Assembly: GCA_963715865.1 (NCBI GenBank)
Contig: OY970280.1
Location: 1,216,001 to 1,280,000 of the forward strand
Direction: 5' to 3'
DNA: 64,000 bases
Source: Candidatus Bathyarchaeota archaeon
Lineage (GTDB): Archaea; Thermoproteota; Bathyarchaeia; Bathyarchaeales; Bathycorpusculaceae
Shown: positions 1 to 64,000 of the stretch, piece by piece
How positions within the stretch are numbered: position 1 is the stretch's first letter
Layout: each line of letters begins with the position of its first letter
Notes under the pieces: model-generated
What the model saw: only the letters and a program-made list of their open reading frames with translations
Told to the model about the DNA's origin: nothing
Databases searched by the model: none
Made by a program: the position numbers and the translations under genes

Positions 1-163
1 GCAATGGAGAAAGAGCTTAACAAGTAACCGCAGGATAAAAAGAAGAATGCAGAATAATTACTTAAGAGGCGCTTTCCCAAAAGAAGATAACAGACTTCTT
101 CAGGGCTTAAGTTTGACGGCAAATTTTAAAAAAGCAACCCCTTATACTCTGACCTGACGCCAA

Positions 164-1795
164 ATGTTAAACTCTGCAGTCAAACGGTTCATCTTGCCCT
201 TTTCACCAGAGAAACGCAGAGAACCGTTCAGCTCCGAAGCTGAAGCAGCCACTGTTTATGCGCTTGCAGAGCTTGAAAGAACAAAAGGCGGCGGCTTAAT
301 CGTAAAGCAGCCTGAAGAAAAACTCCTATTCATAGCGAAAACAGGTTATCCAGTGTGGCTGTTTCCCAAGAGCGAAACCACGTACATCTTCGACGGCTTA
401 AACAATTCCAGCTATACCGTGCCCTACGTTGAATTGCCCACTGCAAAAGCATTCATCGAGAGCTTGGAGAGAAACTCGAAGACGCGTGAAAATTATATGA
501 CTTTCCTATCTGACCATAACAGCTACTTTCAGCAGTCCAAGAAAGAGAAAGGATTCTCGCTGAGGGGCTTAATCGCTGACTTGGATTTTAAAAAAGAGTT
601 CAGCGTTTACCGCAAAGAAGCCATGGAAGTAACAGGTCAGCTTGCAAATTTAGCCCTACTTTCTCCAACGCTGGAAGAGACAACGATTTCTTCTATGTTA
701 GCTGAAATGGATAAGTTACAATCGTTCCTCAAGGAAGACGCTAAGAGGCTTCCAGAATGCCTAAAACTTGTAAACAAGGCTACCAGCCAATACATAACGG
801 AACTGGATTATGCAGCAGAAGCTGTGAAAGACGAGGCGAAGGCTAAAATCAGAGCTCAAGAAGAACTTGTAAACCCCCAAGTCGCCAAGTTAAACAGCGA
901 ATATAAACGGCGAATAGCTGATTTAACCAGAAGCTTTGACGAAGAACTCGAAAGTCTCGAAAAACTAAAAGCAAAAACAAAAAAATTCATGGAAAACGAT
1001 GAAGAAAAAATCAGACTTTACCAAAGGGAAGCGAAAGCTCAAGCATCAAAGAAACATGTAATCTATGAAAAGAGATGGAAAGAAAAAAGCAGTCAAACTA
1101 AAAAAGAACTCGATGGACTAAAAAAAGAACTAAAACGCATAGAAAAAAGCATTAAAAATCTAAAAAAGCAAAAGACCGCGGAAACATACAAGTTACAGTC
1201 TAAACTTGAAGCTGAAATTAAGTTAGCTCGTCAGCCCTTGCTTGAACTTGAAGTTGTCCGTGACGCTAAAATGCTTGCCTTTAGGCAGGAAACTGAGAAG
1301 CTGATTAAACAGGAAAAGCCCGTAATCGATGGACTTAATGGCACCATTAAACTGCGAGAAGCAATCAACGCTAGGTTTGAAATGCTAGGCATTAGAGACC
1401 AACAGTTGAAGAGTCCAGCGTTGTTTTATGTACCCTTCTACGTGGCTTGCTATCAAGCAGGATACGCGAAACGTTACATTTTTCTTGCTCCATCGATGAT
1501 AAGCGCCATCGGTTTCGCTGCCAAACTTAAGGGTGTATTAGGCATGTCAAAAATTAAAGAACTGTTTATTCCACGGTTCCAAGCAATAACAGCCTTAATT
1601 GACAAAGTCCAAGTGCTTGCTAAACAAGACACCTTGTTGGATAACCAAATTAGAGATTTGGGTGAAAAAAACAATCTCTTGAACACAGATTTGGCTCGTG
1701 ACAATATAGCTAAAGGCTTAGTTTACCTAAAACACGAAGGATGGCTTTCAGATAAAGAGTATCAGGTTTTAAGCAGTAGCTTGGCATATGCTTAG
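164..1795 (+). CDS. Uncharacterised protein with long central coiled coil
   Basis: 543-aa ORF; E/K-rich heptad-like region (about aa 190-400) between globular-looking termini; no catalytic motif recognised. Confidence 0.85.
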   Translation: MLNSAVKRFILPFSPEKRREPFSSEAEAATVYALAELERTKGGGLIVKQPEEKLLFIAKTGYPVWLFPKSETTYIFDGLNNSSYTVPYVELPTAKAFIESLERNSKTRENYMTFLSDHNSYFQQSKKEKGFSLRGLIADLDFKKEFSVYRKEAMEVTGQLANLALLSPTLEETTISSMLAEMDKLQSFLKEDAKRLPECLKLVNKATSQYITELDYAAEAVKDEAKAKIRAQEELVNPQVAKLNSEYKRRIADLTRSFDEELESLEKLKAKTKKFMENDEEKIRLYQREAKAQASKKHVIYEKRWKEKSSQTKKELDGLKKELKRIEKSIKNLKKQKTAETYKLQSKLEAEIKLARQPLLELEVVRDAKMLAFRQETEKLIKQEKPVIDGLNGTIKLREAINARFEMLGIRDQQLKSPALFYVPFYVACYQAGYAKRYIFLAPSMISAIGFAAKLKGVLGMSKIKELFIPRFQAITALIDKVQVLAKQDTLLDNQIRDLGEKNNLLNTDLARDNIAKGLVYLKHEGWLSDKEYQVLSSSLAYA

Positions 1796-1902
1796 TGTAA
1801 ATTTGCTTTTTGGTTGATTCAAAAAACTTATTGCGTTCCTCACGTCTGATACTAATAAGTTAGCTGCACTGTTTAGTGCACGACGAAAAACAGTGATAAA
1901 TA

Positions 1903-2598
1903 ATGGCTGAAAGTAACGATTACATATTGAAAGTTTCAAATTTAACCGTGAAACTACAAAATCAAGTTATACTGGATAACATTAGCTTTAATGTTAAGAA
2001 AGGAACAACCTTAGCCATTCTTGGACCAAACGGCGCAGGAAAAACAGTCCTTTTCAGGACGTTACTTAATCTTGTTCCACACACAGGCTCAATCGAGTGG
2101 GCGGAAAAAGTAAAAATTGGCTATGTCCCCCAATACGTCACCGTTTCGGACGTTCCTATTTCAGTAAAAGAGTTTTTATCAATGGGAAATGCAGTCGACT
2201 TTGAGAATTCATTAAGCATGGTGAAGTTAAAGGATAAGAATATTTTAAACAAGCGATTAGGTGTCCTCTCCGGCGGACAATTGAGGCGAATTTTGATTGC
2301 CTGGGCGTTGAATGATAGCCCCAATGTGCTGTTCTTGGATGAGCCAACAAGCGGCGTTGACATGGATAGTGAAGAACCAATATACCTCATGCTTAACGAA
2401 ATCAAAAAGACACAAAAAATAACTATTTTCCTGATAACCCATAACATTCATATTGTACAGGAATACGCAGACGATTTAATCGCATTAAACAAATGTGTTA
2501 CCTTCTGTGGACCATCAGAAGAAATAGCAAGGCCAGAGACTCAGAGGCTGATTTATGGTGAGACAGTCTGCGTCGAAACTATAAGAGGAGAAACGTAA
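1903..2598 (+). CDS. Metal (Zn/Mn-type) ABC transporter ATP-binding protein, ZnuC-like
   Basis: Walker A GPNGAGKT, signature LSGGQ, Walker B LFLDEP, H-loop LITHN; GYVPQ motif. Confidence 0.9.
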   Translation: MAESNDYILKVSNLTVKLQNQVILDNISFNVKKGTTLAILGPNGAGKTVLFRTLLNLVPHTGSIEWAEKVKIGYVPQYVTVSDVPISVKEFLSMGNAVDFENSLSMVKLKDKNILNKRLGVLSGGQLRRILIAWALNDSPNVLFLDEPTSGVDMDSEEPIYLMLNEIKKTQKITIFLITHNIHIVQEYADDLIALNKCVTFCGPSEEIARPETQRLIYGETVCVETIRGET

Positions 2599-2602
2599 GA
2601 TT

Positions 2603-3400
2603 ATGCTTGATACTTTTTTTTATAGTATAGTTTTATCGATTTTTGTTGGGGTTGCCACAGGATACTTAGGCTCATTAATGGTTTTAGAGAAAATGGCTCT
2701 GGTTGGTGATGCTTTATCGCATGTCGCTTTGCCTGGATTGGCTATCGGAATTACCTTCCATTTTAACCCGTTTTTAGGTGCTTTTGCCTTTTTGTTTGTG
2801 TCAGCAGCTGTAATTTGGCATATTCAGAGAGTAACAAAGATTTCTTTTGAGGCGCTGGTTGGAGCAATGTTCACTCTTGCATTAGCAATAGGCATACTGC
2901 TCTATGGGAATAATTTGGATGCACTTGAAGCCGCACTTTTCGGTGATATTTCTCAAGTAACAATGGTTAGCACCTTAGTAGCAGCCTCAGTCTGTGTTAT
3001 AGCGATAATCCTCACAAAAATTATTTACGATAAGTTGGTTTTGGCGATGATTTCTGAAGATCTTGCAATTTCAAAAGGTATCAACGTTGCAAGAACAAAC
3101 TTGCTATATCTTTTTCTCGTTTCCGTCGTTGTGGCCATTGGCATTCAGATAGTTGGAACATTACTAGTTGGTTTTCTTGTTATTGTGCCTGCAATAGCAG
3201 CTAAGAATTTAAGCACTCATATGCGAAGATATTCTTTGTTTAGCTCAATTTTTGGTGCTGCCGCTGGGTTTTCAGGGGTTCTTTTATGGAGCGTTTTTAA
3301 CTTTGGTATTCCTTTTCCCGGACCGATGGTTGTTTTCTCAGGCATCGTAATCTTTGCTATAACTATAGTAATCAATTGGAGACTAAAAATAACAACCTAA
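2603..3400 (+). CDS. Metal ABC transporter permease, ZnuB/ABC-3 family
   Basis: Motif MALVGDALSHVALPGLAIG, LFGDI, multiple TM helices; directly follows the ATPase. Confidence 0.9.
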   Translation: MLDTFFYSIVLSIFVGVATGYLGSLMVLEKMALVGDALSHVALPGLAIGITFHFNPFLGAFAFLFVSAAVIWHIQRVTKISFEALVGAMFTLALAIGILLYGNNLDALEAALFGDISQVTMVSTLVAASVCVIAIILTKIIYDKLVLAMISEDLAISKGINVARTNLLYLFLVSVVVAIGIQIVGTLLVGFLVIVPAIAAKNLSTHMRRYSLFSSIFGAAAGFSGVLLWSVFNFGIPFPGPMVVFSGIVIFAITIVINWRLKITT

Positions 3401-3411
3401 GGTTGACTGCC

Positions 3412-3834
3412 ATGAAGAAGTATACAGGTAAAACCTCAACTGCCATAATACCGTTTACGACGGATCGGATTTTACTTGTTAAAAGAAACACTGTTCCCTT
3501 CAAGGGTTATTGGGCTTTGCCTGGCGGCAGAATGGACCCAGGCGAAACAGTTGAGCAAACCATCGTTCGCGAGGTGAAAGAGGAAACAGGTCTTGACGTA
3601 ACAGTGGTTCGCAAAATAGGCGAATACATCGAGAAAGGAGTAAAAGATGAAGTGGAATACGAGTATTACCCTACATGTTTCCTTGTTAAAACCGTCGGCG
3701 GAGAAATCAAAAAGCAAGAAAGCGAAATCCAAGAAATCCAAATCTTCAGCCTAAAAGAACTGCCGCAACCGCTGGCGTTTGAACACGACAAGATGATTAA
3801 AGATTATTTAAGCAGTAAAAATAAGGAACGTTAG
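3412..3834 (+). CDS. NUDIX hydrolase
   Basis: Nudix box GGRMDPGETVEQTIVREVKEETGL; ATG at 3412 preferred over TTG at 3376. Confidence 0.9.
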   Translation: MKKYTGKTSTAIIPFTTDRILLVKRNTVPFKGYWALPGGRMDPGETVEQTIVREVKEETGLDVTVVRKIGEYIEKGVKDEVEYEYYPTCFLVKTVGGEIKKQESEIQEIQIFSLKELPQPLAFEHDKMIKDYLSSKNKER

Positions 3835-3885
3835 ACCGCAAACGTTGAATGATTGAATCGCGAGAGCTTACTTTCTTGATTATAG

Positions 3886-4293
3886 TTACTGCTTTTCCAA
3901 TACCTTCCTTACTTCACTAAGAACGTCTGAGAAATCGGCTTCTTTATCTGGCTTCATCCCTTTTTTAGAAACACTCAATATGGATTTATAGCCTTTGCTG
4001 GCTAACTGCTTTTCCAAAATCTTAAAAGTACTGCCCTTCCAAAAAGCGCAAGTGCAAAACAGGATTGCTTTTTTGCCTTCTTTCTTAGGCATAGTTTCTA
4101 TGAAAGCTAAAGTTTCCTTTGCAGGTCTGGAGCCCTCAACAGGCGTGCCTAGGATTAAGAGGTCAAAGTTTTCGATGGCTGATGGCTCAGTTGACGCTAT
4201 GTTGAAAATGGCTGCTTTTACTGTGTCAGCTATTGCTTCTGCTAGGCGCTTGGTATTTCCTGTTCTTGAAAAGTATAATACGCAAGCGTTCAT
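3886..4293 (-). CDS. Flavodoxin-like protein
   Basis: FMN-binding loop YFSRTGNTKRLA, LILGTPV. Confidence 0.85.
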   Translation of the reverse strand: MNACVLYFSRTGNTKRLAEAIADTVKAAIFNIASTEPSAIENFDLLILGTPVEGSRPAKETLAFIETMPKKEGKKAILFCTCAFWKGSTFKILEKQLASKGYKSILSVSKKGMKPDKEADFSDVLSEVRKVLEKQ

Positions 4294-4391
4294 GGTTTTT
4301 AGATAGCGATTGCTCGGTTTATATGATCTTCTATTAAGCTATGGTGTTAATTTTAATAGTTCTGCAATCAGTATTTCTTTGAGCGAAAATT

Positions 4392-6164
4392 ATGGATTAC
4401 GCCATTATCGCTGATGAGTACGAAAAAATTGAGGCCACCACTAAACGGTTAGAAATGACCGACCTGCTAGTTGGCTTACTAAAAAATACTCCTGTAAACG
4501 TGATTTCAAAGGTTGTTTACTTAACGCAAGGCAAACTATACCCCGACTTCATGGGCGTAGAGATGGGCATTGCAGAAAAACTTGCCATAAAAGCCTTAGC
4601 CCGTGCTTCAGGACAGAGAGAAAGTGAAATTCAATCAGACCTGCAGAAGAGCGGAGACATCGGCGAAACCTCAGGGAAATTTTTAGCAAAACGCAAACAG
4701 TCAACTTTCTTTACAAAAAAGCTTACGGTGGAGCATGTTTACGAGACGCTTGACAAAATGGCTAAAACTTCAGGTTCAGGCGCGGTTGAGTCGAAAATGG
4801 CGCTTTTAGCTGGACTTTTGTCTGATGCCTCGCCGAAAGAGGCAAAATGGATAATCCGAACGGTAACTGGTAACCTTCGCTTAGGCATAGCGGACATGAC
4901 GATGCTTGATGCGTTGGCAATAGCCTACGGCGGCGGAAAGGAAGCTCGCGAACTCATTGAGCGAGCGTATAACATTTCTTCTGACCTTGGCAGAGTTGCA
5001 AGCGAAGTAGCCGAGAAAGGTTTGGACGGACTCAAAAAGTTTCAAGTTATGGTTTTTGAACCCATAAGACCCATGCTGGCAGAGCGGTTGGCTTCGCCTG
5101 AAGAGATTTTGGAGAAACTAGGCGGCAAATGTGTAGCTGAATACAAGTATGATGGCGAGCGGGTGCAAGCGCACAAGAAAGAAGGCAAAGTGATGTTGTT
5201 TTCTAGGCGTTTAGAGAACATTTCTGACCAGTATCCAGACGCGGTTGAATTAATCAAAGAAAAAATAGCTGCAAAAGAAGCCATTTTAGAAGCTGAATGT
5301 GTCGCGATTGATTTAGAAACAGGTGATATGCGCCCATTTCAAGAGCTAATGCATCGAAGACGCAAGTACGGTGTTGAAGCAGCTATAGAACAATATCCTA
5401 TTTCACTATTCGCGTTTGAAGCGCTTTACGTTGACGGCAAAGACTTAACCCTTGAACCTTTCCCTCAAAGGCGCAAAGCACTGGAAAAAATCGTGAAAGA
5501 AAGCGACCGCATAAAACCCGCCATTCAAAAACTAGTCAAGAACTCAAAAGAGCTTGAGGATTTCTTTGAGGAAGCCATAGAGAAGGGCTGCGAAGGGTTA
5601 ATGTGCAAATCCGTCGGGAAAGACTCAGTTTACCAAGCGGGAAGCCGCGGTTGGCTCTGGATAAAATACAAGCGCGACTACAAAAGCGAAATGACCGACA
5701 CAGTAGACCTTGTGGTGGTTGGTGCTTTTCACGGCAGAGGAAAACGGGTGGGAACGTACGGTGCTTTGCTTTTGGCTACCTATGACGATGAAGCGGACAC
5801 TTTTGAAACCGTAACCAAATGCGGCACGGGCTTCACAGACAAAGACCTTAAAACGCTTCACGAAACGCTTCAGAAGCATGTAATTCCCCGCAAGAACTCC
5901 CGTGTCCAGTCAACGTTGGAGGCGGATGTCTGGTTTGAACCCAATTTGGTGCTTGAGATTTTAGGTGCCGAAATCACTTTAAGCCCTATTCACACGTGCG
6001 CTATGGATTCAATACGCAAGGGAAGTGGTTTGGCGATTCGTTTTCCACGTTTCACCGGTAAATACCGAACTGACAAGAGCCCTGAAGACGCGACTACTTC
6101 AAAGGAGATTGTGGAGATGTATCGTGGGCAACTAAAGAAAATCAGCGAACCTCCACAAGCATAG
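4392..6164 (+). CDS. lig: ATP-dependent DNA ligase
   Basis: Motif I EYKYDGER, EGLMCK, WIKYK, RFPRF. Confidence 0.97.
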   Translation: MDYAIIADEYEKIEATTKRLEMTDLLVGLLKNTPVNVISKVVYLTQGKLYPDFMGVEMGIAEKLAIKALARASGQRESEIQSDLQKSGDIGETSGKFLAKRKQSTFFTKKLTVEHVYETLDKMAKTSGSGAVESKMALLAGLLSDASPKEAKWIIRTVTGNLRLGIADMTMLDALAIAYGGGKEARELIERAYNISSDLGRVASEVAEKGLDGLKKFQVMVFEPIRPMLAERLASPEEILEKLGGKCVAEYKYDGERVQAHKKEGKVMLFSRRLENISDQYPDAVELIKEKIAAKEAILEAECVAIDLETGDMRPFQELMHRRRKYGVEAAIEQYPISLFAFEALYVDGKDLTLEPFPQRRKALEKIVKESDRIKPAIQKLVKNSKELEDFFEEAIEKGCEGLMCKSVGKDSVYQAGSRGWLWIKYKRDYKSEMTDTVDLVVVGAFHGRGKRVGTYGALLLATYDDEADTFETVTKCGTGFTDKDLKTLHETLQKHVIPRKNSRVQSTLEADVWFEPNLVLEILGAEITLSPIHTCAMDSIRKGSGLAIRFPRFTGKYRTDKSPEDATTSKEIVEMYRGQLKKISEPPQA

Positions 6165-6220
6165 AAAAGCTAAAACTGATAAGCATCAACCGCTAAAATA
6201 CTGCATGTGCGTGTACTGCC

Positions 6221-6829
6221 TTGGCTCAAGACACAGAAAAAATGAAATCACTCATCGCATTCAAAAAGCGGCTTGAAGAACAACTTGAAAAATTAACGGC
6301 TGAAACTAAAGAGGCTGAGGCTGCCTTGGATACGGTTAATTCTATTTTGCTTGATAAAGGCTTCAGGCGTGGGGACATCAAAGAAGCTCCTGAAGCTCCT
6401 GTACCTGTAGAGGTTATTTTGCCAAAACAAGAGCCTGAAGCGCCAAAGCCTGCTGTACAACATATGCCTGAACCGGAAAGCGTTATACCGTTGAAAACTA
6501 TGACGGATGAACCTTTGGCACTGATTTATTTTGATAAGCAGGCTATGCACGTGTTGCCTGATGAAAGCAAAAATTTCAGTGTTAACACGCCGCCTTTCGG
6601 CAATTTTCTTGTTGAAAGAGTCTTCGCTAAAATGCAGGAAAAAGACAGCGAACTAGTCAGGTTGGGGCAGTTAACAGCGGATAAGATATTCTCTTATAAC
6701 ATTGTGCGCGAAGGCGATTTGATAAGGGAAATAATAATTAGAAACGTTGATGATGAACGGTTGAAAGAGCTTAAGTCGAGCATTCGCTGGACTTTTGATA
6801 AAATGTATGAAAAAATGAAAAGTTCCTAA
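6221..6829 (+). CDS. Uncharacterised protein (N-terminal coiled coil, Pro-rich linker, C-terminal domain)
   Basis: 202-aa ORF, TTG start, co-oriented directly after lig. Confidence 0.8.
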   Translation: MAQDTEKMKSLIAFKKRLEEQLEKLTAETKEAEAALDTVNSILLDKGFRRGDIKEAPEAPVPVEVILPKQEPEAPKPAVQHMPEPESVIPLKTMTDEPLALIYFDKQAMHVLPDESKNFSVNTPPFGNFLVERVFAKMQEKDSELVRLGQLTADKIFSYNIVREGDLIREIIIRNVDDERLKELKSSIRWTFDKMYEKMKSS

Positions 6830-6831
6830 GG

Positions 6832-7179
6832 CTACTCTGAATGTTTCTTTATCGTGTCAGCTATTCTGCTTTTTGGGCATAAACCCACGAGTCTTTCGGT
6901 TTCCGCTCCGTTTTTGAAAATTATCATTGTCGGTATGCTGAAAACTTGGAAACGCTCAGCCGTAACTGGGTTCTCGTCAACGTCAAGTTTGCCGATTAAG
7001 GCTTTCCCGCTGTACTCTTTTGCTAATTCCTGGATTGTTGGAGCTAAGGCTCTGCACGGACCACACCAGTTAGCCCAGAAATCAACAAAAACTAGCTTGT
7101 TTTTCTTGATTGTTTCTTCAAAATTTGCATCGGTTACATGAAAAGGTTCAGTGCTCATTTGTTTTGACTCCTTTTTCAT
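6832..7179 (-). CDS. trxA: Thioredoxin
   Basis: VDFWANWCGPC, cis-Pro motif SIPT. Confidence 0.95.
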   Translation of the reverse strand: MKKESKQMSTEPFHVTDANFEETIKKNKLVFVDFWANWCGPCRALAPTIQELAKEYSGKALIGKLDVDENPVTAERFQVFSIPTMIIFKNGAETERLVGLCPKSRIADTIKKHSE

Positions 7180-7317
7180 AGAGTATTTTAAAGTTTGTTT
7201 GATATAAAGGCTCTTGAATGCTTAAGCGCGTTTGCCTCCTATTTTGTACTAAAACCAAAAAAGCGATAAATCAAGCAGTATTACTACTTCACGCGGTAAA
7301 TAGTTGCCTCAAAAAAA

Positions 7318-8466
7318 TTGAAGGAAAATCAAGCGGTGAAATTAAACTTAAAAGAGCAAATCCAAAAGATTCCTCACTCAGTAAAGTTAGCTATTCTCAT
7401 AGTTTTAGCTGCTAAAATTTTGGTCTTAGCCGTCGGCTTCATCACCACATACTTAAACACTGGTCCCCACCCACCGCTGTCAATAGTTATGGACATGTTC
7501 AACAAGTGGGATGCCCCACACTACGTTGACATCGCTAAGAACTGGTATGTCAACACAGGCGACGCAGCGAATTTCATCGTGTTTTTCCCCTTGTACCCCA
7601 TTCTGATTCGCCTCTTTACGGTTGACTTTAATTATGCTACGCTGTCTGCGTTAATAATTTCAAATGTTTGCAGCCTAATTGGCTTCTTCTACCTATACAA
7701 GCTAGCCAAACTAGAATTCAACGATGGTGTAGCTGTGAAAGCGGTGCTTTTCCTCAGTGTTTTCCCCACCGCATACTTTCTCTCAGCCCCTTACACCGAG
7801 GGGCTCTTCTTTGCCTTAGTTATCGCCAGCATGTATTGCGCACGATTAGGGAGATGGGAGTTTGCAGGTTTAACCAGTTTATTTGCCGCGTTAACAAGGT
7901 TTGCTGGATTGTCTCTTATGCCTGTGCTTTTGGTTGAGTATTTTCATCAGAGAGGTTGGAAACCAAAGAAATTAGACCTAAACATTTTATGGGTTTTTTC
8001 AGCTTTGGCAGGGTATCTGATTTACCTCAGCATTAACTATCAGGTGACTGGGAACCCGTTTACATATATGACGATAGAGTCTACACATTGGAGTAACAGG
8101 TTTGACCCCAAGAGTGGTGTAATGGCTACTTATAGTTGGGCAACAACCGCGTCTTACCCAAGCAACATAACTATCGGTGCTGCACAACTAGCCTTCGCTA
8201 TTTTTGGATTGATGATTCTTGGTGTTAGCGTTTGGAAGCGCTTGCGCCCAGCGTACATTTTGTACATGTTTCTTATTTGGGCGCTGAGTGTTTCAGAGTC
8301 ATGGTGGCTAAGCGTGCCTCGCTATATTATGACAATGTTTCCAATGTTCATGCTTTTTGGCTTACTTGCACGTAGAAAATCGGTAACAATTGCGGTTGCC
8401 GTTGTATCTTTAGCGCTTCTATGTTATTTCACGGTATTCTTTGCGAGAGGATGGTTTGCTTTCTAA
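7318..8466 (+). CDS. GT-C membrane glycosyltransferase, PIG-V/GPI-mannosyltransferase-2-like
   Basis: WDAPHYVDIA, FFPLYPILIR, APYTEGLF, PRY motifs; many TM helices. Confidence 0.8.
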   Translation: MKENQAVKLNLKEQIQKIPHSVKLAILIVLAAKILVLAVGFITTYLNTGPHPPLSIVMDMFNKWDAPHYVDIAKNWYVNTGDAANFIVFFPLYPILIRLFTVDFNYATLSALIISNVCSLIGFFYLYKLAKLEFNDGVAVKAVLFLSVFPTAYFLSAPYTEGLFFALVIASMYCARLGRWEFAGLTSLFAALTRFAGLSLMPVLLVEYFHQRGWKPKKLDLNILWVFSALAGYLIYLSINYQVTGNPFTYMTIESTHWSNRFDPKSGVMATYSWATTASYPSNITIGAAQLAFAIFGLMILGVSVWKRLRPAYILYMFLIWALSVSESWWLSVPRYIMTMFPMFMLFGLLARRKSVTIAVAVVSLALLCYFTVFFARGWFAF

Positions 8467-8470
8467 AAAT

Positions 8471-8902
8471 CTATTTACAATGCTTCATTTTCTCCAACAA
8501 AGCCTTGAATACGGCATAAGAATCCTTTGGGTCAGAAATGCCCGCGGCAGCCTTCTCGAAGGGACACGTATCAGTCTTGTTTAAGTCAAGAACATTGTCC
8601 ACCAACTGCTTCCATTCGCAGGGCACCTTGTTCTCTTCAAACACTGCTTTGGCTTTCCTGCTTAAAACTTCAGCGTAAACTTCATGTATTCCAGCGTAAA
8701 CGCATAGTAGCGCTAATGCTTTGCCAGCCACTCGATCAGCCACCGAGGCACCGTTTAAATCAGTGTCGAATTTTTCTATGGCGCCTATAAAACCAGAGAT
8801 TCTGTGCGAGTCCGTTTGGAAGAATACTTGCCCGTTTTTCACTATAACAAGCGTTAGCTGCTTATCATAGAGTTGCTTTTTGGCTATTTCGAGGTCTTGC
8901 AT
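8471..8902 (-). CDS. DUF1893 (TM1506-like) protein
   Basis: VADRVAGKALALL and TCPFE motifs typical of the family. Confidence 0.8.
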   Translation of the reverse strand: MQDLEIAKKQLYDKQLTLVIVKNGQVFFQTDSHRISGFIGAIEKFDTDLNGASVADRVAGKALALLCVYAGIHEVYAEVLSRKAKAVFEENKVPCEWKQLVDNVLDLNKTDTCPFEKAAAGISDPKDSYAVFKALLEKMKHCK

Positions 8903-8954
8903 GATTCTTCATTAATTTCAACGCTGGGCTGCTAAAAACACTATTGGTTCTAAA

Positions 8955-9392
8955 CTACTCAAGGGTAATGTTGAAGAGTTGGTTCTCAGGCATTTCGGCG
9001 AGTTCCCAAGCGAACGCTTCGTCTAGTTTATCTTGCTTTAGCTTCTGTTCCAATTGCTCCCTGAAGTGTTGTGTAAGTGTTATTTTTGCTGTTTTTGCAT
9101 TTTTTTCGCTCGTGAAGGTTGCTTGGATGGTTTTTGAGTTTTTGAATTTGAGTCTTTGGTTGCCTATTGTGCAGGTTGTTGAAACCTGTATGCCGTCGAG
9201 CAAGCAGGAAAACGGCGGATGCAACGGCAAAGCAACTTCTGCCCTGAGAAGCGTGCATTCTGCATCGGAGATGTTTAGGGCTTTTTTGGCTGCAGCACCC
9301 ATCTTTAAGCCGATAACCAAGAATGGTCCTACGTGTCCGTGTAGTTTGCGTGCGAATTCGATGAGTGCTGTGAGTTCATTTGGTTCTGGCAT
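8955..9392 (-). CDS. FmdE-family metal-binding protein
   Basis: LHGHVGPFLVIG, SCLLDGIQVSTTCTIGN. Confidence 0.85.
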   Translation of the reverse strand: MPEPNELTALIEFARKLHGHVGPFLVIGLKMGAAAKKALNISDAECTLLRAEVALPLHPPFSCLLDGIQVSTTCTIGNQRLKFKNSKTIQATFTSEKNAKTAKITLTQHFREQLEQKLKQDKLDEAFAWELAEMPENQLFNITLE

Positions 9393-9409
9393 TTCTTTGC
9401 CTCTTTTAG

Positions 9410-10486
9410 CTAAGTTTTTGCGTTTATTGAAGATTGCTGTATCTGGTTAAACGGGACTGTCTTATCAAATTGCTTGTATTGCCAGTAGCCGAAAGAAACC
9501 AGCCAAGACACAACGAAGATGGCCACTATTCCGAAACCTATCATTTCAAAATTGAGCGCGTTAAGCCAGTTCCAGAACAACCCGTTAAGGTTTAATTCAC
9601 TTGAAAGCACCTGTAAAAGCTCCACGGTGCCTATTGCCCATGCAACAAGCACTGATATGACTGTGACTGTCAAGTTGTAGTATATCTTTCGTATGGGGTT
9701 GAGGAAAGCCCAGCCGTAAGCTACTCTCATTGCAACGCCGTCTGCAGTGTCTATTGTGACCATGCCACAGGTAAACAGTAGCGGAAGAATAAGGATATAG
9801 TACAGAGGAATGTTTGTGGAAACGCCGATTCCAACGCTTATGGCAATGAGGGCAACTTCGCTTGCAGTATCGAATCCTAAACCGAATAGCACGCCAACTG
9901 GGTAGATGTGCCAAGGTTTGCTTATGATTTTGAAGAGTGGACGGAAGAAGCGGTTCATGAATCCACGATTTTCGAGCAAATTGTCGAGTTCAGCCTGATT
10001 TAGTTTACCTTGCTTCAGCGTCTGGAAAATCTTGTAAATGCCAATCACGATGACGGCATTAATGAAGCCGATAATCCAAAGAAAGCTTCCTGAGACTAGG
10101 GTCCCGATTACTGCACCTGCACTTTGGAGAGCAGGAATGTTAGTCGCGACAGCCCGTGTTGCCACTATTAAGCCGATGATGAGGGCAACGACGACCGTGG
10201 AATGCCCAAGAGAAAACCACATTCCAACCGTAAATGGACGCTTTCCTTCCTGCATCAGCTTTCTTGTCGTGTTATCGATGGCTGCTATATGATCAGCATC
10301 AACGCCATGACGCAAACCAAAGACATAAGCCACTATTCCAAGACCTGCGAGGACCACTGCGATTTTTCCAATGACGAATGCTGCGGAGAAGCCAAGTGAA
10401 GTGACGGTTAATAGTATTGAGAAAATTATGGCTATCTTGATTTTCTCGTTGCGTGAGAGATTGAGTGCCGAAAGTTTATCCGTCAA
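9410..10486 (-). CDS. NiCoT (HoxN/HupN/NixA) nickel/cobalt permease
   Basis: Signature GLRHGVDADHIAAID, FSLGHST, LFGLGFDTASE. Confidence 0.93.
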   Translation of the reverse strand: MTDKLSALNLSRNEKIKIAIIFSILLTVTSLGFSAAFVIGKIAVVLAGLGIVAYVFGLRHGVDADHIAAIDNTTRKLMQEGKRPFTVGMWFSLGHSTVVVALIIGLIVATRAVATNIPALQSAGAVIGTLVSGSFLWIIGFINAVIVIGIYKIFQTLKQGKLNQAELDNLLENRGFMNRFFRPLFKIISKPWHIYPVGVLFGLGFDTASEVALIAISVGIGVSTNIPLYYILILPLLFTCGMVTIDTADGVAMRVAYGWAFLNPIRKIYYNLTVTVISVLVAWAIGTVELLQVLSSELNLNGLFWNWLNALNFEMIGFGIVAIFVVSWLVSFGYWQYKQFDKTVPFNQIQQSSINAKT

Positions 10487-10499
10487 TCCTTAGCCTTCC

Positions 10500-10529
10500 A
10501 GTAACACTTTCTCCAAAATTCGTGTTACT
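10500..10529. promoter_or_regulatory. Putative NikR operator
   Basis: Perfect inverted repeat AGTAACAC-N14-GTGTTACT (core GTAACA-N16-TGTTAC) between the minus-strand TATA (about 10534-10540) and the NiCoT start; nikR is divergent. Confidence 0.75.
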
Positions 10530-10575
10530 CAACATATAAAAGCTTTTAGGTACAAAACACTCACATTCATCAGCG

Positions 10576-10989
10576 ATGTCCATGTCAAAAGTCACCCGAA
10601 TAGGCGTAACATTCCCACCTGAACTACTCAAAGACTTCGACGAAGTCATAAGCAAAATGGGCTACGAAAGCCGCAGCAAAGCAATACAAGACGCAGTAAG
10701 ACTATACGTTTCGGAACGGAAATGGCTTAAAGAGGAAGACAGCACCCAAACAGGCATTTTACTCATGGTTTTCGATCATGAAGTGAAAGGACTTGAAAGC
10801 GAACTAACCGAAACGCAACACCATCACTCTTCACTGATCTCGTCGACCATGCACATTCACCTTGGCGAACGAGACTGCCTAGAAGCCATAGCTGTTAAAG
10901 GTAAAGCTTCAGAAATACACGAGTTAAGCGATGAATTAACTACAAGAAGAGGAGTAAAAATCCTCAAAACAATGATAGTAACCGTTTAA
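10576..10989 (+). CDS. nikR: Nickel-responsive regulator NikR
   Basis: RHH N-terminus (RIGVTFPPELL...SRSKAIQDA), Ni site HIHLGERDCLE. Confidence 0.92.
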   Translation: MSMSKVTRIGVTFPPELLKDFDEVISKMGYESRSKAIQDAVRLYVSERKWLKEEDSTQTGILLMVFDHEVKGLESELTETQHHHSSLISSTMHIHLGERDCLEAIAVKGKASEIHELSDELTTRRGVKILKTMIVTV

Positions 10990-11891
10990 ACCTGAAACAT
11001 TCTCTCCAACGAAGCACGAGCTTTCTTTGCAACCGCTTCAGGAACCTTAACCACATGCTTCTCCTCTTTCAACGCAGCGTAAAGCCGATCAAGCGTTGTT
11101 AGCTTCATGTTTGGGCATATTGCACCTTCATAAGCTAAGTAAAAGTTTTTCTCCGGATTCTCTTTGCGCAAGCGATGTAGGATGCCTTCTTCAGTGCCGA
11201 CAATGAAGTTTTTAGCGTTGGATTCTTTGGCATAACGGCACATTTTTGAAGTGCTGCCAACGTAGTCAGCTACTTTCCGCATTTCAGAACTGCATTCAGG
11301 ATGAACCATAACAGAAGCATCTGGATGCTGCATCTTTAGGACTTTCACGTCTTCAGGCTGGAAAAGCAGGTGCGTTGGGCAAAATCCCCATTCAGGAATC
11401 GGAATAAGCGTCTTCCCAGTCTTCTCGGAAACGTATTCGGCTAGGTTGCGGTCTGGACCAAACAGTATTGTTTCTGCATCGAGAGATTTTATGACTTCCA
11501 CAGCGTTGGCGCTGGTGCAGCAAACATCGCAGTTAGCTTTGCATAAAGCCAAAGTATTCACGTACAGCACTACTGGAGCATCTGGATAAAGGGCTTTAGC
11601 GCGTTTTATCTCATCAACCGTAAGCATCTGCGCCATGGGGCATCTTGCGCCTAAACAGGGCAAAAGAACTTTCTTGTCTGGGTTTAATATTGCTGCTGAT
11701 TCAGCCATGAAATCTACAGCTGAGAAAACAAGCATTTCAGCGTCTTTTTCCTCTGCAGCTTTGCGGCTCAGTTCAATGCTGTCGCCGACGTAGTCAGCTA
11801 TGTCTTGGATTTCTGGCCTTTGGTAATTATGAGCCAATATCACAGCTTTCTTTTCTTTCTTGAGCTTTAGGATTTTATCCGCTAACGCCAT
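10986..11891 (-). CDS. nadA: Quinolinate synthase
   Basis: ILAHNYQ, FMAESA, CPMA, VHPEC, CPNMK. Confidence 0.96.
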   Translation of the reverse strand: MALADKILKLKKEKKAVILAHNYQRPEIQDIADYVGDSIELSRKAAEEKDAEMLVFSAVDFMAESAAILNPDKKVLLPCLGARCPMAQMLTVDEIKRAKALYPDAPVVLYVNTLALCKANCDVCCTSANAVEVIKSLDAETILFGPDRNLAEYVSEKTGKTLIPIPEWGFCPTHLLFQPEDVKVLKMQHPDASVMVHPECSSEMRKVADYVGSTSKMCRYAKESNAKNFIVGTEEGILHRLRKENPEKNFYLAYEGAICPNMKLTTLDRLYAALKEEKHVVKVPEAVAKKARASLERMFQV

Positions 11892-12129
11892 ATTTCCGCC
11901 TAGTTTGCCTTAAAGTGAAAAATAATGAGGACAAGTCAACAGATATATGCTTTTACCCTCGCACTTATACTTTCATCCTTAAAAATAAAGAAAAAGCATT
12001 GCCAAAGCCTTTGAAACTCTAATGCTCTTTCTTTGACTATAGCCACCTTAATTATAGGTAGATTTTGGTTCTGTGAAGTCTCTGTCGAATATGGTGTTCA
12101 TGTGAAAAATCTATAAACTTCCATCTTAT

Positions 12130-13509
12130 TCAGCGGCGTGCTAGCCTGAGTAAAAAGCTAAGTTTGTGCCTACTTGCCCAGACAAGTCCAGATAACACAA
12201 ATGCGAACCCCAAATACTGAAGGCTCATTAGAAAGCTATATGTGCCTATTGGCGAGGGATTAAAAAGAGAATAACCCAAATTAATGTTCCTCTCCACTCT
12301 GAACAGCAAATAATCCCATGTGGAAAACATATGCGCATAATACATGTTGAAAAGTATTGACGCCCCCAGCAAAATCAGCCCCGCCAAAGCGGCCAAAACG
12401 AAGAGTAGCCTGTTCAGTTTCACCTTTGATTTTGCTGATTTAAACAATGAAAGGCTTTTGCCAGCCAATGACGCTGCTAACAAACTGAAGAAAGGCAAGG
12501 ACTGATAATCAAACTTAAAGGCGTCAGTATAAGGCGCTTTAAGATTCAGAACGACTCCCAAAAAAGTGTTGACGCTTACCACAGATATTATAGTTGCCAA
12601 ACAAATTAAATCAAAAACAAGTAACTTATGAAATAAGCTTCTCTGCATTAAACAGATGAGCAAGGACAAGATTGCTGCATCTATGAAAAACCATCCCAAA
12701 CCGTAATTCACAAGAAAATTGACGACAAATAGGTACGAAGGAATAACCTCGCTGGAATTATGGTTTATAAAATCACCATGATTGAAAACAGAAAGTATCC
12801 CTTGCCCTGAAATTACTTGATACCATAAGAAAGAAAATAATAGCGCAGGTAAGGAAAAAGCTACCAACTGGCTAAGTATACGTCTTGGATTCTTCGGTCG
12901 ATAATAAACGTACAACAACAACAGTGGAATAAGTATAAAGGCGGCGAATAACTTCGTCAGAAAAGCAGCAGCGAAAAAAGCCCCTGAAACCACAAAAAGC
13001 TTAACTGAATCCTTGCGAATAGCCAAGATTCCAACAAATAGACAAAGCAGACTAAAAAACAGACATTGCACATCTATGAGGAAGCTTCTCGAAAGAACGA
13101 GCTCCCACGGGGTTAAAGCAAAGAGCACAGCTGCGAACAACCCTGTTGACTTGCCATACAAATCCTTGCCTATTTTGTATACCAAGACAATGCATCCAAG
13201 CCCAAACAACGTTACTAAAGCTACGCCCGTGTCGATTGACAAGCCAAAGACTTTGAAGAACAATGCTTCAATATAGAAGCCTAATGGTGGCTGGTTCATT
13301 ATATTGCCAAAAGTGTTCACATAGGGCATGCCCCATTTAATTACTCCCATTGCAGCTTCGTATTCCCATTGCGTATCCCCGTTTTGATAAGGACCTATTG
13401 AAAAAGAAACGAGCACAACCCCAATTAGAACGCTTAACAAGGGATAATTTTCACTAACTAGTTTTCTAATGCTGTCCTTATCAAGCACATTTACACCCCC
13501 TTTCACCAT
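12130..13509 (-). CDS. GT39/ArnT-like membrane glycosyltransferase
   Basis: QPPLG loop, SRSFLIDV, AFLTK; many TM helices. Confidence 0.8.
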   Translation of the reverse strand: MVKGGVNVLDKDSIRKLVSENYPLLSVLIGVVLVSFSIGPYQNGDTQWEYEAAMGVIKWGMPYVNTFGNIMNQPPLGFYIEALFFKVFGLSIDTGVALVTLFGLGCIVLVYKIGKDLYGKSTGLFAAVLFALTPWELVLSRSFLIDVQCLFFSLLCLFVGILAIRKDSVKLFVVSGAFFAAAFLTKLFAAFILIPLLLLYVYYRPKNPRRILSQLVAFSLPALLFSFLWYQVISGQGILSVFNHGDFINHNSSEVIPSYLFVVNFLVNYGLGWFFIDAAILSLLICLMQRSLFHKLLVFDLICLATIISVVSVNTFLGVVLNLKAPYTDAFKFDYQSLPFFSLLAASLAGKSLSLFKSAKSKVKLNRLLFVLAALAGLILLGASILFNMYYAHMFSTWDYLLFRVERNINLGYSLFNPSPIGTYSFLMSLQYLGFAFVLSGLVWASRHKLSFLLRLARR

Positions 13510-13750
13510 TCAAACATGAGCTAATTGGAACTTTGATTATCTTGCTAGCTTCTTATCTAACACTTAATTCATTAGCAACGTTTTGAAAATAAAATTTTCC
13601 ATATTTCACTTAAAACGATGGTGGTTTGGAAATTTCTTTATAAAAAGGACTTTTTAATTTAACATATTTGCTAGTCTCTATCCATGCGAGATCCTAAAAA
13701 TTAAAGGAGCCGCTTTTTATCCTTGCAGGGTTAAGTATTGAAGGTCAACT

Positions 13751-15358
13751 TTAACCAGTGAAGTTTAAAATGAAAATTCTTCTTGGATCAGAACCAAACG
13801 TGGCATCGGGTGAAATTTGAGAAAAGTTGCTTGAATCATATATCTGTTCATAGATTTGGTGCAAGTTCAGCGTCGTGTTGAAGTAGGGCACTGTGCCCCC
13901 GTTCTCATAGGTGAAAACGAACTTTACGTTGTCCTGTTTGCATAAGCCGATGAATTCGGTTATGTTGAAGGTCGGCGTGTAGGTGTCAACTGGTAACTGC
14001 GGGTACTGGTAGGTTTGGATTTGGGTCTTGCCGTCTGCCCAAAGGTAGAAGTTTACCATGTCTTGGCTGAAAAAGTTGAATGGGCAAAGAACCATTATTG
14101 ACTGGTTTGCAGAGTCACGGGTGATGGCGTAGTTTGTAGCATCCTTGATGTCAATTTGGATGTTGTATTTTGCAACTATAGAGTAATTGTCACTTATACT
14201 GTAAACCATTGCAACCGCCAGGAAAGTTATGAATAATCCAGCGGCAAATTTGGCGGCTCGTTTCTTGTTTACGCTTACGTGCCCCTTCCAAGTGTTCTGT
14301 GCCTTACCATAAACGAATAAAATAAAGGCTGATGCTGAGATTGCCAAGGTTGGAAACAGCGGTAGTACATAACGCCACTGCCTATTCTCTATCAATGTAA
14401 AGAAAACGAAAACGCTCACAAACCAGATGAAAACAAATTTGTCTTCTTTTTTTCGTCTCCAAGCAAACAAGCCTAAACCAAGCAGACCTACAATGTAGAG
14501 CAAGAGCGAAATTGGATGAATATCATTGTAGGGCCAAGTCATTTCCACTAAATAAAATATAGGAAGCGGAAAACGGATGCTGTAGAGTGACTTTTCAGGG
14601 TTGCCCATTTGCAGAGCGTATATCCATTGGTTTAAAATTTGAGAAGCGTAAACTTGGTAGGCAATTATAATCCAGGGGATAATCACTATTGCCGCAGTAA
14701 CTATCAACAGAGTAAACTTTGAAAACAACCGTTTAAGCTGACCCCAGCCTAAAATTACTAAGCTAACAATCATCACAGCTCCCGCAGCAAGCACCTGATA
14801 CTTTGTCAGAAAGCCCAAGCCTAAAGCTAAACCGCTGAAAACTAACATTTTATTCTGATGGTTATTTAGCCAACGATAAAAGAAAAGCAATGACAACGTA
14901 AAAAAGAAAACAAGCATCACTTCTAACAAAGCCATGCGTGAAAGCCAAAAGTAACCTGGCATAATCCCCAATAAGACAGCTGAGATTAACGCGGCTTTTC
15001 CGCCGTACATACCGTAGGCAAATTCAAACACTGCCCAAAGCGAAAGAACAGAAAAAACAGCTGAAACCAGCCTACCAGAAACCAAGCTTACGCCAAAAAC
15101 ATTATAGAAAACCATGGTGATGGAATCAAAAAGCGGTGGATAAAACGAGTTATTGATAAATTTGTCGTATAGTCCCATTTTTAAATATAATCCGCCATTC
15201 AGGTGGACAACCTCATCCCACTGCATCGGCATATTGGAAAGATTCAGCACAAGCAAAACGGCGTAGGATAACGCAAAAACCAAAAAGGCTATTCGCCACT
15301 TGTTTAATCCTGCCTTTAATTGAGTTAGACGCATTTTTGAACCTGATTTATCAATCAT
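13751..15358 (-). CDS. GT39/ArnT-like membrane glycosyltransferase with C-terminal extracellular domain
   Basis: WDEVVH, FYPPLF, SRMALLE, FLTKY, WRYVLP. Confidence 0.82.
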   Translation of the reverse strand: MIDKSGSKMRLTQLKAGLNKWRIAFLVFALSYAVLLVLNLSNMPMQWDEVVHLNGGLYLKMGLYDKFINNSFYPPLFDSITMVFYNVFGVSLVSGRLVSAVFSVLSLWAVFEFAYGMYGGKAALISAVLLGIMPGYFWLSRMALLEVMLVFFFTLSLLFFYRWLNNHQNKMLVFSGLALGLGFLTKYQVLAAGAVMIVSLVILGWGQLKRLFSKFTLLIVTAAIVIIPWIIIAYQVYASQILNQWIYALQMGNPEKSLYSIRFPLPIFYLVEMTWPYNDIHPISLLLYIVGLLGLGLFAWRRKKEDKFVFIWFVSVFVFFTLIENRQWRYVLPLFPTLAISASAFILFVYGKAQNTWKGHVSVNKKRAAKFAAGLFITFLAVAMVYSISDNYSIVAKYNIQIDIKDATNYAITRDSANQSIMVLCPFNFFSQDMVNFYLWADGKTQIQTYQYPQLPVDTYTPTFNITEFIGLCKQDNVKFVFTYENGGTVPYFNTTLNLHQIYEQIYDSSNFSQISPDATFGSDPRRIFILNFTG

Positions 15359-15482
15359 AGTTCTCAGCGCTATAAAGCCAGTTGCTCAAACTATGGCAAG
15401 GAGAGATATAAAACCTTCCAATGCCTCGGAAATCTGATTTTAGGGGATAAATCGCCAACGTATCTTCAGGAGGCTTTTCTTT

Positions 15483-15539
15483 TACTACGTACATTTAAGC
15501 ACCTACTACGTACATTGTAGCCTAAGGATGTACGTGGTA
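15483..15539. promoter_or_regulatory. Triple repeated motif upstream of the galT TATA box
   Basis: TACTACGTACATT at 15483 and 15504 (21-bp period); inverted copy ATGTACGTGGTA at 15528-15539 with 1 mismatch. Confidence 0.55.
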
Positions 15540-15606
15540 AAAATTTTAAGTGAGAGTTTCTATAGTATTAAAAAAATAGATGAAAATTTGTCTAGGTGCC
15601 TAATGT

Positions 15607-16647
15607 ATGCCTTACAATGAACTGAGAAAAGATTACTTACTAAACCGCTGGGTCGTAATCGCGACAGAACGAAGCCGCAGACCCAACGATTTTGCCAAAC
15701 AAAAAAATGAATCTGCCAAAAGCACGGTCTGCCCAATGTGCGTTGGCAATGAACACATGACGCCGCCAGCCATGATGCTATACTTGAAAGAGAATGGCGA
15801 AATAAAAAAGGCTAAAGACCCGCTGGTTGGTGAACGCCCAAAAAACTGGCTTGTCCGCTGCATCCCAAACCTTTTCCCTGCGTTCAGTCCACCTAGGCAG
15901 CCTGAAGATGAAACACAAATCATAAAGAGCGAATGTTTTGGCTACGCGATTGGGCACCATGAGGTTATAATTGAATCCCCAAATCATGATGAGGACCCAG
16001 CCGACGCTGAACTGCCACAGTTGGAACTGGCCATTACTACGTACATTGAGAGGCTCAGAGAGTTAAGCGCAAAACCCTACGTCAAATACGTTTCAATTTT
16101 TAGAAATTATGGACAGGAAGCTGGCGCTTCGCTTTCTCATGCGCATAGCCAAATAATTGCGATGCCTATGGTTCCTTCAATCATCCAAGAAGAGTTAGAG
16201 GCAAGTAAAGCGTTCTATGACAAACATGCGAAATGTGTTTTTTGCGACATAATCGAGCAAGAAGTGAAGGGCCCAAGGTTCGTGCTTGAGAATAATGATT
16301 TCATAGTTTTTGCTCCTTACGCAAGCATTAACCCAATGGCATTCTGGATAATGCCCAAAAAACACGCGCCAAGTATCCTTGACCTAACGCGACCTGAGGT
16401 CTCAGCCTTCGCACAAACCCTCAAGGCAAGCCTCAAAGCCTTAAAAGACCTAGTAAACGACCCACCCTACAATTACGGTTTCCACTTAGCCATAAACAAA
16501 GAAGCAAAAGACCATTATCATTGGCACTTGGAAGTTTACCCCAAACTATCAATTTGGGCAGGGTTCGAGATAAGCACAGGAACATACATAAACACTATTA
16601 CGCCAGAAACCGCCGCTGACAGCCTCAGAAAAGCAATAAAACCCTAA
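15607..16647 (+). CDS. galT: Galactose-1-phosphate uridylyltransferase family
   Basis: GASLSHAHSQ (HxHxQ), CPMC and CVFC Zn motifs, HWHLE. Confidence 0.92.
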   Translation: MPYNELRKDYLLNRWVVIATERSRRPNDFAKQKNESAKSTVCPMCVGNEHMTPPAMMLYLKENGEIKKAKDPLVGERPKNWLVRCIPNLFPAFSPPRQPEDETQIIKSECFGYAIGHHEVIIESPNHDEDPADAELPQLELAITTYIERLRELSAKPYVKYVSIFRNYGQEAGASLSHAHSQIIAMPMVPSIIQEELEASKAFYDKHAKCVFCDIIEQEVKGPRFVLENNDFIVFAPYASINPMAFWIMPKKHAPSILDLTRPEVSAFAQTLKASLKALKDLVNDPPYNYGFHLAINKEAKDHYHWHLEVYPKLSIWAGFEISTGTYINTITPETAADSLRKAIKP

Positions 16648-18716
16648 GTTCCAAAAATTGCCTTCCAATATCTCGGTTTAACCAGCAGCACATCTTCAAT
16701 GTAAGCTCTTAGGGGCTCAGCCACACTCCACGCTTGCGCAATGCAACCCCTCGGCGTGTTGGGTAGGTCGCAATCGTATATTTCGCTTACTGTTCCCAAC
16801 CCAGCTTGATGGATTCCGATGGTGAAAAAGGGCAAAATAAGATTTTTCAGTGCGTACTCACGTGATTCAGCGGTGTAGCTGTTAACTTTCAAATACGCAG
16901 TTATGAAAGGCCCTAGCAGCCAAGGCCAAATCGTACCGTTATGATAAGCGTTGTCTCTGCTTAACCTATCGCCAAAGCATTTGCCAGCAAATTTAGGGTC
17001 ATTTAACGCTAAAGTACGCAAGCCATAAGGCGTCACAAGCTCACGATTCACCACATCAACAACCCGCTCGCTCTTATCCTTGCCCAGCATCGAAAAGTCC
17101 AATGAGACCGCAAAAATCTGGTTTGGACGAAGCGACGCATCAGCACCGTTAGCTTCCAGAACGTCAAAGAGGCAACCTGCTTCAGCGTTCCAGAACTTTT
17201 CATTAAAGCTTTTGCTAGTTTTATTTGCCATCACAGAGTATTTCTCAGCTAAAGCTTTCTCGCCAAACTTGTTTGCCAGCAACTCCATAAGACGCAGTGT
17301 ATTGTACCATAAAGCTTGAATTTCCACAGCTTTCCCAACTCTAGGCGTAATCTCTTTGCCATCAACCGCCGCATCCATCCACGTAAGCCTTGAACCATGC
17401 ATAATCAAGCCGTCATAATTCAAGCGAATACCAAACAACGTGCCCCGCTCATGATAATCAACTATTGCTTGCAGATTTTCCCACTCTTCTTGAACAAACT
17501 CAAAGTCGCCGGTGTACTTTAGATATTGCAGCACAGCGTTAACATACCAGAGGGTGGCGTCAACTGTGTTGTAAGCTGGCTCACCAGACTTATCAGCCAC
17601 AAAATTCGGAATAAGCCCGTTTTTGCAGTACAAAATAAAATTCTGTAGAATATCTTTTGCGTCGCTGAATCTGCCAGTTACCAGCATCAGACCAGGCAGG
17701 GAAATGAAAGTATCTCTGCCCCATGGTTCAAACCAGAAGTACCCAGCAATGACTGATTTCTTGCCCATGGTGTTCTCAACTATGAAGGAGTCTGCGGCTA
17801 AAAGAACCCAGCTTAGCCAATCGCTCATTGGAACTTCAGGGTGTAAACTGTAAAAGTTAACCAGCAAGTCACTGCTTCGCTTTTGCTCACGATTCAAGCT
17901 GTCTTTAACCTCTAAAATTGTGCTTCCTACAGCATCCAAAACCTCTCTTGCTGCTTGGCTTTCATGGCTAACCGCTGCTGTCACCGCAAACTCCTTTTCC
18001 GTTTCAGCTGAAACCTGCACTTCAAAGTAGCCCGGCTGAAAACAATCATCAATGCTGGCTTCTCCTCTGAAAGCTTCAACGCGATAGAACAGGCGGTCTA
18101 TCCAATTAATTTTCTCCTTAAATTCCCCATCAGTTGAACGGCAAACGATTGTGGTTTCTGGACGGTGAAAGGCTGCTTCTAGTTCTTTGGCGCTGCTTTT
18201 TTGTGTGAAATTCAATGGTGTTTTCCGTCGGTCAACGACAGAGTGAAAGTGTCTGCAGGTTAAAAGCGGATAAATTCTAACCTTAGCCTCAAAAATATTC
18301 TTGTTAGAAACCTTATAGAATACTGAGACAGCGTTCTTGTTTTTGGGCACACAAATCGTCTTAACAACATCAACACTGCCAGCACCATAGATGTACGTGG
18401 GAAAAGGCGAAATTGAAAACCCTCTAATCAACCTGTAACCCTGCGGATAAAGCACGTCACGAAACTCGTTAGCTCCCAACTGGTAAACGCCGTTACCCAC
18501 AAAAACTTCCTCATCCAGCTTTGATAGGCACACGGTGCGGTCGCCCGGCGGATGCAACGCCCCGACCAACAAACCATGATATTTCCTAGTGTTAATGCCC
18601 AGCACTGTTGAAGAAGCGTAACCGCCTAATCCATTGGTTATGAGCCATTCCTTATCAATAACATCTTCAAAATGGGTGAGCGTTTCTTGAGTGAAGGTTA
18701 TGGTGGGCAGATTCAT
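16644..18716 (-). CDS. Amylo-alpha-1,6-glucosidase (archaeal glycogen debranching enzyme)
   Basis: EWLITNGLGGYAS, AGYFWFEPWGRDTFISLPG, LTWMDA, YHNGTIWPW, QAWSVAE. Confidence 0.93.
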   Translation of the reverse strand: MNLPTITFTQETLTHFEDVIDKEWLITNGLGGYASSTVLGINTRKYHGLLVGALHPPGDRTVCLSKLDEEVFVGNGVYQLGANEFRDVLYPQGYRLIRGFSISPFPTYIYGAGSVDVVKTICVPKNKNAVSVFYKVSNKNIFEAKVRIYPLLTCRHFHSVVDRRKTPLNFTQKSSAKELEAAFHRPETTIVCRSTDGEFKEKINWIDRLFYRVEAFRGEASIDDCFQPGYFEVQVSAETEKEFAVTAAVSHESQAAREVLDAVGSTILEVKDSLNREQKRSSDLLVNFYSLHPEVPMSDWLSWVLLAADSFIVENTMGKKSVIAGYFWFEPWGRDTFISLPGLMLVTGRFSDAKDILQNFILYCKNGLIPNFVADKSGEPAYNTVDATLWYVNAVLQYLKYTGDFEFVQEEWENLQAIVDYHERGTLFGIRLNYDGLIMHGSRLTWMDAAVDGKEITPRVGKAVEIQALWYNTLRLMELLANKFGEKALAEKYSVMANKTSKSFNEKFWNAEAGCLFDVLEANGADASLRPNQIFAVSLDFSMLGKDKSERVVDVVNRELVTPYGLRTLALNDPKFAGKCFGDRLSRDNAYHNGTIWPWLLGPFITAYLKVNSYTAESREYALKNLILPFFTIGIHQAGLGTVSEIYDCDLPNTPRGCIAQAWSVAEPLRAYIEDVLLVKPRYWKAIFGT

Positions 18717-18719
18717 TTT

Positions 18720-19601
18720 TTATAGCATCAACTTGGCAACGTTTTTATCGCGTGGAACACAGAAATAATTGGCTACTGGAACACATTTTGTTCTGAATAA
18801 AAGCAAATGAGGCTTCGTTAACTTGTACTCGGTGAGGGTTTCAGCGTAACCCATGCCTTTGGCGAAAACCAGTTCTGCAGCATCATAAACTTTCAAGAAT
18901 TCAGGTGAAACTTCCTTTTTTTGTAAACCAACCGCGTCGGTTCCAGTGGTCAATACGTCGTCGGCTATTTTATCCATGCCTGAGAGCGCAACATCATCCA
19001 AAGTGGCATCGTTAATAACTGGTCCGCCTTTAACGACATAAGTTACTTTTAACCCCATGTTTTTTAACTGTTCAACTAGTAGCGTGTCAAAAACGATTTC
19101 TCCAGCGTTATCCGCTAAGTAAAGAACGCTATCTGCCTTCTTTGCTAACTCGTAAGCTTTGTCAATATCATCTATAACCAAGTCTTTAGCTGCTTCTCTA
19201 AAACAACCGGACAAATTATTCAAGTTGAATTTGTGGCCTGGAATATCGAACTCCATAATATTACCCACAATGGCACAGAGACATGCTTTCTTGAACCGTT
19301 CCTGCTGATTATTACCCTCTTCCACAAGCTTTTTTGCGCGCGGCAGCATTTTCAACGCTTTCTCGTTAGCCGCTTTCTTGCTTCGCATATACGGGTCATT
19401 ATTGCTTGTTAACTGTTTAATTATGCGGTCTCTTTTTGTGCCTAAATCCGCCGCCACCGACGTGGGTTTGAATTCCCGATTTAACAGTTTAACAACTTCA
19501 GCGAGACATCTGAAACGTAAGGCAGGGTTTGTTGTAGCTTGGTAGGTTTGCGTCGTTGCCCGTGCAAGTAAGCAAGATTCACATTCGGCTTCAACTTTCA
19601 A
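18720..19601 (-). CDS. ARMT1/DUF89 damage-control phosphatase
   Basis: CxxC start, VGNIME, YLADNAGE, AKGMGYAE. Confidence 0.9.
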   Translation of the reverse strand: MKVEAECESCLLARATTQTYQATTNPALRFRCLAEVVKLLNREFKPTSVAADLGTKRDRIIKQLTSNNDPYMRSKKAANEKALKMLPRAKKLVEEGNNQQERFKKACLCAIVGNIMEFDIPGHKFNLNNLSGCFREAAKDLVIDDIDKAYELAKKADSVLYLADNAGEIVFDTLLVEQLKNMGLKVTYVVKGGPVINDATLDDVALSGMDKIADDVLTTGTDAVGLQKKEVSPEFLKVYDAAELVFAKGMGYAETLTEYKLTKPHLLLFRTKCVPVANYFCVPRDKNVAKLML

Positions 19602-19615
19602 GGTTGCTCACACAA

Positions 19616-20350
<735 letters not shown>

Positions 20351-20401
20351 TCAAAAACGCCTATTAACCTTTAGTATTGACAATTTAACGTTAAAACTAG
20401 T

Positions 20402-22087
20402 TTATGAAACAGAGGCTTTAACTTGCAGGGCAACCCTTTTAGCAACATTTTCCGTTAACATTCCTATAAGTTGCCCGTTTTTAACCATGACAGCTCGCTT
20501 TATGCCCTTTTCCTCCATAAGCTTCATGGCTGTAATCATTGATTCGTTTCCTTGAAGAATTATAAGCGGCGTGTAGTTGAGGTCTTTTGCAAGTGTTTTC
20601 TTAGGGTCCTTGTGTTCTTCAACTATTTCCTTCAAAATGTCCCTGTCGTTTATTACCCCGACTGGCTTATGATGCTCAGTTATCAGAACTGAAGTAACAT
20701 TGTTTTGCAACATTTTGTCAACAAGTTTAGCCACTATTTCAGTTGTTGAAATCTCAACTATTGGAAGTTTAGTGCCCGCTTGGTTGCTGATTTCCGAGAT
20801 GTCGATTCCTCTCTTCCAAATATCATTAAGCATTTCGCTTACTCTTTCAATTTGGCTGGGATCACTGGAGTAGAAGGTGTCAGCCAAGTAAAAGGCAGAT
20901 TCAGTACCCAAATCGCTTAACGGCGGCATCTTAAACATGAACAGGTGCTTGTTATCAACAAGCATCATTGTTAGGTAGCTGATTGGCACATGCTTGACTT
21001 CATAACTAGTTGAAAGTTTTTGTGCTGGTTCAAGGTTGTCTAAGTCTATTGACGCCATTATTCGAACATTTAAGCCTTTTTTGAAGTATTTTATTAATGG
21101 GTCATCTTCAGCCAGACGGTTAATGCTTTGGGATGAAGTGATTATTACAATGTCTTTTTTTGCTGATTCAAGAATCTTAGTAACTTTGGACCAGGCTTCT
21201 TCAACGTCTTTAATGACAAGTGTTTCGCCTATTGGTATTCCACTCTTCAACTCCTCTATTCGCCTTGAAGCATCAACTCCGCTTTGCCACATTTGGAGGA
21301 AAAAAGCCTTCAGCACGGAAATGAACATTTTATCATTTATCCATAAACCTTCATCTTCCAAATTCAGCACGGATGCTTCATTGCCAAAAGGCGCATACAA
21401 GATGGCTTCTTCTTCATCCTTAATCAAAAAGCGCGGGAAAAATTTTGAACTCATAGCAACATGACGAAGTTTAATGTTTGATTTCTCTTCCGAAATATCC
21501 CTATCTATCCTTTCTGCAACCTTTAAGTTTTCATGGGAAATATCAGTTATAATTTGAAACGGTACATTCTGCTCTTGGGAAAAACTTTCGGCTGAATCAA
21601 AGATTCCCGCAATGTCTTCTTGAATGAAACCTAAAGCGGTTGTTAAAACTATAACTTCAGCTTCCGATTCCTCAATCATAGATAACATTTTAGCATGAAT
21701 CTTCTTCTTACCCGTAATTATGGAGAATTTAGCCAATGGATATTCTGATTCAGGAGCGCTTATAGATTGCCAAGCCGTTAAAAGAGTCGGTTTCTGTTCG
21801 CTTAGGTTGGCAACTTCATTCTTTTTAGAATTAATAAAAGAGTCCACTAACGCTTCAAAAGGAACAATCGTAAAACGTGTAGGTCTTTCCAAGGTTGCTT
21901 CAATAAAGCCTTTCTCCTGTAGTTTCTTGAATGTGCGGTATGCTTGAACACGTTCCATTTTAAGCCTTTTAGCTACAAAGCTAGTTGATTGGACGCCGCT
22001 TTTGGCAAGGAACAGGTAAACTTGAATTTCTCTTTTTGATAGACCGAGAATTTGCAGAAATCTTGTGACGTCCTTTTCACTCATCAA
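20402..22087 (-). CDS. TrmB-family regulator with two effector (PLD-like) domains and C-terminal CBS pair
   Basis: N-terminal LGLSKREIQVY...LQEKGFIEATLERPTRF HTH; two repeats starting 'ITGKKKIH' and 'IKDVEEAW'; CBS-like 'PVGVINDRDI' and 'LIGMLTE'. Confidence 0.85.
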   Translation of the reverse strand: MMSEKDVTRFLQILGLSKREIQVYLFLAKSGVQSTSFVAKRLKMERVQAYRTFKKLQEKGFIEATLERPTRFTIVPFEALVDSFINSKKNEVANLSEQKPTLLTAWQSISAPESEYPLAKFSIITGKKKIHAKMLSMIEESEAEVIVLTTALGFIQEDIAGIFDSAESFSQEQNVPFQIITDISHENLKVAERIDRDISEEKSNIKLRHVAMSSKFFPRFLIKDEEEAILYAPFGNEASVLNLEDEGLWINDKMFISVLKAFFLQMWQSGVDASRRIEELKSGIPIGETLVIKDVEEAWSKVTKILESAKKDIVIITSSQSINRLAEDDPLIKYFKKGLNVRIMASIDLDNLEPAQKLSTSYEVKHVPISYLTMMLVDNKHLFMFKMPPLSDLGTESAFYLADTFYSSDPSQIERVSEMLNDIWKRGIDISEISNQAGTKLPIVEISTTEIVAKLVDKMLQNNVTSVLITEHHKPVGVINDRDILKEIVEEHKDPKKTLAKDLNYTPLIILQGNESMITAMKLMEEKGIKRAVMVKNGQLIGMLTENVAKRVALQVKASVS

Positions 22088-22221
22088 ATAACCGCCGTAT
22101 AAAACCCGCTGTTCCTGATAATTAAAGAGGTAGCCGACATTTATATAACTAATGCTGGATTGTAGACTTTTTGAAAAGATATTTGACTACAACTAAAGAC
22201 ATCTTTATGTTTAAAGGATAG

Positions 22222-22902
22222 TTAAGCAAGCTTCTTTTGCAACGTCCCTCTCTCATTTTTTGCTCTTTTTGCAGGCTTCCACGATTTTCTAACAAAACTT
22301 GGATACTCCCCATTTTTTTCCAATAATCGCTTCAGGAAAATCATTGTTTTCTGGTCAGTTAAGTATCCGCTGCCAAAGTCGCCGTATTCCAGTTTTAAAC
22401 TTGCGATTTCTCTGTCCCGTTCCACCTTGGCTATGATGGATGCGGCTGAAACAACTGGAAAAATCTTGTCTGCCTTATGTTTAGAAATGATTCTGGTTTT
22501 GATTTTGAGGCATTCTTGAATGTGATTTCTGAATCGATATTCAACCGTGTCTGCTGCGTCAACGTAGACTTCGTCGGGCTTTAAGGCTTCAATTACCTGT
22601 GCCATTGCCTGCGCCTCAAGCCTGTTTAGTTTATGCAGTTTTCTGGCGCTTTCAACTACTTTGTCAATTTGATACGGAAGAATCTTTATTGTCTGGTATT
22701 TTTCGGTTAAGCGTATAATTTCAGGATACAACTCTTCACGCTTCTTGGGTGACAGGAGCTTTGAGTCTTTCACTCCTAACTCGCTGAGCAAAGGCAAAGT
22801 CTCGACTTTCACCGCGATGCCGGCGACTACTAGGGGACCAATAACGCATCCGCGACCAGCTTCGTCTACACCAGCAATCAACATTTTATTCAACTGCACC
22901 AT
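22222..22902 (-). CDS. rnhB: Ribonuclease HII
   Basis: AGVDEAGRG, VKDSK, VDA, HKAD, ASIIAK, FGSGY. Confidence 0.96.
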   Translation of the reverse strand: MVQLNKMLIAGVDEAGRGCVIGPLVVAGIAVKVETLPLLSELGVKDSKLLSPKKREELYPEIIRLTEKYQTIKILPYQIDKVVESARKLHKLNRLEAQAMAQVIEALKPDEVYVDAADTVEYRFRNHIQECLKIKTRIISKHKADKIFPVVSAASIIAKVERDREIASLKLEYGDFGSGYLTDQKTMIFLKRLLEKNGEYPSFVRKSWKPAKRAKNERGTLQKKLA

Positions 22903-23003
22903 TAATTATGAATGGCTTTAGTATACTAAGCTATAATGCTTTTCCAAAAACTACTGTCACAAAGAAAACAAAAGCCAAGTGCAGTTTGATTTGAACGTTG
23001 AAA

Positions 23004-23729
23004 TCAGATTTTTTGAGCTACTATCATTGCATGCGCCTTGTCAAAAGGCTCCAAGCGTACAACCTCTTTAACGTCAAAACCCCTGTTCCTCAAAACTTTG
23101 GCTTCCTGCTGGTAAACCGCGTTTGGATCCATCGTCACGTCGATGCTTTGCGCTTTCACAGCCAGCATCACCCAACCATTTGGTTTCAGGAACACGTCTG
23201 CGTTGTCAGCTAACAGTTTAGCTTGTTCCGGCTGCGCAACATCACAATAAATCGAGTCCACCTTGCCTGAGATGAACATAGCGTATTTTTCTGGCATGCG
23301 TGCGTCCTCAAGAAGCGGGGAAATGTTAGGTCGATAAGCAGCAACATTGTTAACTAAATCTCGAATTGACCTTGAAGCGAATTCGACACAGTAAACGTGC
23401 CCACTTTCGCCAACAATGTCTGAAACGTGGCTTGCCGTGGTTCCTGAGGCTGCACCTAAATAAAGAACTTTGTTTCCAGGTTCTATGGGGACAACTTGTA
23501 CGCCTTTTATGATGGCTGCTGCTAGTTTGCTTCTGAAAGCGTCCCAAACACGGTACTCAACGCTTTTAAAACGGATAAGCCGTTCACCGTAAACGGTCAA
23601 GCCAGGGGTTAGGTTGCGTGTGGCTAACCGTTGTGCGCCATCTTCAAGCGTGGCTTGGAAGATTTCTTTAAACTGTGGATGCGGTTTAACCTTGACGTGC
23701 ACGCCTGTCTCTTCTCCAATTCTGACCAC
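23004..23729 (-). CDS. flpA: Fibrillarin-like rRNA/tRNA 2'-O-methyltransferase
   Basis: YGER, RSKLAAA, VLYLGAASGTT, DVAQP; true start may be the GTG at 23702. Confidence 0.96.
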   Translation of the reverse strand: MVRIGEETGVHVKVKPHPQFKEIFQATLEDGAQRLATRNLTPGLTVYGERLIRFKSVEYRVWDAFRSKLAAAIIKGVQVVPIEPGNKVLYLGAASGTTASHVSDIVGESGHVYCVEFASRSIRDLVNNVAAYRPNISPLLEDARMPEKYAMFISGKVDSIYCDVAQPEQAKLLADNADVFLKPNGWVMLAVKAQSIDVTMDPNAVYQQEAKVLRNRGFDVKEVVRLEPFDKAHAMIVAQKI

Positions 23730-25014
23730 CTTGGCGCTTTCTGCCTCGGTCGCGTTCTCTAAATGGCTGCTCTTGTCTTTCTGGTCTTTGTTCTCTGCGT
23801 TCGAATCCCGGTTTGTTTTCTTTTGGTGGCGGCGGCTCCTTGTATTTCTCGCGTATTTCTTCTAGTCGCTTGTTTATGTCCGCTTTTAATCGGTCTCCGA
23901 TGTAGTGGCCTCCGAAGGCGTCAACTCTAGCGGCGATGGCTAGTTTTCCAGCGATAACTCTTGCGATTTTTCCTCTCTGCCACCTTTTCGCATCATGCAA
24001 CAGTGTGTGCTGGAAGATTAAGCCGTGTTTTGGCGGTCTAGCGCCTGTTTTCAAGGAGCGGAACAGGGCTTTTTCTGCACCTAAAACTTGAATTGTGCTT
24101 GCTGGTCTCATAGCCAAGTTTTGCAGGCTGCCAGCGATGGCTATTAAGCGTGCGCCAAGAAGTGCTCCTGCAACTGCTCGTACGTTAGGCGCCATTTCCT
24201 CCATGGTTCTGTCAAGGTAGTTCTCCATGTTCTTGCGCAGTTCATAGAATTCAAGCACGTTTTTGGCTAAGGCTTGTATCTGCTCTAAGTCTGGTCCCGC
24301 GATGTCTGCGCCCATGGATGATTCAGCGGCTTTCGCAACTAATCCTGCTCTTTCTTTGGGAATATTTTCCTTTTCCAAGGCTTCTGCTGTGTAGTTTTCT
24401 CTGTAGCCTAAGTTCATGACGAGCCGAGCATAAGTTTCATGTTTTTCAATTAAGCGGTCAAGCTCAGGGAAGTACACGCCGTACCATTCTCTTAATCTGC
24501 CCATGAAGAGGTTAACTGTGCGGTCTAAGTCATCAAGCGTCTGGATGCCTTGAGCGATGATTAAGTCTCTTTTTTCCGAGGCACCTTTTATTCTTAATTT
24601 GGCAAGTTCCAAGCTGACGTTGCGGTTCCATAGGCTAAGTTCCTGCTCATCTTTAACAAAGCCTGATTCAAGTGCAACTTCATTCATGCGTGAGCGGAGA
24701 ACTTCAGCTTCGGCAAGTTTTGCCACTTCTACGGTAACGTTCATTTTTCGTTGAACTTCTTCTGCCAGGTTGGCGTTTTCAAAAACAAAAGTGTCAAAAC
24801 CCGCGTTTTTAAGAAGAGAAATCAAGGAAAAAACTTCATCTGAGAGCTTTCCTGTTTCGGTTTTCAGCAGGCTTCTTGCGACTGCCTGTGGTTTTTTTGG
24901 AAACAGAACCCTCTCTGCTAAGCCTTTTTTGTCGTCGAAAGCTGCAACTCCGAATGGAAATTGAATTATGAATGCTTTCATGTTTCTGAGCCCCAATAAA
25001 CTAAGTATTGTCAA
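23686..25014 (-). CDS. nop5: C/D box RNP protein Nop5 (Nop56/58)
   Basis: LREWYGVYFPEL, IQVLGAEKALF, PPKHGLIFQH. Confidence 0.96.
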   Translation of the reverse strand: MTILSLLGLRNMKAFIIQFPFGVAAFDDKKGLAERVLFPKKPQAVARSLLKTETGKLSDEVFSLISLLKNAGFDTFVFENANLAEEVQRKMNVTVEVAKLAEAEVLRSRMNEVALESGFVKDEQELSLWNRNVSLELAKLRIKGASEKRDLIIAQGIQTLDDLDRTVNLFMGRLREWYGVYFPELDRLIEKHETYARLVMNLGYRENYTAEALEKENIPKERAGLVAKAAESSMGADIAGPDLEQIQALAKNVLEFYELRKNMENYLDRTMEEMAPNVRAVAGALLGARLIAIAGSLQNLAMRPASTIQVLGAEKALFRSLKTGARPPKHGLIFQHTLLHDAKRWQRGKIARVIAGKLAIAARVDAFGGHYIGDRLKADINKRLEEIREKYKEPPPPKENKPGFERREQRPERQEQPFRERDRGRKRQGGQNWRRDRRARQG

Positions 25015-25085
25015 CGTTCTAACTTAATAAACAGTTTTATTACCCTACGCAGTAAGAACCGTATTTTTACGTTAAAGGATTAAGC

Positions 25086-26288
25086 TTAGAGGTTTTCGAG
25101 TGGTAATTCAATTGTGAATTTTGTTCCTTTATCCTTTTCACTTTCAAAAGTTATTGAGCCGTGAAGTGTTTCAATAAACCGTTTAACTACAGCTAAGCCT
25201 AGGCCTTGCCCTTTAGCTTTTGTGGTAAATAATGGTGTAAAGAGTTTAGGCTTAATTTCTTCAGGGATGCCCATACCGGTGTCTGATACTTCTATGAGTG
25301 CTTTGTTTTCTTTTTTATTAGCTGTTATTTTTAGCGTACCACCGTTAGGCATAGCTTGCAGGGCGTTATTGATTAAATTTGTTAATGCACGTCTAAGCAA
25401 TGTTGGATCGGTGCGTATTTTTGGAAGAGCCTTAATGTCTATTTTTAGCACTGTTTTTTCTGGAATCCTTACTGTTTTAAAAATGCTAGCAATCAATTTT
25501 ATAAAATCTGTTTCTGAATATTCTGGTTTTAGCGGTCTAGCGTAGTCCTGCAGGTCGGATACTATTTTGCTTATGTAATCTGTTTGTTCTTCAATTATGT
25601 TTATGCTCTCTAACGTTTGCGTTTTATCTTCTAGGTAGGGAGTGTTGGCAATTGCTTCTTTCGCTAAGTATAATTCGCTTACAATTGCTTGCAAGGGATT
25701 GCGTATATCATGTCCAATCATGCCAGCAGTCTGGCCAATGGCGGCTAGGCGGTCTGTATCCTTGCGCTCTGTAACATGCTGAAAAATCCGCCAGCGATAT
25801 GAGTGAAGCTGTAAAGAGCTTAACGGGGCAACAACGTTTGCAAATATTAAGCTGAAAAGCGCTGTAAAAAGCGCTGGCGCCTCAAATGATTTAAAACTTA
25901 GCATAATTATTAGAACTCCACCAATAGTAAAAACTAACGACGGCAATGCTTGGTAAATAAATCGAGTTGGGATAACAAGATAGAAAACAAAAACAGCCAT
26001 GTCAATAATGATTATATGTGGAAGGAAATTTTGAGGGCGTGTGGAATCCACAAGTAATATTCCTACAACAAGGGTAAGCAAATAAATGAACGTTGATGTA
26101 TCATACGAGCGGTAATTTTTAACTTGACGGATATATCTAATCTGGTAAGCGGAATAAAATATTAACCCAAGCCTTAAGGCTGCAAGAGCATAGAATGTTG
26201 ATGATAAGCCAAAAAACATGTAATCGCTAATGGCGAAGAGCGCTACAGTTAACGCAAGGAGTACTATAACCATTCTAGTTTGAGACAC
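25086..26288 (-). CDS. Membrane sensor histidine kinase (orphan in this window)
   Basis: H-box GHDIRNPL, N-box NLINNA, G1 DTGMGI, G2 GQGLGL; N-terminal TM region; start uncertain (frame is open up to 26456). Confidence 0.9.
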   Translation of the reverse strand: MSQTRMVIVLLALTVALFAISDYMFFGLSSTFYALAALRLGLIFYSAYQIRYIRQVKNYRSYDTSTFIYLLTLVVGILLVDSTRPQNFLPHIIIIDMAVFVFYLVIPTRFIYQALPSLVFTIGGVLIIMLSFKSFEAPALFTALFSLIFANVVAPLSSLQLHSYRWRIFQHVTERKDTDRLAAIGQTAGMIGHDIRNPLQAIVSELYLAKEAIANTPYLEDKTQTLESINIIEEQTDYISKIVSDLQDYARPLKPEYSETDFIKLIASIFKTVRIPEKTVLKIDIKALPKIRTDPTLLRRALTNLINNALQAMPNGGTLKITANKKENKALIEVSDTGMGIPEEIKPKLFTPLFTTKAKGQGLGLAVVKRFIETLHGSITFESEKDKGTKFTIELPLENL

Positions 26289-26768
26289 ATCGGAAGCAAG
26301 AAAAAAATCTCTATATTCATCGTTAGTCTCATAAGAAGTTCTCTGAAAAGCACCCTTTATTTTCTTAGTAACTTCTCCTATCGCGTGAGAAATCCAATCT
26401 GTTTTGTTTGTAATATTTTTCGCTCCTTGCTGAATGCCTTCCTTTCCTTTACTATTTTAGGACTGGGTCGAGCGCGCAAAATTACATTGCCCTAAAAATG
26501 TTAAGTTCAAAACAAAAGAGTACATGACTTATTAAGAATTAAACTTTTTTACCAATAACAAAGCAAAGTTTTCTTTTCACTTTTTTGCTTTTACCATTTA
26601 AAATTAAATGTTTACTTATTGTGCTGTATTAGTGATATATGGGTAAGCGTACACTTTCCTTACTAGTTGGTTTTTTAGAGTTTCTATAAATAAAGCCTTA
26701 GTTAAGTTTAAACTCTGCGTTGAATAATAGGTAGAGCACCAATCTGGGAGCGCAGGGGAAAAGGGTTT

Positions 26769-28985
26769 ATGGTTAATTCGCCACCGCATCGTGCACGAGG
26801 CGTAAAAGTACTCAAAGCCGTTTCTTCACCTCTCAGACTACAAATCCTAAATTTACTATTCGATAAAAGCGCTCTATCTTACACTGAATTAATGAACCAA
26901 CTAAAAATGAACCCAAGCAGAGACGCGGGCAGATTTGCCTACCACCTAAAATTCATGCTAAAAGCAGACTTGGTTGAGGCAGATGTTGAAGCAAAAAAAT
27001 ACTACTTAACTGACATGGGCAAAATGGTCCTTGACGTAGCCGACCGCATCGAAAAGAAAGCTGTTAAACCAAGAGGAATGCTTGTCCGCACATCCCATTT
27101 AACACTGGAAGAATTCGACGCAAACAAAATAGCAAATTCACTCATAAAAGAAGCCAAAGTTCCAGCAGAACTAGCACAGAAAGCGGCTAAAGAAGCTGAA
27201 AAACGCCTAATCAAATCAAAAACAAAATACCTCACAGCCTCCCTAATCAGGGAAGTAGTGAATGGCATTTTGGTTGAGAAGGGTTATGAAGATTACCGCC
27301 ATAAACTTACAAGAGTCGGAATGCCCGTACACGAGGTAACCGCTTCATTAGAAGCAAAAGACACAGCCGAAGACTCAGCAGCCATACTTACAAGAGCAGG
27401 CCAAACCGTCCTAGGCGAGTACACGTTGCTTAACATTTTCCCAAGAGACATAGCTGATGCTCACCTCTCAGGAGCTATCCACATTGATGGGTTAGGCACA
27501 TGGATTTTAAAACCAAACGAGGTCATCCATGACCTAAGGTTTTTCTTCCAAAACGGCCTCAAACTTGACAATCCGCTCCAAATTTCAATGGAACCGCCGA
27601 GCAGCTTTGAATCGGCGTTGGCAATTACCTTCAACGTTCTCTTGCATGCCAGCAAAGAAACAAACCGAATGCAAACCTGCAATTACTTCAACGTTTTTCT
27701 CGCTCCCTTTGCAAAAGGCGCTGAAACGGCAAGAACAAAGGAAAACTTACGCTTGTTCATACTAAACTTGAACCAGCATGCTGAAGCTACTTTGGGGCTT
27801 GAGCTTTCAATTCCAAAATTAACCGCGGAAAAAGAAGCCATTGGTCCTCAAGGAAAAATAAATGGCAAGTACGGCGACTTCGCCCAAGAAAGCCAACTGC
27901 TCGCATCACTTATCATTGATGTCTTTACGGAAGAGAGTACCCATAAACCACTGCTAAACCCAAAACTAGTCATAAAAATTAACAATACTGTTTTAGCTGA
28001 CGAAAACGCTAAAGCGGTTCTCCTCAAAGCCCAGCGTCTCGCGGCTGAAGGAGGAACCCCATACTTTGCTAACATGACAAAGAAGGAAGGCGAACAAGTG
28101 GCTTTTTCCGCTTCCGGAGTTAAACTTGCGCCGGACTTAACTGGAGACTGGGAAACCGACACCCTGAGGACAGGTTGTCTTGGTTTTGTAACAATTAATT
28201 TGCCAAGAATTGTTCAAGAGAGTGAGAAGGACAAAAACAAGTTTTTCGATTTGGTAAGGGAACGTTTTGAACTTGCTGCCCGCGCCTTAGGAATAAAAAA
28301 TAATGCTCTCAAGCAATTTGGGAAAAACGTGTTGCCGTTCCTGATGAAAAAAGCCAACGGGGACTTTTATTTCAGGCTAGAAAACTGCTCGCGGATAATT
28401 AATTTGGCTGGTTTCCGAGAAGCCGTGGAGGCTTTCACTGAAAAAGACATTAACTCAGAGGAAAGCCGCAAGTTTGCCGAGGAAATCATTCAGAATATTT
28501 TGGCTTTCAAGCAGAAGGTCGGCAGGAAACATGGAAAACGCTTGTACCCTGTTATACTTAGCAGTTCCGAAGCATCTGAAAGGCTCGCTCAATTGGATAT
28601 TGAGAAATATGGTGTAGCCAAAGTGAAGTTTTCGGGAACAAGAGAAAAGCCCTTTTACTCAACCGCTAAAAGATTCCAAGTTAAAGCTGGCGAAACCCTG
28701 TCTATACCGCCTGAAACGTTAGAGACGGCGCAAAAAATGAAAGGGTTGAACGCCGGCGGAACCTTAGAAATCATAGAGTTGGAAGACGCTGAATTTAAGC
28801 CGGAAGCGCTAATGGATTTGACCAGGCGCTTAATTGAAAATCAATCCTTGGAATTCTTCACTTACAACCGGATAATTAGTTTCTGTGAAAACTGCAAAAA
28901 AAGCTGGTTCGGAACCTTGCATAAATGCCCATCCTGCGGCTCCATGAGCACACTGGCAACGTTTGACAGGTTCGCCTCAACTTGA
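26769..28985 (+). CDS. wHTH (ArsR-like) + ATP-cone + class III ribonucleotide reductase (NrdD)-like core, apparently catalytically dead
   Basis: HTH about aa 10-95; ATP-cone about aa 103-170; NrdD-like IADAHLSGAIHI, TPYFAN, VTINLPRI, CENC..CPSCGS; protein ends RFAST with no RxxGY motif. Confidence 0.85.
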   Translation: MVNSPPHRARGVKVLKAVSSPLRLQILNLLFDKSALSYTELMNQLKMNPSRDAGRFAYHLKFMLKADLVEADVEAKKYYLTDMGKMVLDVADRIEKKAVKPRGMLVRTSHLTLEEFDANKIANSLIKEAKVPAELAQKAAKEAEKRLIKSKTKYLTASLIREVVNGILVEKGYEDYRHKLTRVGMPVHEVTASLEAKDTAEDSAAILTRAGQTVLGEYTLLNIFPRDIADAHLSGAIHIDGLGTWILKPNEVIHDLRFFFQNGLKLDNPLQISMEPPSSFESALAITFNVLLHASKETNRMQTCNYFNVFLAPFAKGAETARTKENLRLFILNLNQHAEATLGLELSIPKLTAEKEAIGPQGKINGKYGDFAQESQLLASLIIDVFTEESTHKPLLNPKLVIKINNTVLADENAKAVLLKAQRLAAEGGTPYFANMTKKEGEQVAFSASGVKLAPDLTGDWETDTLRTGCLGFVTINLPRIVQESEKDKNKFFDLVRERFELAARALGIKNNALKQFGKNVLPFLMKKANGDFYFRLENCSRIINLAGFREAVEAFTEKDINSEESRKFAEEIIQNILAFKQKVGRKHGKRLYPVILSSSEASERLAQLDIEKYGVAKVKFSGTREKPFYSTAKRFQVKAGETLSIPPETLETAQKMKGLNAGGTLEIIELEDAEFKPEALMDLTRRLIENQSLEFFTYNRIISFCENCKKSWFGTLHKCPSCGSMSTLATFDRFAST

Positions 28986-28989
28986 AATC

Positions 28990-29919
<930 letters not shown>

Positions 29920-30101
29920 CTAAAAACAAGAAAGCCGTTAACTGCTAAATAACACTTTGTATGCCGAAAGCACGCTTTTTTCCCTTGCATGTTAGTGCTT
30001 ATATGCTTTTGTTGTTGCTTAGCGACTGTAACACACTTTTAATAATGAGACTTGAGTAATAATATTTCAATTCAGGTTAGCAACTTTGAAGGCGTTTTTT
30101 A

Positions 30102-30299
30102 TTGGAAGCAATTTTAAAACAACTTTCCAAACGAGAAAGCCCTAAAGAAATTGTTAATTCACGTGAATACATGCCGCGAGTGTATGAAGTTCGGGCACCG
30201 TGTCAGTGGCTTAAACATTGTTATGATGGCAAATGTCCAGCATTCGTAAGGCTTAACGGAAACTTTTACTGCGCGCGTGCCAAACAAAACCATAGCTAA
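30102..30299 (+). CDS. Small Cys-rich hypothetical protein
   Basis: 65 aa, four Cys (CQWLKHCYDGKC...YC); fills an otherwise empty intergenic gap. Confidence 0.45.
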   Translation: MEAILKQLSKRESPKEIVNSREYMPRVYEVRAPCQWLKHCYDGKCPAFVRLNGNFYCARAKQNHS

Positions 30300-30374
30300 A
30301 ACACTGCTTTCATTGAAAACTATTAACTGCAGTTTTATCCGTAACCGGCTAAAATGTAACTAATTTGAATAGCA

Positions 30375-31286
30375 TCAGCTCTTCAACGCTGCTATTGCTT
30401 CTTTAACTACGGCAACTGACTTTCCAAAGCGCTCTCTTGTTTGATCTGATAATTCTAGCTCAATTATTTTTTCAACCCCGTATTTTCCAAGTACCACTGG
30501 CACGCCAATTGAAACGTTTGAAAATCCGTATTCACCATCAAGGCATGTGGATACGCTCATAACTCGATTTCTTCCCGTTAGAATTGCATCGGCAGTTATG
30601 GCGATTACAACGGCAGGAGCATAAACCGTTGAGCCTTTCAATTGAATAACATCTAAACCTGATGTTACCGTTAAATGCACTATTTTTTCAATCTGCTCTT
30701 TAGTAAGTAAGTTTGTTATTGGAATGCCTGAAACAGAGGCGTATTCAACCAGTGGAACCATAGAATCGCCATGTTCACCGATCACCAAAGCACGCGTATC
30801 TTCTCTTGAAACGTTCAATTCATTAGCGATGTATGTTCTAAAGCGCATTGTATCGAGGATGTTGCCCATGCCGAATAAGCGGCTGCGTGGAAAACCTGAT
30901 TCTTGGAAGGCAACGTAAGTCATTATGTCAACGGGGTTTGTTACAATCATAAGCTTGCAGTCTGGGGCGTATTTGACGACTTCTTTTACGACGGATTTGA
31001 CGATTTGCGCATTAGTATTCATGAGGTCAATACGAGTCATGTCTGGTCTTCTTCCCAAACCAGCGATAACGATTACCAATTCGGACCCGCGCATTTCTTT
31101 AAAGTCGCTGGTTCCGCGGATATTGCCATCAAATTCGATGGCTGGTGCAGCCTGCATCATGTCAAGGGCTTCGCCTTTTGCTTGGTTTTCATTTAGGTCA
31201 ATTAACACTACGTCGCTTATTTTATAGCGTAGAATATCGAAGGCGGCTGCGCTTCCTACTTTGCCAGCGCCAATTATAGCTATCAT
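30375..31286 (-). CDS. mdh: Malate dehydrogenase (LDH-like)
   Basis: GAGKVG, RRPDMTRIDL, TNPVD, LDTMR, GEHGD. Confidence 0.92.
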   Translation of the reverse strand: MIAIIGAGKVGSAAAFDILRYKISDVVLIDLNENQAKGEALDMMQAAPAIEFDGNIRGTSDFKEMRGSELVIVIAGLGRRPDMTRIDLMNTNAQIVKSVVKEVVKYAPDCKLMIVTNPVDIMTYVAFQESGFPRSRLFGMGNILDTMRFRTYIANELNVSREDTRALVIGEHGDSMVPLVEYASVSGIPITNLLTKEQIEKIVHLTVTSGLDVIQLKGSTVYAPAVVIAITADAILTGRNRVMSVSTCLDGEYGFSNVSIGVPVVLGKYGVEKIIELELSDQTRERFGKSVAVVKEAIAALKS

Positions 31287-31423
31287 GGGTAATTACCTAC
31301 TATTTGATACATAATTGATATACGCTCTTTTCAATTTTAACAAGACCTATTCACCGAATACATTAGATCTTAATATGTACTCGGTAATTAAAAAAGAAAC
31401 AATTTTGATGCAAAGTTCTTACA

Positions 31424-31630
31424 TCATCTTGCGAGAACTCTCTTTACTACTGGCGGTTTCGTCTTCTTTAAAACTCTGTATCCGCATACGATACATTTGA
31501 TTTCGCCGTTTCTCTCCTCTATGTTTTCGCCCATCGTGGTTGCTCCGCACCGAAGGCACTCGTAAGGTTGATTGCTTCCCCAATTGCTACGTGGACTTCT
31601 ATTAGATTCGAACATGTTCAAATTTTCCAT
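31424..31630 (-). CDS. rpo12: RNA polymerase subunit Rpo12 (RpoP)-like Zn ribbon
   Basis: YECLRCG...IKCIVCGYRVLKKTKPPVVKRVLAR. Confidence 0.8.
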   Translation of the reverse strand: MENLNMFESNRSPRSNWGSNQPYECLRCGATTMGENIEERNGEIKCIVCGYRVLKKTKPPVVKRVLAR

Positions 31631-31668
31631 TTTTTTTCATATCATTACTTAAGCAATTATTTACCATC

Positions 31669-31815
31669 CTACTTATGCCTACCTTTCTTATACTTCCCCA
31701 TGCCACAATCAAGACACTTAACGACATCTTCATCTTCTTCAAGGCGAGTGCTACCACAATAAGAACACCTTGGACATAAAACGTTATTCCAGTTTTTCAC
31801 AGGTTGTTTATTCAT
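31669..31815 (-). CDS. 48-aa Zn-ribbon microprotein (below the ORF-track cutoff)
   Basis: Hand translation: MNKQPVKNWNNVLCPRCSYCGSTRLEEDEDVVKCLDCGMGKYKKGRHK. Confidence 0.6.
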   Translation of the reverse strand: MNKQPVKNWNNVLCPRCSYCGSTRLEEDEDVVKCLDCGMGKYKKGRHK

Positions 31816-31865
31816 CTTATTTATATTTTATTTACCTTATTTTGGTGTTTGGCTATTTCTCCTTC

Positions 31866-32054
31866 CTATTTTTTGGCAAGTGCTATGCGATAGTTTGCGT
31901 ATATTTCTGCTTGGGTAAGCCCGTAAAACTCTGCGTATGCCTGCACGCGTGCTTTCTTGTTTTCAAGGCATTCAGGATTAATACAGGTGTACTCGCCACA
32001 TACACCCTCTATTCGTTTAAGCATTTGACCGCAAGCAGGACATTTCATAATCAC
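31866..32054 (-). CDS. 62-aa Zn-ribbon microprotein
   Basis: MKCPACGQML...YTCINPEC followed by a helical tail. Confidence 0.65.
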   Translation of the reverse strand: MIMKCPACGQMLKRIEGVCGEYTCINPECLENKKARVQAYAEFYGLTQAEIYANYRIALAKK

Positions 32055-32148
32055 TCAGTTCACTTTCTATGCTTTGCAGATTTAAGACTTTTGAACATCG
32101 GAAAAGTTGCTTAAAAAGAAAATGGAGTTAAGTTCTATTTTATCCTGT

Positions 32149-32613
32149 TCATTTCTTGCTCAGGTAACTGTTTAATGCTTTGAATCCTTTCTGCATCATG
32201 TCTGAATGTCCTTTTCCAATGTTCACGAATGGAGAGACAAGAGTAGCTAATAGTCTATTGGTTCTGGCGTTAAATCGATATTGCACTTTCGTCTTTCCAT
32301 CTGTTGGCTCAAATGTCCATGTCCCAGTTCCTACAGAGTCACCTGCAATCTCCTCTTCTATAGACTTGGCTTCCACAATCTTTGTCATCTTGGCAGAGGA
32401 GTAACCTCAAAGATGACTGCCAAGATGAAGAGTGATGTCAACAATTGCACCCTCATGGTCGATTGGTATATCCCCTCTCAGTTTCGATTCAAGATAAGGC
32501 ATCCACCAATGTGTGACCCCAGCGTACTCGTTCAAAATAGCCTTGTAAACCACCATAGGCGAGCTATCTATGACGGCTTCATCAACAACATCAATTTTTG
32601 GCATAAGACCCAA
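32149..32613 (-). pseudogene. SRPBCC/polyketide-cyclase-like gene interrupted by an in-frame TGA
   Basis: ORFs 32407-32613 and 32149-32388 are in the same frame, joined as ...HL*GYSSAKMTK...; START-fold features (VYKAIL..WW, GTWTFEP, VQYRF). Confidence 0.7.
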
Positions 32614-32706
32614 TTGTTCCGTTCTACTTAAAGCGTTTTCTTTTCTTGGCTTAGGTCATTTGTGATATCGATTCATTCACACTTGCTTTTTCCTTGTGAT
32701 TCTCCT

Positions 32707-33000
32707 CTAAGAAGGGTTCTGTTTTGTTTCTTTGCTTAGCAGTTTTATTATGAAACAAGCATTTACTATCAAAAAGAGGATAAAGACATAGAAAGGGTAG
32801 TTAGGCATTAACCAAGCGAGTGCAGGAACAGGTGTCAGTGATGGTGCATACGCTATCTCAATTGAGGATATATGAACTACAAATGTTACAGGATATTCTT
32901 CCCTACTGAGAGTAGTGAGCACTGATTGACTGGAAAGATAAAGAAGCAAACCCATTATGATATTGGCAATGATAATGATAGCTGTAAATCTTTTTGTCAT
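32707..33000 (-). CDS. Small two-TM membrane protein
   Basis: Two hydrophobic segments flanking a loop. Confidence 0.65.
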   Translation of the reverse strand: MTKRFTAIIIIANIIMGLLLYLSSQSVLTTLSREEYPVTFVVHISSIEIAYAPSLTPVPALAWLMPNYPFYVFILFLIVNACFIIKLLSKETKQNPS

Positions 33001-33077
33001 GTTTAGGCTATTTCTAGGCTATGCAGATTTAAAATTTATTACACTCTTGCACAAGACCCAGTTAGCAAAAAAAGAAA

Positions 33078-33869
33078 TTATGGTTTTACCGCTGAAATTT
33101 TCATGCTTACAACGTCATTAGCGATTTCTGATATCTCCTTCTTTGTCAGATTCATTTTCCCAATTATTTCTTTGGCATCTGGCTGGTCAAACATTACTTC
33201 TGGCAGATGAGTTTCATCCAGTATTTGCAACTGTTGGAACCCTGCTTGCTTAATCTCTTTGATGTAGTCATCTTTCTTTTCTGCGCCTGCAATGCATCCA
33301 ACATAGGCTAAAACATTGTTTTTCACTTTGTCAGGTATATTGCCGAGTAGCACTATGTCTGAAATCATTAGTCGTCCTTTAGGTTTTAGCACTCGATAGG
33401 CTTCTTGAAAAACCCGTTGCTTGTTAGTTGATAAGTTGATTACGCAGTTACTGATGATAACGTCAGCCGTATTGTCTGCAACTGGCAAATTTTCGATTTC
33501 TCCGAGGCGAAACTCAACGTTCTTGTAGCCGCTTTTCTTGCAGTTTGCTCTTGCTTTTTCAAGCATTTCCGCAGTCATGTCTACGCCGATAACTTTCCCT
33601 GTTGAGCCTACTTTTTTTGCCGCTAAGAAGCAGTCTAAGCCTCCGCCTGAGCCTAAGTCAATGACTGTTTCTCCTTCCTTGAGTGATGCGAGTGCTACTG
33701 GGTTTCCGCATCCAAGATTTAAGTCAGCGCCTTCAGGAACCGAGTCTAATTCATTTTTGCTGTAGCCTATTTGTTGGCTGGTTGATGTGCAGCCGCAACC
33801 GCATGTTTCTGTTTTGGCGATTTTGCCGTAACGTTCCCTTACTGCTTTTCTTACTTTTTCTTCTTTCAT
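33078..33869 (-). CDS. arsM: Arsenite methyltransferase
   Basis: LGCGNP, DLGSGGGLDCF, IISNCVINL, YVGCIAGA. Confidence 0.93.
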   Translation of the reverse strand: MKEEKVRKAVRERYGKIAKTETCGCGCTSTSQQIGYSKNELDSVPEGADLNLGCGNPVALASLKEGETVIDLGSGGGLDCFLAAKKVGSTGKVIGVDMTAEMLEKARANCKKSGYKNVEFRLGEIENLPVADNTADVIISNCVINLSTNKQRVFQEAYRVLKPKGRLMISDIVLLGNIPDKVKNNVLAYVGCIAGAEKKDDYIKEIKQAGFQQLQILDETHLPEVMFDQPDAKEIIGKMNLTKKEISEIANDVVSMKISAVKP

Positions 33870-34132
33870 TTTTCCACCTCCAGTTTGAACGCGTTTCTAA
33901 AAACTGGTCCTAACATGTTCTTCACTGTGCTTTCTAAAGCGTCGACTTTTAACATGATGATGCAGCATACTTCGTTGTTGCGTTCAAAACCGATTATTGC
34001 TAGTTTATCGCTGGGTTTTATCTTCGCTTTTTCTCTGAGGTCTTTTGGGAGAACTATTTGCCCTTTCGCGTCTACTGATACGACTGCATCAATTTTGCAG
34101 CATTCTTTGTTACAGCATTCTTCGCTTGCCAT
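33866..34132 (-). CDS. Cys-rich AbrB-fold protein, HgcC (HgcAB-associated)-like
   Basis: MASEECCNKECCKIDAVVSVDAKGQIVLPKDLRE...EVCCII; ATG at 34132; 4-nt overlap with arsM. Confidence 0.8.
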   Translation of the reverse strand: MASEECCNKECCKIDAVVSVDAKGQIVLPKDLREKAKIKPSDKLAIIGFERNNEVCCIIMLKVDALESTVKNMLGPVFRNAFKLEVEK

Positions 34133-34161
34133 TTTGGAGTCACTTTGAGAAACAGTGCTTG

Positions 34162-34184
34162 TCAGAATATTTAAGCATTTCTGA
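34162..34184. promoter_or_regulatory. Inverted repeat over the TATA box of the AbrB-arsM operon
   Basis: TCAGAA-N11-TTCTGA straddling the minus-strand TTAAATA. Confidence 0.35.
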
Positions 34185-34203
34185 AAAATAAGAAAAATCA
34201 TAA

Positions 34204-34656
34204 TTATCTTACTATTACTACTGGGCAAGGCGCCAAATGCGCCACTTTCTCGCTTATACTTCCCAAAAAAAGCTCTTTCATTCTACCCAACCCCTTATGC
34301 CCAACCACAATCACATCAAAACTACCCTCCTTAGCAGCATTAACAATTTCAAGAGCAGGGTCACCTTCCCTTAACATCGACGAAATCGCTAAGCTAGGCT
34401 TAACCATCTTCGCACGGGCAACAGCTTTACTTAAAATTTCCTCGTGAATCTTCCGCAAATCCTTAGCAAATGCGGCCATACCGCCACTTGAATAAGCGGT
34501 CGATTCTTCAGGAACCGCACCCATCGTCAGCGACCCAGAAACATTCAAAATCATGATAGCAGCATTGAATTTTTCACCTAATTCTAAAGCGAAATCCAAA
34601 GCTCTATCGGAATTTTCTGATCCATCAACAGCCACTAAAACATTCTTGAGCAACAT
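34204..34656 (-). CDS. Universal stress protein (UspA family)
   Basis: VLVAVDGSE, IVVGHKGLG, LGSISEKV, PVVIVR. Confidence 0.93.
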   Translation of the reverse strand: MLLKNVLVAVDGSENSDRALDFALELGEKFNAAIMILNVSGSLTMGAVPEESTAYSSGGMAAFAKDLRKIHEEILSKAVARAKMVKPSLAISSMLREGDPALEIVNAAKEGSFDVIVVGHKGLGRMKELFLGSISEKVAHLAPCPVVIVR

Positions 34657-34866
34657 GAATTAACACTCCTCAAAAAAATAATCATTTTATCAACCATTAA
34701 GCTTTTTCTCAAACTTAAAGCATTAACGCACCTGTCCTGTAACTTGCTAAGCTTGCCAATGCCAGATTATTTCTTCACCGATTCCTTTAAACAATATAAA
34801 GGTAAAGTGCTAATTTAATAGCTAAAGAGGCACACTGGGGGATCACTAATAAATAAGCATATTCAA

Positions 34867-36450
34867 ATGCTAATGGTCATGCTTATTATTGTAACAATGG
34901 TTTTATCAGCGTTCAATTTTCCCAGCACTAAAGCAACCCAAGAGGAATCTTCATGGACCAGCATGACGCCTATGCCAACTGCTCGAGGCGGACTCGGCGT
35001 AGCAGTTGTAAACGGAAAAATCTATGCTATCGGAGGCTTGAGCGATGATTTACCTGTTAACAATAATGAAGAGTATGACCCCGTCACAAACCAGTGGACT
35101 GAAAAAATGCCCATGCCTACGGCCAGAAGCGGTTTTGCCATCGCGGTTTATAACAACAAAATTTACGTTATAGGCGGAACAGTGGGCAACGGGTATATTG
35201 GAAACAACGAAGTATACGACCCTGCAACGAATACTTGGGAAACAAAAGCTTCCATGCCTACACCCCGAACTGATTTAACCGCAAGTGTAGTGAACGATAA
35301 AATCTACCTAATCGGCGGAAAAAAATATTCGAGCACGAGCCCATATTTCGGTGAAACTAATGTGAACGAGGTTTACAATCCAGCTAACGATAGTTGGTCT
35401 ACAAAAACACCAATTCCAACGGCTGTTTACGGTTATGCATCAGCAGTGATAAATGGCAAAATCTACATTATTGGCGGTTCAAAGAGTACAACTTCACTAG
35501 GAAGCAGTGTTTTCGTTAATTCCAACCAAGTATATGATCCTCAAACTGATAAGTGGAGTTTAGCTGCAAACTTGCCTGATGTAGCTATTTATGGGGCTGC
35601 AGCGTCAACTCAAGGCTTTATGGCTCCTTCACGACTGTATTTTATAGGCGGATATTTTTTGAATTCTTTTAGCGGTAAAACTCAAGTGTATAATCCAGAT
35701 AATAACTCTTGGAGTACTGGCGCTTCAATGCCTACGCCTCGAGCATACTTGGGCGTTGCTGTTGTAAACGATGTTTTATATGCTATCGGGGGCTTTGATG
35801 GCACAAATTGGCTAAACGCAAATGAGCAGTACAAGCCAGTTGGATACGAAACTGTTCCACCTCAAGTTCAGATTACCTCTCCTGAAAACAAAACTTACTC
35901 TAACGTGACCTTAGCTTTTTCCATTAACAGAGGCACCGAATGGATGGGTTACAGCTTAGATAACCAAGCAAATGTAACCATAAACGGAGAAACAAAATTA
36001 CTTGGCCTATCTCAGGGGTCGCATAACATAATAATCTACGCTAACGATAGCCTCGGCAACATGGGTTATTCTAACACAGTTTTCTTTTCTGTAGATACAA
36101 TTCCTCCAAACATTGTGATAATGCTTCCTCAAAACCAGTCGTTAGGCTCCACCGATATCCAACTGACTTTCACAGTGAATGAGAACGCCACATTGGCTTA
36201 TAGTTTAGATGGACAAGAAAAAGTAACTATAATTGGAAACGTAACTTTGCCAGCGTTATCTAATGGCTCCCACCGTTTAACCGTTTACGCTACTGATGAA
36301 GTTGGTAATTCGGGTTCGGAAACAGTTTACTTTAACATAGCGCCTTTTCCAACGATTACGGTTGCAGGAATCGTAGCCATAATAACCATTGCTTTGGCGG
36401 CAGGATACCTATTTTTGAAACGCAGAAAATCAAGTAACATCCAAGAATAG
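34867..36450 (+). CDS. Secreted, membrane-anchored Kelch-repeat protein with two Ig-like domains
   Basis: Signal peptide, six xxNxKIYxIGG-type repeats, two Ig-like repeats, C-terminal TM + KRRK. Confidence 0.88.
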   Translation: MLMVMLIIVTMVLSAFNFPSTKATQEESSWTSMTPMPTARGGLGVAVVNGKIYAIGGLSDDLPVNNNEEYDPVTNQWTEKMPMPTARSGFAIAVYNNKIYVIGGTVGNGYIGNNEVYDPATNTWETKASMPTPRTDLTASVVNDKIYLIGGKKYSSTSPYFGETNVNEVYNPANDSWSTKTPIPTAVYGYASAVINGKIYIIGGSKSTTSLGSSVFVNSNQVYDPQTDKWSLAANLPDVAIYGAAASTQGFMAPSRLYFIGGYFLNSFSGKTQVYNPDNNSWSTGASMPTPRAYLGVAVVNDVLYAIGGFDGTNWLNANEQYKPVGYETVPPQVQITSPENKTYSNVTLAFSINRGTEWMGYSLDNQANVTINGETKLLGLSQGSHNIIIYANDSLGNMGYSNTVFFSVDTIPPNIVIMLPQNQSLGSTDIQLTFTVNENATLAYSLDGQEKVTIIGNVTLPALSNGSHRLTVYATDEVGNSGSETVYFNIAPFPTITVAGIVAIITIALAAGYLFLKRRKSSNIQE

Positions 36451-36584
36451 CATCCTTGTTAAAGTTACTTGGCCCGAAACAGGAAAAATTTGAGGTACTA
36501 CTTTTACCCAAACAATAATTTTTTCTTTTTCTATGAGAAAATTTAAGTAAATAATCAACAACCATTCAGAGAAGGTCTCGGATA

Positions 36585-36836
36585 ATGGGCTATGAAATTG
36601 ACTATGCTGCTGGTGAACGAGCAAGCTGTTCTTCCAAACTGGTAATTGCAGACCGAATCTTTTACGTGAAAGTTTTTTCCTCTGAACCATCAAGATTTTA
36701 CTCTGGAGACCAGAAAGGAGTTATTCAAAAGGAAATTTCGAAAGCTGAATTTGAACTTTGGGTTAACATCTTGGCTGATAATGAAGCTGATGCTTTAGAT
36801 ATTCAAAAGAAACTTTGTTTAGGAAAAAAATACTAG
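36585..36836 (+). CDS. Small hypothetical protein
   Basis: 83-aa ORF with protein-like composition filling the gap between genes. Confidence 0.6.
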   Translation: MGYEIDYAAGERASCSSKLVIADRIFYVKVFSSEPSRFYSGDQKGVIQKEISKAEFELWVNILADNEADALDIQKKLCLGKKY

Positions 36837-36839
36837 ACG

Positions 36840-37547
36840 TTACACGTCTTTCCATCTTGTCTTCTTTACGGCAATAAACAGGATAATGGCACATACTATC
36901 AACAGGACTATCCAATCAAAAATTACCATGCTAACTGGAATATTGAGGTAACCAGTTGCTGAATGCATAATTTCCGCCGCATAAGTGGTCGGCGAAAGAT
37001 AAGCAAGGTAGTTGAATGGCGCAGGAACATAGGTTATCGGATAATATACTGGCGGCAAAGTAGCAAATAACAGTGAAAGAAGCCTAGAAAAGGCATAACT
37101 CTGAACTACGTCACTTGAAAAAGTAGATAACATGAATCCTATAGCTACTGAAATAGCGAACATTAACAATAGTACAATGGATAAAATTGCTATTTGAATG
37201 AGGGAAGGGTGCAGATAAATCCCCGCGAGCACCACAAGAATAGCTAATGCAGGAATTGAGTATACTATTTCTGCCAGAGCCATTCCAACCATGTATAAGC
37301 GTGAACTTGTCGGCGAACTAACAATCATATCTTGAAGCTTGAAATCATTTTTTAAATGCGAAAGGTCAGATTGGAGTGCAATTCCGCTTGAAAAGAAAAC
37401 CATTATTAATCCGCCTTCAATTGCGGTTCCAAAAAGATTGCCGTTAGTTACGAAGGTAATTACTAGAAGAAGCGAAAGCGGAGAGATAACGGTGCTGAGC
37501 AAAACGACAGGGTAATTTTTCATTTCATATACAGCATTTACGAGCAA
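36840..37547 (-). CDS. ABC-2 type exporter permease
   Basis: Six TM helices, PPVYYP, LSPTTYAA; start may be an ATA at 37586. Confidence 0.88.
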   Translation of the reverse strand: MLVNAVYEMKNYPVVLLSTVISPLSLLLVITFVTNGNLFGTAIEGGLIMVFFSSGIALQSDLSHLKNDFKLQDMIVSSPTSSRLYMVGMALAEIVYSIPALAILVVLAGIYLHPSLIQIAILSIVLLLMFAISVAIGFMLSTFSSDVVQSYAFSRLLSLLFATLPPVYYPITYVPAPFNYLAYLSPTTYAAEIMHSATGYLNIPVSMVIFDWIVLLIVCAIILFIAVKKTRWKDV

Positions 37548-37582
37548 TCCTGCTAGAATTTGGCTTAGTTTACTGCGTTTCG

Positions 37583-38491
37583 TTATTCATCCCTCGCTTT
37601 TTGCCCAACAAGATGGAAGAAAATGTCATCCAAAGTGACTGGAGTAATAGAGAACTTTACTCCTTGCTCGGAGAGCAATCGAGCTAAGCGAAAAGCTTCA
37701 TCTTCATTCGTCATTATCTGCGTATATCCACTTTTGCCGAGGGTTACTTCACCATCTTTCAACGTTGGGACCAACGCCTTCGGAGGTAGTTTAATGCTGT
37801 ACTGGTATCTTGAGCTTTTTCTCAGCTCTGAAAGAGTCCCGATTGAAACTAGTTTTCCATCTTTTAGAGTGCCTATTCTGTCTGCAAGTTGCTCTGCCTC
37901 TTCAAGATAATGCGTTGTAAGAAAAATAAACCGGTCTCTGCCAAGCCCCCTGAGAATTTCCCATAGCTCTCGTCTTGAGATTGGGTCCAAGCCTGTTGTG
38001 GGTTCATCGAGAAAAATAATTTCCGCTTCTGACGCGGTCACGGTGGCGATGAGAACTTTCCTTTTTGTGCCACCTGAGAGGCGGCTGTTTAATACGTTAG
38101 CGTATTGTTCTAAGCCAAGCTTTGCAAGTGACTCATCGGCAAGCCTTTTCGCCTCATTGTAACTGTATCCTCGCCAAAGAAGATATGAAAAAACAGTTTG
38201 TTTCGGCGTCATCCACCTTATCGTTCTGGCTTCCTGTGGGACAATCGCAATTTTTTCTCTTAATTTGTTTTCCTGTGTAAGTATGTCAAAACCGTTAATG
38301 CTTGCAGTTCCCGCGGTAGGTTCAAGCTCAGTGGCGAGAATCCGGATGAGCGTAGTTTTTCCAGCTCCATTTCTACCTATTAAACCGAATATACCGTTAG
38401 TTTCCACTGTAAAACTGACATCATCAAGAGCTTTTCTTTTGTCCTCGTAAACCTTCGTTAACCCGTTACATTCAAGCTTGCCCATGATCAA
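37583..38491 (-). CDS. ABC-2 type exporter ATP-binding protein
   Basis: GRNGAGKT, LSGG, FLDEPTTGLD, TTHY. Confidence 0.92.
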   Translation of the reverse strand: MIMGKLECNGLTKVYEDKRKALDDVSFTVETNGIFGLIGRNGAGKTTLIRILATELEPTAGTASINGFDILTQENKLREKIAIVPQEARTIRWMTPKQTVFSYLLWRGYSYNEAKRLADESLAKLGLEQYANVLNSRLSGGTKRKVLIATVTASEAEIIFLDEPTTGLDPISRRELWEILRGLGRDRFIFLTTHYLEEAEQLADRIGTLKDGKLVSIGTLSELRKSSRYQYSIKLPPKALVPTLKDGEVTLGKSGYTQIMTNEDEAFRLARLLSEQGVKFSITPVTLDDIFFHLVGQKARDE

Positions 38492-38647
38492 TTACTACCT
38501 GAAAATAATGCTGATATTGCTTATGTATGTTTTATTGATTGCTAATGCAGTAAAGTAATTTCGACTAAAGACTGCATCAATGTTCTGGGAGATTATATTT
38601 ATATTAAATTCTATGGTAGAATACTACAACGTTACGAGGAAATAGTC

Positions 38648-39673
38648 ATGACCGTTTATTTAACTCCATGGGACACTAAACGCAACCTGATGATGGATGC
38701 ACATCGCCTATATGATGTAGCTGGAACTTTCGATTGCGTACAAAAAGGTGACCTTGTAGCCGTTAAATTACATGTGGGCGAGTTAGGTAACCCGTATTAT
38801 GTGCAACCTTTTTTCGTCCATGACATAATCCGCAGAGTTAAGGAGGCAGGCGGCAAACCGTTCCTTACAGACTCCAACACGTACTATCATGCGCGACGTA
38901 ACAATGCCTATGACCATATGGTTACGGCGTTGATGAACGGGTTCAACATGGCGCCGTTTATTGTGGCAGATGGGCTTCGAAGCGAAAACTACCGATTGGT
39001 AAAAACCAAAGGCATACTGCAGGAAATCGAAGTATCTGGCGCCGTTGCTGAGGCTGACGCCATGATTGTTGTCTCGCATGATAAGGGTCATGAACTCAGC
39101 GGGTTCGGCGGTGCCATAAAAAATCTCGGCATGGGCTGTACACCCAGAGCGGGCAAGCTTCGTCAGCATAGAACAGTAGGCTTAGAAATAGACGAATCCA
39201 AATGTATTGGCTGTGGCAAGTGCAAAGAAATATGTGAAATGAGCCTGCCCGAGATTATCGAGGGAAAAGCAAGAAACACCTCGCCTTTATGCATGCGCTG
39301 CCCAATGTGCAAACATGGTTGTCCAATGGAAGCCATAAGTTTCACTCATCAGGAGAATATCTGCAGGGCACTCGCGTCAGCTGCTTATGGTGTTCTCTCC
39401 ACCTTTAAGGCAAATAAAGTGTCATACGTGAGTTTCGCCAAAGACATTACTTCATACTGCGATTGTTTACCTAACCCAGGCGTAGTCGTCATGAAGGACG
39501 TGGGCATCTTTGCCTCTAACTCGCCAGTTTCAATTGATGCCGCATTCCTGGAAATGATTGACTATAAAGTATTCAACGACGCGTCTCATGTAGATTGTAT
39601 GTTGCAGGTTCGAGAAGCTAAAGACATAGGCATTAAAGGCGAAGCAAAACCAAAGATAACAAAAGTAAGCTAA
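38648..39673 (+). CDS. DUF362-domain Fe-S protein
   Basis: AVKLHVGELGN, GFGGAIKNLGMG, CIGCGKCKEIC and CMRCPMCKHGC ferredoxin motifs, CDC. Confidence 0.88.
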   Translation: MTVYLTPWDTKRNLMMDAHRLYDVAGTFDCVQKGDLVAVKLHVGELGNPYYVQPFFVHDIIRRVKEAGGKPFLTDSNTYYHARRNNAYDHMVTALMNGFNMAPFIVADGLRSENYRLVKTKGILQEIEVSGAVAEADAMIVVSHDKGHELSGFGGAIKNLGMGCTPRAGKLRQHRTVGLEIDESKCIGCGKCKEICEMSLPEIIEGKARNTSPLCMRCPMCKHGCPMEAISFTHQENICRALASAAYGVLSTFKANKVSYVSFAKDITSYCDCLPNPGVVVMKDVGIFASNSPVSIDAAFLEMIDYKVFNDASHVDCMLQVREAKDIGIKGEAKPKITKVS

Positions 39674-39683
39674 GCTTTGAACA

Positions 39684-40484
39684 CTAAATTTCCTTTTTAT
39701 CGTTAGTTTTTGGTGCTTGTGCTTTTTTATGTCTTCTTTTAACTAAGTAAACAATAACTACAATTACGATTGCAACTACGGCGGCTATGATTAAGTAACG
39801 TGAGATGCCAGCAACCTCCGCCCAATTCTTTCCCAAGAACCAGCCCAAATAAATCAAGACCACGTTCCATAGTAGGCAGCCTGCAGTTGTGTAAGCTATA
39901 AACTTCGCCAGCGGCATTCGAGATGCTCCTGCAGGGAACGAAAATGTTGTTCTGAATCCTGGTATTAGACGACTTAAAAATACGGTGAGAGCGCCATTTT
40001 TCTTAAACCATTTTCCAGCAACCTCAAGTTGGTTTGTGGAAAAGAGAACTCTACCTAAAACTTTGTGTTCAGCAAGGCTATGCGCACCTTTTAACCCGAT
40101 ATAGTAATCAATCAGTGCACCCGCCAAGCCTGCAACTGTTGCAAGTAATACAGTTATCCAAATATTAAGCTGCCCCATGGAAGCTAAGTAGCCAGCAAAT
40201 GGAAGAATAACCTCGCTTGGAATAGGCAGAGAGCTAGATTCAAGCAGCATCAGCACAAAGATGCCAGTGTACCCCCACACCTGCACTGTTGCAGTTACGT
40301 CCCGCGTGAAAGAAATGATAGCGCTAATCAGTGGCCCGCTTGTTATCGGAGCGCCCTCAATAACGACGTCTTCTAAAATCTCAAAGAGGACATAAACGGC
40401 AACAACGATTACAATGGCTGCAATGATTAATTGTGGCGCTTTTCTTCTAAGCTGTTCAAGACTTCTATGTAACACCAAGGGCAT
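39684..40484 (-). CDS. DedA family membrane protein
   Basis: LESSSLPIPSEVILPFAG, SRLIPGFR, PAG. Confidence 0.92.
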   Translation of the reverse strand: MPLVLHRSLEQLRRKAPQLIIAAIVIVVAVYVLFEILEDVVIEGAPITSGPLISAIISFTRDVTATVQVWGYTGIFVLMLLESSSLPIPSEVILPFAGYLASMGQLNIWITVLLATVAGLAGALIDYYIGLKGAHSLAEHKVLGRVLFSTNQLEVAGKWFKKNGALTVFLSRLIPGFRTTFSFPAGASRMPLAKFIAYTTAGCLLWNVVLIYLGWFLGKNWAEVAGISRYLIIAAVVAIVIVVIVYLVKRRHKKAQAPKTNDKKEI

Positions 40485-40622
40485 CGCTTGAACTTAATGT
40501 CCAACTTGAATGTATTTTAGCTTATTCCCATTAAAAATGCAAAACAAAAAAGGTAAACACTCACTAGGTACAATATTTGAAACTAGAAAAAACTAAAAGC
40601 TGTTAAATATACTATGGCTTGA

Positions 40623-41558
40623 GTGAGCAGAGTGAGAGCTAGCACAAGAGTGGCTTTAGCGTTAATAGTTTTTTTATTCTTGAATGTTGGGTTGGTGTAT
40701 GGTTGGAGCAACGGAGGCTATTCCACTGATCCATCCAATCCTAAGTATGGAACGCATGATTGGATAGCTCAACATGCACTAGATTGGTTGCCTACCCAAG
40801 AAAAACAATACATACAAGACAATCTTGCAGTTTACCTTTACGGAACAGAGCTGCCGGATAATGGGGGCGCTTCAGACGGCATTGGTGATACCACAAAACA
40901 CCATGTTTACTATTCAGCCTCTGGAGATGTAACGGATGATGCTTCAGCACAGAGAGCAAAAACGGAATACAATATAGCGTTAAACTATCTAAAGGCTCAA
41001 GATTATGCTGATGCTGCAAAAACGGCAGGAACAATGACTCACTACATTGCTGATTTAGCTGTTTTTGGGCATGTTATGGGTTCATCAACCCCATGGGGGA
41101 GTGAAATACATCATAGCGATTATGAGGATTATGTTGATGCTAGGACCACAAGCTACTCAGGCAGCTTTAATACTTACCTATCGTTTGATGGCAGCCTCTC
41201 TAGCGTATCAGCATATGATGCTGCCATAAACCTAGCTTATGACACAACCTTTGGCGGAAGCAGTCATTTAACATGCGTATGGATGGATAACAATTACAAT
41301 TGGAACAATCCAACGTTTGCTAACAGATGCGGAGAATCACTGAACTTAGCAGTCAACGCTATAACTGATGTGCTACATACCTTATATCAGGAAGCAGCAG
41401 CCTCTTCACCGACCTCATCGCCTAGCCCAAGCTCAACGCCCAGTCTAAATCCAACACCAACAATTCCAGAGTTTCCTTTAGAAATAGTAGTTGCATTAGC
41501 CATTACAACAGCAACTTTGAGCACGCTTGTTTTGAAGCTTAAACGCCTTTCTAGGTGA
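40623..41558 (+). CDS. Secreted Zn-dependent phospholipase C/P1-nuclease-fold protein with PEF-CTERM-like tail
   Basis: Mature N-terminus WSNGG, GTHDW, LPD, KHH, HYIAD, GH, HHSDYE; S/P/T linker; IPEF + TM + basic tail. Confidence 0.8.
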   Translation: MSRVRASTRVALALIVFLFLNVGLVYGWSNGGYSTDPSNPKYGTHDWIAQHALDWLPTQEKQYIQDNLAVYLYGTELPDNGGASDGIGDTTKHHVYYSASGDVTDDASAQRAKTEYNIALNYLKAQDYADAAKTAGTMTHYIADLAVFGHVMGSSTPWGSEIHHSDYEDYVDARTTSYSGSFNTYLSFDGSLSSVSAYDAAINLAYDTTFGGSSHLTCVWMDNNYNWNNPTFANRCGESLNLAVNAITDVLHTLYQEAAASSPTSSPSPSSTPSLNPTPTIPEFPLEIVVALAITTATLSTLVLKLKRLSR

Positions 41559-41587
41559 ATTATAGGCCCAGTCATAGTTTTGCCAGT

Positions 41588-42451
41588 TTAGGTGAATTCT
41601 TTTCTTTCGAAGAGTATTAGCCCTGCGATTGCGGTTATGATGAAGTATATTCCTATGATTGCAAGTCCTTCCGGGACCGCCACGTTGTACGTGGTAAAAA
41701 CAGGTCCACTGCCACTTGGATCAATGTGGCCCACAGAAGTGGGCGGCGGATATGGTACTCTCAATACGTTTCCTATTATTTGCCCTCCGTAAGTTAGGAT
41801 AAACCAAGGCTCAATCTGGGCAAAGTTGGCAACGAAAAGCTGAATTATGTTGAACGCAAAGAGGAATAGGATGGCAGTTACGAGAATGGACATGGAACTG
41901 CTTTTGAACAGCGAACTGAAGAAGAACGTGAAGCCTAGAACTGCCATGAGATAGAACCATGCGAAAAGCAAAGACAGCCCGAATTCAGAGGGCACGCTTG
42001 GGAAGTAGTATAATCCGTTGCCGACCGTGATCGCCGCGAATACGCCTAGTATGATTGTAGATGCGATGAGAGCTGACAACCACTTCCCTATGTATATAGA
42101 CGACCTTCGGATAGGGTTAGGAATTCCGAAGTAACCTGTCTTGTTCTGAAATTCCCCAGAAATGGCATCGCCGCCAAAGAAAATTCCGGAAAGCACGATC
42201 ACGTAAGTCGCTATGTTTCCCCACCAACCCGAATAAAACGACAAATCAGTTGCAAGAAAACTTGCTGGGCGATAGTACCCAACCACGAAAGTGAGGATGG
42301 CACTGATTACGATTGCTATAGTTAGCATTATGTAGAATCTGCGTGATCTTATATAATCAAGAAGAGTGTATTTCATAGTAATGCCGACTTGCACCATGCT
42401 GCCTGGCACATTGTTTCCATATGCAATTTTTGTTTCGTTCATGTTTATCAA
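41588..42451 (-). CDS. ABC-2 type exporter permease
   Basis: GDAISGEFQNKTG, PIRRSSIYIGKW, FERKEF. Confidence 0.88.
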   Translation of the reverse strand: MINMNETKIAYGNNVPGSMVQVGITMKYTLLDYIRSRRFYIMLTIAIVISAILTFVVGYYRPASFLATDLSFYSGWWGNIATYVIVLSGIFFGGDAISGEFQNKTGYFGIPNPIRRSSIYIGKWLSALIASTIILGVFAAITVGNGLYYFPSVPSEFGLSLLFAWFYLMAVLGFTFFFSSLFKSSSMSILVTAILFLFAFNIIQLFVANFAQIEPWFILTYGGQIIGNVLRVPYPPPTSVGHIDPSGSGPVFTTYNVAVPEGLAIIGIYFIITAIAGLILFERKEFT

Positions 42452-43389
42452 ATCGTACTTTTTACAAGACTCAAATACGCCTCTTCGAGGGCCGATGAGG
42501 CTGGTCTGTAGCTGACTATTCCGATTTTCATTTTCACCAAATCACCGAGAATTCTTTCTTGAGCATCTAAGCCTCCAGTGAAGTTAATCCTGAAGGTCGC
42601 ACCGTCACTTTTTTCAGCCTTGTCGATGCCGGGGATATTCGTGACTATCTTTTCTATCAACTCTGCATCAACGGCGTTTCGCAGTTCAACCTCAACCACG
42701 TTTTCTCCGCCCGAAACCTTCGCAGTCACATTGGAAAGCGTGTCGTAAATGATTAGTTTACCATGGTCTATAATGGCAACCTCGTCGCAGACATCCGAAA
42801 CCTCGCTAAGCAAGTGGCTACTCATGAAAATCAGCCTCTTTTTGTTCTTCAGGGATTTTATAATGTCTCTGACTTCGCTCATTCCGCGAGGGTCAAGCCC
42901 TGTGGAAGGCTCATCCAAGAGAACAACAGAAGGGTCACTGAGCAAGACAGAGGCGACACAGATTCTCTGTTTCATTCCCTTGGAGAACTTGCCTACGCGC
43001 TTATCGATCCATTCATCCATTCGGACCTCAGAGACAGCCTCTTCTATTCGCTTGTTCCGCTCATCCTTAGGCACTCCTCGAATCTCAGCAATCATCATCA
43101 GTGCTTCTCGGGGCGTTAGCGCAGGATAAATCTCAGGCATTTCAATAAGCGCGCCCACAGAATCGAGCGCCTTTTTCTTATTCGTGTGTACGTTTACACC
43201 ATTTATCAGAGCCTCTCCTGAGAAAGGCCTAATCAGGTCTGTAAACAACTTGAGCGTAGTTGTCTTTCCCGCGCCGTTTGGACCTAAGAAACCGACGCAT
43301 TTTGCGCCCTCTATCTTGAGATTCAAATTAGAGAGAGCTGCAAAAGATCCGTATTGTTTCGAGAGGTTGACTGCTTCAATCGATGGCAT
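42448..43389 (-). CDS. ABC-2 type exporter ATP-binding protein
   Basis: GPNGAGKT, FSKGMKQR, LLDEP, SSHLL. Confidence 0.92.
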   Translation of the reverse strand: MPSIEAVNLSKQYGSFAALSNLNLKIEGAKCVGFLGPNGAGKTTTLKLFTDLIRPFSGEALINGVNVHTNKKKALDSVGALIEMPEIYPALTPREALMMIAEIRGVPKDERNKRIEEAVSEVRMDEWIDKRVGKFSKGMKQRICVASVLLSDPSVVLLDEPSTGLDPRGMSEVRDIIKSLKNKKRLIFMSSHLLSEVSDVCDEVAIIDHGKLIIYDTLSNVTAKVSGGENVVEVELRNAVDAELIEKIVTNIPGIDKAEKSDGATFRINFTGGLDAQERILGDLVKMKIGIVSYRPASSALEEAYLSLVKSTI

Positions 43390-43480
43390 CCTAATCGCTT
43401 CTGCCTATAGCGCGAATGCGTAACTTAAAAGGCGAACTCATTCGGAGGGAGTTAAACCCACAATGAGAAACACAACAGAT

Positions 43481-43777
43481 TCAGGTCCTCAGGCGTAATC
43501 TTGGAAACTTGAGCTGCCCAACGTACTTCATAATCCAACTTACCAATTCGTCATAGGCTTCGGCACCTGCTTTCGTCAAAATAACTAAGCCGTTCTCGTC
43601 CACAACAACAAAGCCCTTCTCTGACATCCAAGCCAAATACTTAACCAGTTTATCATAAGCCAAGCCAGTAGAAGTTGCAAGCGCGGTTTTGTTCATCCTG
43701 CTTTTTTCCTTGAGCGCCTTGATGATTCGGGCGATGACGTAGAGGTCAGGTTTGGAACTCTGCTTTCCTAAGTTCAA
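43481..43777 (-). CDS. Winged-helix DNA-binding protein
   Basis: MNKTALATSTGLAYDKLVKYL...LTKAG. Confidence 0.8.
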   Translation of the reverse strand: MNLGKQSSKPDLYVIARIIKALKEKSRMNKTALATSTGLAYDKLVKYLAWMSEKGFVVVDENGLVILTKAGAEAYDELVSWIMKYVGQLKFPRLRLRT

Positions 43778-44474
43778 GGCTAAACCACCGCAGCTCCCAA
43801 AGGAGTTTATCTAATGCTCGAATTTCGTTATAACGTCTCGAAAGATCATTCCTTAAGATCAGGTAAACTATCAAAAGCGAAAGCAGACCCCAAATTAAGC
43901 CACCAAATAAGCCAGCTTGGTGCAGAATGATAAAAGTGATAAGATTACCGAGAAGCCCTACTGCAAAGACCGCTATGATCCAGTAAGCAGCTGTTTTTAA
44001 CAGTCCATACAAGGCATAGCCGACTCTTCCTGCTGAAATTTCATCAAACGTCTTATCCCAATCCATTTCCAACAACATTTTTAATGCGGACGGAAATCCA
44101 AGCGAAAGTTCGTCTTTCCACTCTCCTGTCTTGATTGAGTTTACTCTTCTTCTAATGAAGAGGACACCTGCTGTGATTCCAGTAATTGGAACAAGCAGAA
44201 GAAGAACTGCCGCTAGAAAAATTTGAGGCTTATCAAGTGTTACCACCTGATTTAAGAAACCCAATGATGCGCCAAGTGCAAGGAAAACTGCAATGGAGCC
44301 AACAACGATGAAGGCAAATCTCTTAAAAGACCTAGCTAGAGCGTTATATTTCTTGACGTGATCAAGAGTCTCCATTAGCTCTGCGACTTTTGCGACTACG
44401 TTTTCCTCGGTCATCACTGCATCTTTTATGTCGTCCTTAACTTTAGGTTGAGTCATTGAGATCTTTGTGTCCAC
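43746..44474 (-). CDS. Hypothetical four-TM membrane protein
   Basis: Four hydrophobic segments; 3' end overlaps the start of the wHTH gene. Confidence 0.75.
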   Translation of the reverse strand: MDTKISMTQPKVKDDIKDAVMTEENVVAKVAELMETLDHVKKYNALARSFKRFAFIVVGSIAVFLALGASLGFLNQVVTLDKPQIFLAAVLLLLVPITGITAGVLFIRRRVNSIKTGEWKDELSLGFPSALKMLLEMDWDKTFDEISAGRVGYALYGLLKTAAYWIIAVFAVGLLGNLITFIILHQAGLFGGLIWGLLSLLIVYLILRNDLSRRYNEIRALDKLLWELRWFSLELRKAEFQT

Positions 44475-44585
44475 TTGACTGAAGTGGCATATTTAAGGCT
44501 AGATATAAAGTGAACTCCCTCCGAATGAGTAAAAAATACTTATAGGTTCCCTGCTAAATAAATTGAAATAATAGGAGAGATAGTT

Positions 44586-44918
44586 TTGGAATCAGGTTAC
44601 ATGAAGATTGCTGAGAAATCAGAGATCCCAATTGGAAAAATGAAAAAAGTAGTATCTCAAGGCAAAGAAATTTTGATAGCAAACGTAAACGGAAGCTTCT
44701 ATGCAATAGGCAATATATGCACTCATTCAGGCGGAGACCTTTCAAAAGGCACATTGGAAGGCAACATTGTCACTTGTCCAAAGCACAAATCAAAATTCGA
44801 TGTCACAACAGGCAAAGTCGTTTCCCCTCCGAAAATGGGGCTATTCCATCCTAAGATACAAGACGAACAATCTTACATCGTGAAAATCGAAAACGATGAC
44901 ATATTAATCAAAATATAG
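44586..44918 (+). CDS. Rieske-type [2Fe-2S] ferredoxin
   Basis: CTH...CPKH ligands; AGGAG upstream of TTG. Confidence 0.9.
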   Translation: MESGYMKIAEKSEIPIGKMKKVVSQGKEILIANVNGSFYAIGNICTHSGGDLSKGTLEGNIVTCPKHKSKFDVTTGKVVSPPKMGLFHPKIQDEQSYIVKIENDDILIKI

Positions 44919-44954
44919 TAAGATTTTCAGAATCTCATTTTTTAAAAAAAGTTG

Positions 44955-45129
44955 TGGTGGGGCCGGCCGGATTTGAACCGACGACCTCTACCCAGAAACA
45001 GCGCAAAGCCGTTCCTTACGGGTTTCTCTAGACCGCTCCAGAAATTCGTCATTCCCCGAGCGGGGTCAGCAAACCCGTTTGTGTTTGCTTTCTGGAGCCC
45101 GTCGTCATACCTGCCTAGACTACGACCCC
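44955..45129 (-). tRNA. tRNA-Trp(CCA) with two introns (37/38: 45024-45091; 43/44: 44988-45017), CCA encoded
   Basis: Hand-folded 77-nt cloverleaf GGGGTCG...ACGGG CTCCAGA CCCGT AGGTC GTCGG TTCAAAT CCGGC CGGCCCC ACCA after removing both introns. Confidence 0.92.
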
Positions 45130-45295
45130 ACCTCTAGGCACGAGGCAATTAAGTGAACCTGCATCAATAAAAATTTATTCGTTGCTTGAGGAACACTTGC
45201 TTCGAAGAGATTTCCATTTCTAAGATTCTCGGTTCGTTCGATAATCCTAAGTGTAAAAAGCGAAAGGTTAATGAAGGAAAGTTAACGTGTATTGA

Positions 45296-45421
45296 TGGGT
45301 TTGCCGGTCAAAGGGCACGGGTTCCACCTGATCCCATACCGAACTCAGAAGTTAAACCGTGTTCCGTTTCCAGCTGTAGTGTGGTCTTAGGCCACGTGAA
45401 CCTGGGAAAGCTGGTAGCCCA
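45296..45421 (+). rRNA. rrf: 5S rRNA (stand-alone)
   Basis: CACCTGATCCCATACCGAACTCAGAAGTTAAA loop C motif; terminal helix GGGTTTGCCGG/CTGGTAGCCC. Confidence 0.93.
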
Positions 45422-45499
45422 CTTAAAAAATAAAAATGCAGGTAGATTTGGCATAGCTTTATAACTGACTGTTAATAGTTTTTTGGGAGTGGTGGAAAA

Positions 45500-46603
45500 T
45501 TGAGTCTTATTACAGGGAGCGATGCGATTACACAGGTATTGAGTCTGCTTACATACGTATTCTTCATAGTTTTAATTTTCTACGGTCAAAGAATCCAAAT
45601 GTACGTTATGATACGGGAAGTAGAGAACTCCCTTCGTAAATTAAAGTACATAAAAGAGGAAGGGCGAAAAAACGCCATAGACGCCATAAAAGAAATTGGC
45701 AAACCAACAACTGACCCTTCAGCTCGTGTTGACCGCTATTTAGAATATTTCACGATCAGTCCACAAAGCATGGATCCAGCAGGCATCGTTTACAAGCTTG
45801 ATCATATACTTGATGTGAGAGATACACGGTTGAAAGATGAAGTTAAACTGATGGCGCCAGCAAGCGATGAAGTCCAAGTGAACAATTTAGAAAACACTTT
45901 GGAAGCTGCCATGGCGTTAAACTTCATCTACAAAGTGGTAAGGCACTTTTACATTCAAGGCAAAAAAACCCTAAGCCTATACGTCATAATGCAGATACAA
46001 ATGATCTTGCCCATGGTTATGAAAGAAGCCGAAGCATATGCCAGCGCACTAAAAGCATTCGCGTATGGGCAACCAATCGGTGATGGCGCAGGAGCATTAG
46101 TAGCTGCAAAACTAATGCACGGCTACGAACTCCGCAAACTGCCAAAAGACTGCGTCATGGCTACGGTCCAGATTGAAGGACGCACTGCCTTAATCATAAA
46201 GGCTGAGGGTCCAGGCGGCAATGTTGGCAAACCAGGCGACGCTGTTGAAGCTGTCATCGAGGAAAATGAGGGTAAAATTGCTAACGTTATAATGATTGAT
46301 GCTGGCTTGAAGCTTGAAGGCGAGCTAGTCGGCGAAGTTGCAGAAGGCATCGGTGCAGCAATCGGTGGACCAGGTGTGGACCAGTACAAGATTGAAGAGA
46401 AACTAACAAAATATCATATTCCAATAAACGCTGTCATAGTCAAAGAAGACATCGGGGACGCTGTTTCACCCATGCGCAAAGAAATCAACGATTCAGTCGA
46501 CAAAGTCATTGAACGCGTCAAAGCGGTCATCTTAGAGCGAACCAAAGAAGGCGACAAAATCATAATCGTCGGCGTCGGCAACTCCATCGGAGTCGGACAA
46601 TAG
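45500..46603 (+). CDS. DUF1512 family protein (N-terminal TM; C-terminal domain resembles YyaC/GPR/HybD-type proteases)
   Basis: MDPAGIV, PIGDGAG, IDAGLKLEGE, VGVGNSIGV. Confidence 0.8.
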   Translation: MSLITGSDAITQVLSLLTYVFFIVLIFYGQRIQMYVMIREVENSLRKLKYIKEEGRKNAIDAIKEIGKPTTDPSARVDRYLEYFTISPQSMDPAGIVYKLDHILDVRDTRLKDEVKLMAPASDEVQVNNLENTLEAAMALNFIYKVVRHFYIQGKKTLSLYVIMQIQMILPMVMKEAEAYASALKAFAYGQPIGDGAGALVAAKLMHGYELRKLPKDCVMATVQIEGRTALIIKAEGPGGNVGKPGDAVEAVIEENEGKIANVIMIDAGLKLEGELVGEVAEGIGAAIGGPGVDQYKIEEKLTKYHIPINAVIVKEDIGDAVSPMRKEINDSVDKVIERVKAVILERTKEGDKIIIVGVGNSIGVGQ

Positions 46604-46616
46604 GAGGATGAAAAAA

Positions 46617-47033
46617 ATGGCGCAAAATCAAACATCACCCGCAACCAAAAGAATCTCAACCTACCTCATGATGATAGTTTTAATTGTCCTAGCGCTTTCC
46701 ATAGCGGCTCTAATATTAGCGGTTAACACCTACTTAATAGGAGACGACTTAACCGCTGGATTCCTAGCAATCATTGGTTTAATCGCTATGACCATGTCAA
46801 TATTCACGCTCTACCAATCACGAAGGCAAGCAACAGAAATGAAAATTGAAATACCCAAAGTAATGACCACTATCGAGTGCAAGAAGTGCGGTACCAAAAC
46901 CGTGCGAGAATACCAACGGGGCGACTACGTCTATAAAGAGCTTGATGCATGCCCAAAATGCCCCGACACAAAACAGATAATCACTGCAATATACAAGGAA
47001 GTTAAAGAGAAAGAAAAAACATACAATGTCTAA
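46617..47033 (+). CDS. Two-TM protein with C-terminal Zn ribbon
   Basis: Two TM helices, then CKKC...CPKC; GGAGG 9 nt upstream of the ATG at 46617. Confidence 0.8.
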   Translation: MAQNQTSPATKRISTYLMMIVLIVLALSIAALILAVNTYLIGDDLTAGFLAIIGLIAMTMSIFTLYQSRRQATEMKIEIPKVMTTIECKKCGTKTVREYQRGDYVYKELDACPKCPDTKQIITAIYKEVKEKEKTYNV

Positions 47034-47932
47034 GTTAAAACTTCACAGCCATCATCTTTTATCAGCACCGTGTGCTCAGCCTGGGCAACGGGTTTTTTGC
47101 TTACTTCAACGAATACTGGATAACCCATGATCGCTTTTGACACAAGTAATTCCTTGAACGCGGAAGGATACTGCTCTTTGGGAACCACTCCGTTTAGCCA
47201 TCGTTCAGCAAAAGGCAACGTTCTAAAATTAGCCTCAATGTACTTGAGTAACCTTTTAGCGTATTCATTTTTTACAGATTTTGCTTTGAGTAAGCGGTAA
47301 ATGGTTGTTTGCGGGCTATCATCGACGCGGCCAACTGCATCAGGCAATGTAACGAATGGTTCTATGGCGTAGACTTCGCCGGTTTTTACTTTAGTAAGAG
47401 ATACTTGAGCCACGTTAGGGATAGATGTTCCCGCATGAATCAGGTACCTTCCAACCGAGTGCCCAGTCAGGTTTGAGATGGGTTTGAAGCCCCGGTTTTT
47501 TATGGTAGTCTCTATTAAGCCGCCGATTTTGCCCAGCGCCATGTCGCCATGTATGTTTTCTATTGCTGTTTTCAAAGCTTGTTCAGCAGTGTTTGCCATG
47601 CTTCTGCCTTCCGGATTAAAAGAAGCCGTGAATGCGGTGTCGGTTACATAGCCATCCACTTGGACGCCTAGGTCCACTTTGACCGTGGAGCCTTCCGGTA
47701 TCGTTAGCGTATCGTTGGGTGGTGAAGTATAGTGCGCGGCTACCTCGTTGATGCTGACGTTGCAGGGGAAGGCTGGTTTGCCTCCTTTAGCTCGGATTAA
47801 TCCTTCAACTTTCTCGCAGACATCGATGATTAGCATGTTTTCACGTACATGCGTTTTCATTTCTTCTCTTGTTTCACGAAGTATTCGTCCTGATAAACGG
47901 AATTTTTCAAGTTCTTCTTTGTCGTATGGCAT
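47030..47932 (-). CDS. map: Methionine aminopeptidase type II
   Basis: AFPCNVS, AAHYT, DG..DTA, LTGH, AIEPF, QAEHT. Confidence 0.96.
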   Translation of the reverse strand: MPYDKEELEKFRLSGRILRETREEMKTHVRENMLIIDVCEKVEGLIRAKGGKPAFPCNVSINEVAAHYTSPPNDTLTIPEGSTVKVDLGVQVDGYVTDTAFTASFNPEGRSMANTAEQALKTAIENIHGDMALGKIGGLIETTIKNRGFKPISNLTGHSVGRYLIHAGTSIPNVAQVSLTKVKTGEVYAIEPFVTLPDAVGRVDDSPQTTIYRLLKAKSVKNEYAKRLLKYIEANFRTLPFAERWLNGVVPKEQYPSAFKELLVSKAIMGYPVFVEVSKKPVAQAEHTVLIKDDGCEVLT

Positions 47933-48041
47933 TGCGTTTCACTTTGCTGTTAAGTTGGATTATTGTGTTGGATGCTTAAATGCGTAACCTACGCTACGTA
48001 GTAGCATATCAAAAAATAGACCTCTACCGCTCTATGTCTCT

Positions 48042-48602
48042 TTAGGGTTTGTAGATTTTTGGGTCAAGCAATGCAAAGTTGTTGCCGCCCGCATGGTAGA
48101 GCATCCGCGCCTTTTTCAGGTCGTAGCTTTCGGTGAAGACGCCTTGGTCTGCGTAAGCTTCAAGTATTTTGCCCACGAAAACCGTGTGGTCGCCTGTTGT
48201 AAATTTGCTGTCTACTTTGCATTCTAAATGGGCTATGCATTCGCGTATTGCTGGCGCCTTGACTTTTTTGGCTGGCATGGGTGTTAGGTTTGCTTTTTTG
48301 AATTTGTCAAAGCTTCTGCCCGTAAATGAACCGCAGGCGTAGACGGATTGCAGTAACTCCAGTGTTGGAATGTTCACTATGAACTCTCCTGACTCCTCAA
48401 TTAGCGTGTGTGAGTGGCATTTTGGTGAGAGGCTGATGGCTAACAGTGGCGGGTCAATGGATGTTGGCATTGCCCATGCGAGGGTTGTGATGTTTGGTTT
48501 GGCCGCTTTTCCAATGCATGAGACGAGGACTGTGTGCATTGGGTGCAGTAGCCTATAGGCTGAGGTAATGTTTACTTGGATTTTTGCGGACACATAAATC
48601 AC
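48042..48602 (-). CDS. Flavin reductase-like FMN-binding protein
   Basis: NITTLAWAMP, GEFIVN, HLEC, GDHTVFVG. Confidence 0.9.
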   Translation of the reverse strand: MIYVSAKIQVNITSAYRLLHPMHTVLVSCIGKAAKPNITTLAWAMPTSIDPPLLAISLSPKCHSHTLIEESGEFIVNIPTLELLQSVYACGSFTGRSFDKFKKANLTPMPAKKVKAPAIRECIAHLECKVDSKFTTGDHTVFVGKILEAYADQGVFTESYDLKKARMLYHAGGNNFALLDPKIYKP

Positions 48603-48639
48603 CTACGTAATAACGCCGATAACAACCACACGAACCATT

Positions 48640-48942
48640 CTACGCGCCTTTTTTGGCTTGCTTCTCACGTCTGTAAGCTTGAATCTCTTCTAAAACCTCT
48701 TCTTCAGTTAGCTTCTTCTTGCCCTTGTTCTGTTCGTCGATTTCCCTGAAAAGGTCTTTTAACTCCTCTCCCAAAGGCGGAACCTTGAGTTTCACCACCA
48801 CAAGCTTATCGTCCTTTCGGTAAACAACAAGCTTCGTGTTTGGAGTTATCATTAACTCTTTTCTAAGTCGCTGCGGAATAACTATCTGACCCTTAGTTCC
48901 CACCACAGCAATCTCAGGTTCTTCTTGCACTATTTTCCCCAT
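48640..48942 (-). CDS. AbrB/MazE/SpoVT-family DNA-binding protein
   Basis: VGTKGQIVIPQRLRKEL. Confidence 0.85.
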   Translation of the reverse strand: MGKIVQEEPEIAVVGTKGQIVIPQRLRKELMITPNTKLVVYRKDDKLVVVKLKVPPLGEELKDLFREIDEQNKGKKKLTEEEVLEEIQAYRREKQAKKGA

Positions 48943-49145
48943 AGTATAACTTTCATACCGACCGCACAAATAAAGTTTGCTCTCTCACATCCACAATTTG
49001 GTTACCTTAAAAGCCTTTTTCAATCATTTTTCTAAAAATTAACACTTTTCGAAAAAAAAATCTGTGTGTTTAACAGGTCTCGAGTTGTACTTAACTTTCT
49101 CTGATCTAAGAATAAATATTTAGTATTTGGCAGCTTATTGAAGTT

Positions 49146-50297
49146 TTACCGTTTTATGTGGTATTGTTCGATTACGTCTTTGGCTTTTTCTCTGCGTTCC
49201 CTGTGCTGCTCTAGGAACTTGTTGAGTTTGCCTACGAGGTCGGTTTTGCATTCGCCGCATAGCATTTCGCCTGATCGGCATTTGCGTTCGCGCTCAGCGA
49301 GTTTTGAATCATCTTCTTCAAACAGGTAGAAGTAGTATTGGAAGATGCTGCAGACTGCTGGGTCGGCGCCTGTTTTCCGCTGTTCCGCTGCCGTGCCTTT
49401 GCCGCCTGTGAAAGCGTTCCAAATCTTCTTTTTCACCACGTCCGGTGGGTCCATGGTGAATATGCTGGTTTCTGGCATGCTGGCGCTCATTTTTCCGCCT
49501 GCACCTAAACCGGGTAAGAAGCGGCAGTGGATTTGAGCTGGCTTGTAGTAACCGAGTTTTTGGGCTATGTCGCGAGTTACTCGCCAGTATGGGTCTTGGT
49601 CGATGGCGGCGGGGATAAGCGCTGGGACGTTTTCGCCTGTGAGTTTTTTATGGATGAAACATGGTGCGGCTTGGATGGCTGGCCAGAAGACCCAGCCGAT
49701 GTTGGTGCTGTCTTGGAAGCCAAAGCTGCTGCGTGCGGTGGAGTATGTGATGCGTTTGGCGACTTCTAATGTAATGTCGTAGAGAAGGTCTATGTCTTGG
49801 GTGTCGTAGATGATGAAGGTGTTTTCAGGTTTGAATCCCAAAGCTATGAGGTCTAGGGCGTTTTCGTACGCGTATTTGCTTGTTTCTTTAAGGTTGGCGT
49901 CGTCGTCTATGAGGAATTTTTCGTCGTCGGTTAGTTGGAAGTATAGTCGCGTATTGAATTTTTGTTGAATGTGAAGCGTAAAAATCCAAGGCACAAGATG
50001 CCCAATGTGGACTGGCCCAGATGGTCCTCTGCCAGTGTACAGGACGAATTTTATGCCTTTATCGTAGAGGTCAAGGACGGTGTCTAGGTCTCGGTGGCTG
50101 AAGAATATTTTTCTTTCAAGTTGAAGGTGTAGTTTTCCTGTGTGTTTTTCCACTTTCTCAATTAGTTGGGTGGTTAATGGTTGGGTTCCGAATTCGCGTA
50201 TTAAGCGCTCGTAGTCCACTTTGCCTTTTACTTCCCAGGGTGTGACTACCATTTCGTTGTTGTTTTCTTCAGCGTTTGATGAAGCCGTCTGTATCAC
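49146..50297 (-). CDS. trpS: Tryptophanyl-tRNA synthetase
   Basis: VTPWEV, YTGRGPS..HIGH, IDQDPYW, KMSAS; alternative ATG at 50252. Confidence 0.96.
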   Translation of the reverse strand: MIQTASSNAEENNNEMVVTPWEVKGKVDYERLIREFGTQPLTTQLIEKVEKHTGKLHLQLERKIFFSHRDLDTVLDLYDKGIKFVLYTGRGPSGPVHIGHLVPWIFTLHIQQKFNTRLYFQLTDDEKFLIDDDANLKETSKYAYENALDLIALGFKPENTFIIYDTQDIDLLYDITLEVAKRITYSTARSSFGFQDSTNIGWVFWPAIQAAPCFIHKKLTGENVPALIPAAIDQDPYWRVTRDIAQKLGYYKPAQIHCRFLPGLGAGGKMSASMPETSIFTMDPPDVVKKKIWNAFTGGKGTAAEQRKTGADPAVCSIFQYYFYLFEEDDSKLAERERKCRSGEMLCGECKTDLVGKLNKFLEQHRERREKAKDVIEQYHIKR

Positions 50298-50490
50298 CAG
50301 TGCCTTTACAAGAGATGCTATGACTTGTCATATATCTTTTTTCGCAAAAACTAACTATTCTGCTTTTGGTAACCTTTGTCTCCCAATCCTTTAGTTCATG
50401 AGAACTACACCACAGGTTCAGATAACCAAGCCACATAGCAATGCAATAGCTTTTTTAATGTTCATTTTTAATCTTATCCGCGGTGCGCGC

Positions 50491-51516
50491 ATGGCAGAAG
50501 AAATTTGGGTTCCGATGGATGGAGACACCTTTGTAACCAAAGATGGCTTCATACTCAACACTTTCGGATACGAACATCCAGACGACAGGGTTTTTGCATT
50601 TCTCAAGTACATCCCTGCCAAGTTCAAGGAGCTCTTTAACGTTGAAATGCTGGAGAGAACATGGAAGTTTGGTGAGAATCAGCTTTTTAGGGCAGAGAAG
50701 CTTTACACGGCGAAAAATTACCAGACTTTCATTGAAGCCTTCCGCAAGAACTTTCCAGATTACCTGTACTATTGCCCTTTTAGAAACAAGGAGTTAATCA
50801 CTGCTCCTTTCGATTTAATTGAGCGAGTTTTTGTTCCTAAAGACCGCTTGGTGTGGCTGGAAAACCTGCCAAAACATGACAAACTGCAAAAAATGGCTTT
50901 AGACCTCATCCATTTAGTATCCAAAGAATCAAATGTTAGCTTAAGCGATTTTGGAGTTCATGGCTCCATCGCTTTGAACATGCATGCGCCAGAATCAGAC
51001 ATAGACTTTGTTATTTACGGCACAGACAACTTCCGCCTAGTAGAAGAAGCCATAGCAAGACTTGTTAATACTGGAAAACTAAGCTACATTGTTGGCAACC
51101 GCTTGGAAGCAGCAAGAAAATTCCAAGGAAAATACCAAGGTAAAATTTTCATGTACAATGCAACACGTAAGCTGGAAGAAGTTAAAACAAAATATGGCGC
51201 TTATCGCTATATACCTCTTGACCCAGTGCGTTTCGAATGCACAGTCTGCGACGACACTGAAACCATGTATCGCCCAGCCACCTACAAAATCTCAGGCTAC
51301 AAACCGCAGGATCAGTTTTCTGAACTTAATTTAGACAAGATTCCTATTCAAGTCGTTTCTAACATAGGCTGCTACAGAAACATCGCCCGCGCAGGAAGCG
51401 AAATCAAAGTCGCGGGCAAACTGGAAAGGGTCGAATCAACAAATTCAAGCGAAGCTTATTACCAAGTGGTTGTTGGAACAGCAACTTCAGAGGAAGAATA
51501 CATTTGGCCAACTTAA
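50491..51516 (+). CDS. Pol-beta-superfamily nucleotidyltransferase, paralog 1 (COG1665-like)
   Basis: FGVHGSIAL...SDIDFVIYG; N-terminal GYEHP; C-terminal GKLERV. Confidence 0.85.
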
Positions 51517-52574
51517 AACTACGTGATCGAGACGCAATCCAGACGCATGAAGGCTTAATCTTCCGCGTCTTCGGCTACTCACATCCGCCCGGCGCTTACA
51601 TCTGCGACGCAGAATACGCGTCAGCAAACATTTTCAAATCAACAGACCCGCGAGCACCAAGAAACGGCAGAAACCAAATTTTCTACAAGTTCTATAATGA
51701 TGAAGGTTGGAAACTAGTTTCCAGTACATTCCAAAAATACACTATTTACCATGAAATGCTCCGCCGAAAAGTCATAGGCATAAACGAAGCCGACATAGCT
51801 GAAACAAGAAAGCCAGAAGAACGATTGCAAGCCTTAATCAAAACTGAACATAAAGATGAACTCATATCGGCAATGCAGCAAGTGCTTGATATTTCAACTA
51901 AAAAATCAGGGCTAAAAACATCCAATTTTGGCGTTTTCGGCTCAATGCTCCAAGATTTCCATCACCCGAAGCTTTCAGACATAGACCTTATAGTTTACGG
52001 CAAAAAAGAAAATGCCAAAATTCGAAAAGCTCTTGCAGCCTTATACAAGGATAATCGTTCAAGTTTGCATAACGAGTTTGAATCAGACCAAGCCATGAAG
52101 GGCAAGCAGTGGCGATTCAAAAATTTCAGCGTTGAAGATTTCGTTTGGCATCAGCGAAGAAAGCAAATCTACGGTTTATATGATGATAAAGCCAGCGGAA
52201 GAACCATAAAAGCTGAGTTTGAACCTGTGAAGGCTTGGAGCGAAATCAAATCAGAATATGACCCCAAGACAAGAATCAAGCAGAAAGGCTGGGTTAAACT
52301 TAAAGCTCGTGTTACTGCGGATGATGAAGCACCTTTCATTCCATCAATCTACAAAATTGAGCCCTTGGAAGTTTTAAGTGGCGAACGAGATGCACTTGAA
52401 GCAAAGAGGGTTCTGTCTTTCATGGAAGAGTTCCGCTTGCAAGCGCAAAAAGACGAAGTAGTAATTGTTGAAGGCAACTTGGAAGAAGTAGTGCCGCCAA
52501 AAGAGAGTTTCTACCAGGTCACATTGACTTATTGCCCACGCTACTATGAGCAAGTGTTGAAAGTGCTGCATTAA
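51504..52574 (+). CDS. Pol-beta-superfamily nucleotidyltransferase, paralog 2
   Basis: FGVFGSMLQ...SDIDLIVYG; GYSHP; GNLEEV. Confidence 0.85.
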
Positions 52575-53590
52575 ACATGTGACAGAACCATGTAATCCGA
52601 CGGCTTATTGCCAAGTATCAAACGGTAATATTCGCCCAGGTTTTTCTTGTTGGTTACAAGCTCAACTTTTCCCTGAGCAGTCACCGCTTCAGCGTTTTTT
52701 GCTTGCAAACAGAACCTGCCGCGGAAAGAAACAATTTCCCGTATTGGCTGCAACTTGGGGCCTTCAACAACTTGGACATCTTCAACCTTGTAGGTGCAGG
52801 GCGTGAAAAGTGAATCTGAACTGTCAGCTATTTTGGCTGTTATTTTAGCGTAGCCACTGTTTTTGAAGCACACGTCACCGTACTGCTCGCTTATTTCGCT
52901 CCAATCCTTCACAAAACGGATAAAATAGTCGGTTCCCATGAACTTCCCCTGAAACGCCTTACGACTTTCGACTAAGATGAAGTCTTCGAAGCTCATCTGG
53001 GTGTCTTTCGAACGAAAATCGAATAAATCCTGCAACTCCGGTCGGCTGTAAGGCTTGAACTGAGAATCCTTATCTTTAAGCAATTTCTGCAAGGCTGTGT
53101 AGGCTTTTCGGCAGTTTTTTTCTCCGTAAACTATGGGGTCAATGTCTGATTTTTCAGTGGTTAATCCTGCCAATATCGAGCCGGAAATGCCTATAGCGCT
53201 CCAGGGAATATCCGCCTCTTTTTTCAGCGCTTCAGCCAGCCGCAACGCCTTATTCTCTAACGTGTCAAGATGCTTGGATGTACGTAGTAATGCAAGTTTT
53301 TCAGCAGGCTGATAATGCTCGGCTACTTCTTTGATTGGGACTTCACAGAGTGTTTCACCAAAGACCGAGTCAAAAACAATCAACTCAGGATGATTTTCCT
53401 GCAGATACTTGAACCTTTCATCGAGGCTGTACACTTTACCGTAAGTGCTGTCTTTGCCTTGCCGAGTACCCTGCGGCGTGGGAATAAAGCGGGGAAACGC
53501 AATAATTTTGCCGACGGGATGAACTAAGCCTTTAACATCAAAAACCACGTTGCTCTTTGTCTTAATTAAGTCACCTTCGCGTGCTCTCAT
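52571..53590 (-). CDS. Pol-beta-superfamily nucleotidyltransferase, paralog 3
   Basis: IGISGSILAG...SDIDPIVYG; GLVHP; GKVELV. Confidence 0.85.
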   Translation of the reverse strand: MRAREGDLIKTKSNVVFDVKGLVHPVGKIIAFPRFIPTPQGTRQGKDSTYGKVYSLDERFKYLQENHPELIVFDSVFGETLCEVPIKEVAEHYQPAEKLALLRTSKHLDTLENKALRLAEALKKEADIPWSAIGISGSILAGLTTEKSDIDPIVYGEKNCRKAYTALQKLLKDKDSQFKPYSRPELQDLFDFRSKDTQMSFEDFILVESRKAFQGKFMGTDYFIRFVKDWSEISEQYGDVCFKNSGYAKITAKIADSSDSLFTPCTYKVEDVQVVEGPKLQPIREIVSFRGRFCLQAKNAEAVTAQGKVELVTNKKNLGEYYRLILGNKPSDYMVLSHV

Positions 53591-53678
53591 GCAAATCCCT
53601 ATTATCTTGAGCGTAAGACCATTTAAATTGCTTGTAGCTTTTTACAAACTTAAATAAACGTTTTTCGAACCATTTTAA

Positions 53679-54638
53679 GTGGACGCAATAATGAGCAACG
53701 AAGAAAAATCACAGCACATTTCCAAATGTTTAGAGCTGGCGATACTGCTTGAAGTCAGCGCAGAAAAGCCAGGCAACGTCAACTTCACATCGGGCTTTGA
53801 AGGGACAAGACGCGAGCATTTCTTGGCTTCAGCCGTTGCTGCAGGACCATCCTTTCAGGAGGCTGCTTACCGCGGGATTTCGGTGGCAGAAAACAAACTT
53901 GGCATTAGCGAGGTTGGCTTGGGGCAACTCATAAAGACTTGCGCCATTGACGTTAATGCTTGGCAAAAAGGCGGAAATACCATTCTCGGCACCATAATGC
54001 TGTTTGTACCCATCGCTGTCGCTGCAGGCATGACACCAACCAAAAAAAATTACCAACTAGATTTCTCTTTTTTGCGCAAGAACATTGACTTAGCAGTTAA
54101 ATCAACCACTGCATTGGATTCAGTGCACCTCTACGAAGCAGTAGATATCGCTAATCCAAGCGGTCTCAATGATGCGCCAGACCTTGACGTTACCGACCCA
54201 CGTTCTAAAGAGCGTCTGATAAAAGAGAATGTTAGTTTGTATGAGGTTTTCAAAATTGCCTCAGGATACGATGACATTTGTTCTGAGTGGGTACATAATT
54301 ACCCAGTAACCTTCGATTTAGCTTATCCTTACTTGATGGAGCAACTTAAAAGTAAACCTTTGAGCACGGTTGTCGTTCACACTTTCCTTAAAATCCTCTC
54401 TGAACGTTCAGACACGTTTATTGCACGAAAAGTAGGCAAAGAAAAAGCACAGGAAGTATCGTTGGATGCTAAGGCTGTCTTGGAACTTGGCGGAATAGAA
54501 ACAGCCAAAGGCAAAAAAAGCCTCAGACAGTTTGACAGGAAACTGCGATTATCTGGAAACAAGTGCAATCCAGGAACGACCGCGGATTTAACAGCCGCTG
54601 CTTTGGCACTTTGCACCCTTAGCGGATACAGGCCTTAG
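53679..54638 (+). CDS. citG: CitG (triphosphoribosyl-dephospho-CoA synthase)-family protein
   Basis: EVSAEKPGNV, NTILG, DTFIARK, NPGTTADL. Confidence 0.9.
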   Translation: MDAIMSNEEKSQHISKCLELAILLEVSAEKPGNVNFTSGFEGTRREHFLASAVAAGPSFQEAAYRGISVAENKLGISEVGLGQLIKTCAIDVNAWQKGGNTILGTIMLFVPIAVAAGMTPTKKNYQLDFSFLRKNIDLAVKSTTALDSVHLYEAVDIANPSGLNDAPDLDVTDPRSKERLIKENVSLYEVFKIASGYDDICSEWVHNYPVTFDLAYPYLMEQLKSKPLSTVVVHTFLKILSERSDTFIARKVGKEKAQEVSLDAKAVLELGGIETAKGKKSLRQFDRKLRLSGNKCNPGTTADLTAAALALCTLSGYRP

Positions 54639-54714
54639 GCGGATTAGGGTTTTCTTTAACGTTAACTTAATCTATAATAGATTGGCATTTTTTTGGGAAA
54701 GGTTTAAGTGTTTT

Positions 54715-54732
54715 GTAAACAGTACTGTTTAC
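54715..54732. promoter_or_regulatory. Perfect 18-bp palindrome, putative toxin-antitoxin operator
   Basis: GTAAACAGTACTGTTTAC between the TTTAAG TATA and the antitoxin start; second palindrome AATCTAT-A-ATAGATT at 54669-54683. Confidence 0.7.
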
Positions 54733-54739
54733 GGTGACT

Positions 54740-54961
54740 ATGATGGCTCAGGTGCAACTTAGACTGCCAGAAAAAACGTTAGAAGAGATTGACCGTTGGG
54801 TAGCAGAGGGCAGGTTCAAAAGCCGAAGTGACGCTATTAAAAGCATCATTAGCCTCTATGAGGAACGGGAGAAAACACGCGAGTTCTACAAGATGCTGCT
54901 TAAGCGCAGCCAAGAAGCCAAAGAGCACCCTGAAACGCTTGTTTCCTTAGAGGAAGCGTAA
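54740..54961 (+). CDS. Ribbon-helix-helix antitoxin (CopG/ParD-like)
   Basis: VQLRLP...IDRWV..GRFKSRSDAI. Confidence 0.85.
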   Translation: MMAQVQLRLPEKTLEEIDRWVAEGRFKSRSDAIKSIISLYEEREKTREFYKMLLKRSQEAKEHPETLVSLEEA

Positions 54962-54962
54962 C

Positions 54963-55232
54963 TTGCTATTTAAAGTGCTTATGCATCCTAAAGCTGCTAA
55001 GGCACTGCAAAAATTGGATGCGCCGGACAAGGTGAGAATAAAGGAGGCGCTTAAGGAACTTGCTGGTGATCCATGGAAAGTGGGGAAACAATTGAAGCTT
55101 TCGGATTTTTGGAGTTTAAGGATAGGGGATTACCGTGCCATTTATGAGATTGATAGAGAGAAAAACCAAGTAGTGGTAATTTTCATTGGGCATCGAAAGA
55201 ACGTTTATGATGACTTCTCAAAAATGCTATAG
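54963..55232 (+). CDS. relE: RelE/ParE-family type II toxin
   Basis: KAAKALQKL, WSLRIGDYRAIY, IGHRKNVY. Confidence 0.88.
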   Translation: MLFKVLMHPKAAKALQKLDAPDKVRIKEALKELAGDPWKVGKQLKLSDFWSLRIGDYRAIYEIDREKNQVVVIFIGHRKNVYDDFSKML

Positions 55233-55258
55233 CAGAAAATGATAAAGGAAAGGTCGGC

Positions 55259-55474
55259 ATGCAGAAGGCCAGTCGAGATATTGATGTTCGAAAAGTGCTG
55301 ATGCAAATTGAAGCAAAGCAAGACTTGAAGCTTCCTTGGGCAGTGATAACCATAGACTATTATAAGGACATAGGCGACCTGAACATACTATTCAAAATGA
55401 CGCCTTTCACTGAAGGCGAACAAAGCGACGGAAAAGCAATAATCTACACGACAAAAAGGCAAAATATCAGTTAA
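55259..55474 (+). pseudogene. DUF2283-like small protein, probably C-terminally truncated
   Basis: IDYYKDIGDLNILF resembles the DUF2283 'xYDxExDxLYIxF' pattern; the final 'GIEI' strand is missing. Confidence 0.4.
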
Positions 55475-55520
55475 TAATATTAAAAAAACATCAAGAATAA
55501 TATAACTTGAAGGAAAACTC

Positions 55521-56483
55521 ATGGATAAAACTTTAAGCGTAAACCAGATGGCTTGGAAAATAGCTCAAAAATTGCTTGATAACCCCGAGTTTTATGGCGT
55601 AACCATTTCAAAATCAGCTGCAGGAGCCACAGTTGTTGATGCAGGCGTAAATGCTCCTGGCGGGTTTCAAGCAGGCAAAAAATTAATTGAGTTATGTATG
55701 GGTGGCGCTGGGAAAGCGCAGTTAGGCTTCAAAACCTACGGTGACTTAACCTTCCCATCGATAACTGTTAGTACTGATCACCCGGCGATTGCAACGTTGG
55801 GTTCGCAGTTTGCTGGCTGGCGCATTAAAGACGGCGACTCAATAGCAATCGGGTCTGGTCCGGTTCGCGCTCTGGCATTGAAGCCTAAGGATATTTACGA
55901 AGAAATAGGCTATAAAGACTCAAGCGACAAGGCAGTGCTCACGCTGGAAAGCAATAGCTTGCCTTCGGATGCACTTATTGAGAAAGTGACGACTGCCAGT
56001 AACATTTCAGCCGAAAACTTGATTGTTGTTGTTGCTCCAACCGCAAGCATCGCTGGTTTGACGCAGGTAACAGGCAGAATAGTTGAAGTTGGCATTCACA
56101 AGCTCAGAACTCTCGGTTTAAGTCCTAAGGTGATTCGTTACGCGATGGGTTATGCTCCGATTCCGCCGCTTGGCACTGACTTTGAAGTTGCAATGGCACG
56201 GACAAATGATGCTATTCTTTACGGTGGAACCGTCTACTGCACGGTTGACTTTGATGATGAGGCTGCCTTGCAGAAGATTATGGAGCAGGCTCCGTCTATG
56301 GCTTCGAAGGATTATGGAAAACCCTTCCTGCAGATTTTCCAAGAAGCAGACCGCGACTTCTACAAGATTGACCACGGCTTATTCGCGCCAGCAGTACTGA
56401 TCATAAACAACGCTAAAACAGGCAGAACCTTCAAAGCAGGACAAATCAACCCTAAGGTGTTAGCTCAATCCTTAGGATTCTAA
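55521..56483 (+). CDS. mch: Methenyltetrahydromethanopterin cyclohydrolase
   Basis: VDAGV..PGG, GSQFAGW, GSGPVRAL, LESN, ARTNDAILYGG, FYKID..LFAPA. Confidence 0.95.
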   Translation: MDKTLSVNQMAWKIAQKLLDNPEFYGVTISKSAAGATVVDAGVNAPGGFQAGKKLIELCMGGAGKAQLGFKTYGDLTFPSITVSTDHPAIATLGSQFAGWRIKDGDSIAIGSGPVRALALKPKDIYEEIGYKDSSDKAVLTLESNSLPSDALIEKVTTASNISAENLIVVVAPTASIAGLTQVTGRIVEVGIHKLRTLGLSPKVIRYAMGYAPIPPLGTDFEVAMARTNDAILYGGTVYCTVDFDDEAALQKIMEQAPSMASKDYGKPFLQIFQEADRDFYKIDHGLFAPAVLIINNAKTGRTFKAGQINPKVLAQSLGF

Positions 56484-56539
56484 TTTTTTTCTCTTTCTTT
56501 TCAATAGCTCAAAGCAAAAGGTTGCAATGCTTAATTCTT

Positions 56540-57136
56540 CTATTTAGGTAAATTTAGTTTAAGGATTTTCTGGATCCTGTTCGCAATCAAATAACCTATT
56601 GGAATAGTGTAAAGCGCTAGCGTGGCATTGAAGAAAGCTGCAAATGGAAGATATGCTATTGTTGCTGCTTGAGGGAAACTATAGCCGATTGGTGATGGTT
56701 GAGGAAGTGCAAAGTAAAGGACGACTGACATGAATGCTACTCTGGTCAAGATGCCAATCGTTGTTGACAAGGTAGCCCATTTTGGCCCAAGTTCTGAGCC
56801 GGCTTTTTCAAGTTTTCCCTTATAAACTCTTTTGGCAATGATGTGTGCTGAAAAGATTCCCACTTGCATCGATAATGTTGCGGTAAGGTTGTAGAGGGGT
56901 CCGGTCGGGAGCGCTCCTGGAAAGACTGCGAACAAGACTACTGTGTTTATTAGTGATATGGCTAGTCCTGCGATGGGGCTGATTATTAGGAATGCTACTA
57001 CGATGGGTATTTCCCATATTTGGTATACGAGTCCTTGTGCGAAGGGTGCGTAAAAGCCGATGTATGTGAAGGTTGGATTTAATGCTATTGTTAAGGCAGC
57101 GAAGACAATTGTTAGTGAGAGTGTTTTTGTATTCAA
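56540..57136 (-). CDS. ECF transporter S component-like membrane protein
   Basis: About six TM helices, N-terminal FAALTIAL, EIP..VAFL..P, FN near the C-terminus. Confidence 0.7.
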   Translation of the reverse strand: MNTKTLSLTIVFAALTIALNPTFTYIGFYAPFAQGLVYQIWEIPIVVAFLIISPIAGLAISLINTVVLFAVFPGALPTGPLYNLTATLSMQVGIFSAHIIAKRVYKGKLEKAGSELGPKWATLSTTIGILTRVAFMSVVLYFALPQPSPIGYSFPQAATIAYLPFAAFFNATLALYTIPIGYLIANRIQKILKLNLPK

Positions 57137-57257
57137 TTTTTATTTCTCCGTCTCGGTTGTTCAATGCCGCCGTTAGCTATTTAAGAGTAGTTACTCAAAA
57201 AATGGTAGGCTAAAATTGATAAATAAGCCAACATAACATATGATATAGGGAAGCGTA

Positions 57258-58508
57258 TTGACGGAAACAATTCAGTTCTCATCGTCTGGCGAAGTGAAAC
57301 GTTGGCTTGAAAACCAAACAAGCTCAATCCTCTCGCCTGTACATGCCCAAGCCAAAAAATTAAGGGATGATATGAACATGGCGTTGCAGGGCGTCGGGGA
57401 TGTAAGCAAGATGCTTTTGGACAATAGTACAAGAGAAATCGAAAGAAGAAACATGAGAATTTACAATCGAGCCAGAGCCCTAAACAAGCTCGCTCATTTA
57501 TTCCTTGACCGTCTCAAAAAACTAAATCTACCAGAAGAAATCTCCTATGATACCGTAAGTAGGTATGCTCAGGAAACCCAAAAGGTCTTAATGGTAACTG
57601 AGATAGATATCAAGAATTGGTTTCCAAGAATTTCCCCTTTCTTCATCATGGATAGAAGAAAATTTTTGACTGTATACGAAAGGGCTAAACAAGCGTATGC
57701 AATCCTCAACGATTTTGTTACAAAAGAGTACATTAAAACTAAAACTTTGGAAGAAGCTTTCCAGCTTCTAAATGAACTTCAAAATGTCCAAAAACAACTA
57801 GTCACCATCGGAGAAGAAAAAGAAAAAATAAAGAATGAGCGCATACCGATCGAAAAGGAAATCGCTGAACTGGAACAAAAAATTGGTGAGCTGAAAAATA
57901 GCGGACCGATTGATAAGCTAAACTTGGTGAACGCTGAGATAGACACGTTAAGCGGTGAATTGAAACATTCGCTGAGGCATCTTCAAAAACCTTTCATAAA
58001 AATGCAAGCATTAGCCACCTCGGGTGGTGGAGGGGGAATAACTCCAGATGAGCTAAACAAGGTGAATCAATATTTGGAGAAGCCTTTAGACGCGTTTACA
58101 ACTGAGGAAAACGGTTATCCGATGCTTAGGGAGATTTTGCAGAAACTTGAGAGTTTAATGACAGAAGACAAATTAAAATTAAAACAAGATAAAGCACGGA
58201 AAGCCGAGCAATCCCTAAATGAGATACTCAGGAAAGACTCATTGGCAAAGCTTCAAATCAGATGCGTGGAAATGGCAACCACAAAAGAGCAGCTGTTAGC
58301 TTCTTCAAAGATGGATGAGATAAAACGTAGCTTATCCGTGTTTCAGGAACAGGTTGACCAGCTTAAAGCCAGAAAAACAAGCATCGAAACACACGAAGCA
58401 GTCAAAGAGAACACCTACAACGAGTCATTGGAGAAAATCAGCAATCTTAAGCGGTCAATTGAAAGAAACATTTACAGCTCAATTGAAACAAAGGTTCAAA
58501 TTCCCTAG
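57258..58508 (+). CDS. Uncharacterised coiled-coil protein
   Basis: 416 aa, helical and E/K/Q-rich, SGGGGG hinge; no NTPase motif seen. Confidence 0.82.
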   Translation: MTETIQFSSSGEVKRWLENQTSSILSPVHAQAKKLRDDMNMALQGVGDVSKMLLDNSTREIERRNMRIYNRARALNKLAHLFLDRLKKLNLPEEISYDTVSRYAQETQKVLMVTEIDIKNWFPRISPFFIMDRRKFLTVYERAKQAYAILNDFVTKEYIKTKTLEEAFQLLNELQNVQKQLVTIGEEKEKIKNERIPIEKEIAELEQKIGELKNSGPIDKLNLVNAEIDTLSGELKHSLRHLQKPFIKMQALATSGGGGGITPDELNKVNQYLEKPLDAFTTEENGYPMLREILQKLESLMTEDKLKLKQDKARKAEQSLNEILRKDSLAKLQIRCVEMATTKEQLLASSKMDEIKRSLSVFQEQVDQLKARKTSIETHEAVKENTYNESLEKISNLKRSIERNIYSSIETKVQIP

Positions 58509-59444
58509 TTGCCGTGTTTTGTTTTGGATTTATCTTTACTTGTCGAAGAAGCCCTGCGCATTCAAAGCAGCGGCTTTATTGAGGCAGTGGATAGAGCCGC
58601 TTCCTTGCTACGCGGTGAAAGTGGGCGAGTCGGCAACTTAACAATAGTAAACCGTTTAGTTAAGCTTGAACCGTTAGGCGAAGCGCTAGTAATAGGCGAC
58701 TTGCATGGAGACCTTGAAAGCCTCGTAGTTATCTTGCAAACAAGCCGATTCCTCGAGAAAATGGAGAAAACGGAGGAGGCAACGTTAATTTTTTTGGGTG
58801 ATTATGGTGACAGGGGAGATAAATCAGCAGAAATCTACTATACAGTTCTGAAACTTAAGCTTGCTTTTCCCAGGCAAGTTGTTTTGTTGCGTGGAAATCA
58901 TGAAGCGCCAAAGGATTTGTTGGGTTATCCGCATGATTTGCCTGAACAATTCCAAAACAGGTTTGCGGAAGATTGGCAGGCGGCTTATGAGAAAACACGG
59001 GCTTTATGCGCTTATTTTTACAATGCGGTGTTTGTGGAGGACCGCTATTTGATGGTTCATGGCGGCGTGTCTCCGGAAATCAGCAGTCTCCAAGACATCG
59101 CTTTGGCTCAAGAAAACCGCAATTTGGCTTTGCTGGAAGATTTGCTTTGGAGCGACCCTGACGAAGGCATAGAGGGCGTTTCTTTTTCGCCGAGGGGGGC
59201 AGGGAAGCTCTTTGGAAAAAATGTAACGGAAGATGTTCTTGGAAAGTTGAACGCTAAAATTTTGATACGCGGCCACGAGTCAAGTGACGTGGGCTTCAAA
59301 ATTAACCATGATGGCAAAGTCTTAACTTTGTTTTCAAGAAAAGGCTCACCATACTATAACAGGTATGGCGCATATTTGCAGTTGCCACTTTCAGAAAAGT
59401 TCGAAAATGCCACTCAGCTTGTTCCGTGGATTCATAAATTTTAA
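58509..59444 (+). CDS. PPP-family Ser/Thr protein phosphatase (metallophosphoesterase)
   Basis: GDLHG, GDYGDRG, RGNHE, VHGG, LLWSDP, RGHE, TLFS. Confidence 0.9.
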   Translation: MPCFVLDLSLLVEEALRIQSSGFIEAVDRAASLLRGESGRVGNLTIVNRLVKLEPLGEALVIGDLHGDLESLVVILQTSRFLEKMEKTEEATLIFLGDYGDRGDKSAEIYYTVLKLKLAFPRQVVLLRGNHEAPKDLLGYPHDLPEQFQNRFAEDWQAAYEKTRALCAYFYNAVFVEDRYLMVHGGVSPEISSLQDIALAQENRNLALLEDLLWSDPDEGIEGVSFSPRGAGKLFGKNVTEDVLGKLNAKILIRGHESSDVGFKINHDGKVLTLFSRKGSPYYNRYGAYLQLPLSEKFENATQLVPWIHKF

Positions 59445-59529
59445 CTGTATTCTAATTGACTGCTTTTTGGTGCAACATTGATTAGGCTTGCAGAACATTA
59501 TAAATTAATCAAGGCAAGAGGTTTAACGG

Positions 59530-60546
59530 TTGCAAAGCGAAAACGCCATCGAAACGATTAACCTAACGAAAACATTTAAATCAAAAATTCAAAACTCCGA
59601 AACTGGATTTTTCAAGCGCAAAACCATTTCCGTAAACGCCATTGACAACCTCAACCTTGAGATTAAGAAAGGGGAACTTTTCGGGCTCCTTGGACCGAAC
59701 GGGGCGGGAAAAACAACCCTGGTTAAAATGTTATGCACGCTTCTTCCGCCAGACCATGGGACCGCGTTAATCAATGGTTATGACATAATGAAGGAGCAAA
59801 TGAAAGTTAAGCGGTCACTGGGCACTCTTTTCAGTGTTGGAGAAAGAGGGTTTTTTTGGAGGCTCAACGGTTACCGCAACTTGGAATTCTTCGCCGCGAT
59901 CTACAATGTACCAAGACAAAAACGCCAAGAACGAATAATGGAAGTTTTAAAGCTGGTCGGTTTAGAAAACAGCGCTTTTGACCTGTACCAGAAATATTCG
60001 GGGGGAATGAAAAGAAAACTCTCCCTCGCAAGAACCCTGCTTCCTAACCCGCCCATATTGCTTCTTGATGAGCCTACAACTGGTTTGGATGCTATTTCCG
60101 CGAGAAATATACGGGAATTTGTGAAAAACACTGTTAGCAAGGAATCAGGCAAAACAGTGCTGTATACAACGCATTATATTGAGGAGGCAGCTCAAATCTG
60201 CGATAGAATTGGCATCCTCAAGCAGGGAAAACTAGTTGCTTGCGACACTCCGAACGCTTTGAGGGATAAAATCAAAAAAGAGGAGTTAATCTACCTAATA
60301 GTTGAGGATATAACGCCGGCTCAAATTGAGCAGATGCGTTCTTTTCAAGGTGTAATCAGCATAACGGAAAACAGCGAAGACGACTTGATGCCTAATCAAA
60401 AGGGATTGTGCCTTGAATTGAAAAGCGTTGACCAGTTGCCATCAATCTTCGACTTTTTATTTGAACAAAAAATTAAGCTAGTAAATTTCAAGCGTGAAGA
60501 ACCTACGCTGGAAGATGCGTTTATTGAATTAACTAAGAGGGCGTAA
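59530..60546 (+). CDS. ABC-2 type exporter ATP-binding protein
   Basis: GPNGAGKT, YSGGMKR, LLDEPTTGLD, TTHY. Confidence 0.92.
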   Translation: MQSENAIETINLTKTFKSKIQNSETGFFKRKTISVNAIDNLNLEIKKGELFGLLGPNGAGKTTLVKMLCTLLPPDHGTALINGYDIMKEQMKVKRSLGTLFSVGERGFFWRLNGYRNLEFFAAIYNVPRQKRQERIMEVLKLVGLENSAFDLYQKYSGGMKRKLSLARTLLPNPPILLLDEPTTGLDAISARNIREFVKNTVSKESGKTVLYTTHYIEEAAQICDRIGILKQGKLVACDTPNALRDKIKKEELIYLIVEDITPAQIEQMRSFQGVISITENSEDDLMPNQKGLCLELKSVDQLPSIFDFLFEQKIKLVNFKREEPTLEDAFIELTKRA

Positions 60547-60548
60547 AC

Positions 60549-61340
60549 ATGTTTGATGAACTTGAAAAAATCTATTACTTCATGAAGCGCGACATCATCA
60601 GCTTTTCCACTTACAAGACAAACATGGTCATACTTGTTTTAACTGCGCTTTTCGGCGCGTTGTCATTTGCTTATCTTGGCTCTAACGCGACAATGCAAAG
60701 CGTGCTTCAAATGTACCACATGAACTTAACCACTTACCTGCTTATCGGACTTGCCTTCAACACGTACCTTGGCCAAAGCCTAACCTTGGTCCAGAAAACC
60801 ATCAACCCTTGGGCGCTGGAAGAGGTTTTGGTTTCGCCAACAAGCTTAACAACGTTCATCGTCGGCAGTTCTATTTGGGGATTCATCTGGAGCACTGGAG
60901 TTGTTGTAATCTATCTTGCCGTCGGCGTGTTTATTTTTGGAGTAACTTTGAGCGTTAACATTTTGGGAACCGTGATTGTTTTGGCGTTAGGCATCGGCAC
61001 ATTCATCGGCTTTAGCATGATTGGCGCGGGAATACTGATTTTAACCAAGCAAGGAGATCCTGTGACAGCGCTCATAACCATAGCGACAAGCTTGTTTGGT
61101 AATGTTCTTTTTCCGCCGCAGGTTATGCCGGCTGCGCTGCAAGCGATCTCCTATGTGGTGCCGCAATACTACTTCTTCACATGCATCAGGCTCATGCTTA
61201 CAGGCTGGACAATCCAAATGATCCTTCCAGACCTGCTGATTTTAACGTTAATGTGCGCAATAATTGTTCCGTTAGGATATGCTATTTACGCATTGTGTTT
61301 GAAAACGGCAAGGAAAAACGGAACCCTCTCATGGTTCTAA
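60549..61340 (+). CDS. ABC-2 type exporter permease
   Basis: LEEVLVSP, FPPQVMP, GTLSWF terminus. Confidence 0.88.
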   Translation: MFDELEKIYYFMKRDIISFSTYKTNMVILVLTALFGALSFAYLGSNATMQSVLQMYHMNLTTYLLIGLAFNTYLGQSLTLVQKTINPWALEEVLVSPTSLTTFIVGSSIWGFIWSTGVVVIYLAVGVFIFGVTLSVNILGTVIVLALGIGTFIGFSMIGAGILILTKQGDPVTALITIATSLFGNVLFPPQVMPAALQAISYVVPQYYFFTCIRLMLTGWTIQMILPDLLILTLMCAIIVPLGYAIYALCLKTARKNGTLSWF

Positions 61341-61425
61341 AAACCCTTTTACCATCTGATTAAGCCTTCGCAAATCAGCATTCTATTGAGGCTAAAACTT
61401 GCCAAACAGAACCGACCCCCTCCCC

Positions 61426-61465
61426 CTCTTTTTAGACCTAATTTAATAGCTAAAAAAGAGGTCTA
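61426..61465. terminator. Hairpin-forming T/A-rich segment between convergent genes
   Basis: CTCTTTTTAG/CTAAAAAAGAG and overlapping TAGACCT/AGGTCTA arms. Confidence 0.3.
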
Positions 61466-61482
61466 TCGTTGTTTTGGTTTTA

Positions 61483-63189
61483 TCATCTGTTTAGTTTGCT
61501 GTCGAGTATTTTCTGCAGATTAACTTCGAAAGCAGCCACTGGATTCTCAAGCTTCCACGCCTCAAGCACCAACGGGTTGATTTCGCCGACAACGCCCACG
61601 TCAACGCCGCCAACGATTACCCTGCCAACTCTGCCTTCGATAAAGCTTGGATGAGCGGCTTCTTTTATTTGCCAGTCAACCCCAAAATTGCTTAGGAAAG
61701 CGTCCAGGGCGGATTTTATTTCGGTGAAATTTGCGTTTGCGTGTGCTGTTGCGGCTGAGAGCCATTCTTCGTCTCGCGTTTTAGTCTCTTTAGCCTCATC
61801 CAGCAATGTAACCTTGCCTAGCTCGAATATTTTTTGTGGGAACTCTACGGATTGGTTGTTGCTGAGGAATTCCATTAGGCTTGGCAGCAGCCAGTTGCGC
61901 AGGCACGTCATGGTGACCACTTTGGGGTTGGCAACTTCCACTATCTTGGTTTTTTCTGTGTTCATTTTTTCGAAGAGGCTTTCCTGATTAGTCAATGTGT
62001 ATGTTAATGTTTCTTGGTAGCCTAAACCAATCATAAGTTCGCGTGCGATGTCGATTAGTCGCTGGTCAGGTTTTGCGCGTCCGGTTGTGGGTAGTTCGCG
62101 CCATAGCGGTTCAATGTTGTTGTAGCCGTAAGCGATGGCGGCATCCTCGATTAAATCGACTTGGTGCATTACGTCAATACGGTAGCATGGAACAAGCACG
62201 TCCACGCTGTCTTGTTGGGTTTTTTCGATGCCTAAACCTGCCGTTAACAGAAGCTCAGAAATACGCTGTGCCGAAAGTTTCAGCCCTAGAAGCTTATTTG
62301 TGTATTCAACGCTCAAAGACATGCGCCTGTTGCTAAAGTCAGGTGTTATTACCTTTTTTTCTGGGTACTCTGAGTCTTGTGGGTAATGTATTGTTGCCTT
62401 GTAAGCTTTGCCGCCGCGGTCAATCAGCGCTGAAGTGACAAGGTTAAGCGTGTTAAGCACGGTCTTGTGCATGGTGCCTGTAACTTCCACAAGCAGGTTG
62501 CGTGTTTGCTCGGTGACTTTGCCTAAATTGTTCGAGTTTATGATTGGCGGAAAAGACAACACGTTGCGTTTAGAATCAAACAATATCGGGTAAACAGGGT
62601 GCTTTTTGACTATGTCGCCGTATTCGATGCCTTTTGGGTGGCGCTCAAGGATTTCGGATAGGGTCATGTTTTCTGTAAATCCTAATGGAACAAAGTTTAC
62701 TTCGGTTGGTTTTGCAACCGTGTACTCTAACGGCGCAGTTATCAGGTCTAAATTGTATATTCCGATGGATGTTTTTTGTCGGCTTCTGCCGTAAGTTTTG
62801 TCCAGCTTGTCCTGTTGATGCATGAGTCCGCGGATTATTGCGTCTGTTAGGTGGATGTCTTTTATGGTTGAGCAGCAGATGAACGGGCGGATGTTCCAGA
62901 GTTTTGCGTTAACGTTTACTTCCACAGTTGGTTTTCCCGCGGCATAGTGTTTGGGTCCTTTTTCTTGGTTTAGGTAGCCGCGTAATGCTCGGCTTAAGCC
63001 TTCAACGCTCCAAAGGTCAGGGCGGTTCGTGTCCTTCATTTCAATGCTGACGATGCCTTCGCGTTCATTGTAGAGTTTCACTTCACCCTTGATGAACGCT
63101 AAAATGTCGTCCAGCCTTGCCATGTCACCCTGAAGGCTCATGTTAAGCAAGCGTTCAAGTTCCAAGTATTCAACGTCGATTGTGGGCAT
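61483..63189 (-). CDS. pheT: Phenylalanyl-tRNA synthetase beta subunit
   Basis: NRPDLWS, SFPPIINS, DLIEDAAIAYGY, FELG. Confidence 0.96.
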   Translation of the reverse strand: MPTIDVEYLELERLLNMSLQGDMARLDDILAFIKGEVKLYNEREGIVSIEMKDTNRPDLWSVEGLSRALRGYLNQEKGPKHYAAGKPTVEVNVNAKLWNIRPFICCSTIKDIHLTDAIIRGLMHQQDKLDKTYGRSRQKTSIGIYNLDLITAPLEYTVAKPTEVNFVPLGFTENMTLSEILERHPKGIEYGDIVKKHPVYPILFDSKRNVLSFPPIINSNNLGKVTEQTRNLLVEVTGTMHKTVLNTLNLVTSALIDRGGKAYKATIHYPQDSEYPEKKVITPDFSNRRMSLSVEYTNKLLGLKLSAQRISELLLTAGLGIEKTQQDSVDVLVPCYRIDVMHQVDLIEDAAIAYGYNNIEPLWRELPTTGRAKPDQRLIDIARELMIGLGYQETLTYTLTNQESLFEKMNTEKTKIVEVANPKVVTMTCLRNWLLPSLMEFLSNNQSVEFPQKIFELGKVTLLDEAKETKTRDEEWLSAATAHANANFTEIKSALDAFLSNFGVDWQIKEAAHPSFIEGRVGRVIVGGVDVGVVGEINPLVLEAWKLENPVAAFEVNLQKILDSKLNR

Positions 63190-63190
63190 T

Positions 63191-64000
63191 TTAGGTCACC
63201 TGTTTTCTCCTTAGCCAATCAAGGTCTTGGCTGAAAATCATCCGTATATCATCGATGCCTGCACGCATCATAAACAAGCGGTCAACGCCTAAGCCCCAAG
63301 CGATAACTGGTTCTTTTACGCCGAGGGGCAAGGTGACCTCTGGGCGGAAGATTCCTGAGCCGCCGAATTCTGCCCAGCCGTAGCCTTCCTTGTAGGCGCT
63401 TAGTTCGACGCTGGGTTCTGTGAATGGGAAATAATCTGGTTTGAAGCGGACTTTGTCTGCTCCAGCGATTTCCATGGCGAATTTACCGAGTACACCTAAG
63501 AGGTCTTTTAGGGTTAGGTTTTCATCTATGACTATGCCCTCAACCTGGTTGAATTCAGACAGGTGAGTTTTATCGGTTATTTCTGGTCGGTAAACTCGCG
63601 CGATTGAGAAGTGTTTGCTTGGAACTTCAAATTTTTTGCTCTCAAGTGTCCGAGCGCTGAGGCATGTGCCGTGTCCGCGGAGAATTAAGCGCTGGGCAGT
63701 TAAGAGTGAGTATTTGTATTCCCAGCCTGTTGAGCCTGTTTTCCAGCCGTTCTCATGCGTCTCCTTCACGTGCTCGACGGCTTCTGCGTGTTGGCTTACG
63801 TCGCCGTATTGTGGGTCTTTAACATAGTAGATGTCGCTTGTTTCGCGTGCTGGATGGTCTTGCGGTGTGTAGAGTGCGTCGAAGTTGAAGAAGCTGGTTT
63901 CAACGTTTGTGCCTGTCATTTCTTGGAAGCCGAGGTTTACGAGTTTTGCGCGGACTTCATCGAGGAATTGCAGGTACGGATGCTTTTTTCCAGGCCAAGT
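63191..64000 (-). CDS. pheS: Phenylalanyl-tRNA synthetase alpha subunit (5' part outside window)
   Basis: FNFDALY.PQDHPAR, FNQVEG, YFPFTEPS, AWGLGVDRL; frame open to the window edge. Confidence 0.96.
   Translation of the reverse strand, partial: TWPGKKHPYLQFLDEVRAKLVNLGFQEMTGTNVETSFFNFDALYTPQDHPARETSDIYYVKDPQYGDVSQHAEAVEHVKETHENGWKTGSTGWEYKYSLLTAQRLILRGHGTCLSARTLESKKFEVPSKHFSIARVYRPEITDKTHLSEFNQVEGIVIDENLTLKDLLGVLGKFAMEIAGADKVRFKPDYFPFTEPSVELSAYKEGYGWAEFGGSGIFRPEVTLPLGVKEPVIAWGLGVDRLFMMRAGIDDIRMIFSQDLDWLRRKQVT

What the first reader, a model, noticed from the sequence alone, without database searches (positions are those of the whole stretch)
26769..28985. Class III ribonucleotide reductase apparently converted into a DNA-binding pseudoenzyme (wHTH + ATP-cone + dead NrdD)
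Seen in sequence: an ArsR-like winged HTH is fused to an ATP-cone and a full-length NrdD-like core with the C-terminal Zn site intact (CENC...CPSC). All radical-chemistry residues appear to be gone. The protein ends TFDRFAST where NrdD has R-x-x-G-Y (the glycyl radical). The finger loop reads FSASGVKL where NrdD has MGCR/MCCR (the thiyl Cys). The second Cys position reads PNEVIHDL instead of xC...DL. No nrdG activase gene is in the window. Established: ATP-cones sense ATP/dATP, both in RNRs and in the bacterial repressor NrdR. Inference: a transcription factor that reads NTP/dNTP pools through retained RNR allosteric sites, i.e. an archaeal functional analogue of NrdR built from a whole enzyme. 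It lies tail-to-tail with pyrB (4 nt apart). I know of no description of such a regulator.
Basis: partly seen in the sequence, partly recalled or inferred. Interest (0 to 1): 0.9.

Follow-up and report, generated by a model that had tools for sequence, protein, structure and literature searches.

The report
Dead anaerobic reductase turned DNA-binding sensor
This archaeal gene encodes a full-length copy of the anaerobic ribonucleotide reductase that has lost its catalytic parts, kept its ATP-sensing domain and gained a DNA-binding domain. It is most likely an undescribed nucleotide-sensing regulator of DNA-precursor genes that databases mislabel as an active enzyme.

Summary
ORF 26769-28985 (+) encodes 738 aa: an ArsR-type winged helix, an ATP-cone and an NrdD-fold core. 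The thiyl Cys, second Cys, glycyl-radical Gly-Tyr, HxHD motif and NxN flap are gone; the Zn Cys4 site is kept.

It is not a pseudogene. dN/dS is 0.08 overall and 0.03 in the HTH and cone. At least 597 species genomes carry a relative.

The genome has a separate intact nrdR-nrdD-nrdG operon, so this protein is not the cell's reductase. It is also not the only ATP-cone regulator here.

New here: in at least 24 sampled Bathyarchaeia genomes from 10 families the dead gene sits directly upstream of a working nrdD. In another family and in aerobic Nitrososphaerales it sits upstream of a class I/II RNR. Several families have it but no active NrdD. The tail-to-tail pyrB neighbour is best read as a remnant of an older dead-nrdD -> nrdD <- pyrB cluster.

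Best reading (about 0.6): a nucleotide-sensing transcription regulator linked to dNTP supply. Its targets in this genome are unknown. DNA and nucleotide binding are inferred, not shown.

I found no publication on it. This scan had already flagged the family in other genomes.

The parts
26769..28985 (+). Whole gene for the 738-aa wHTH + ATP-cone + dead NrdD protein (P0001)
   Evidence: ORF list and translation; Pfam and NCBIfam; dN/dS 0.078 over 45 ortholog pairs
26808..27035 (+). ArsR/SmtB-type winged helix-turn-helix (residues 14-89). The recognition helix reads DAGRFAYHLKF.
   Evidence: PF01022 27.1 bits and PF24038 32.1 bits, both above cut-off. The model has the a1-a2-a3-aR-b-b-a5 order. 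H59 is invariant and G54/F56/Y58/L60 are >=90% conserved in 67 diverse members. dN/dS 0.029.
27075..27326 (+). ATP-cone (residues 103-186), the most conserved module of the family
   Evidence: PF03477 30.0 bits, above the 25.8 cut-off. V106, R107, I121, L125, E128, R161, L168, R182, G184 and P186 are invariant. Canonical cone positions are kept in 88-100% of dead representatives. dN/dS 0.033. It is the same cone type as in neighbouring active archaeal NrdDs.
27396..28961 (+). NrdD-fold core (residues 210-731) without catalytic or substrate-binding motifs
   Evidence: PF13597 235 bits; Foldseek to 9d3x, 8p2s, 4coj and 1hk8; column table of lost and kept canonical invariants; dN/dS 0.096
27513..27536 (+). 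PNEVIHDL: the position of the second active-site Cys (Tm Cys125) is Glu251
   Evidence: Alignments; 0 of 68 dead representatives keep the Cys
28104..28127 (+). FSASGVKL: finger-loop position of M-C-C-R, with no thiyl-radical Cys
   Evidence: Alignments; the Cys is kept in 3% of dead representatives and the following Arg in 0%
28884..28937 (+). Intact Zn site CENC...CPSC (Cys706, 709, 720, 723)
   Evidence: Invariant in the 67-sequence alignment; 87-88% in representatives, the rest being truncated sequences
28968..28985 (+). R-F-A-S-T-stop: relic of the glycyl-radical motif R-x-x-G-Y (Gly->Ser737, Tyr->Thr738). The protein ends here.
   Evidence: Profile alignment to P. copri and T. maritima NrdD. 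FDRF[TAN]ST-stop is identical in 15 close orthologs. More distant members keep a longer tail homologous to the radical domain, mostly without the Gly.
26699..26716 (+). TAGTTAAGTTTAAACTCT, the only upstream element conserved before this gene in all orthologs. Probably BRE/TATA; possibly also an autoregulatory site.
   Evidence: Upstream regions of 78 loci and an information profile of 68 anchored sequences. TTTAAAC is also present before distant members. It is not enriched genome-wide (9 found, 9.8 expected).
28990..29919 (-). pyrB (aspartate carbamoyltransferase catalytic chain), convergent neighbour 4 nt away; context only
   Evidence: TIGR00670 392.6 bits. It lies convergent directly after the gene in 71 of 74 informative loci. 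In other families an active nrdD lies between the two.

Best explanation
The gene encodes a catalytically dead paralogue of the archaeal, ATP-cone-bearing class III ribonucleotide reductase. It acts as a nucleotide-sensing transcription regulator tied to dNTP supply.

Proposed mechanism (inferred):
- The NrdD-fold core serves as a dimeric scaffold.
- The ATP-cone binds ATP or dATP, as it does in active NrdD and in NrdR. This changes the oligomeric state or the relative position of the two N-terminal ArsR-type winged helices.
- That in turn switches DNA binding at promoters on or off.

In most Bathyarchaeia the likely main target is the RNR operon immediately downstream. In this genome's family that operon has been lost from the locus and replaced by an nrdR-nrdD-nrdG operon elsewhere. 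The targets here are therefore unknown; candidates are its own promoter, the new nrd operon and nucleotide-synthesis genes.

Shown: domain architecture, loss of catalytic motifs, purifying selection, phyletic spread and gene neighbourhood.
Inferred: nucleotide binding, DNA binding, direction of regulation and the regulon.
For: Architecture and fold:
- The domains and the NrdD fold are established.
- All radical and substrate motifs are lost across 68 representative clusters, while structural invariants, the Zn site and the cone are kept.

Selection and evolution:
- Purifying selection is strongest on the HTH (0.029) and cone (0.033), and is also present on the core (0.096).
- The recognition helix is nearly invariant. 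At least 597 species genomes carry the pattern together with a relative.
- In an ML tree the 67 HTH-bearing members form one clade next to the archaeal cone-bearing NrdDs. They evolve about 2.4 times faster.

Gene neighbourhood:
- The gene lies directly upstream of, and in the same direction as, an active nrdD (RITGY) in at least 24 of 135 carrier genomes from 10 families. In f5 a glutaredoxin-like gene lies between them.
- It lies upstream of a class I/II RNR in at least 5 genomes of family f11, in a Nitrososphaerales contig and in one unnamed metagenome contig.
- It lies upstream of an NrdD in one further metagenome contig.

Distribution:
- It is present in lineages that have no active NrdD at all (f11, f20, f24, f26, f28, most of f21).
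- NrdR is not found in any family except f1 and f18.

Published precedent: ATP-cones switch oligomeric state and DNA binding in NrdR (PMC9110341) and switch activity in NrdD (PMC11226230).
Against: - No DNA-binding or nucleotide-binding data exist.
- I found no operator shared between its own promoter and candidate targets. The one conserved upstream element looks like an ordinary BRE/TATA.
- The conserved promoter module of the neighbouring nrd operons in other families is absent from this genome.
- This genome already has NrdR in front of its only active RNR, so a role in RNR control here is not needed a priori.
- One of the two N-terminal basic residues of the cone (RK in the neighbouring active enzymes) is RT in this family, so ligand preference may differ.
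- About three quarters of carrier genomes do not have it next to an RNR gene.
Confidence: 0.6

Rival explanations
1. A protein-level regulator. The dead subunit pairs with the active NrdD, or sequesters its activase or reductant, to tune reductase activity, as many pseudoenzymes do with their active paralogues. On this reading the winged helix serves protein contacts or localisation rather than gene control.
For: - It derives from, and often neighbours, an active NrdD of the same clade with the same cone type.
- The NrdD fold and the structural invariants of the core are retained.
- The core is under purifying selection.
Against: - It is present in families where no active NrdD was found (f11, f20, f24, f26, f28, most of f21).
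- It is present in aerobic Nitrososphaerales beside class I/II RNR.
- In this genome the only active NrdD is a distant clade (26% identity).
- The HTH recognition helix is the most constrained part of the protein.
Confidence: 0.12
2. A regulator of pyrimidine or purine biosynthesis rather than of RNR. On this reading the conserved pairing with pyrB reflects a functional link.
For: - pyrB is convergent directly after the gene in 71 of 74 informative loci.
- pyrB also closes the cluster in families that keep nrdD in between.
- A 40%-identical member lies among purL/F/E/M, pyrB and pyrI.
- In this genome another DUF7347-type wHTH protein lies directly upstream of pyrI.
Against: - A tail-to-tail arrangement shares no promoter.
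- The adjacency is explained by loss of nrdD from an older three-gene cluster.
- Same-direction adjacency is to RNR genes, not pyr genes.
- No motif is shared with the pyrB upstream region (by inspection).
Confidence: 0.1
3. A DNA-associated factor that is not a classical gene regulator. For example, it could couple dNTP status to replication or repair, or act as a nucleoid protein, binding DNA with little sequence specificity.
For: - The recognition helix is invariant across very distant lineages although no common operator could be found.
- It has been retained for a long time in family f1 after its neighbouring target operon was lost.
Against: - Recurrent same-direction placement in front of RNR genes of two different classes is the pattern expected of a dedicated local regulator.
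- There is one copy per genome in most carriers.
Confidence: 0.1
4. Still an enzyme, with chemistry that needs neither a glycyl nor a thiyl radical.
For: The full-length barrel is retained under purifying selection.
Against: - Within the family the former active-site positions are not conserved to any alternative residue set.
- The substrate triphosphate motif HxHD, the NxN flap and the PAE loop are lost (PMC11226230, PMC4493059).
- The core evolves 2.4 times faster than active relatives.
Confidence: 0.03
5. A decaying pseudogene or an assembly artefact.
For: None beyond the missing catalytic residues.
Against: - The frame is intact, with the same 738-aa length and the same stop in many independent assemblies.
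- dN/dS is 0.078.
- It is found in 135 of 201 sampled Bathyarchaeia genomes.
Confidence: 0.01

Closest known systems
NrdR (TIGR00244), the bacterial RNR-specific repressor
   Same: - A DNA-binding module is joined to an ATP-cone.
- It is encoded next to RNR genes.
- In NrdR, ATP versus dATP in the cone changes oligomeric state and so DNA binding (PMC9110341).
- The family studied here is widespread where NrdR was not found.
   Different: - The DNA-binding module is an ArsR-type winged helix, not an N-terminal Zn ribbon.
- A whole 530-residue dead NrdD barrel follows the cone.
- No NrdR-box-like operator was identified for it.
- In this genome both proteins exist.
- It is not a member of the NrdR family; it may work like it.
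Class III ribonucleotide reductase NrdD, archaeal ATP-cone-bearing clade (for example the genes directly downstream in L105 and L108)
   Same: - Same fold, same Zn Cys4 site and same special cone type (VVRKS..EPFD..APLIRE..RVGLPV).
- 28% identity overall.
- Sister group in the tree.
   Different: - It lacks the glycyl radical Gly-Tyr, the thiyl Cys, the second Cys, HxHD, the NxN flap and the PAE and YTNS motifs.
- It scores below the equivalog cut-off.
- It has an extra N-terminal wHTH.
- In this lineage it is truncated at the radical loop.
ArsR/SmtB family winged-helix regulators (PF01022; e.g. HlyU, PDB 3jth/4k2e)
   Same: - The sequence match is above the Pfam cut-off, and the profile matches HlyU at E = 5e-4.
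- The helix order is a1-a2-a3-aR-wing-a5.
- It has a YHLK-type recognition helix.
   Different: - There is no metal-site Cys/His motif; residues 1-100 contain no Cys.
- The sensor is an ATP-cone plus a dead enzyme instead of a metal site.
- It scores below the NCBIfam metalloregulator cut-off (31.6 against 55).
Enzyme-derived one-component regulators and pseudoenzyme sensors in general (from my own knowledge, not tested here: BirA, PutA, NadR)
   Same: A DNA-binding domain is fused to an enzyme fold that supplies ligand sensing.
   Different: Those examples keep catalysis. Here the enzyme is dead, and the presumed sensor is its allosteric domain.

Membership tests
Active class III RNR (NrdD; PF13597 / TIGR02487) | Sequence and fold homology to the NrdD ten-stranded barrel | tested here: met
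   PF13597 235 bits; Foldseek probability 1.0 to 9d3x, 8p2s, 4coj and 1hk8
Active class III RNR (NrdD; PF13597 / TIGR02487) | Score above the curated equivalog cut-off | tested here: not met
   TIGR02487 scores 245.3 against a cut-off of 326.35. All other NrdD equivalogs score far below their cut-offs.
Active class III RNR (NrdD; PF13597 / TIGR02487) | C-terminal glycyl-radical motif R-x-x-G-Y | tested here: not met
   It reads R-F-A-S-T-stop. The Gly is kept in 18% and the Tyr in 3% of 68 dead representatives.
Active class III RNR (NrdD; PF13597 / TIGR02487) | Thiyl-radical Cys on the finger loop (M-C/G-C-R) and second active-site Cys | tested here: not met
   SGVK and Glu251 occupy these positions. 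The residues are kept in 3% and 0% of the family.
Active class III RNR (NrdD; PF13597 / TIGR02487) | Substrate triphosphate motif HxHD and NxN flap (PMC11226230, PMC4493059) | tested here: not met
   HxHD reads H-I-D-G. The second His is kept in 4% and the Asp in 16% of the family. The NxN columns are deleted.
Active class III RNR (NrdD; PF13597 / TIGR02487) | Zn(Cys)4 site before the radical domain | tested here: met
   C706, C709, C720 and C723 are invariant in alignment A1
Active class III RNR (NrdD; PF13597 / TIGR02487) | Partner activase NrdG encoded alongside | tested here: not met
   No NrdG-type hit lies in the window. The only NrdG above the cut-off lies beside the canonical nrdD at G000:C1:353 kb.
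ATP-cone (PF03477) | Profile match above the gathering score and conserved cone positions | tested here: met
   30.0 bits against a cut-off of 25.8. The canonical positions F, I, E, A, I, R and V are kept in 88-100% of the family.
ATP-cone (PF03477) | Binds ATP/dATP | not testable with these tools
   R107, Y176/R177 and R182 occupy positions of basic or aromatic nucleotide contacts described for P. copri NrdD (PMC11226230). One of the two N-terminal basic residues is Thr.
ArsR/SmtB winged-helix regulators (PF01022) | Profile match above the gathering score and the a1-a2-a3-aR-b-b-a5 topology | tested here: met
   HTH_5 scores 27.1 against a cut-off of 22. Model elements are H6-17, H21-33, H38-44, H49-65, E69-72, E77-80 and H82-98.
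ArsR/SmtB winged-helix regulators (PF01022) | Metal- or metalloid-sensing site | tested here: not met
   Residues 1-100 contain no Cys. NF033788 scores 31.6 against a cut-off of 55.
ArsR/SmtB winged-helix regulators (PF01022) | Sequence-specific DNA binding as a dimer | not testable with these tools
   No operator was identified.
NrdR (TIGR00244) | [quoted passage not shown] | tested here: not met
   No TIGR00244 hit for P0001. The genome's true NrdR lies at G000:C1:355902-356324 and scores 152.6 bits.

The most novel reading that the evidence does not exclude
This family is the principal regulator of ribonucleotide reduction in Bathyarchaeia and Nitrososphaeria, lineages that mostly lack NrdR. 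On this reading it is a transcription factor made from an entire dead reductase. It would read the ATP/dATP ratio through the cone, and possibly dNTP balance through the relic specificity site, and switch RNR operons of any class accordingly.
Probability: 0.35. Interest if true: 0.9.

Novelty: new variant of a known kind. Interest (0 to 1): 0.8.

Why it matters
- How archaea control ribonucleotide reduction at the gene level is largely unknown, and NrdR is rare in archaea (PMC9110341).
- A large, strongly conserved family that joins a DNA-binding domain to the RNR activity sensor, and that repeatedly sits in front of RNR genes of different classes, is a concrete and testable candidate for that missing regulator.
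- It would be an unusual case of a whole radical enzyme recycled as the sensor of a transcription factor.
- Practically, databases label these proteins 'anaerobic ribonucleoside-triphosphate reductase', even in aerobic ammonia oxidisers and in lineages where no active NrdD was found. That label distorts metabolic reconstructions of oxygen tolerance and dNTP synthesis.

Tried and rejected
- **Complex prediction.** Complex prediction on residues 1-200 in two copies gave no answer (score 0.22, mark 0.42). It is not evidence either way.
- **RNA runs.** For window:26600-29100 no RNA holder was listed.
- **Regulon search with the gene's own conserved upstream element.** TTTAAACTCT occurs 9 times in the genome against 9.8 expected. 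The extended pattern occurs 3 times and is not at nrd or pyr genes. I rejected it as a regulon motif.
- **Search of the own genome for the nrd promoter module of families f4, f5 and f30.** Boxes TGTCAATTT, TACAGAATTTTATAC and CTAAAAAATTAAATA gave no hit above shuffled controls.
- **Box 2 with up to 2 mismatches in five other genomes.** Counts equal the reversed-pattern control. Only exact copies mark the nrd locus, so no regulon emerged.
- **Second copy of that module in G183.** No ORF of 70 aa or more and no Rfam hit lie downstream.
- **PyrI-substitute idea (cone plus Zn site as a stand-in for PyrI).** Dropped, because pyrI is present elsewhere in the genome.
- **Specificity-site mapping from T. 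maritima Gln161/Gln218.** The alignment is ambiguous in that helix and the family is not conserved there. I make no claim.
- **Divergent histidine kinase upstream.** It is kept only in the closest relatives, so I do not treat it as linked.
- **Literature.** Six full-text searches and a targeted read found no description of an HTH-fused dead NrdD. The library lacks most subscription journals, so this is not proof of absence.
Full report
**1. What is there**

ORF 26769-28985 (+) is intact and encodes 738 residues.
- Pfam finds an ArsR-type winged helix on residues 14-89: HTH_5 at 27.1 bits and DUF7347 at 32.1 bits, both above their cut-offs.
- It finds an ATP-cone on residues 105-177 (30.0 bits, cut-off 25.8).
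- It finds an NRDD domain on residues 210-731 (235 bits).
- The curated NrdD equivalog model scores 245, below its cut-off of 326.
- An AlphaFold2 model built on 67 family members is confident (pLDDT 89.2, pTM 0.80). It has a flexible linker at residues 99-102 between the winged helix and the cone.
- Foldseek matches the model to every solved NrdD, from S. thermophilus, P. copri, T. maritima and T4.

**2. The catalytic machinery is gone**

I aligned the protein to the genome's own canonical NrdD, to solved NrdDs and, as a family profile, to P. copri, T. maritima, T4 and S. thermophilus NrdD. The results agree:
- M-C-C-R on the finger loop aligns with S-G-V-K.
- The second Cys (Tm Cys125) aligns with Glu251.
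- R-I-T-G-Y aligns with R-F-A-S-T, after which the protein stops.

I also compared 8 canonical and 68 HTH-bearing representatives, each standing for a 50%-identity cluster. For every canonical invariant I recorded how often the dead family keeps it.

Lost:

| Canonical feature | Kept in dead family |
|---|---|
| Thiyl Cys | 3% |
| Following Arg | 0% |
| Second Cys | 0% |
| Radical Gly | 18% |
| Following Tyr | 3% |
| Second His of HxHD | 4% |
| Asp of HxHD | 16% |
| NxN flap | deleted |
| PAE loop | 6-26% |
| YTNS..H | 1-4% |

HxHD and the NxN flap are the published substrate-triphosphate and flap elements (PMC11226230, PMC4493059).

Kept:
- ATP-cone positions (88-100%).
- The motifs H..G (H 90%, G 100%) and N-L-P-R (N 100%, L 78%, P 93%, R 91%).
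- G486, E489, R543, D548, Y572 and G603 (90-97%).
- The four Zn cysteines.

The active site has therefore decayed, while the scaffold and the activity sensor have not.

**3. It is a real, selected gene of a large family**

- More than 120 clusters at 90% identity share the 738-aa architecture.
- An exhaustive search of 50%-identity representatives finds 322 proteins at E <= 1e-30. About 70 of the near-full-length ones carry the same HTH + cone + dead core.
- A degenerate pattern of the recognition helix, [DE][AST]G[KR]F[AGV]YHL[RK], finds at least 597 relatives in species-representative genomes.
- In a 67-sequence alignment the invariant and near-invariant columns are concentrated in the recognition helix and the cone.
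- Pairwise dN/dS among 15 close orthologs (45 pairs, dS 0.05-1.5) is 0.078 overall. By region it is 0.029 for the HTH, 0.033 for the cone, 0.096 for the core and 0.064 for the Zn/C-terminus. The ending FDRF[TAN]ST-stop is fixed.
- In an ML tree the 67 HTH-bearing rows form one clade. Its support is modest (SH-aLRT 63). It is sister to the archaeal cone-bearing active NrdDs, and the joint node has support 100.
- Mean depth is 2.0 substitutions per site in the dead clade against 0.84 in the active one. This fits one duplication followed by relaxed, then new, constraint.
- The single apparent exception (P0270) was a mis-sorted sequence with a second cone instead of an HTH.

**4. The rest of the genome**

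The 2.35-Mb genome is one contig, 98% complete, and Bathyarchaeia by the names of close homologs.
- It has one further NRDD match. This is a canonical 708-aa NrdD with MCCR and RVVGY.
- That gene is followed by NrdG (TIGR02495, 185.9 bits) and preceded by a true NrdR (TIGR00244, 152.6 bits, above its cut-off).
- No class I/II RNR was found.
- The refutation condition 'no other RNR and this protein is active' therefore fails. The simple picture of an 'archaeal substitute for NrdR' also fails for this genome.

**5. Distribution across the class**

I searched 201 Bathyarchaeia genomes of at least 80% completeness.
- The HTH+cone query hits 135 genomes, and 97 of 126 high-quality ones. It is found in nearly every family except f18 (0/50), f15 (0/4) and f27 (0/1).
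- NrdR above its cut-off is found only in f1, the window's family (28/29), and in f18 (13/50).
- Families f11, f20, f24, f26, f28 and most of f21 have only the dead NRDD match and no active NrdD. They carry class I/II RNR instead.
- The protein therefore cannot be an obligate partner of an active NrdD.

**6. Gene neighbourhood**

Among the 80 closest loci (58-92% identity), pyrB lies convergent directly after the gene in 71 of 74 informative cases. The upstream side varies.

I fetched loci from other families and cross-referenced match coordinates.
- The dead gene is followed, in the same direction, by an active nrdD (RITGY/RVTGY) in at least 24 genomes of 10 families. This includes all sampled f4 and f5 genomes, which belong to the window's own order.
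- In f5 a glutaredoxin/NrdH-like gene lies between the two.
- In several of these loci pyrB lies convergent right after nrdD.
- The likely older layout is therefore dead-nrdD -> (nrdH) -> nrdD <- pyrB.
- The neighbouring active NrdD shares the family's particular cone sequence and is 28% identical overall. The genome's present NrdD is only 26% identical to either. This fits replacement of the old enzyme by an nrdR-nrdD-nrdG operon of different origin.

Other lineages show the same pattern with other RNR classes.
- In at least 5 genomes of f11 the dead gene lies directly upstream of a class I/II RNR.
- The same holds for a Nitrososphaerales member and for one further unnamed metagenome member.
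- Another metagenome member lies upstream of an NrdD.
- A 40%-identical member lies among pur genes, pyrB and pyrI.

**7. Cis elements**

Before the gene itself, one element survives in all lineages: T-N3-TWA-NN-TTTAAAC-T-C-T, about 55-70 nt before the start. An AATA(GG/CC)TA element lies about 17 nt further on.
- This looks like BRE/TATA plus an initiator.
- It is not enriched in the genome.
- I treat it as the core promoter, with autoregulation possible but unproven.

The promoters of the downstream nrd operons in f4, f5 and f30 share a three-box module: TGTCAATTT, TACAGAATTTTATAC and CTAAAAAATTAAATA.
- An exact copy of the middle box marks the nrd locus uniquely in three of the four genomes that carry one. 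In the fourth (G183) the whole module is duplicated.
- This module is a candidate binding region. It is absent from the present genome.
- The targets in this genome are therefore unknown.

**8. Interpretation**

The best-supported reading is a nucleotide-sensing DNA-binding regulator linked to dNTP supply. The proposal is modelled on what ATP-cones do in NrdR (oligomer switching that gates DNA binding, PMC9110341) and in NrdD (PMC11226230). I put this at about 0.6.

Rivals:

| Reading | Confidence | Main point |
|---|---|---|
| Protein-level modulator of RNR | 0.12 | Weakened by lineages without NrdD |
| Pyr/pur regulator | 0.10 | Adjacency explained by synteny history |
| Non-classical DNA-associated factor | 0.10 | - |
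| Altered enzyme | 0.03 | - |
| Pseudogene or artefact | 0.01 | Refuted |

**9. Novelty**

Six full-text searches and a targeted read found nothing on an HTH-fused dead NrdD. Earlier notes of this scan had flagged the same family in other genomes and reached a similar reading. I re-tested those points here.

- The quantitative column table of lost and kept motifs.
- dN/dS by domain.
- The complementary but overlapping distribution with NrdR.
- Presence of the protein in lineages that lack NrdD.
- The tandem layout in at least 24 genomes.
- The explanation of the pyrB neighbour.
- A candidate promoter module.

Noticed in passing
L100:1477-2199 (+) and L100:2273-2737 (+), i.e. G000:C1 about 284.5-285.7 kb, outside the window: A 240-aa protein has a DUF7347/ArsR-type winged helix and an RDD membrane domain. 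It is 36% identical to residues 12-116 of the protein studied. It lies 74 bp upstream of pyrI on the same strand. Both ATCase genes of this genome therefore have a DUF7347-type wHTH gene as neighbour.
   Followed up: partly
L001:4029-4120 (minus strand), upstream of nrdR in the own genome: An 8-bp inverted repeat TGTAGTGT-N17-ACACTACA and the sequence ACACTACATATATAAC resemble bacterial NrdR boxes. They lie just before the true NrdR start. The listed 234-aa ORF overextends the gene by 86 codons.
   Followed up: no
L113-L125, L106, L108, L107 (intergenic region after the dead nrdD): A conserved three-box promoter module (TGTCAATTT / TACAGAATTTTATAC / CTAAAAAATTAAATA) lies before nrdH/nrdD in families f4, f5 and f30, which lack NrdR.
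   Followed up: partly
L126:2500-2700 (minus strand), G183:C3 about 110.9 kb: A near-exact second copy of that whole promoter module has no ORF of 70 aa or more and no Rfam match downstream. It may drive a small or non-coding transcript, or it may be a dead duplicate.
   Followed up: partly
L096:6001-8094 and L096:8279-11200: A Nitrososphaerales (aerobic ammonia oxidiser) member of the dead family is labelled 'anaerobic ribonucleoside-triphosphate reductase' in NCBI. It lies directly upstream of an intein-bearing class I/II RNR.
   Followed up: yes
window 25086-26288 (-): A histidine kinase (HisKA + HATPase_c) is transcribed divergently from the gene across a 480-bp AT-rich spacer. The pairing is kept only in the closest relatives.
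   Followed up: partly
one search list (P0178, P0179, P0192, P0224, P0229, P0241 and others, 1000-1700 aa): Many relatives of 1000-1700 residues match in two to five separate stretches. This suggests intein-bearing NrdDs. I did not examine whether any of them is a dead, HTH-bearing member.
   Followed up: no

Follow-up and report, generated by a model that had tools for sequence, protein, structure and literature searches.

Organisation of the Locus

The window, a stretch of 64,000 nucleotides from the complete, single-contig, 2.35-Mb genome of a soil archaeon of the Bathyarchaeia, contains a CitG-like gene, three nucleotidyltransferase (NTase) genes designated NT1 to NT3, a ParD/ParE pair and mch (Table 1). 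Gene calling bears out the layout given by the sequence-only reading, with CitG divergent from NT3 across an 88-nt spacer, in the same orientation as mch and separated from it by a TA insert. The true start of CitG is most likely the ATG at 53691 rather than the GTG at 53679. The spacer element is the sole strongly conserved block in an alignment of 22 Bathyarchaeia loci and has a single occurrence in the window. The 3' end of NT1 overlaps the start of NT2 by 13 nt; both genes fall just beyond positions 52571-56483, the interval treated by the sequence-only reading.

Table 1. Features of the CitG/NTase/mch locus (window coordinates)
Feature	Position	Strand	Evidence
NT1, 372-aa nucleotidyltransferase paralogue, clade A	50398..51516	+	PF01909 22.6 bits
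NT2, 356-aa nucleotidyltransferase paralogue, diverged clade B member	51504..52574	+	PF01909 25.2 bits
NT3, 339-aa nucleotidyltransferase, clade B, divergent partner of CitG	52571..53590	-	weak PF01909
Putative BRE/TATA-like element, CitG/NT3 divergent spacer	53649..53665	.	conservation
CitG-like gene, ATP:acceptor triphosphoribosyl transferase family	53679..54638	+	PF01874 E=1.4e-65
ParD (RHH)	54734-54961	+	PF01402 28.8 bits, above Pfam cut-off
ParE	54963-55232	+	PF05016 44.6 bits, above Pfam cut-off
71-aa ORF	55259-55474		no family match
mch, methenyl-tetrahydromethanopterin cyclohydrolase	55521..56483	+	TIGR03120 382.8 bits (cut-off 228.8); PF02289 E=4e-117

The ParD/ParE pair is a mobile insert that lies outside the module, as had been read from the layout; it is present between CitG and mch in L006 and L007 and absent from many other relatives, including the closest one (L005), in which the mch-CitG gap is 80 bp. 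The mch gene directly adjoins CitG in many Bathyarchaeia loci.

The CitG-like Protein

CitG is a single-copy gene whose product matches PF01874 over its full length (222 bits, cut-off 27; model positions 2-283 of 284) and aligns with E. coli CitG at an hhalign probability of 97.2% over 253 columns; the KPGN and NPGTTAD motifs are invariant among 37 archaeal and bacterial homologues. As a full-length homologue of a characterised enzyme with the family motifs kept, the protein looks intact. The NCBIfam CitG/MdcB equivalog models score 27-51 bits against cut-offs of 272-477 and match the C-terminal third only; CitG therefore represents a separate subfamily, and the low, partial scores argue for a different acceptor. 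The lack of citrate lyase and malonate decarboxylase genes, first remarked on for the window, extends to the whole host genome, which has neither CitX (PF03802) nor the citrate-lyase/malonate-decarboxylase ACP (PF06857), so that the classical CitG role would be without a substrate protein.

The Nucleotidyltransferase Family

NT1, NT2 and NT3 are full-length paralogues with 22-28% identity (BLASTP E=2e-33, 8e-24 and 2e-18), the lowest value being for NT1 and NT3 over their full length and the highest for NT2 and NT3; the earlier count of three paralogues holds for the entire genome. NT1 and NT2 both carry a GS...SDID motif, GS...SDxD is kept by every NTase paralogue, and by this motif all of them look catalytically intact. 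The NT1-NT2 tandem is conserved in nearly all of 80 Bathyarchaeia loci. A quick tree places NT1, together with the single-copy NTases that adjoin CitG in family f27, in clade A, and NT3 and NT2 in clade B; the clades occur as pairs in Thermoprotei, Korarchaeia, f20, f35 and Bathyarchaeia, clade A alone in f27 and f13, and clade B alone in the bacterial class surveyed and in L098.

The AlphaFold model of NT3 (pLDDT 97) predicts three domains, whose structural Z scores are all in a range that is common by the tool's own scale: a small β-barrel (residues 1-105) with no clear match beyond weak Lsm/Sm/KOW-like ones and a best Z of 4.6, a Pol-β-type palm (residues 107-230) with a Z of 8.0 to PolX 3au2 (rmsd 2.9 over 88 residues) and further matches to terminal uridylyltransferases, and an OB fold (residues 240-339) closest to SSB, RPA and MCM-N with a Z of about 7. 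Residues G134, G137, S138, S148, D149, D151, G156, P264, G307 and E310 are invariant among 114 homologues; PF01909 matches 105 of these, weakly (best E 5.6e-9). The family shares the GS...DxD motif and palm fold with Pol-β-type minimal nucleotidyltransferases (PF01909: MntA, ANT(4'), terminal uridylyltransferases) but is set apart by its N-terminal barrel and C-terminal OB domain; neither Pfam nor NCBIfam has a model dedicated to it, and sequence search found no solved structure.

An OB fold and a Sm/KOW-like barrel, the latter matched with a low Z, are features typical of proteins that bind nucleic acids, and this counts against a role on a cofactor. The NTases would then tail, repair or modify RNA through these domains, while CitG, by analogy with the Ar(p) of eukaryotic initiator tRNA, would add a 2'-O-ribosyl phosphate to a nucleotide. 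The likeness of the palm to PolX and terminal uridylyltransferases (Z 7-8), of the OB domain to SSB, RPA and MCM-N, and of the N-terminal domain to Lsm/KOW proteins would suit such a system; however, half of the Thermoproteota genomes lack the family, which is almost confined to genomes with tetrahydromethanopterin (H4MPT) markers and is flanked by cofactor and C1 genes rather than RNA-processing genes, and the Z scores are unremarkable on the tool's scale. An RNA-directed role is very improbable.

The NTases are not members of CitX, to which no specific relationship was seen (hhalign probability to E. coli CitX 0.4%; PF03802 in 0/114 members), nor of MdcG, whose model matches 4/114 at E of at least 0.008. 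The system nevertheless resembles CitG+CitX and MdcB+MdcG in having a true PF01874 member, in keeping its gene adjacent to that of a partner with a nucleotidyltransferase fold, and in its proposed logic of an ATP-derived α-ribosyl triphosphate followed by a phosphodiester with loss of PPi. It differs in that the host lacks ACP, lyase and decarboxylase, CitG belongs to another subfamily, the partner is a three-domain protein of roughly 340 aa with an OB fold, and a small-molecule cofactor, instead of a protein serine, is presumed to be the acceptor. Were the classical chemistry retained, CitG would make triphosphoribosyl-dephospho-CoA and the NTases would load this group onto a serine in some C1-pathway carrier protein that has escaped recognition; this is very improbable. 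It would agree with the full-length homology to E. coli CitG, with the faint MdcG match of NT3 (E=0.008) and with the ability of OB folds to bind proteins too. Against it stand the missing ACP, CitX and recognisable lyase partner, the equivalog scores, which argue for a different acceptor, and the tracking of RFAP synthase by the module even in genomes without mch. To our knowledge, no H4MPT-pathway enzyme bears such a prosthetic group.

Gene Neighbourhoods

CitG and NTase remain neighbours in three arrangements: they diverge in 80 Bathyarchaeia loci, CitG precedes NTase on the same strand in 16 genomes from 7 families, and NTase precedes CitG in complete genomes of f27, which have a single NTase copy. 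Relatives of the NTases lie within RFAP synthase/MptH/MptA/ftr/fwd/mch operons in several archaeal lineages and one Thermoleophilia clade. In L098, CitG is divergent from an NTase that is followed by DUF447, RFAP synthase and an MptH-like Pterin_bind gene, with mch, fwd and ftr alongside; L096 has MptA, DUF447, RFAP synthase, Pterin_bind and NTase, L085 has mch, fwd and ftr with two NTases, and L086 has cdh, two NTases and mch. The host genome itself contains DUF447, RFAP synthase, MptH, ftr, fwd, cdh and MfnB. The bacterial loci L088 and L100 (Thermoleophilia) run ftr, fhcC-like, mch, RimK, CitG and further genes, with the NTase last, and share the order mch-RimK-CitG with the methylotroph cluster.

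The statement in the sequence-only reading that CitG-like genes occur in methylotroph H4MPT clusters is matched by orf7 of mch-orf5-orf7, which is annotated as a triphosphoribosyl-dephospho-CoA synthase and, like CitG here, is a CitG-family gene by mch in an H4MPT-linked 'archaeal-like' C1 cluster (PMC3615186; PMC11533326). The gene tables of those reports give it neither an assigned function nor an NTase partner (PMC3615186; PMC11533326), whereas here and in most archaea CitG is accompanied by one to five NTase paralogues.

The methylotroph genes orf5, orfY and orf17, formerly tied to H4MPT, turned out to be methylofuran genes (PMC8141765), a precedent for the module serving another C1-pathway cofactor, methanofuran or F420 for example, whose genes share these islands; an NTase also adjoins MfnB (4HFCP_synth) and other Mfn-like genes in L088 and L100, and CofE lies near an NTase in L085 and L098. 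The module does not track methanofuran: the marker MfnB occurs in 53/301 Thermoproteota genomes against 147/301 for the NTase, was not found in f20, f22, f25 and f27, and is present in 1/13 f13 genomes, though NTase, CitG and RFAP synthase are present in most or all genomes of these five families. Operon links are tightest with the RFAP synthase and MptH-like genes, and a ribofuranosyl phosphate is not known from either methanofuran or F420. Service to another cofactor is extremely improbable.

Phyletic Distribution

The main survey covered 301 Thermoproteota species genomes, of which 131 have both NTase and CitG, 16 NTase alone, 4 CitG alone and 150 neither; presence and absence are concordant in 25/30 listed families. 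The predicted co-occurrence with H4MPT genes was seen: among the 152 genomes with β-RFAP synthase or mch, NTase is found in 143 and CitG in 133, compared with 4 and 2 of the 149 genomes that have neither marker. The reverse pattern, in which the genes would go with an ACP/lyase system or with H4MPT-less genomes, was looked for and not observed. NTase, CitG and RFAP synthase occur together without mch in 63 genomes; the module therefore follows cofactor synthesis and not the Wood-Ljungdahl pathway as such. Counting against the cofactor reading, mch is present but RFAP synthase is not recognisable in 32/131 genomes carrying NTase and CitG; in five genomes checked for the synthase, only weak GHMP-kinase matches were found.

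The NTase had been expected to be absent from bacteria that make dephospho-H4MPT, and this was partly upheld. Among 111 genomes of a bacterial class, one has CitG and mch without NTase; on the other side, the Thermoleophilia clade has one NTase in a methylotroph-like cluster, and 6 of the 111 genomes carry the NTase, all six with CitG and mch, an independent replicate of the archaeal co-occurrence.

Proposed Role in Methanopterin Side-Chain Synthesis

A functional link of the CitG-like gene and the NTase family to biosynthesis of a methanopterin-type cofactor is supported by comparative genomics, namely by phyletic co-occurrence, adjacency in three gene orders and the placement of NTases within cofactor and C1 operons; this part of the sequence-only reading stands. 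The module probably makes part of an H4MPT-type cofactor. The full proposal, that CitG and the three NTases are side-chain enzymes of a tetrahydromethanopterin-type C1 carrier acting by a two-step scheme, is given a probability of about 0.45.

CitG and MdcB form an α-O-ribosidic bond from ATP with release of adenine, CitX and MdcG next form a phosphodiester with release of PPi, and methanopterin contains an α-ribofuranosyl-5-phosphodiester. By analogy, the CitG-like enzyme would take a 5-triphosphoribosyl unit from ATP, releasing adenine, and link it in α configuration to the pterin intermediate, at the terminal hydroxyl of its aminophenyl-ribitol portion. A Pol-β-type NTase would then direct an acceptor hydroxyl, that of 2-hydroxyglutarate in canonical methanopterin, to the α-phosphate of the triphosphate, so that pyrophosphate would leave and a ribose-5-phosphodiester remain. 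This specific chemistry is tentative and somewhat doubtful. Displacement on α-PRPP with inversion is expected to give a β-riboside, and an ATP-derived donor is thus the better fit to the α configuration; in White's cell-extract work, however, PRPP was reportedly the ribosyl donor and hydroxyglutarate addition a separate, ATP-dependent step, and a PRPP donor would not fit a CitG-type enzyme. Dephospho-H4MPT is said to have been measured in M. extorquens orf mutants in one study.

The scheme calls for one NTase and does not account for two or three paralogues that appear catalytically intact by their motifs; the two ancient clades, A (NT1) and B (NT3, NT2), might serve different steps or different acceptors, or form a heteromer. 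The suggestion of the sequence-only reading that three paralogues could build an extended carrier is speculative. The same pathway might instead use the logic of CofC/CofD in F420 synthesis, with the ribose-5-phosphate coming from CitG or a PRPP-using enzyme, one paralogue nucleotidylating the 5-phosphate or the hydroxy-acid with an NTP (PPi out) and a second transferring it (NMP out). Such a division would account for the usual pairing of the two clades, with every copy seemingly active; the NT1/NT2 overlap suggests coupled expression, the reported ATP need of hydroxyglutarate addition would fit, and the H4MPT co-occurrence and neighbourhood evidence apply equally. The lineages with one clade (f27 and f13 with A, the bacterial class and L098 with B) would need a simpler cofactor, and this route is considered unlikely. 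The likeness to CofC/CofD lies in a phosphodiester to a hydroxy-acid made through a nucleotidyltransferase with loss of PPi or NMP, and is an analogy of logic only, since CofC belongs to the NTP_transf_3 fold family and ribosyl transfer is absent there.

No published assignment of the CitG-like and NTase enzymes was found in the literature. Because the genes are almost confined to genomes with methanopterin genes, the CitG/NTase module provides testable candidates for the steps of methanopterin side-chain synthesis that are without an assigned enzyme.

Locus organization and genome context

In the Bathyarchaeia genome that holds the window (2.35 Mb, one contig, 97.9% complete) a CitG-family gene stands divergent from NT3, one of three paralogous nucleotidyltransferases (NTases), with mch further along on the strand of CitG; this gene layout, outlined over 52571-56483 by the sequence-only reading, is borne out by gene calls and profile matches. 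NT1 and NT2 lie just upstream of that interval, with reading frames that share 13 nt. All three NTases are paralogous over their full length, have a mutual identity of 22-28% and are the only copies of their family in the genome, which carries a single CitG and a single mch. The block CitG/NT3/NT2/NT1 is near-universal in 80 related Bathyarchaeia loci, among which mch is often found 80 bp from CitG. The divergent spacer between CitG and NT3, compared over 22 Bathyarchaeia loci, has a BRE/TATA-like element as its sole strongly conserved block; the start of CitG is probably ATG 53691 rather than GTG 53679.

Features of the CitG-NTase locus and of related genes in the same genome (G000, contig C1); coordinates are those of the window unless the contig is named
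Feature	Position	Strand	Remarks
MazE-like antitoxin ORF	48640-48969	-	
NT1	50398-51516	+	NTase paralogue
NT2	51504-52574	+	NTase paralogue
NT3	52571-53590	-	339 aa; weak PF01909 match
BRE/TATA-like element	53649-53665		CitG-NT3 spacer
CitG-family gene	53679-54638	+	PF01874, E=1.4e-65, full length
ParD/ParE toxin-antitoxin pair	54734-55232	+	PF01402 and PF05016 profile matches
71-aa ORF			downstream of ParD/ParE pair; no family match
mch	55521-56483	+	TIGR03120, 382.8 bits (cut-off 228.8)
Hypothetical protein, 198 aa	56540-57136	-	no Pfam or NCBIfam family
Hypothetical protein, 416 aa	57258-58508	+	no Pfam or NCBIfam family
ApaH-like calcineurin-type phosphoesterase	58509-59444	+	
DUF447, RFAP synthase, MptH-like Pterin_bind fusion operon	G000:C1:1345096-1348271	-	~75 kb from the CitG-NTase module
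CdhA	C1:2276132-2278479		split over three reading frames

The ParDE pair consists of an RHH antitoxin (PF01402, 28.8 bits against a cut-off of 20.5) adjacent to a ParE/RelE-fold toxin (PF05016, 44.6 against 23); it is rejected as a component of the module because its presence varies among close relatives. Together with the MazE-like ORF, it brings the toxin-antitoxin-type elements within 7 kb of the module to at least two. In most Bathyarchaeia loci the genes of the 198-aa and 416-aa hypothetical proteins stay with mch, also when mch and CitG are apart, and the 416-aa gene is often followed by the ApaH-like phosphoesterase; the latter may be of relevance to a pathway that requires dephosphorylation.

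The genome further carries ftr, fwd, cdh and an Mfn cluster. The reading frame of its beta-RFAP synthase (RFAP synthase) has one break, near C1:1347180, which could be taken as the sign of a dead pathway; this is rejected, as CdhA is also frame-split in the same single-contig assembly, making assembly indel errors likelier than pseudogenes.

The CitG-like protein

CitG-like genes of archaea and methylotrophs are usually annotated as triphosphoribosyl-dephospho-CoA synthase. The CitG of the window matches PF01874 with 222.2 bits (cut-off 27) over positions 2-283 of 284, and aligns with E. coli CitG by hhalign at a probability of 97.2% over 253 columns; the KPGN and NPGTTAD motifs are invariant in 37 archaeal and bacterial homologues. 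The NCBIfam equivalog models all score under their cut-offs (NF002315, 51.3 bits against 280; TIGR03132, 41.2 against 282; TIGR03125, 35.6 against 272; NF007503, 27.6 against 477), and in these comparisons the matching region is confined to the C-terminal ~110 residues. By sequence comparison the protein, which keeps both motifs, is a member of the CitG/MdcB family, but of a separate subfamily. The reaction of that family, in which ATP and an acceptor hydroxyl give adenine and a 5-triphospho-alpha-ribosyl acceptor, is a candidate activity for it.

CitG/MdcB classically work alongside CitX or MdcG and a lyase or decarboxylase with its ACP (CitD/MdcC). The profiles for CitX (PF03802) and for the citrate-lyase-type ACP (PF06857) have no match anywhere in this genome, a single contig with a completeness of 97.9%. 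The sequence-only reading had already remarked that citrate lyase and malonate decarboxylase genes are missing from the window, and its observation is confirmed because gene calls, paralogy and the whole-genome absence of CitX and ACP agree.

The nucleotidyltransferase family

The structure of NT3 is predicted with a pLDDT of 97 and features three domains: an N-terminal small beta-barrel (nothing convincing among its matches, with Lsm and KOW-like folds at Z 4.6 or less), a Pol-beta-type palm (PolX 3au2, Z 8.0, rmsd 2.9 over 88 residues; terminal uridylyltransferases also match), and a C-terminal OB fold with Z ~7 to SSB, RPA and MCM-N. In this model the accessory domains look like nucleic-acid binders. 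The family has no solved structure detectable by sequence and no dedicated Pfam or NCBIfam model; Foldseek searches of the PDB with the whole NTase and with the N-domain alone gave nothing at E<=0.001, and ESM Atlas searches matched archaeal clusters only. Clustered at 50% identity, the family comprises ~956 groups. The only lineages named by protein searches that used NT3, one of the bacterial members and protein P0251 as queries were Bathyarchaeia, Thermoleophilia/Actinobacteria, Krumholzibacteriaceae and Caldarchaeum; a related-locus search with a narrow alignment matched solely Bathyarchaeia.

The hG[GS]...[DE]h[DE]h motif is present on the palm fold, with G137, S138, D149 and D151 invariant in 114 homologues, and the catalytic GS...SDxD is kept in every NTase paralogue examined. 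PF01909 matches 105 of the 114 family members, with NT1 and NT2 above and NT3 below the gathering cut-off; the NTases belong to the Pol-beta-type nucleotidyltransferase superfamily (PF01909 clan). Membership in CitX/MdcG is excluded: the CitX profile PF03802 matches 0/114 members, the MdcG model NF002332 matches four of 114 faintly (best 15.6 bits against a cut-off of 126), and hhalign of the family profile with E. coli CitX gives a probability of 0.4%.

In a preliminary maximum-likelihood tree from a quick search, rooted at the midpoint and with SH-aLRT support values, the NTases fall into two clades of early origin: NT1 groups in clade A with the single-copy genes of the Thermoproteota families f27 and f13, and NT3 and NT2 group in clade B with the bacterial copies. 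The number of paralogues per genome ranges from 1 to 5. A complex prediction for CitG and NT3 from paired 37-row alignments returned a score of 0.00, which counts neither way.

Gene neighbourhoods in relatives

CitG and an NTase are neighbours in three gene orders. In Bathyarchaeia the two are divergent; in 16 genomes from seven other families they share a strand, with CitG first; and in complete f27 genomes the NTase, which there is a single-copy and very diverged gene, precedes CitG. More distant relatives lie within C1-cofactor operons. At locus L098 CitG is divergent from an NTase with DUF447, RFAP synthase and an MptH-like pterin-binding fusion behind it, and mch, fwd and ftr upstream; at L096 the order is MptA, DUF447, RFAP synthase, DUF1464, Pterin_bind, then NTase. 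A Thermoprotei MAG (L085) has mch, fwd, CofE and ftr followed by two NTases, and a Korarchaeota MAG (L086) has two NTases between cdh genes and mch. The DUF447/RFAP synthase/MptH-like trio of the window's own genome is the same trio that lies directly 3' of the NTase in L098.

Two Thermoleophilia MAGs (L088 and L100) display a methylotroph-like cluster ending in one NTase, namely DUF1464, ftr, fhcC-like, mch, RimK, CitG, His_biosynth-like, ATP-grasp, hydantoinase/AA-kinase, MfnB, NTase; L100 also has a CdhD-like gene nearby. This cluster is a compact archaeal-type C1 cofactor island in Actinomycetota.

Gene lists of the methylotroph cluster feature mch-orf5-orf7, where the annotation of orf7 is either triphosphoribosyl-dephospho-CoA synthase or 'H4MPT-linked C1 transfer pathway protein' (H4MPT, tetrahydromethanopterin) (PMC3615186; PMC11533326); this agrees with the sequence-only reading, which placed CitG-like genes in methylotroph H4MPT clusters. 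Three genes of the same cluster, orf5, orfY and orf17, later proved to be methylofuran genes (PMC8141765), which cautions against naming the cofactor of a gene solely by its cluster.

Phyletic co-occurrence

Beta-RFAP synthase catalyses the first committed step of methanopterin synthesis. Five marker searches were run over one set of 301 Thermoproteota species genomes, and the resulting counts are not independent events because the genomes are related to one another: the NTase profile matches 147, CitG 135, RFAP synthase 110, mch 78, and the methanofuran marker MfnB 53. NTase and CitG occur together in 131 of the 301, NTase alone in 16, CitG alone in four, and neither in 150; at family level the two are concordant in 25 of the 30 families listed. 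Phyletic co-occurrence with H4MPT genes had been suggested as a check, and the NTase is present in 143/152 genomes positive for RFAP synthase or mch versus 4/149 that have neither, two of the latter four (G007 and G150) being 76-77% complete.

The NTase, CitG and RFAP synthase are found without mch in 63 genomes; the trio is present in most or all genomes of families f20, f22, f25 and f27, in which MfnB was not found, and MfnB is seen in one of 13 genomes of f13. The module therefore follows methanopterin-type synthesis, not the Wood-Ljungdahl pathway or methanofuran. A second, independent sample, of 111 bacterial genomes from the class reached via locus L100, gave the same picture. Six have the NTase, all with CitG and mch; one more genome pairs CitG with mch, and another has mch alone.

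The module clusters or co-occurs with RFAP synthase, MptH, MptA and H4MPT-dependent enzymes, the exception being 32 Thermoproteota genomes (G013, G017, G057, G141 and G228 among them) that carry mch, CitG and 2-5 NTases without a recognisable RFAP synthase; these genomes may salvage a precursor, use a non-orthologous enzyme or build the cofactor on a different arylamine core. CitG and RFAP synthase both match in the control genomes of M. jannaschii and M. acetivorans. Two further control genomes also match, Sulfolobus acidocaldarius for CitG and RFAP synthase, and Haloferax volcanii for CitG, RFAP synthase and mch; the haloarchaeal trio is noteworthy because an annotation review describes haloarchaea as being without methanopterin-specific enzymes (PMC8305020).

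Proposed mechanism and significance

C1 units travel on tetrahydromethanopterin in methanogenesis and the archaeal Wood-Ljungdahl pathway, as they do in anaerobic methane oxidation and in the formaldehyde oxidation of bacteria. The middle and late steps in the synthesis of its side chain are the formation of ribitol, a dephosphorylation, and the additions of ribose-phosphate and of hydroxyglutarate; to our knowledge no enzyme has ever been assigned to them, and no such assignment was found in the searchable literature; nor did that literature yield a link between CitG or the NTase family and a methanopterin step, or experimental data (mutants, in vitro) on a methanopterin role of these genes. 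Cell-extract work reportedly named PRPP as the ribosyl donor, which would be at odds with a donor of the CitG type.

The established chemistry of CitG/CitX is the basis of the analogy proposed here, and methanopterin contains an alpha-riboside. In the first step the CitG-like enzyme would move the 5-triphosphoribosyl unit of ATP onto the terminal hydroxyl of the aminophenyl-ribitol pterin, giving an alpha-riboside as in methanopterin; in the second, a hydroxyl acceptor such as 2-hydroxyglutarate would displace PPi by way of the NTase to form the phosphodiester. We infer both steps by analogy with CitG/CitX. The sequence-only interpretation is partly supported: the association with methanopterin genes stands, through co-occurrence and operons, and the chemistry is a proposal. 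The profile and hhalign results give no kinship of the NTases to CitX/MdcG. What the analysis shows is that the module is associated with methanopterin genes, that its catalytic motifs are intact and that the classical partners are missing. It makes a strong candidate for the unassigned methanopterin side-chain enzymes, and one that experiments can address.

Taken jointly, a previously undescribed three-domain NTase family of two early-split clades and a CitG subfamily may make the alpha-ribosyl-5-phosphodiester tail of methanopterin-type cofactors, as a small-molecule version of the CitG/CitX protein-tagging system; each lineage would have a tail of its own, set by its number of paralogues (1-5 per genome), and the product in Bathyarchaeia would be a novel methanopterin derivative. 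This reading as a whole is tentative, with a probability of roughly one in three.

Two candidate families with a named substrate, product and stereochemical rationale make the side-chain question testable at the bench. Should these candidates hold up, a complete pathway could be assembled to produce the cofactor in heterologous hosts, inhibitors could be aimed at enzymes specific to methanogens, and CitG-like genes in archaea and methylotrophs could be re-annotated; pterin cofactor chemistry could then be predicted from the genomes of uncultured archaea.
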